A DNA stretch of 23,931 nt from a bacterium (GTDB lineage Bacteria; Electryoneota; Electryoneia; Electryoneales; Electryoneaceae), in NCBI GenBank assembly GCA_043801585.1, contig JAZDLX010000138.1, positions 1 through 23,931 of the forward strand. The letters are read 5' to 3'. Position 1 is the stretch's first letter, and the number at the start of each line of letters is the position of its first letter. Under the pieces are notes generated by a model that saw only the letters and a program-made list of their open reading frames with translations, did no database searches and was not told the origin of the DNA. Of this stretch, positions 1 through 23,931 are shown one piece after another. The position numbers and the translations under genes are program-made.

Positions 1-1696
1 CGAGAAGCATTACAAGGATATGCAGGACCTCGAGTTCACCATCCAGAACGGTCGTCTCTGGATGCTGCAGACCCGTGTGGGCAAGCGCAACGGGCGCGCC
101 GCGCTGGTGATGGCGGTGGACATGGTCGGCGAGAAACTGATTGACAAGAAGACCGCACTGATGCGCGTCAAGCCGAGCCAGCTCGATGAGCTGCTGCACC
201 CGATGCTCAGCCTGATGGCGGAGAAAACCGCGAAGAAACTCGCCAAGGGTCTGCCTGCGGGTCCGGGCGCCGGGGTTGGCAGGATCGTCCTGAACAGCGA
301 GCGTGCCAAGGCCGCGGCGGAGAAGGGCGAAAAGGTGATTCTCGTCCGCGTCGAGACCAGTCCCGAGGATGTGGATGGGATGCGCGCTGCGCAGGGCATT
401 CTCACCAGCCGTGGCGGCATGACCTCACACGCCGCTCTCGTGGCTCGCGGCTGGGGCAAATGCTGTATCGTCGGCTGCGGCGACCTGACCATTGACTACG
501 CGAAGAAGACCGTGACCAGCAAGGACGGCGTCGTGCTCAAAGAGGGCGATCTGATCAGTCTTAACGGTTCCACGGGAACCGTTTACAAGGATGCGTTGCC
601 CGTGGACCCGGCGGATCCGGACAAGGTGCCCGAATACAAGAAGCTGATGTCATGGGCGGACGAGGTGCGCCGCCTCGGAGTGCGAACAAACGCCGACACC
701 CCAAAAGACGCCAAGCAGGCGCGCGCGTTCGGCGCAACCGGCATCGGCCTCTGCCGCACTGAGCATATGTTCTTCGGCGAGGATAGGATCCGTCCAATGC
801 GGACGATGATCCTTTCGAACACCGAGAAAGAGCGCCGCGCGGCACTGGCGAAACTGATTCCCTTCCAGCGCAAGGACTTCTACCAGATCCTCAAGGCAAT
901 GCAGGGCTACCCGGTGACCATCCGCCTGCTGGACCCGCCGCTCCATGAGTTCTTGCCGGACAAAAATGACACGAAGGCGGTGCGGGAGGTCGCCAGCGAT
1001 CTTAAGATCAAACCGGCGGAGTTGATCAAACGCATCGACGAGTTGCACGAGATGAACCCGATGCTCGGACACCGTGGCTGCCGTCTCGGAATTACTCTGC
1101 CGGAGATCACCGAGATGCAGGCGCGGGCGATCCTGGAAGCAACAGCACGCCTCGTCAAGGAGCAGGTCAAGGTATTCCCCGAGATCATGGTGCCGCTGGT
1201 AGGTAACGTCAAGGAGTTCGAGAACCAGAAGGCGATCATCATGCGGGTTGCCAAAGCGGTGCAGAAGGAGCAGGGCATCAAGCTCTCGTTCAAGGTCGGC
1301 ACGATGATCGAAGTGCCGCGTGCCGCAGTGACCGCCGGCGAGATCGCCAAGGTGGCGCAGTTCTTCAGCTTCGGCACCAACGACCTGACCCAGATGGGCT
1401 GCGGCTTCAGCCGTGACGACAGCGGCAAGTTCCTGCCGCCCTACGTCGAGATGGGCATCTACGAGGACGATCCCTTCCAGTCCATCGACCAGGAGGGTGT
1501 CGGCGAGCTGGTGCGCATCGCGGTGCAGAAGGGGAAGAAGGCGAACAAGAGTCTGCACCTTGGCATCTGCGGCGAACACGGCGGCGACCCGGCGTCGATC
1601 CACTTCTTCCACAAGGTGGGTCTCGACTACGTGTCGTGCAGCCCGTTCCGTGTGCCGATCGCGCGTCTCGCCGCCGCTCAGGCGAACTTGGGGTAG
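1..1696 (+). CDS. ppdK: Pyruvate, phosphate dikinase (5'-truncated by the window edge)
   Basis: Frame is open from position 2 (EKHYKDMQDLEFTI). Phospho-His motif TSRGGMTSHAALVARG, plus GLCRTEHMF, FGTNDLTQ and CGEHGGDP. Confidence 0.97.
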   Translation, partial: EKHYKDMQDLEFTIQNGRLWMLQTRVGKRNGRAALVMAVDMVGEKLIDKKTALMRVKPSQLDELLHPMLSLMAEKTAKKLAKGLPAGPGAGVGRIVLNSERAKAAAEKGEKVILVRVETSPEDVDGMRAAQGILTSRGGMTSHAALVARGWGKCCIVGCGDLTIDYAKKTVTSKDGVVLKEGDLISLNGSTGTVYKDALPVDPADPDKVPEYKKLMSWADEVRRLGVRTNADTPKDAKQARAFGATGIGLCRTEHMFFGEDRIRPMRTMILSNTEKERRAALAKLIPFQRKDFYQILKAMQGYPVTIRLLDPPLHEFLPDKNDTKAVREVASDLKIKPAELIKRIDELHEMNPMLGHRGCRLGITLPEITEMQARAILEATARLVKEQVKVFPEIMVPLVGNVKEFENQKAIIMRVAKAVQKEQGIKLSFKVGTMIEVPRAAVTAGEIAKVAQFFSFGTNDLTQMGCGFSRDDSGKFLPPYVEMGIYEDDPFQSIDQEGVGELVRIAVQKGKKANKSLHLGICGEHGGDPASIHFFHKVGLDYVSCSPFRVPIARLAAAQANLG

Positions 1697-1753
1697 GTGC
1701 GAAAAACAAGGCAGACAAAGATGTTTTGTCGCCTTTATCATCGATTCAACACG

Positions 1754-1782
1754 GCACCCCGCTTCGGCGGGGTGTTTTATTT
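1754..1782 (+). terminator. Rho-independent terminator after ppdK
   Basis: CACCCCGC-TTCG-GCGGGGTG stem with a C(UUCG)G tetraloop followed by TTTTATTT. A second weaker hairpin lies at 1708-1735. Confidence 0.85.
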
Positions 1783-1811
1783 CGAAACATTCCGCTCCAC
1801 CTTGGAGTACG

Positions 1812-1869
1812 GAAAATTCAGACAGTTTGAATTTCGTCGAGACCGAATATTTAAACTGTCTGAATTTTC
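1812..1869. repeat. Long AT-rich inverted repeat (21-bp arms)
   Basis: GAAAATTCAGACAGTTTGAAT (1812-1832) pairs with ATTTAAACTGTCTGAATTTTC (1849-1869) with a single G.T pair. Confidence 0.85.
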
Positions 1870-1972
1870 TGGCCTGTTCATCGTCTCGTCAATGACATGA
1901 AACACTCCCCTCCAGTGCGGAGACCCTCTATATTGGCGAGTTGTTCGTAAAAACCGCTACAAGGGAAGCAGA

Positions 1973-3958
1973 ATGAGACGCTCCGCGACGGCAACGCTTG
2001 CCAGTTTGCTGTTCCTGTTGGTCACGACTCTCTCCGTCCATGCCCAAGTGGACGCGGTGGAAAAGAGACCATTTTACACTCTGAACGTTCAACTCGATCC
2101 AGTCAGCGGACGGGCGAACGGCACAGTGCTCGTGCAGTATGTGAATCCGACGGATGTCGATCAGTTCAACATCGCCTTTGCTCTTGATGCCGGAAAAACA
2201 AGAGGAAAACCCGTCAGCCGCGCCCGAGTCAACCGTCGCAATGCCGAGGTTGTTTACAAGTCGCGCGGGAATGGCGACGCCTATGACGGGTTTGAACTTG
2301 TTTCTTCCCGCAGGATGCCTCCCGGTGTGATCAGCCAGCTCGAGATCAACTTCGAAACCCGCAAGGGAGAAGACCGTGACGGCCTGACGTGGTACACCGG
2401 CGACTGGTTTCCGCGTGTGCTGGGTGTGGTGGACAGCACGGGGACCCCTCCCAACGGCCACTCGAATCCGGGCCTCGGGGATTACGATGTCACGGTCGAA
2501 TTCCCTATCGACTGGAGAGCCGCTTTGTCAGGACTTCCACTCCGCGAGGACGGGCGTGCGGAAACCGTCGAGATTTACAACGGCGCGGCGGGGGTGACCA
2601 ATTACGGCATCGCACTCGCACGAGATCTCCTGGTTCAGGAAACGGAGGTTTTCGGCATCCGTGTCCGTGTTTTCTTCCACAGCGAAGACGCCGAGTGGGG
2701 AACGAAACTTCTCGCCGACGCCCGCAATGTGGTTGAATTCTACAAACGGCGGACGGCGTTCAAGCCGCCGTTGGTGCTGAACGTGATCCCGGGCAGTAAA
2801 ACGCGAAGTGGAGCGGAAGCGGCATTCTCGAATACCATCGTGGTCCACCAAGATGGACCCCGCCCCGGCACCTTCGCGTCCCGGATCGCGGTAACCGGCG
2901 CGATTACCGACCTCTACTGGGGATTTGACAACGTTACCGAATCCTTCCGCGAAGAATCACCGCTGGAAGATGCACTCAGCCAATACGGAGTCCTTCGTTA
3001 TACGCGCAGCGCAGGCATCGGCGCAGAGTGGACCAGCGATCTGCGCGACACCTACTACGCAGGCGTTCTCTATGACCGGATGCGCGGCGAGAGTGAAGGT
3101 GTCGGCGGCCAGCTTGCACCCCCTGGCAAACCGTTCAAAAAGCGTGCGGAGGTAGCCCATCAATTCACACTGCTGGGGATGCTTGAACAGCGTGTCGGTG
3201 AACGGTCGCTGGAACGGGCGTACGACGAGATGTTCGTCTTCTCCGGCGAGCGAGAGGTTTCGGTGGACCGTCTGCGCAACGTCGTCGCGGTGGTCGCCGA
3301 GGATTCTCTCGACGAATTTTTCGACACCTGGTACTCGGGTCCGGGGTGGATGGACGCACGAATTCGTGAAGTGGTCAACCAGGGACAGGATGGAGGCAAA
3401 ACCGTTTCGACAGTCCGCCTGATTCGCGAAGGAGCGGAGGATTTTCCGGTGCCTGTGCGGATGACATTGCTCGACTCGACAACCGTTGATGCGACGGTTC
3501 CGCCCTTCGAATCAGAGGTCCAGCTTCGAACAGTGAGCGGTCCCGCGTTTGTCGAGGTCGATCCGGACAACACGCTCCCGCTTGTCAGCCACGCCTGGAC
3601 GAGCGGAGCCGCGGTGGCTCAGGTCGCCATGGAACTTGGCGAACAGGGTGACTGGGGGAGAGCGTTACGGATGCTCCAGCGTGCCGGAATGCGCGGAGCG
3701 GAGCAATCCTCGGCGGTGCTGGTTGGTCTGGCGCAGGCGCGGATGCACACCGGTGACTATCGTCAGGCGAAGGTGGACATCCTCGAGGCGCTCCAGCAGA
3801 ACGTGGACGGCGAGAGTCTATTGCTGCTCGGCAAGATCTGTGATCTGCTGGGAGACCGTGGCGCTGCCCAGGACGCCTACCGGCGAGCGCAGCAATTCAC
3901 AGCTGTCGCCAGCCAGGCGGGACAGTACCTGAAGTCACCCTATTCAATGAAGCCCTGA
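1973..3958 (+). CDS. Secreted M1 (gluzincin) aminopeptidase-like protein with C-terminal TPRs; zinc-binding motif degenerate
   Basis: Signal peptide (..SVHA/Q). M1-like segments WFPRV, GDYDVTVEFP, DSLDEFFDTWY, FPVPV and VEVDPDN. C-terminal TPR-like helices (LLLLGKICDLLGDRGAAQDAYRRA). No HEXXH motif. Confidence 0.7.
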   Translation: MRRSATATLASLLFLLVTTLSVHAQVDAVEKRPFYTLNVQLDPVSGRANGTVLVQYVNPTDVDQFNIAFALDAGKTRGKPVSRARVNRRNAEVVYKSRGNGDAYDGFELVSSRRMPPGVISQLEINFETRKGEDRDGLTWYTGDWFPRVLGVVDSTGTPPNGHSNPGLGDYDVTVEFPIDWRAALSGLPLREDGRAETVEIYNGAAGVTNYGIALARDLLVQETEVFGIRVRVFFHSEDAEWGTKLLADARNVVEFYKRRTAFKPPLVLNVIPGSKTRSGAEAAFSNTIVVHQDGPRPGTFASRIAVTGAITDLYWGFDNVTESFREESPLEDALSQYGVLRYTRSAGIGAEWTSDLRDTYYAGVLYDRMRGESEGVGGQLAPPGKPFKKRAEVAHQFTLLGMLEQRVGERSLERAYDEMFVFSGEREVSVDRLRNVVAVVAEDSLDEFFDTWYSGPGWMDARIREVVNQGQDGGKTVSTVRLIREGAEDFPVPVRMTLLDSTTVDATVPPFESEVQLRTVSGPAFVEVDPDNTLPLVSHAWTSGAAVAQVAMELGEQGDWGRALRMLQRAGMRGAEQSSAVLVGLAQARMHTGDYRQAKVDILEALQQNVDGESLLLLGKICDLLGDRGAAQDAYRRAQQFTAVASQAGQYLKSPYSMKP

Positions 3959-3984
3959 ACCCAGGAAACATCAACGTTGGAAAC

Positions 3985-4026
3985 AAAAACGGGCTATCCA
4001 CCTCAGTGGATGGCCCGTCTTATTCT
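3985..4026. terminator. Probable bidirectional terminator between convergent genes
   Basis: ACGGGCTATCCAC-CTCA-GTGGATGGCCCGT stem with an A-tract on the left and CTTATTCT on the right. Confidence 0.7.
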
Positions 4027-4053
4027 GTACGCGGATAAGACACTCACATTGAA

Positions 4054-4091
4054 AGACCCTGAATGCCGAAGGATCGGCATTCAGGATGACG
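4054..4091 (-). repeat. Solitary CGTC/GTCAT-tagged REP-like palindrome
   Basis: Minus strand reads CGTCAT-CCTGAATGCCGA-TCCT-TCGGCATTCAGG-GTCT: a perfect 12-bp stem with the same GTCAT...TCT frame as the array at 22.9-23.9 kb. Confidence 0.6.
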
Positions 4092-4096
4092 GCTCC

Positions 4097-4148
4097 GGGA
4101 CAGTATGCTCACAAATCAGTCAAGTCAGTATTGTGAGCATACTGTCCC
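4097..4148. repeat. Perfect 18-bp inverted repeat with a 16-nt loop
   Basis: GGGACAGTATGCTCACAA (4097-4114) and TTGTGAGCATACTGTCCC (4131-4148). Confidence 0.9.
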
Positions 4149-4157
4149 AGGAACCTA

Positions 4158-5375
4158 TCACGCGCCAAATTTCTGGAGGCGGCCGGCGTGTGCGAGGGCG
4201 ATGGGCAGAAGGTACATCATCGGTATCCGTCCGAGACCGCCGTGTGCCGCCTGTGTTTCGCCGAAGGCGGTGGTATCGTCCGTACGGACGTTGTTCCCGT
4301 GGATCAACACCGGCACCGGATGCCAGGAGTGGCTCGCCATCGTCGCGGGTGTCGAATGGTCGCCGGTGACAATCAGTACGTCGGGTTTGGCGTCGAGCAG
4401 AGCGGGCAGAGCCACATCCAACTCCTCGATGACTTTGACCTTCTTCTCGAAATCGCCGTCCTCACCTGCTGCGTCCGTCTTCTTGTAATGCACGAAGAAA
4501 AAGTCGAAATCATTGCGTAATCTCTTCACCTCGGCAAAACGAACCTTGAGGTCGGGGTCCTTGCTTAAAACCTCCATTCCCACGAGACGGGCGAGCCCAC
4601 GGTACATCGGGTAATCCGCGAGTGCGGCGGCGCGAAGCCCGAACCGGTCGCTCATTGTCGGCAGGGGGAGTCGTTTGGCAAAACCGCGCAACAGGACTCC
4701 ATTTGCCTTTTTCTCTCCTACGAGCACGCGGCGCGCTTTGTCGGTGAATTCGTCGACAGCCTTTGCTGTGCGAGCGGCCTCTTCACGCAGAGGTTTGCAC
4801 TTGAGCGGTGGAATGCCGGTTTTCTGGGAGTCGGTGTCCTCGAGCTGATCGGAGAGGTGCTCGCCACGAATGACCAACAGGAAACGGTGGTCCTTTTCGG
4901 GACGGATAAAAATCTCGACGCCCTCGATCTGAATCTCATTCTCAAGTTTTTCGCAGAGCGGAGTAGAGAGTTCGGTTGCGATACGCCCGGCTCGACGGTC
5001 GGTCACGTTTCCGGAGCTGTCGAGAGTGCAGAAATTTCCGCGTGCGCAAACGTCGCGATCTTCGAGCGGAAAATCTCCCCCGAGCGCGGAGAGGAGTCCG
5101 CGTCCAACGTTGTGCTCGACAGCATCGTATCCGAACAGGCTGAGGTGCGCGGGACCGCTTCCGGGGGTGATTCCCGGGCCGATCGGATCAAGCAGGCCGA
5201 GAACTCCGTCCCTCGCGAGTTTGTCCAGGTTGGGTGTCGTCGCAGCTTCCAGCTCGGTGGGGCCGCCCGGATGCTGTGGAAGGCCACCCAATCCGTCGAG
5301 GACAAGCAGGACGATTTTATTGTCCGTCGATGTGATCAGGGATTCGGTGATCAGCGCCATCGCTTGCTCCTTCAT
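4158..5375 (-). CDS. apgM: 2,3-bisphosphoglycerate-independent phosphoglycerate mutase (archaeal/ApgM type)
   Basis: LVLDGLGG, PTELEAATTPNLD, TPGSGPAHLSLFGY, DRRAGRI, KKTDAAGEDG, TGDHSTP and HSWHPVP. The start could be 5360. Confidence 0.92.
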   Translation of the reverse strand: MKEQAMALITESLITSTDNKIVLLVLDGLGGLPQHPGGPTELEAATTPNLDKLARDGVLGLLDPIGPGITPGSGPAHLSLFGYDAVEHNVGRGLLSALGGDFPLEDRDVCARGNFCTLDSSGNVTDRRAGRIATELSTPLCEKLENEIQIEGVEIFIRPEKDHRFLLVIRGEHLSDQLEDTDSQKTGIPPLKCKPLREEAARTAKAVDEFTDKARRVLVGEKKANGVLLRGFAKRLPLPTMSDRFGLRAAALADYPMYRGLARLVGMEVLSKDPDLKVRFAEVKRLRNDFDFFFVHYKKTDAAGEDGDFEKKVKVIEELDVALPALLDAKPDVLIVTGDHSTPATMASHSWHPVPVLIHGNNVRTDDTTAFGETQAAHGGLGRIPMMYLLPIALAHAGRLQKFGA

Positions 5376-5417
5376 GATGCGCCAGGGGAAATCAGCAGGG
5401 ACTTCTCCGGCTGTGTC

Positions 5418-6944
5418 TTACCTGCTTTTTCCTCGGGCAGGAGGCCGGTTTTTCAACTTGTCGGCGAACAGTTCACCAAGCGTTCCTGGTTTCGGTGCCT
5501 CACGCGTATTCTGACGGTGTGCGTGGCAATTGGCGAGGCGCAACGGGAACAGTGTGCACCGCGCATCGAGGCAACGATCCTCAGGGCAAAACCACTCCGG
5601 CATCTTTTCTTCCGGACGGAGGTCCGTAGTGACAATTTCGATGATTTCCTGCCAGGACAGGGCGGAGGTGCGTGCGTCGGGGGCCTTTGGAGAGCCGCAA
5701 ATGAGGAGTTTCAGCGAGGGATGCAGGAACCACCCCTCGACCATCCCGATGCCGTTGGCGTTTTTAGGCGGTTTCGCGCCGTTGCCGTGCCGCTTGATCA
5801 CTTCCGTTCCACGAAGCCGCACCGCGATCCGTTGCAGATTGAGGATCGGTTTTCCGTCCTTGCGTTGACCCGCCTGCAGGGTGACGTAATTGCTGCGGGG
5901 TTCATAGTAGAGGACGGCGCTGGCGCCACGGCGGTATCGTGCAGCTTTGATCGTCAATCCGTTTTTGCTGGCGATGGCGACCATCGAAACGCCGCGCCCG
6001 CGGATGACTTTCGCGCTGCGTTCCACTTCATCGATGGCCGAGAACCAGTCCGCTTCACGCTGCATGGCGGCTTTCAATAGCGTCGCAACATCCGCATAGA
6101 AAGCATCGTTCTCGCCGCCGTGGATCTTTACAAGTCCGATCAGGGCACGGGGCAGGATCACGCTCCGTTCACCCTCATCATCCGGTTCGGCGTTTTCATG
6201 CCCCGCCAGTAACCAGGAGGCGATTTTCAGAAGTTTTTCAAGATCTCGCCGGAGATGCCACCTCTTTTGCCGGGCATAGATATGGGATTCACCTTCCGCA
6301 GGCCAACCCATCTCCTCTTTGCGCTGATGGATTCCCTCATCCGAAATCCCTTCGCACAGAAACCGATGGAGAGTCCGGTCAAACAGCCCGGCGACTTCCT
6401 GCCGCGGCGCTTCCGTACCAACGCTCGCCTGGGCGATACCTTCCAGAAGACGGGCTGTTCTTTCAACGACTTCCGCGTCATCAAGCTCCTGCCCGTGGAG
6501 TCCTTCGATGAGTCCGTGCGGGGCGAGAAGGTGGTGAGCGGCCTCCTTGCTCGACAGTGATTGCCCCCGCGCATCGTGATTCAATGCGTAGGGAAGCAGG
6601 AATCGGTATCGTTCATCGTTGGCGACACCGAGTTCCTCGGCGACAATCATCGAGGCACAGGTGTCCCATTTCTCACGGTTATCCTGTCCATCGACGGGGT
6701 GGTTGTCATAGCGACCGCCGCCGGTATCGAGGGTGAGGATCCCCTCCTCCTCCAACTGTTCGGATGTCTTTCCGCCGGGGAGCGTATTGGCGGAGGTGAA
6801 CCGGAGTTCAGCGGTGTCGGCACCGGGATACCGAACGGTTCCGTGAAGTCTCATCAGGTGAATGGAGAGGATCGCGTCAAGGTCCGGATGCGTGTGGGTC
6901 AGCAGCACCGAAACGGGCTGCGACGATTTCGTAATGGCAGTCAT
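5418..6944 (-). CDS. Hypothetical protein with N-terminal MYG1/DHH-like phosphoesterase-type domain and C-terminal Cys cluster
   Basis: THTHPDLDA, LDTGGGRYDNH, CASMIVAEELG and NHDARG resemble MYG1/DHH metal motifs. C-terminus CPEDRCLDARC..NCHAH. ATG at 6944 preferred over 6980. Confidence 0.5.
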   Translation of the reverse strand: MTAITKSSQPVSVLLTHTHPDLDAILSIHLMRLHGTVRYPGADTAELRFTSANTLPGGKTSEQLEEEGILTLDTGGGRYDNHPVDGQDNREKWDTCASMIVAEELGVANDERYRFLLPYALNHDARGQSLSSKEAAHHLLAPHGLIEGLHGQELDDAEVVERTARLLEGIAQASVGTEAPRQEVAGLFDRTLHRFLCEGISDEGIHQRKEEMGWPAEGESHIYARQKRWHLRRDLEKLLKIASWLLAGHENAEPDDEGERSVILPRALIGLVKIHGGENDAFYADVATLLKAAMQREADWFSAIDEVERSAKVIRGRGVSMVAIASKNGLTIKAARYRRGASAVLYYEPRSNYVTLQAGQRKDGKPILNLQRIAVRLRGTEVIKRHGNGAKPPKNANGIGMVEGWFLHPSLKLLICGSPKAPDARTSALSWQEIIEIVTTDLRPEEKMPEWFCPEDRCLDARCTLFPLRLANCHAHRQNTREAPKPGTLGELFADKLKNRPPARGKSR

Positions 6945-7152
6945 GGGGCCAAAGCTACATCGGGGGAAAGAGCGATGCAAATATCCTCATTCGGCGTTGA
7001 GGCGGGTCCGGGGACGATTCCCGGGATACGGGAGAAAAAAGTGAGTTCGGGTGCGGATGGATTGGACCTGAGGGATGTGAATCGCCTACCTTCGGGGTGA
7101 TCCTGGCTCTCGGGAGGGAACCATCCCGGTATGTTACGTGAGCGGACAATGT

Positions 7153-7181
7153 TTGAAGAACCTAACAATTTAACCTATATT
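7153..7181 (+). promoter_or_regulatory. Putative sigma70 promoter for the HD-GYP gene
   Basis: TTGAAG-N17-TATATT in an AT-rich patch about 55 bp upstream of ATG 7235. Confidence 0.5.
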
Positions 7182-7234
7182 TCACATTTGCCTTTAGTTG
7201 CGTGCCGTGTCGAAACCACTTTGCAAGGTCATTC

Positions 7235-8935
7235 ATGAGCGAAGCACCAGAGAAAGAGAGTCATTACAGCGAAAATCCCCGGATCAACCACCTGATCGCC
7301 GGGCTGGTTGATGAATTAAAGGTGTTTACCGAGGAGCAGGCGACTCACATCAGTGAACTCGTCGCGATTGGAACGGCTCTTTCCGCGGAGCGGGATAACA
7401 AGCGCGTCCTCGAGATGATCCTTTCTCAGGCGCGCCGCTTCACCCATGCAGACGGCGGTACCCTGTATCTGGTGACGGATGACCAGCGTGAACTTGCCTT
7501 TCACGTGCTTCACAACGAAACACTGAACAGTTTTCAGGGGGGTATCTCCGGAAAAGAAATAACCCTGCCGAACGTCAAACTTTACGGTGAAAACGACGAG
7601 CCCAATCATGCAAATGTCTCCGCGCATGTTGCCTTGACTGGCGAGCTCGTGAACATCTCCGATGTGTACGAGGCGGAAGGATTCAATTTCGAGGGGACGA
7701 AAAAGTTTGACGCCGGGTTGAAGTACCGCAGCAAATCAATGCTCGTCGTGCCAATGCGTGATCATGAAGGCGAGATCATTGGCGTTCTGCAGCTGATCAA
7801 CGCGAAGGCGCCAGACGGCGAAACGATTCCTTTTGCTCCCGAACAGGAGGGGATGATTCACGCGCTGGCGAGCCAGGCGGCTGTCGTGCTCACTCAACAG
7901 CGGTTGATCAACGACCTGCGCAACCTGTTCGAAAGCTTCATCCAGGCGATCGCAACCGCAATTGACGAGAAATCAAAGTACACCGGCGGTCATATCGCCC
8001 GTGTGACTGAACTGACGATGGCCATCGCGGAACGTCTCAACAACTGGAACGAAGGCCCCCTTTCGGATAAATCCTTCACCACCGATGAGTTGGAGGAGCT
8101 GCGGATTGCAGCGTGGTTGCACGACACGGGAAAGATCACGACACCCGAATTTGTTGTCGATAAGTCAAATAAGCTGGAAACTGTCTTCGACCGTATTGAG
8201 CTGGTCCGCACCCGGTGGAAAGGCATCCGTCTCGAGCGCAGGCTCCGTGCCTTTGAACGCCTGATCGACCAGTTAGGCGATAACATCGATCCACGGATGA
8301 TCGAGGAGGCAGGTGCGGCAGCCAACAGCGACATTGAAGCGCTCGACGTGGACCTTGCTTTCCTCGAACAGACGAACAAGGGCGGCGAGTTCATGGCCGA
8401 CGACAAAATCGAACGGCTGAAAGCGATTGCAAACCGCACATGGCAGGAGGGGGGATCGCCGGAGTCATCCCTGTCAGACGACGAGGTGTACAATCTCTCA
8501 ATTCGCAAGGGGACTCTTACCGACGAAGAGCGGGAGATCATGAACAATCACGTCGTGATGTCGATCAAGATCCTCGAAGAATTGCCCTGGCCGCGCAAAA
8601 TGTCACACGTTCCGGAGATTGCGGGTGCCCATCACGAGAAACTCGACGGCACCGGATATCCCAACGGGTTGAAGGGCGACGACATCACGTTGCAGGCGCG
8701 GATCATGGCGGTCGCCGACGTATTCGAGGCGCTTTCGGCGAAGGACCGGCCGTACAAGTCTCCGATGCCACTTTCGCAGGCGATCAAGATTCTTGGGTTC
8801 ATGGTGAAAGACCAGCACCTCGATGGAGATGTTGTGGACATCTTCATCAAGAGCGGCCTCATTTTTGATTACGCGGAAAAACATCTCGACCCAAAACAAG
8901 TCGACATTACCCGGGAATCCCACGCTGGATCCTGA
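7235..8935 (+). CDS. GAF + HD-GYP cyclic dinucleotide phosphodiesterase (HD domain interrupted by a helical insertion)
   Basis: GAF segment (ADGGTLYL..YRSKSMLVVPM..GVLQLIN). HD-GYP motifs YTGGH, WLHDTGK, HVVMS, HHEKLDGTGYP, ADVFEAL and RPYK. Confidence 0.92.
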   Translation: MSEAPEKESHYSENPRINHLIAGLVDELKVFTEEQATHISELVAIGTALSAERDNKRVLEMILSQARRFTHADGGTLYLVTDDQRELAFHVLHNETLNSFQGGISGKEITLPNVKLYGENDEPNHANVSAHVALTGELVNISDVYEAEGFNFEGTKKFDAGLKYRSKSMLVVPMRDHEGEIIGVLQLINAKAPDGETIPFAPEQEGMIHALASQAAVVLTQQRLINDLRNLFESFIQAIATAIDEKSKYTGGHIARVTELTMAIAERLNNWNEGPLSDKSFTTDELEELRIAAWLHDTGKITTPEFVVDKSNKLETVFDRIELVRTRWKGIRLERRLRAFERLIDQLGDNIDPRMIEEAGAAANSDIEALDVDLAFLEQTNKGGEFMADDKIERLKAIANRTWQEGGSPESSLSDDEVYNLSIRKGTLTDEEREIMNNHVVMSIKILEELPWPRKMSHVPEIAGAHHEKLDGTGYPNGLKGDDITLQARIMAVADVFEALSAKDRPYKSPMPLSQAIKILGFMVKDQHLDGDVVDIFIKSGLIFDYAEKHLDPKQVDITRESHAGS

Positions 8936-9105
8936 TTTTCGGATGAAGCATAGATGGGAAAGGGGTGCTGACTCACAACAATCCATCCCCGCGTTTGAAG
9001 AGGATGCTGTTTTGAGTTTAGATTGCATCCCGCCCGAACAAACAGCATATCCCCGAGACCACGGCGGGGGACACGAAGTGTCTGGATAAGAGGAGGATTC
9101 TCCGA

Positions 9106-10866
9106 ATGAAACCTGCGCAGACTTTTGTTCTGGCTGCGATTCTGATGATGCTTGCGGGCACATCTCTAGCTCAGGACTTGGGGTCCGCTATTGTTGCCGG
9201 GGAACTCGGAACGGTGCAGCAGATCATTGAAGCGGACGAAAAGGGAAAACTACTGAACAAAAAGGCTCTCGGTGATTGGATGCCGCTCCATCTGGCTGTC
9301 ATCTTTGACCGCCGCAATATCCTCGAGTACCTGCTATCACGCGGGGCAGACCCAAACGTCGAGGATGGACTTGGCCTGACACCCCTGCTCCATGCGGTCA
9401 AGCTTCGCGACATGGACGTTGCGAAGCTGTTGATGACCAATGGTGCGAATCCGCAGGCTGCCACAAAAGCAGGCAACACGGCACTCCATTTTGCGGTGAC
9501 CGCCAAGTCGACGACCATGATCGATGAGTTCGTCGGGCGAGGCGTCAATATCAACACGCCGAATAAAGCGGGCATTACACCCCTGCACCTCGCCATCCTG
9601 TCGGAAAATCTCGAGATGGTCAAGCATCTGATCGGGAAGGGTGCGGATGTCAACGCCACTGACAAGAACGGGACCACTCCCTGCCATGACGCCGCGATCG
9701 TGGGCAATCTGCTAATTCTTCAGGAGCTTCTGTCGAAAGGCGCCCTGGTCGCCGCAAAGACCAAGGACAGCGATATCGACAACGGCCGAGAAGCCACCGC
9801 GCTCCACCTCGCCGTTCTTTATACTTACCCGGACCTTTTCCCGACACTCCTGCGCTATAAGGGGCTCGCCGGCATCCGGAACAAGTTAGACAACACACCG
9901 CTGATGGTTGCGATCATCAACGGTCAAAGGCCGATGGTGGACGCGCTGCTGAACGCCGGTTGCCCGCCGCAGGATTCGACAAACAAGATCCAACCCATGG
10001 ATCTTGCCCTCGAGCGTCGTGATGTCGAGCTTGCGGGCAAATTGATCGCCAAAGGCGTAAATGTGAACAGGCCAAACAGCAAAGCGATGCCTCCCTTGAT
10101 GGTCGCCATTCAGAATCAGCAGGTGGAGATGGTGCGTCTGTTGATCGAAAAGGGTGCCACTGTGATGACACCTGCGGATGGAGTGCTTCCTCTCGAAAAA
10201 GCGATTGAGATGCAGCACATCGACATGATGCGCATGCTGATCGATGCCGGTGCGGATATTTCAGACCCCGACACCAAAGGCCGTACGCCGCTCTATATCG
10301 CTGTGGATAATGACAACGTGGTGATGGCTCGCCTGCTGCTGGATAAAGGGGCGAATGCCCGTTTCATTTCGACCACCTGGAAACTCACCCCGGTTCAGCT
10401 CGCCATTGACAAGAAGAACATCCGGATGCTGAACCTTTTGATTGATCGGGGCGCGCTGACCTACACAGAGGGCGATTTCAAGAGCGACCCGATTGCCATG
10501 GCGATCGATCGCGGATACCCGTTTCTCGTCACCGTTCTTCGCGCTTCGGACGCCAATGTTTTCCGCAAGGATTCGGATGGCGCAGGTTTCCTCGAGTACG
10601 CGATCACCAATTCCAAGGATCAGCGTACGGTCAATGCATTGGTCCGGGCGGGTGTGAGCGTGAGCGAACCGACGGATAAGTACGGTACTCCCCTGCACCT
10701 TGCCGCCGACCGCGGCAATGAGGGCGCCGTTCGGACATTGCTTGCACATGGCGCGGATGTGAATGCGCTGGACAAGAACGGCCGTACGCCCCTGGACGTT
10801 GCCAAAGGGTCGGTTGACCAGATCATCAGCGTCTTCGGAGGCAGGAAAGGGGAAGAATTGAAGTAG
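9106..10866 (+). CDS. Secreted ankyrin-repeat protein (about 15 repeats)
   Basis: SD GAGGAGG and signal peptide (..TSLA/Q). Many G-x-TPLH-x-A...LL-x-x-GADVN repeats. Confidence 0.92.
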   Translation: MKPAQTFVLAAILMMLAGTSLAQDLGSAIVAGELGTVQQIIEADEKGKLLNKKALGDWMPLHLAVIFDRRNILEYLLSRGADPNVEDGLGLTPLLHAVKLRDMDVAKLLMTNGANPQAATKAGNTALHFAVTAKSTTMIDEFVGRGVNINTPNKAGITPLHLAILSENLEMVKHLIGKGADVNATDKNGTTPCHDAAIVGNLLILQELLSKGALVAAKTKDSDIDNGREATALHLAVLYTYPDLFPTLLRYKGLAGIRNKLDNTPLMVAIINGQRPMVDALLNAGCPPQDSTNKIQPMDLALERRDVELAGKLIAKGVNVNRPNSKAMPPLMVAIQNQQVEMVRLLIEKGATVMTPADGVLPLEKAIEMQHIDMMRMLIDAGADISDPDTKGRTPLYIAVDNDNVVMARLLLDKGANARFISTTWKLTPVQLAIDKKNIRMLNLLIDRGALTYTEGDFKSDPIAMAIDRGYPFLVTVLRASDANVFRKDSDGAGFLEYAITNSKDQRTVNALVRAGVSVSEPTDKYGTPLHLAADRGNEGAVRTLLAHGADVNALDKNGRTPLDVAKGSVDQIISVFGGRKGEELK

Positions 10867-10896
10867 CACCCCAAACTCATTCTTGCAACAACGAGG

Positions 10897-10928
10897 AAGG
10901 CCATCCCGACGGATCGGGATGGCCTTTT
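10897..10928 (+). terminator. Rho-independent terminator after the ankyrin gene
   Basis: AAGGCCATCCCGA-CGGA-TCGGGATGGCCTT perfect 13-bp stem ending in a T run. Confidence 0.85.
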
Positions 10929-10938
10929 GCATGCGCGC

Positions 10939-10980
10939 TCAGGCGTGCGACCTCACAATGCTCGTACTGGGACTATCCAC
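10939..10980 (-). CDS. Candidate 13-aa small ORF (MDSPSTSIVRSHA), possibly within a small structured transcript
   Basis: Perfect SD AGGAGGTG (10987-10994, minus strand) 6 nt upstream of the GTG; TGA stop just before the terminator hairpin. Confidence 0.35.
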   Translation of the reverse strand: MDSPSTSIVRSHA

Positions 10981-11137
10981 GGGCACCACCTCCTCTCCGT
11001 TTCGTTGACGGAAAGGGACATCAGCATCGTCCCGGCCGGTCGATCCGGCATAAGCGTAACCTATAGCGGCTTTGCAACGTGGTGCAAGAGTGGGTCCTGA
11101 ATTAGACGAAAATGAAGCGAACAGGCGGGGATCAGGT

Positions 11138-11512
11138 TCAAGAGTTGAGAAGTTTTGTCAGCGTGTCGGTAAGGTCTTTCATCCGAAAAGGTTTCAACAG
11201 ATAGGCGGTGAAATCATTCTGTAGATCATCATCTTCAAGAACATATCCACTGACCACGATGAAGGGGGGCATCGCGCCCATCTTGTGCGCCTCGCGAACC
11301 ATTTCGCGGCCATCCATGTCGGGCATGGAATAGTCTGTCAGCACGAAGTCAAACCGATCAGCGTTTTCCGCAAGGAGACTCAACCCCTGTTTGCCGGAGG
11401 ACGCGGTCTCGACCGTGTATCCCAGAGCGTTGAGCATCAGAGTTGCCGTTTTCAGCAAAGTCGGGTCGTCGTCAACGATCAGAAGATGCGCAGGTTTATC
11501 CGGATCTGGCAT
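11138..11512 (-). CDS. Single-domain response regulator (CheY-like receiver)
   Basis: LIVDDD, phosphoacceptor in LTDYSMPDMDG, VSGY and LLKPF. ATG at 11512 follows GGGGAAGG. An extended -10-like TGATATATT lies at 11557-11565 (minus). Confidence 0.9.
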   Translation of the reverse strand: MPDPDKPAHLLIVDDDPTLLKTATLMLNALGYTVETASSGKQGLSLLAENADRFDFVLTDYSMPDMDGREMVREAHKMGAMPPFIVVSGYVLEDDDLQNDFTAYLLKPFRMKDLTDTLTKLLNS

Positions 11513-11660
11513 ATTCAGGCCTTCCCCATGGATCCCTCGCTCACATCGATACGACCAATATATCAGAACCTGCCATGCCGAGCCAATCAGAAGCGGAAAT
11601 ACCGGTTTTTCCTCAAGATGGGGGAGAGCAGGTGCAGCACAGTTGACAGCTTGAGACGGG

Positions 11661-12380
11661 TTATGCCGCCCCGGCTCCCCATTCTGCAAGCAATCCGGGG
11701 AGACCCTGCAACGATGCGACGGTTCCATCGACGAAAGAGTAGGCGGAATCATCCCGCACGTTGTCTCCGCCGGCGATGATACGGACAGTGCGCAATCCGA
11801 AACCATTCGCCGGGCGGAGGTCGTTGGCGAGGCTGTCGCCGATCATCACCGCGTTTTCGCGCACGGCGCCGGCGTCCATCAACATCTGTTTAAAAAACCG
11901 TGGATCCGGTTTGCTGAGACCGATGTCTTCGCTGAGTGTGACAGAGGTGATAAAACGCAGCAGTCCGAGTTCCTCAAGCAGGCCACGGATATAGGCGCCC
12001 TGATTTGCGGCGATGGCGAGTTTATAACTGGAAGCGAGGTCCGCTAACGCATCATGAACACCAGGCAGCATCGGATTCAGCTCTTTCTGCCTTGGTTCCA
12101 GCCAGGTTCGGAATTCTCCAAGGACGGCGCGGAAGGTTTTGTCGTCCGGGGCAAACCTCCGCAGGACAGATTGATAGACGCTGGGGATACCCTCCGCGAT
12201 CAGCCGTTTACGCTCCTCGAGGATGGCGGCATGACTCACGTCCACGCCCCTCGCTACCAAGGCGTCGGTGATGTATCGGTAAAGTTGGTTCAGGAGCGGG
12301 GTGTCGTCGAGGAGTACTCCGCCAACATCCATAAACAGCCAGGAGACCGGATGTGATTTTGGAGGAGGGAGGGTACTCAT
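11661..12380 (-). CDS. HAD-superfamily hydrolase (subfamily IA)
   Basis: Motif I FMDVGGVLLD, motif II AIAAN, motif III SKPDP and motif IV MIGDSLAND. ATGA overlap with the upstream gene. Confidence 0.88.
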   Translation of the reverse strand: MSTLPPPKSHPVSWLFMDVGGVLLDDTPLLNQLYRYITDALVARGVDVSHAAILEERKRLIAEGIPSVYQSVLRRFAPDDKTFRAVLGEFRTWLEPRQKELNPMLPGVHDALADLASSYKLAIAANQGAYIRGLLEELGLLRFITSVTLSEDIGLSKPDPRFFKQMLMDAGAVRENAVMIGDSLANDLRPANGFGLRTVRIIAGGDNVRDDSAYSFVDGTVASLQGLPGLLAEWGAGAA

Positions 12381-13351
12381 TGCTGCCGGTTATCCCGATT
12401 GGAACGTTTTCCGGAACGCCGCCTGCCCGTAATGGGCCAGTCGACCGGAGGGAGATGGGGAAGAGACGGCAGGGATTCGATGAGCCGCACAGTCAGCGTG
12501 CGCACATCTGCCACTGGAACCGTCCCGGTAACCCTGGGTCCCCAGGGAGGCGTTTGACGGGAAACCGCTTCAACTGGAGGGATTTCAAGGATCTCCTCGA
12601 AGGCTTCGGCGAATTGGTGGATCGGCGGCACCGCAAAGGGCCGTAAAAAACTCTCGAATGATGTTTCGCCTGCCAGTGTGATCTCCACGATTTCCTCGGC
12701 AAGTGCGGACGGATCGACCGCAAGCACGGGTTCATCAGGCTGGGGGATGGCAACCGGAACACGGCTGATCCATTGCACGAGAGTCAGAAGCGGCGGGGAT
12801 GCGGAGGATTGACCGGGACCAACAAGTGCTGGAAGCTGAATAAACGTTGCGTTGTTGTCCCCGGACAATTCATTGCGCAGATCCTCCTCCGCACGGAACA
12901 GCTCGGCCCACACTTCATTCTTTTTTCGCAAATCGTCGCCTGAGGTTGCGTGATGGAACAGGACGAACCGGGCGCCGGTCCTGTTCGCAAGATGCGGATA
13001 GATTGTCAGTGGAATCCCCTGAGCGGCTTCCCGTATCTGGATTTCCCCACAAGGTTCCGATATTGGCAGCGTCCAGCGGGCACAATGAAACAGGGTCAGG
13101 GGTTGAACTGTCGCGCGAAGCAACGAGGCAAACTCCGGTGAACGAACGTCCATCAGGTGAACACGGACGTTGTCGAGATGGTTCGTTTCACGGAGGCGGT
13201 GGCGTTTGAGCACCAGGGGCTCGGAACCCGGATCGAAGTTGTCCACGGCGATCACGGATACCCCAGCCGCAGAAAACGTTCTGGTAAGAAGATACCCCAG
13301 ACCTCCCAACGCCCCGGTGATCATCACAGTTTCAGCAGAGGCCTCCGTCAC
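12377..13351 (-). CDS. NAD-dependent epimerase/dehydratase-like (extended SDR) protein, catalytic motif degenerate
   Basis: ITGALGGLG Rossmann motif, AVDNF, MDVR, FHCA and LVGPGQ. No YxxxK. GTGA overlap with the kdsA stop. Confidence 0.7.
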   Translation of the reverse strand: MTEASAETVMITGALGGLGYLLTRTFSAAGVSVIAVDNFDPGSEPLVLKRHRLRETNHLDNVRVHLMDVRSPEFASLLRATVQPLTLFHCARWTLPISEPCGEIQIREAAQGIPLTIYPHLANRTGARFVLFHHATSGDDLRKKNEVWAELFRAEEDLRNELSGDNNATFIQLPALVGPGQSSASPPLLTLVQWISRVPVAIPQPDEPVLAVDPSALAEEIVEITLAGETSFESFLRPFAVPPIHQFAEAFEEILEIPPVEAVSRQTPPWGPRVTGTVPVADVRTLTVRLIESLPSLPHLPPVDWPITGRRRSGKRSNRDNRQQ

Positions 13352-14184
13352 TCGCGGACCCCCGCGTCACGGACAGCGGCGTCAAGTTCTAGCCACAGCG
13401 GCAGGTGTTGTTCAAGAATCTCGGGGGTGATCATATTCGGTCCGTCGGAAGGGCTGGATTCTGGGTCAGGGTGAACCTCGAGGAACAGGCCGTCGACACC
13501 GACTGCAACGGCTCCGCGCACGAGCATCGGCACCCATTTGCGGTTTCCGCCCGTTCTACCCCCTTCACCCCCGGGTGACTGTACTGCGTGGGTTCCGTCG
13601 AAAATCACAGGCGCGAACCGGCGCATTGTCACCAGCGAGCGCAGATCCACGATGAGATCGCGATAACCGAAGGTGCTGCCGCGTTCGGTCAGGGTTACCG
13701 TCACATCCCCCCCAGCCTTGACTTTTTCGACAGCAAAGGCCATGTCCTCAGCGGCAAGAAACTGCCCCTTCTTGACATTCACAGGTTTTCCCGACGCACC
13801 GCAGGCTTTCAGCAAATCGGTCTGGCGGCACAGGAAGGCGGGAACCTGGAGCATGTCCACGACTTCGGCGACGACAGAGACCTGGGTTCGTTCATGGACG
13901 TCGGTGAGCACCGGAACATCCACCTCCCGGCGAACATCTTCGAGCATCCGCAACCCTTCCTCCAGGCCCGGGCCACGGTGGGAGACACCGGAGGTGCGGT
14001 TGGCCTTGTCAAAGGAGGCTTTGAAGATATAAGGCATTTTGTACTGGCTGCAGATTCCCTTGACCCTCTCAGCTATTTCCAGGGCGAGGTCCCGGGTTTG
14101 CAGAACGCATGGCCCTGCGATCAACAGCAGGGGACCGCTCGGGTGAAGTTCAATGCCTTGTGTGAGAGGAATGGTCTCGATCAT
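13348..14184 (-). CDS. kdsA: 3-deoxy-D-manno-octulosonate 8-phosphate (KDO8P) synthase
   Basis: IAGPC, KASFDKANRTS, QVPAFLCRQTDL, NVKKGQF, ERGSTFGY, DGTHAVQ, FLEVHPDP and SDGPN. ATG at 14184 follows GGAG. Confidence 0.96.
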   Translation of the reverse strand: MIETIPLTQGIELHPSGPLLLIAGPCVLQTRDLALEIAERVKGICSQYKMPYIFKASFDKANRTSGVSHRGPGLEEGLRMLEDVRREVDVPVLTDVHERTQVSVVAEVVDMLQVPAFLCRQTDLLKACGASGKPVNVKKGQFLAAEDMAFAVEKVKAGGDVTVTLTERGSTFGYRDLIVDLRSLVTMRRFAPVIFDGTHAVQSPGGEGGRTGGNRKWVPMLVRGAVAVGVDGLFLEVHPDPESSPSDGPNMITPEILEQHLPLWLELDAAVRDAGVRE

Positions 14185-14374
14185 CGTGATCTCCAAAGTA
14201 CCGGCGAGCAACAGGACAAGCCGTGGGCGTAAGATAGGCTCGCGTGGCGTCAACACCCAACCGACATCGGGTTCATAAGGGGGGGGAACACGGGACAGGT
14301 GTTGATGTCCTCAGCGCTTGACCCCCCGAGGCGGGCGTCCCCATCTTGCCCCGGACCCCAAGGGAGAGAATGAC

Positions 14375-17300
14375 GTGAGCCGATCCGCGCCCCAACGAAC
14401 ACATCGGAAGACTGCAAAACGAACGTTTGTCGCTGTACTTCTCCTTTGCGCCGGTGCAGGTGCGGCGCCCGCGCACTCCTTGCCCATTCTTGTCGCTCCC
14501 GATCCCGAAACGATGTTGAAAGGTGAACCCGCGTTGGTTCCCGTGGCGCCGGAATCTCTCGGAATTGCCGCCTGGAAAGCCGAATGGGAGGCGGCACGGC
14601 AGTCGTTTGACATCACCGCATGGCATGAAGAAAAAGAACAATCGATTCGAAATGCTGTCGCCCGTGAAGATCTCCGTGATGCTCTGCGCTCCCTGCTCGA
14701 AGGATACACTACGCGCGGCGAGGCCGTTGCCGCGTTAATGGAAAAAACAGGCAAGGATCCGGAAAGGGTCCGCTCGCTCGCAAGAAATGTTGCCGAACTG
14801 GGCTGGCCACTGATCGCGGCGGATCTCTACGGAACGGTGATGGACGGCAGCGAACAGGGGCTTCGCTCAGCGATCGCGAGGGCGAAGCTGCTGGAGGCGT
14901 CGGGCGATCACAACCTTGCGATACAGACGCTGGAATCGTCCACCCTCAGGATTTCGCGGAAAGGGAGCGAGTCCGTCAGGGAACTCAGGGAACGGGCCGC
15001 CGTCGTTCTGGCTGACCTCTATCTCATCCAGAGTCGGGCAACGGATGCTGCGTCCATCGCGGGCGAAATTCAAGATGAATCCCCGTGGTGGAGTCAGGCG
15101 AGGATGATCCTCGTCCGAGCGAGCCGCATGAGTGGTGACAATGACACCGCGCAGCGGAATGCGAAAACATTGGAGCAGGCAACGGATCGCCTCGACCTGC
15201 AGTTAGGGGCAGGTTGTGAGGTTTATGGCACCTCTCCCAATGGGTCGCAGCGAAACGAGGAGGCGTGGCGGCTCGTACGGGAAAACGATGGTCTGGATAC
15301 CCTGCAGGCGTGCGCTCTCCAGGCGTTCAGAGCGCTGAATGCATTGAATTTATTAGATGTGGTTCAGACAATTGCTGTAGCTGCCGGCGATTCGGTGACC
15401 TGGGTGCGAGCGCAGAAAGTCATCCAGGGGATTCAGTCGATATTCAACGGTGCATGGACGGAAGCGGTGGATGGACCCATTGCGCGCAGGTCAGTTGCTG
15501 AATCACGACGGATAGCACTCCAAAATTCACAACCTGTCACCGAACAGACCGAAAGGTTATCCCTGAGCGAGCGTGAAGCCTCCCTTTTGGATCTCCTTTC
15601 GCGTCGGCGTGACCTTCTTAGAACGCTGTTATTGAATGACATGGACACAATTCAACGGAGATGGGGGGCAGGTGGTGATAATAGTGGTCAAAAAGCTGTC
15701 AAGGAGTACCTGGATGAACTCACGGAGGCGTTACGCAGTCGTGATCAGCTCCTCACTCTGTTGATAAAGAGCGATCCAGGCTCGGCGACAGCTGCGGAAT
15801 TAGTACTTTATTCGCCTGAAAAACAGACAGATGACAGCCTCCGTTTTTTAATCACACAACCCGGCACCGATGCTCGGCTGAGATCCGCTTTTCTATTGAA
15901 AGAGGTGAACTCGGCGTTGGAAGAGGGGAGCAAGGTCAGCGGTGAATTGGCCGCGAGTGCGTATTGGGACGCTCCGGCAATGCCCACAGCTGCCAAGGCG
16001 CTCGAAATCCGTGGACAGTTGGAAAGTTCGAGCATGCATCCTGACGCGAGGGTGGAACGACTCACATGGCTGAAAGCGGCGGATGCGTCGCTTGGCGTTG
16101 CACACATGAATTACCTGCTCAAAGCGGGAACCGCAGGTGTGCAGAGCGGGGAGGGCGATGGCCGATGGTCAAGGTCGATCGCCGAAATCCTGCTGAGCGA
16201 CGAAAAGCTGGCTTGTTACACAGGCGACGCTGCCGTCTGGCGCGATCCCTTCGACCTGTACGCGACATCCCTCCTCGCCGAAACTGATGGAGACCCATCA
16301 GCCGCGGTGGATTCCCTTTCAAAGTGGTTGGCTATCAGTCCCGTCACCAATCTCTGCTACGGGGTGGATCTCTATCTGTCTCTGGGAAGGGCGACGATTG
16401 CGATGGCAGGGCCAATCGCGGCGGTGGATACGGCCCTTGCCCGTGTGGAGCAGAGTGTTCGTGGCGGGTACGTCCGGGCGAGAGCGGACCGCCTCGCCTA
16501 CCAGTTGGCGGAACGTCGCGGGAGTTCCGATGTCGAGGCGTGGAATCGGCGGATGGAGGCTGCCCGGCGGGGGTTAACAGCGTTGCAACAGCCCGCCTGG
16601 GACGGCACTGTGTGGGGCGAACGTTGGCACGCGCAGGTTACGGAAGAGGCCTACGAGGCGTTGAACCTGGCGACACAGAGCGCACAGGTGTCCCATCAGC
16701 AGGAGTGGCGTCAACGGGCTGTGGATGCGGCGACCGCACTGGAGACGGCGGCTCCCGATGATCCGAGAGCTGCGGTCGGTTGGGTGAATGTCGCGGCGTT
16801 GTACGAAAACCGGGACACGCCGCTGGACATGCAACAGGCCATTTTCCATTATTTGCACTCAGCGCGCAGGTGGCCGGAGGCGCTGTCGTCACAACTCGCC
16901 GCCGATCGCGCTCTTGCCATGGCGGACCGTGTTGTTCGCCTGACTCCAGCGCCCACCCCGGACAGTCTGCTCGTCGAGACGGCTCGTCTTCGAGCGGAAA
17001 GGCTGAGCGACCCCGGGCAGATCGCCAGCACCCTTCTGCTGGCGGGGGTTACCCTGCGCAAAGAGGAGCAGTGGCAACCGGCGATAATGCTGTTCGAAGA
17101 TGTGTTCCGAGGTTATCCCGCGACAGACGCAGCGGAGGAGGCCCTCGAGGGATGGCTGGAGTGCGAACTGGCGTTGGGAAATCTCCGTGCGGTGTCGCAG
17201 ATGCACGATTCACTGATGGCCGAGGGGGCTTCCGGACGGCGGGCGACGGTGCTTCGTCGAGCCCTGACCCGGGCGGAAACACTGCTCGCGAAACGTCTCA

Positions 17301-19780
17301 AAGAAGCGGGGTTGGAGGGTGAGGCGGTGACGGCTCTCGAGAGTGCGGGGGGAATCGACGCGGACCCGGAGATCTCGGCCTGGGCGTTGTTCGAAGCGGG
17401 GCGCAACGCCGAGGGACGCAACAACCGTGACGAGGCGGAGAACGCTTACCGAACGGTGCTCGACTGGTACCCGGAGCAGGAAGCGGCTCCCTCGGCGGCA
17501 GTCAGCATCGCGCGGTTGCACGAGGAGAAGACCAACCGTCGCGGGCACACACCCACCGCGAAGGAGATCCGTGAAGTCGCGGATCTTTACGAAGGGGTCG
17601 CGAGGGACTATCCGGAGAGCGATCAGGCTCCGCCTGCGCTTGTCCACGCCGCGGAACTGTACCAAAGTGCCGATGACAAAGAGGGCGAACAGCGGGCTCT
17701 GGCGGCGTTGCTGATCCACTATCCGCAGCAGAAAGGGGTGCTTCCGCTGGGTCGCCGGGCTGGGTTGCTCGCCTGGTCGGCAGGTGACCGTTCCGCGGCC
17801 CACCAACTTTTCCTGACACTGACCGAACGCGCCCCACTTAGCCGGGAGGCGGTGTCGGCGTTTGTTTTTCTGGGAAATGAAGCGGTGCGCAACGGGAAGA
17901 TTTCGGATTCCCGCTGGGCGTACACAATGGCCCTGCGATCCCAATCCGACGAAGAGCAGGCGGGCAGACCCGGAGATCCCGCATTTGCCCACCAGGCGAT
18001 GATCGCCCTGGCGGATCAGGATCTCGTGGCGTTTCAGGCGGTCCACTATGACCGGCCCGGCAGGGATTCCGAAAAACGCCGTTCGGAAAAACTGTCCCTG
18101 GGGACAGACCTGGTCAAACGGTACCGTGAAGCAGCCGGATTCATCGATATCGCTTCGGTTCGGTCCCTGCTGGGGATTGCCGCGGTCGAAGTGGGGATGG
18201 CGGGCGCCGAACAGTTTAGGGTTTTGCCAAAGGATTTACCCGCCGAAACGTTGGCGGTGAAAACCCAGGAGCAAGCGCTTGCCACCTGGGCTCATCGAAA
18301 TGCCGCCATTGACGCGTTGAAGTTGGCCCGGAATCACGCCACCGACATTGTCCGGCTCGTCGATTCGCTCAGTATGGCAGCTGTGAGTGATGAGGAAATC
18401 GGCATTCGAACGGGACTCCAGGCGGATCGATTGTGCAATGATAAATCCGGCGGCAAGGGGGTTCTCCCCGCTCTGGCGGATTCCGCCGCCCGGGAAATCC
18501 TCAAGCAGTATGATCTGGCGATTGCCTCCCAGGAGGAGCTGCTCAACTCTTTCGCCTCTCTTCCGGATCGCGGTGAGACCAAGCTGGAGCGGGACGTTTA
18601 CCGTCTCGCGCTGATCGATGATCTGCTACGGCCGCGCATCCGGTTTCTTCTCGAACTGAAGATCGCCGCCCGTGGCGCGGCACGGGAGCTGGGCCGTACA
18701 CCCGGTTTTGCGTCCAACCTGTTTTCGCAAAGCAATCAGTCGCGTGGGGCCGCCGAGATGGCGATCCAGGTGATGGAGGCCGATCTCCCGGCGCGCCTCG
18801 AAGAGTACAGGCAGGTGGTTGCGAAGGCTGCCAGCACGGTTGTTGTCGAACCTTTGAATGAACAGGGCGAAAAGATCCTCGACATGCAGCAGCTCGCGGT
18901 GGACCTGAGCTGGTTGGATGTGGACATCACCCGCGATCAGCTTTCGGTTGTGGTGTCAGACCCGGACCTTAAACAGACAGCAATTTCGAGGGCGAAGAAC
19001 GCGATGAAGGCCGCCCTCGAGCATGCCACTGAAATGGACCGTCACGCCCGTCTGAACCGGCAGGATGCGCAGCAGTACCGGGATCAGTATGAGACCCTTC
19101 GCAGCGAGGGTCTGCTCACTGCCGTGCGTCTGCATGAAGATCTTGCGGACGGCTGGGATCGGGGTGCGATCCGTGTCCTCGAACCCGCATGGGCAATTGC
19201 CGCGGAACTCGGACTGCGTCCTCATCCGGAGGTGGACGCCGTGGCGCGGGAACTCGCGCGCCGCAACCCCGCCGATTATGCCTACACGGTCGGATTAAAC
19301 GAAACGGTCCGTACCACGATCACAAACGACCGTTGGACGTGGCGGCAGAGCGAGGAGGGGGCGGAGAAGCAGGTTTCGGTGATTCGCAAAGCGCTTCCCT
19401 GGTCCTCGTCGGAGAATCTGGAACAGCCGATGTTGATTGCAGCGGATCCAGCCGCCAGGGAAGCCTGGTTCGAGGGCGGTGTGTTGATCGAGGGAACACT
19501 CAGCAGTGCAACCCTTGCCATCGTCGCGAGTCGCCGCTACGAGGTGTATCTTAACGGGCGGTTCGCCGCCGAGACGGTGGACGGCCGGGGGGGCGATGGA
19601 GCGCCGGAGGAATGGAACGTCACCGACCTCGTCCAGCAGGGTCATAACAGGATACGCGTACGCCTCGTTGGAGAGGGAGCGGAAAACACTCTGGCGGTAC
19701 GCCTGACCTGGCGAACGGTTGGCGAAATCCGGGACACGATGAAAGCGGTCTTCCCAACCGGGAGGGCATCATCGAAATGA
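14375..19780 (+). CDS. Very large exported TPR/alpha-solenoid protein (GltD-like) with C-terminal beta-sandwich domain
   Basis: GTG start with SD AGGGAG and a signal peptide. Repeated BamD/CpoB-like TPRs (AIMLFEDVFRGYP, AENAYRTVLDWYP, YEGVARDYPESDQAPPAL). C-terminal YEVYLNG..WNVTDLVQQGHNRIRVRL. Confidence 0.75.
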   Translation: MSRSAPQRTHRKTAKRTFVAVLLLCAGAGAAPAHSLPILVAPDPETMLKGEPALVPVAPESLGIAAWKAEWEAARQSFDITAWHEEKEQSIRNAVAREDLRDALRSLLEGYTTRGEAVAALMEKTGKDPERVRSLARNVAELGWPLIAADLYGTVMDGSEQGLRSAIARAKLLEASGDHNLAIQTLESSTLRISRKGSESVRELRERAAVVLADLYLIQSRATDAASIAGEIQDESPWWSQARMILVRASRMSGDNDTAQRNAKTLEQATDRLDLQLGAGCEVYGTSPNGSQRNEEAWRLVRENDGLDTLQACALQAFRALNALNLLDVVQTIAVAAGDSVTWVRAQKVIQGIQSIFNGAWTEAVDGPIARRSVAESRRIALQNSQPVTEQTERLSLSEREASLLDLLSRRRDLLRTLLLNDMDTIQRRWGAGGDNSGQKAVKEYLDELTEALRSRDQLLTLLIKSDPGSATAAELVLYSPEKQTDDSLRFLITQPGTDARLRSAFLLKEVNSALEEGSKVSGELAASAYWDAPAMPTAAKALEIRGQLESSSMHPDARVERLTWLKAADASLGVAHMNYLLKAGTAGVQSGEGDGRWSRSIAEILLSDEKLACYTGDAAVWRDPFDLYATSLLAETDGDPSAAVDSLSKWLAISPVTNLCYGVDLYLSLGRATIAMAGPIAAVDTALARVEQSVRGGYVRARADRLAYQLAERRGSSDVEAWNRRMEAARRGLTALQQPAWDGTVWGERWHAQVTEEAYEALNLATQSAQVSHQQEWRQRAVDAATALETAAPDDPRAAVGWVNVAALYENRDTPLDMQQAIFHYLHSARRWPEALSSQLAADRALAMADRVVRLTPAPTPDSLLVETARLRAERLSDPGQIASTLLLAGVTLRKEEQWQPAIMLFEDVFRGYPATDAAEEALEGWLECELALGNLRAVSQMHDSLMAEGASGRRATVLRRALTRAETLLAKRLKEAGLEGEAVTALESAGGIDADPEISAWALFEAGRNAEGRNNRDEAENAYRTVLDWYPEQEAAPSAAVSIARLHEEKTNRRGHTPTAKEIREVADLYEGVARDYPESDQAPPALVHAAELYQSADDKEGEQRALAALLIHYPQQKGVLPLGRRAGLLAWSAGDRSAAHQLFLTLTERAPLSREAVSAFVFLGNEAVRNGKISDSRWAYTMALRSQSDEEQAGRPGDPAFAHQAMIALADQDLVAFQAVHYDRPGRDSEKRRSEKLSLGTDLVKRYREAAGFIDIASVRSLLGIAAVEVGMAGAEQFRVLPKDLPAETLAVKTQEQALATWAHRNAAIDALKLARNHATDIVRLVDSLSMAAVSDEEIGIRTGLQADRLCNDKSGGKGVLPALADSAAREILKQYDLAIASQEELLNSFASLPDRGETKLERDVYRLALIDDLLRPRIRFLLELKIAARGAARELGRTPGFASNLFSQSNQSRGAAEMAIQVMEADLPARLEEYRQVVAKAASTVVVEPLNEQGEKILDMQQLAVDLSWLDVDITRDQLSVVVSDPDLKQTAISRAKNAMKAALEHATEMDRHARLNRQDAQQYRDQYETLRSEGLLTAVRLHEDLADGWDRGAIRVLEPAWAIAAELGLRPHPEVDAVARELARRNPADYAYTVGLNETVRTTITNDRWTWRQSEEGAEKQVSVIRKALPWSSSENLEQPMLIAADPAAREAWFEGGVLIEGTLSSATLAIVASRRYEVYLNGRFAAETVDGRGGDGAPEEWNVTDLVQQGHNRIRVRLVGEGAENTLAVRLTWRTVGEIRDTMKAVFPTGRASSK

Positions 19781-20154
19781 AATTTACCTCTCGGCACAAG
19801 GTGACAGTAGACGGGAAACGGTCAACCAGCCCGATGTGGGCGCTGTTGCCGGTTGTCCTCTGCTTTCTGAGTTTTCAGCACGTGTTCGCAGAGGATGAGG
19901 CTCCGAAGCTGATCCGCCTGAAAACCGTGGAGGTGGAGGAGGAGGCAACCTCGGATACCCTTTCCGTGGAGGTTACACACGAGGACATTTCCATAACCCT
20001 CTTCGGACTCCCGCCCGCACCGGGACCGGGTGCGCTTCTGGAGGATTTCCCTCTTCCCGGAAAGGGAACGGACGACCCTGAAACCGTGCACAAGTTGCTT
20101 GACCTTTTGAACACCGAAACCAAGCCTGCCGCCGAACGCGGCAAGGGGGACTGA
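19777..20154 (+). CDS. Small exported/membrane-anchored acidic hypothetical protein (positionally GltF/CglF-like)
   Basis: ATGA overlap with the upstream stop. Hydrophobic segment ending HVFA/E. Its stop lies 2 nt before the next ATG. Confidence 0.6.
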   Translation: MKFTSRHKVTVDGKRSTSPMWALLPVVLCFLSFQHVFAEDEAPKLIRLKTVEVEEEATSDTLSVEVTHEDISITLFGLPPAPGPGALLEDFPLPGKGTDDPETVHKLLDLLNTETKPAAERGKGD

Positions 20155-20156
20155 CC

Positions 20157-20798
20157 ATGCTGCAGGAATTCTTTCGCTCCTTCAACCCCACATCGCCCGG
20201 CTACCTGTTCATGTGGGCATTGCTGGGAATGTTCATCTGGATGGCGGCGATTGCGCTCGAACGGTTCATCGCGATCTGGGGACGGGCAAATGTCAACGCA
20301 CCCCGTTTCATGGCGGAAGTTCGGAAAATGGTCCAGGCGGGCGATTATCGTAAAGCGATCAGCCTCTGCCGTGCAGCGGGAAACCGGGCGTTGCCGCGGG
20401 TGGTGCTCGCTGCCGTGGAGGAAGCGCAGAAACATGAACTGATCGACTACCGTGCGGTGCAGAACGCCATCGACGAATCGAGCCTCGAGGTGATTCCGGA
20501 GCTTCAGCGGCGGACTCCCTACCTGGCGATGATCGGAAATGTGGCGACGTTGACCGGACTGATGGGAACGATTTTCGGTCTGATCATCTCGTTCCGCGCG
20601 GCGGGGTCGGCAGGCGCCGGTACGGGCGAGCTGGCACAGGGGATTTCGGTGGCGATGCTGACCACCCTGACGGGTCTTCTTGTGGCGATTCCGGCAATTG
20701 TGGCGCATTCGGTGATCACCGCGAAGACCAACCGGATCATCGAACAGATCGACGAACACGCGGTGAAACTGATCAACCTGCTGACCGGTGGAGCCTGA
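20157..20798 (+). CDS. MotA/TolQ/ExbB proton channel protein (AglR-like)
   Basis: Three TM segments: IALERF, IGNVATLTGLMGTIFGLIISF and GISVAMLTTLTGLLVAIP. Confidence 0.92.
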   Translation: MLQEFFRSFNPTSPGYLFMWALLGMFIWMAAIALERFIAIWGRANVNAPRFMAEVRKMVQAGDYRKAISLCRAAGNRALPRVVLAAVEEAQKHELIDYRAVQNAIDESSLEVIPELQRRTPYLAMIGNVATLTGLMGTIFGLIISFRAAGSAGAGTGELAQGISVAMLTTLTGLLVAIPAIVAHSVITAKTNRIIEQIDEHAVKLINLLTGGA

Positions 20799-20801
20799 CC
20801 G

Positions 20802-21392
20802 ATGGCCTACCGTCCGAGCCGCAAGAGAAAGACGACGCAGCCCGGCGTCGAGACGAACATCACCCCGGTGATGAACCTGGTGGTGGTGTTGATTCCCCTG
20901 CTGCTCTCCGTGGCTCAATTCGTCAACGTCAGCCTGCTCGATTATCAACCCCCTCCGGCGGAGGACCTTGCCAACGCCGAGCCGGACAGCCGCGATCTCC
21001 GGGAACGGCTTGAACTTGTCATCAACGTCGTTCCGAACGGTTTCGAGGTTTCACTGTTCGGTGCGACGAGCGGGCGGAATTTCAAACGCATACCGCTGAC
21101 ATCGAGGGGCGTTCATGACATCGAGACGCTTCGTCTGGAGTTGGTAAGGATTCGCCGTGACATCATTGGGTCGCCGATTGATACCGTGGAGGAGGTCGAT
21201 CCTGTGACAGGGATGCCCCTGCGCCGTCCGGTCTACCGTTTTCCCGACGCGGAAGTGGTCAATGTCGCTGCGAAAGGCAACACACCGTGGCAACTCGTGG
21301 TCAGCGTCATGGATGCTGCGCGGAGCTATACGGATGAGCGGGGAAGCCGTCATCCGCTATTCGCCCTGCCACGTCTCGGTCAGATTCAATAG
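20802..21392 (+). CDS. ExbD/TolR family protein (TM Asp replaced by Asn)
   Basis: NITPVMNLVVVLIPLLL TM segment; C-terminal TPWQLVVSVMDAAR. Confidence 0.85.
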   Translation: MAYRPSRKRKTTQPGVETNITPVMNLVVVLIPLLLSVAQFVNVSLLDYQPPPAEDLANAEPDSRDLRERLELVINVVPNGFEVSLFGATSGRNFKRIPLTSRGVHDIETLRLELVRIRRDIIGSPIDTVEEVDPVTGMPLRRPVYRFPDAEVVNVAAKGNTPWQLVVSVMDAARSYTDERGSRHPLFALPRLGQIQ

Positions 21393-21401
21393 GACGCGGC
21401 G

Positions 21402-21929
21402 ATGGCTTTTGCACCTTCGAAACGGCGGCGATTCACTACCCAAGAAGCGGGACGAGTATCGCTCACCCCGATGATGGACATGATGACCATCATCCTGCTC
21501 TTCCTGCTGAAAACCTATTCCGTCGCCGGCGCGCTGCTTTCCCCCGCTATCGGAGATCTGCCCGTTTCCGAATCACGAACCGAACCCCGTCGTACGCTTT
21601 CGGTTGTTTTGACTACGGACGGCCTCTTTGAAGAGGCCGAGGTGGGCAGCGATCAGGAATCCGGGATCGGACGGCTGATCGTGTCCACGAAAGAGTTCGA
21701 CAACGAAGCATCCGTGTCACTGCTCAGTCTTGAATCGTGGCTGGCGGATCGCAGGGAACTCGAACGGTCGCTCGGCAAACAGGTGACCAGCCGTGAGCTG
21801 ACCGTCCAGGCGGCACGGGGGGTGCCCTACGCTTGGGTGCTGAAATTGATCAATGCCGCGACTCTTTCTGATTATGACGTCTTCGAATTTGTCGTGTTGA
21901 AATCTGCCGAGTCCGGAGGTGGACGATGA
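21402..21929 (+). CDS. ExbD/TolR family protein (AglS-like)
   Basis: LTPMMDMMTIILLFLLKTYS TM segment with the conserved Asp; C-terminal VQAARGVPYAWVLKLI. Confidence 0.87.
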   Translation: MAFAPSKRRRFTTQEAGRVSLTPMMDMMTIILLFLLKTYSVAGALLSPAIGDLPVSESRTEPRRTLSVVLTTDGLFEEAEVGSDQESGIGRLIVSTKEFDNEASVSLLSLESWLADRRELERSLGKQVTSRELTVQAARGVPYAWVLKLINAATLSDYDVFEFVVLKSAESGGGR

Positions 21930-22897
21930 GCCGCCTCCATGATCCGTTCCCGCGCGAATTCCAGGCGAGGCCGTTCGGCGACCTCGATCGAACACTCCTT
22001 TTCCTGCTGATGCTGTTTGCGACGGTTTCGATGCCCACGATCTGGCGGTTGAAGGATCTCCCGATCCGGGTGGTGACACAGCATCAGCGAGAGGAATACC
22101 TGCGAATTATCTACCGTGCCCAACCGCCTGCGGGGGAAGCGGCTCCGAGGGCGGGAGAGGGTCTCGTCGAAGAGGAGGGGGTGGTGCCGGGAGTCGAAAA
22201 GGCTCCCGGACGCGAGACGGTGCGCCAACGTGAGGAGCGTCGGCGGCGGGAAGCGCTGGCCCGGACGGAACGCAGGCAGACCCGTCTCGCGAAAGCCCGT
22301 AGCACGGGAATTTTCACCGCGGCAGGAGCGCAGATGCCATCGTTCTCCAGTTTCAACGCGGGGGCGCTGTCATTGACCGGCGGGAGCCTGGAGGGGCTCG
22401 AGGTGGGGAGTGTCTCGGAACTCGTGTCGTCCCCCGATGCGGAGGCGATCGCCGGTTTGAGAGAGAGGGGGTTGCTGAACGCTCCGCCACCGACACCGGA
22501 TTTGATCGGAAACGAGCTGGAGGATGTGGATCTCGCGCTTTCCGAGGCACAGGTGGTGCTTGATGCGTTGCCGAAAGTACGCGGAAGGGCGTCGGAGCAG
22601 GAGGCGCGGAGCGAAGCGGTGTTGCAGCGTGTCATTGGAGTCGAACTCTCCGGCCTTCGCGCCTGTTACCTGGCGCAAAAACGGAAGGACACGGGATTGC
22701 TGGGGTCGCTGGATGTGCGAATGGTGGTCCTGCCACCGGGAGATGTCGCCCGTGTCCGATTCCTCAACAGCACCTGGTCGAACCCCGCGCTCGGGCGGCG
22801 CGTGGAACGTTGCCTGCTCGAACGGATCGGGCGCTGGCGTTTCGACCCTGCGACAGGGGGCGAAGTGACGCTTGAGTTTCCGTTGGTGTTCAAGTGA
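21926..22897 (+). CDS. TonB-like energy transducer with AgmX/PglI (GltG/J-type) C-terminal domain
   Basis: Single N-terminal TM and a charged linker. C-terminal RS..LQRVI..LRACY....D.GL.G...RMVV...G.V....VERCLLERIGRWRF..VTLEFPLVF. Confidence 0.85.
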   Translation: MSRLHDPFPREFQARPFGDLDRTLLFLLMLFATVSMPTIWRLKDLPIRVVTQHQREEYLRIIYRAQPPAGEAAPRAGEGLVEEEGVVPGVEKAPGRETVRQREERRRREALARTERRQTRLAKARSTGIFTAAGAQMPSFSSFNAGALSLTGGSLEGLEVGSVSELVSSPDAEAIAGLRERGLLNAPPPTPDLIGNELEDVDLALSEAQVVLDALPKVRGRASEQEARSEAVLQRVIGVELSGLRACYLAQKRKDTGLLGSLDVRMVVLPPGDVARVRFLNSTWSNPALGRRVERCLLERIGRWRFDPATGGEVTLEFPLVFK

Positions 22898-22907
22898 AGG
22901 GAAAATG

Positions 22908-23931
22908 TGTCATTGCCAGGGTTCTGACACTTCGGGATCCGCAGCTAACTCCATTATAGCCTTCGAACTTGAAACCCATTGGAGATCACCGCGCCCTCCC
23001 GCTGGCGCGTGAGTGCTGGTGATGACACCTTAATTGTCATTGCCAGCTATCACGTCTTTTTGTGATGGCACGGCAATCTCCAAAGTATGCTGGAATTTTA
23101 AATCCATTGGAGATCACCGCGCCCTCCCGCTGGTGCGTGAGTGCTGGTGATGACACCTTAATTGTCATTGCCAGCTATCACGTCTTTTTGTGATGGCGTG
23201 CAATCTCCAAAGTATGCTGGAATTTTAGATCCATTGGAGATCACCGCGCCCTCCCGCTGGCGCGTGAGTGCTGGTGATGACACCCTTTTGTCATTGCCAG
23301 CCATCACGTCTTTTTGTGATGGCGCGGCAATCTCCAATAGGTGTCCGGCAGGGGACTGATGATGTCAAGAACAAAAACTTACTTTGTTTACATCATGGCG
23401 AACGAATGGAATACCGTCCTCTATGTCGGCGTGACGAATGACATCCAGCGGAGAATCAACGAGCATAAATGTGGTGAAGGTAGCGTGTTCACAAGAAAAT
23501 ACAAGGTGAACAAACTGGTCTATGCTGAGGAGTTTCGGAACATCGATGAAGCGATCAGGGCTGAAAAGTCTTTGAAAAGAGGAACAAGGGCGAGAAAGAT
23601 TAAATTCATCGAATCTGTGAATCCCCAGTGGAAGGATCTGGCCAATTCCTGGTAAACTGCAAGATACGAAAATCAATTGGAGATCACCGCGCCCTCCCGC
23701 TGGCGCGTGAGTGCTGGTGATGACACCCTTTTGTCATTGCCAGCCATCACGTCTTTTTGTGATGGCGCGGCAATCTCCAAAGTCTGCTGGAATTTTAAAT
23801 CCATTGGAGATCACCGCGCCCTCCCGCTGGCGCGTGAGTGCTGGTGATGACACCTTAATTGTCATTGCCAGCCATCACGTCTTTTTGTGATGGCACGACA
23901 ATCTCCAAAGTATGCTGGAATTTTAAATCCA
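22908..23931. repeat. BIME-like array of alternating inverted GTCAT-tagged palindromes (A/B), period 127-128 bp, running off the window end
   Basis: A copies (49 bp): 22979-23027, 23107-23155, 23234-23282, 23677-23725, 23804-23852. B copies (48-49 bp): 23035-23083, 23163-23210, 23289-23337, 23732-23780, 23860-23908. Degenerate B at 22908-22954. Linkers of 6-7 bp and near-identical 23-bp spacers. Confidence 0.95.
23359..23655 (+). CDS. Standalone GIY-YIG nuclease embedded in the palindrome array
   Basis: YFVYIM..LYVGVT, RR..EH, catalytic Glu in AIRAEK, and C-terminal NPQWKDL. SD-like AGGGGA. About 44% GC by hand count. Start could be 23362. Confidence 0.92.
   Translation: MMSRTKTYFVYIMANEWNTVLYVGVTNDIQRRINEHKCGEGSVFTRKYKVNKLVYAEEFRNIDEAIRAEKSLKRGTRARKIKFIESVNPQWKDLANSW

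Follow-up and report, generated by a model that had tools for sequence, protein, structure and literature searches.

An array of hairpin repeats at the end of the analysed stretch of DNA, together with the small GIY-YIG gene enclosed in it, probably represents a nuclease and hairpin-repeat locus of the Ssn type. Its product is predicted from the sequence to bind two hairpin variants, A and B, in single-stranded DNA and to cut a few nucleotides 5' of their GTC tag. The analysed stretch, referred to here as the window, corresponds to the complete contig C15 (23,931 nt) in a draft genome that comprises 225 contigs and 3.28 Mb with a GC content of 56%. The locus is a real and well-formed member of the Ssn/SRM system and not a new class, and the picture drawn in 2025 is unchanged by it. 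Its value lies in adding a well-resolved example to a family of single-strand nucleases known mainly from Neisseria biology, and in showing that the published search pattern overlooks long modular hairpins.

The combination of GTCAT-tagged hairpins and small GIY-YIG nucleases was described as the Ssn/SRM system by Chenal et al. (Nat Commun 2025;16:2388, PMC11893778). According to that article, small GIY-YIG genes (ssnA) of many phyla are bordered by copies of the Neisseria repeat NTS (CGTCATTCCCGCGMAVGCGGGAATCYRG) and of related hairpins, termed SRM. SsnA of Neisseria meningitidis, a protein of 94 aa, is reported there to bind its hairpin only in single-stranded DNA; its cuts fall a few nucleotides 5' of the tag and are likewise confined to single-stranded DNA, with duplex DNA and RNA left intact. 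Cutting is governed by the three nucleotides (GTC) before the palindrome and binding by the C after it, and the exchanges Y6A, Y17A and E64A abolish cutting. Activity in Neisseria is also lost when the palindrome sequence is changed and the hairpin is kept, and the published enzymes cut specifically at their own hairpins (PMC11893778). In their Discussion, the authors already liken the NTS-ssnA-NTS arrangement to insertion sequences and to REP/BIME/RAYT systems. Two statements of a preliminary description of the window are superseded by these reports. It had held that no mobilising enzyme was known for GTCAT palindromes, whereas such hairpins are bound by Ssn nucleases, which cut next to them, and it had drawn an analogy to SLX1 and the cutting of branched DNA, whereas the published SsnA cuts single-stranded DNA only. 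Full-text searches of PMC and bioRxiv returned no paper joining GIY-YIG to repetitive extragenic palindromic repeats and none of relevance for GIY-YIG with REPIN; for an SsnA GIY-YIG single-stranded nuclease from 2025 onward, Chenal et al. was the only result.

The hairpin array and the enclosed nuclease gene

The array extends from position 22908 to the contig end and consists of five A hairpins on the minus strand, five B hairpins on the plus strand and one degenerate B, with a period of 127-128 nt according to repeat finders and an nhmmer profile (TRF: period 128, 93-94% matches). A and B are mutually inverted, and reverse-complemented A is identical to B at 34 of 49 positions. The degenerate B (22908-22951, plus strand) begins 11 nt past the stop codon of an upstream ORF of 323 aa; its 5' tag and arm are intact and its 3' arm is decayed, and nhmmer recovered it as a partial match (22905-22937, E 0.54). 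It is followed by A1 (22976-23031, minus strand, nhmmer E 1e-15), which has a GTC tag, an ATCACC/GGTGAT outer stem, an inner hairpin and a CTCCAA tail, and by B1 (23034-23085, plus strand, E 7e-11), which is built in the same way around an ATTGCC/GGCAAT outer stem. A2 (23104-23159, minus strand, E 1e-15), B2 (23162-23212, plus strand, E 4e-7, with a single deletion in the 3' arm) and A3 (23231-23284, minus strand, E 4e-15) lead up to B3 (23287-23340, plus strand), the left boundary of the gene cassette.

The GIY-YIG gene (23359-23655, plus strand) fills one B-to-A interval, which measures about 333 nt in place of the usual spacer of about 21 nt. Hairpins flank it at a distance of 19 nt on each side, B3 before the ATG and A4 (23674-23727, minus strand, inverted relative to B3) past the stop codon as the right boundary of the cassette. 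B4 (23730-23782, plus strand), A5 (23801-23856, minus strand) and B5 (23859-23910, plus strand) were, like A4, detected with nhmmer, and the contig ends 21 nt beyond B5 within a B-to-A spacer. Synteny with a sister species and the nhmmer profile indicate that the array runs off this contig and resumes on contig C77 (positions 1-370). Sequence, repeat finders and nhmmer thus agree with the layout given in the preliminary description, five A+B units and a degenerate B around a 98-aa GIY-YIG gene, and realignment gave exactly its count of identical A/B positions.

Each unit opens with a (G)GTGTC tag. An outer stem of 6 bp, with the sequence ATCACC in A and ATTGCC in B, then encloses a short linker and an inner hairpin with 7-10 bp, and CTCCAA follows its returning arm; the tail of the hairpin unit is ATCTCCAA. 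With a length of about 46 nt, the hairpin is modular and combines a conserved outer stem with a variable inner hairpin. Folded as single-stranded DNA and compared with shuffled sequences, B reached -13.5 kcal/mol (z -5.1, B3) and A -13.5 kcal/mol (z -2.9, A4). A strict test that demands GTC upstream of the palindrome, a stem of 6 bp and C downstream of it recognised 8 of the 11 units. The published SRM pattern, with its maximum of 35 nt, matched none of the 11 array units because these are longer than that maximum. No promoter-like or terminator-like sites were found in positions 22700-23931, and Rfam returned only two snoRNA matches at chance level, far below threshold, so that assignment to a known RNA family is unsupported. 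Upstream of the array, positions 20802-22897 contain two genes assigned to the ExbD family (Pfam PF02472; the first falls slightly short of the cut-off) and, after them, the 323-aa ORF, which has no Pfam match; this operon is 78% identical in a same-genus genome.

The 98-aa product is a single-domain protein in which Pfam PF01541 spans residues 8-81 (E 8e-18) and no other domain is present, and it falls below the length of 150 aa used for single-domain GIY-YIG proteins of the Ssn family. The GC content of its gene is 43.4% compared with 56% for the genome, which places it in the lowest 2% of genome windows. An N. gonorrhoeae ORF of 94 aa served as the SsnA reference; it was found by tblastn of a plasmid collection, in N. 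gonorrhoeae chromosomes filed as plasmids, and was identified by the descriptors of the paper (94 aa, Y6/Y17/E64, nine NTS within 1.2 kb) and not by accession. The window protein is 41% identical to this gonococcal counterpart over 85 gapless residues (85/94; pairwise BLASTP E 8e-21), and the counterpart was matched at E 9e-12 in a tblastn search of 7.3 Gb. Its Tyr6, Tyr17 and Glu64 align without gaps with Tyr11, Tyr22 and Glu69 of the window protein. Chenal et al. delimit the family by blastp (E < 1e-10, at least 75% cover) and by cd10448 (GIY-YIG_unchar_3) as the top CDD match (PMC11893778), and the E-value and cover obtained against the gonococcal counterpart lie within these blastp limits.

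A UPF0213/YhbQ-type identity of the protein was also considered and was rejected, since a YhbQ-like GIY-YIG protein of Neisseria reaches only 28% identity to it (E 1e-9) and requires a gap between the Tyr motifs, compared with 41% and E 8e-21 for the SsnA counterpart. Among solved structures, only UPF0213 proteins were matched (PDB 1YWL, EF2693, E 1.5e-8; PDB 1ZG2, BH0048, E 4.8e-7), and NCBIfam gave sub-threshold matches only. The representative genomes of N. lactamica NS19 and N. mucosa contained a YhbQ-like GIY-YIG protein of 91 aa and UvrC and no SsnA; the NS19 locus located with the published ssnA primer had no GIY-YIG gene.

Further small GIY-YIG frames occur elsewhere in the genome that contains the window. 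A second Ssn-like gene (C212:12835-13158) encodes a protein 46% identical to that of the window. A GTCATCCCCCGGCTTGACCGGGGGATC hairpin precedes this gene by 21 nt, and its upstream flank alone is visible because the contig breaks off 30 nt downstream. A third frame (C174:22621-22818, 91 aa, Pfam E 3.6e-12) is below tblastn similarity to the window protein, and no hairpin was found within 20 kb of it. The presence of several nuclease-hairpin pairs within one genome is a point of local interest.

Repeat copies in the genome and in a sister species

A search of the whole genome with the nhmmer profile (E < 1e-3) detected 66 copies on 33 contigs, and the strict pattern GTCATYRCCAN{20,36}GGYRATCTCC found 49 copies, compared with none when the pattern was read backwards. 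The pattern is not a product of chance, given the contrast between 49 and 0 and the folds that surpass those of shuffled sequences (z -5.1 and -2.9). The 49 strict copies represent 42 distinct sequences, each with a different inner segment, and 39 of these 42 segments fold at z < -2 relative to shuffles; the inner stem is therefore free to vary and yet remains self-complementary. Most copies are extragenic, with 11 of 66 located in open frames of at least 150 aa compared with 90% of 660 random sites.

The A/B hairpin is the commonest hairpin repeat of this genome. Outside the array, it occurs as 17 doublets and 17 singletons, and 15 of the singletons are A. One A is paired with one B in 16 of the 17 dispersed doublets: 13 are convergent, with the tags pointing outward, and three are divergent, the remaining doublet being A+A. 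Convergent doublets have spacers of 11-65 nt, mostly of about 20 nt. In its arrangement, the prevailing dispersed unit thus corresponds to the two ends of the B-gene-A cassette. A gap of 335 nt between hairpins on contig C151 was found to contain other hairpin families and no gene.

Several other hairpin families, among them an NTS-like family (18 copies) and an ACCCCC family (8 copies), are present in the genome without an adjacent gene. One spacer (C78:129100-129640), located downstream of a tRNA gene with the anticodon GTC as judged by eye, harbours four hairpin families. Its contents include a long B+A doublet, an inverted TGTCATTGCGAGCGAAGCGAAGCAATCTC unit and a short GTCATTGCCCGGCTTGACCGGGCAATC hairpin whose outer stem is that of B. 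This short ATTGCC hairpin has about 30 matches with 92-100% identity in the same-genus genome G001.

Comparison with relatives showed a marked difference in copy number, which rests on two genomes: 49 strict-pattern copies in this genome compared with 8 in the sister species of the same genus, and none in 39 other relatives. No cognate gene was found in the assembly of the sister species, which is 94% complete, and the repeats therefore persist there without the enzyme. The interval that separates the 323-aa ORF from aspS measures at least 1.4 kb in the window genome; its orthologue in the sister species spans 234 nt and contains a single B-type hairpin, with neither the gene nor an array. A search for empty sites of the dispersed copies gave no clean one in the sister genome, which is 72-78% identical, with 72-74% around the dispersed copies, and whose contigs break at these spacers.

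Association of gene and hairpin among homologues

Homologues of the nuclease are present in 31 of 40 related genomes (32 of 41 including the genome of the window), and 80 loci from metagenome contigs were added. The best homologue reaches 54% identity in the 40 relatives, 49% in the same-genus species and 61% in metagenomes. At 87 of 108 loci, one further locus having been dropped for its short flank, the gene is spanned within 200 nt by an exact inverted repeat that measures 12 nt or more, and the other 21 loci have no such repeat. A GTC-headed 9-mer common to both sides was found at 89 of 109 loci, compared with an estimated chance of about 1% per locus. The strict 6-bp-stem detector reported flanking hairpins at only 15 of 109 loci (12 of 29 genome loci and 3 of 80 metagenome loci) and the published SRM pattern at 9 of 109. 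The strict detector undercounts because many homologues carry outer stems of 4-5 bp, such as GTCATCCTGAG..CGAAGGA(T/C)C, and the association of gene and hairpin is visible only with tests looser than this detector. A plain count of GTCAT tag orientation did not discriminate (61 vs 56). Orientation relative to the gene is conserved: upstream hairpins lie on the plus strand in 17 cases and in 3 they do not, and downstream hairpins lie on the minus strand in 22 cases compared with 3.

The dominant hairpin type across the homologue loci is GTCATCCTGAG..CGAAGGATC, found at 62 loci; the other main types are GTCATTGCGAG..GCAATC, GTCATTCC(C/T)GCG.. and GTCATCCCC... Many of these hairpins share the combination of outer stem and inner hairpin seen in the window, and the Neisseria NTS core itself is present at some homologue loci, for example at L018. 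The exact NTS consensus was also found in at least 129 stretches of genome contigs, and among the matches listed the hosts are Dehalococcoidia, Planctomycetes, Nitrospirae, Gemmatimonadetes, Peribacteria and many Proteobacteria. Plasmid AZO_p3 of Azospirillum lipoferum 4B carries a homologous GIY-YIG gene (255506-255799) with an SRM doublet on each side, between sufB and sufC. This position within a conserved Fe-S assembly operon looks like the insertion of a whole cassette.

On a protein tree of 114 rows and 97 columns, in which most forks are unsupported and from whose count 21 unlabelled rows were left out, the hairpin type changes 17 times compared with 27-31 times in 200 label shuffles. 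Once the large ATCCT clade is taken out, 14 changes remain compared with 15-20 in the shuffles. More telling than this tree-wide count is the grouping of two paralogues of the window genome, each with proteins that bear its own hairpin type. The window protein is placed among loci of the ATTGC type, and its closest homologue (L182, 61%) has the most B-like hairpin, ..GTGGCAATCTCCAAAA. The C212 paralogue, with its GTCATCCCCCGG.. hairpin of the ATCCCCCGG type 21 nt upstream, pairs with a protein of the same-genus genome (G001:C42) that is flanked by GTCATCCCGG... Kinship of the source organisms could contribute to this tracking. These results support the preliminary description in that the nuclease gene and the tagged hairpins belong together: inverted repeats, mostly GTCAT-tagged, lie across the gene (87/108), GTC 9-mers recur on both sides of it (89/109), and hairpin type follows protein clade, on a weakly supported tree to which host kinship could contribute.

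Origin of the repeats and comparison with known systems

As a further example of an Ssn nuclease with its hairpins, the locus is predicted to encode an enzyme that cuts single-stranded DNA beside these hairpins. Since the GTC tag and the C that follows the palindrome, which govern cleavage and binding in SsnA of Neisseria, occur in both A and B, both would be putative substrates, and cuts would be expected in the A|B junctions of 7-8 nt. Recognition of both outer-stem variants by one enzyme is assumed here. Inner hairpins and spacers are common to the units of the 127-128-nt array but not to the dispersed copies, and the array is therefore probably the product of local tandem duplication. The gene cassette is AT-rich and may have been acquired horizontally, at a site that already held a hairpin. 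By analogy to Neisseria, the biological role could be the restriction or processing of hairpin-bearing single-stranded DNA.

Beyond cutting, the nuclease might also mobilise the repeats, in analogy to REPtrons and REPINs. The B-gene-A cassette would then be autonomous and the gene-less B-spacer-A doublets its non-autonomous or miniature forms, which would be cut at the A|B junctions, excised or copied, and reinserted via host repair or recombination. This reading, with one genome housing several nuclease-hairpin pairs of separate specificity, appears rather unlikely, and the same hypothesis was already raised in the Discussion of Chenal et al. (PMC11893778). It draws on the dispersed doublets, 16 of 17 of which are A+B and 13 of which are convergent like the cassette ends, which suggests that the doublet propagates as a unit, and on the gene, which is AT-rich and has no close relative (at most 54% identity in 40 relatives and at most 61% in metagenomes). 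The homologous cassette of A. lipoferum 4B between sufB and sufC points in the same direction. The 49 copies that accompany the gene, compared with 8 in the sister species and none in 39 relatives, and the orthologous spacer with a single hairpin there and an array with gene here, fit such an expansion as well; the copy-number contrast, as said, involves two genomes only. The inner hairpins and spacers common to the array units, however, fit tandem duplication better than repeated insertion, and neither a target-site duplication nor an excised form nor a clean empty site was demonstrable at the given divergence and contig breakage. GIY-YIG enzymes cleave DNA by hydrolysis, without a covalent intermediate. 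A hydrolytic nuclease alone therefore cannot transfer strands, which makes strand transfer dependent on other factors, and no further factor was identified. The statement of the preliminary description that the nuclease spreads the repeats goes beyond the evidence, both that in print and that of this analysis.

The sister species can also be read in another way, since it has a hairpin in the same spacer without the gene and 8 copies genome-wide. The hairpins could be structural or regulatory elements of the host, such as stabilisers of transcript ends or signals for replication or recombination, which spread by slippage and homologous recombination, and the gene could be a passenger that recombined into a hot spot via its flanks, with no role for the repeats. 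The extragenic position of the copies (11 of 66 in long frames compared with 90% of random sites) and the presence of several hairpin families without an adjacent nuclease gene in this genome agree with this explanation. It is nevertheless improbable, since the pairing of gene and hairpin recurs across phyla, hairpin type tracks protein clade, and matched hairpins on both sides at 87 of 108 loci are unexpected for a pure passenger. Moreover, the published enzymes are reported to cut specifically at their own hairpins (PMC11893778).

The repeats could also conceivably form a classical REP system that depends on a Y1 (RAYT) transposase from another part of the genome, in which case the GIY-YIG gene would play no part. 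REP/BIME repeats and REPINs form 'REPtrons' with RAYT (IS200/IS605-like Y1) transposases, and RAYT-associated REPs carry a GTAG tag. Candidates for such an enzyme exist, as the genome has 13 Pfam matches to Y1_Tnp, 12 of them above the curated cut-off; six of the 13 exceed 40 bits, in open frames that span 190-241 aa. The match nearest to a hairpin is 1.3 kb from it, the others are either separated from the hairpins by more than 5 kb or located on contigs free of copies, and the repeats carry a GTC(A) tag, not GTAG. A RAYT origin was rejected because no Y1_Tnp match lies within 1 kb of a GTC-tagged hairpin, and it is regarded as very improbable. This result is in line with the RAYT-independent system proposed in the preliminary description. 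The Ssn-type locus is retained as the preferred explanation, and its A and B hairpins, their junctions and the contrast with the sister species offer concrete material on whether Ssn enzymes drive repeat expansion. Should mobilisation prove true, the system would be an analogue of REPIN/RAYT built on a different enzyme, a hydrolytic single-strand nuclease.

Compared with REPtrons, the window genome shows a similar organisation: its tagged hairpins are extragenic and form clusters, two variants are combined in inverted doublets, and an enzyme gene lies between inverted repeats. It differs in that the enzyme is a hydrolytic GIY-YIG nuclease instead of an HUH/Y1 enzyme with a covalent intermediate, in its GTC tag instead of GTAG, and in that no Y1 gene is nearby; an HUH/Y1 gene flanked by repeats, the arrangement that characterises a REPtron, was not found among the 13 Y1_Tnp matches. 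YhbQ/UPF0213 proteins share the fold and size of the window protein, whereas the YhbQ-like protein of Neisseria is 28% identical and has no hairpins within 1.5 kb.

The Ssn/NTS system likewise links a single-domain GIY-YIG protein of about 95 aa, with Tyr, Tyr and Glu at the same positions, to hairpins that have GTC directly 5' and C directly 3' of the palindrome. In both cases, the gene lies between inverted copies, and tens of extragenic copies are often clustered in alternating orientation. The window differs from the described Ssn/SRM loci in its hairpin of about 46 nt with a conserved outer stem and a variable inner hairpin, compared with the limit of 35 nt in the SRM pattern. Its gene lies within a convergent doublet, whereas the genes of N. 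gonorrhoeae and Azospirillum lie between doublets. Finally, its two outer-stem variants form obligate heterotypic doublets, and these fixed pairs mirror the ends of the gene cassette.
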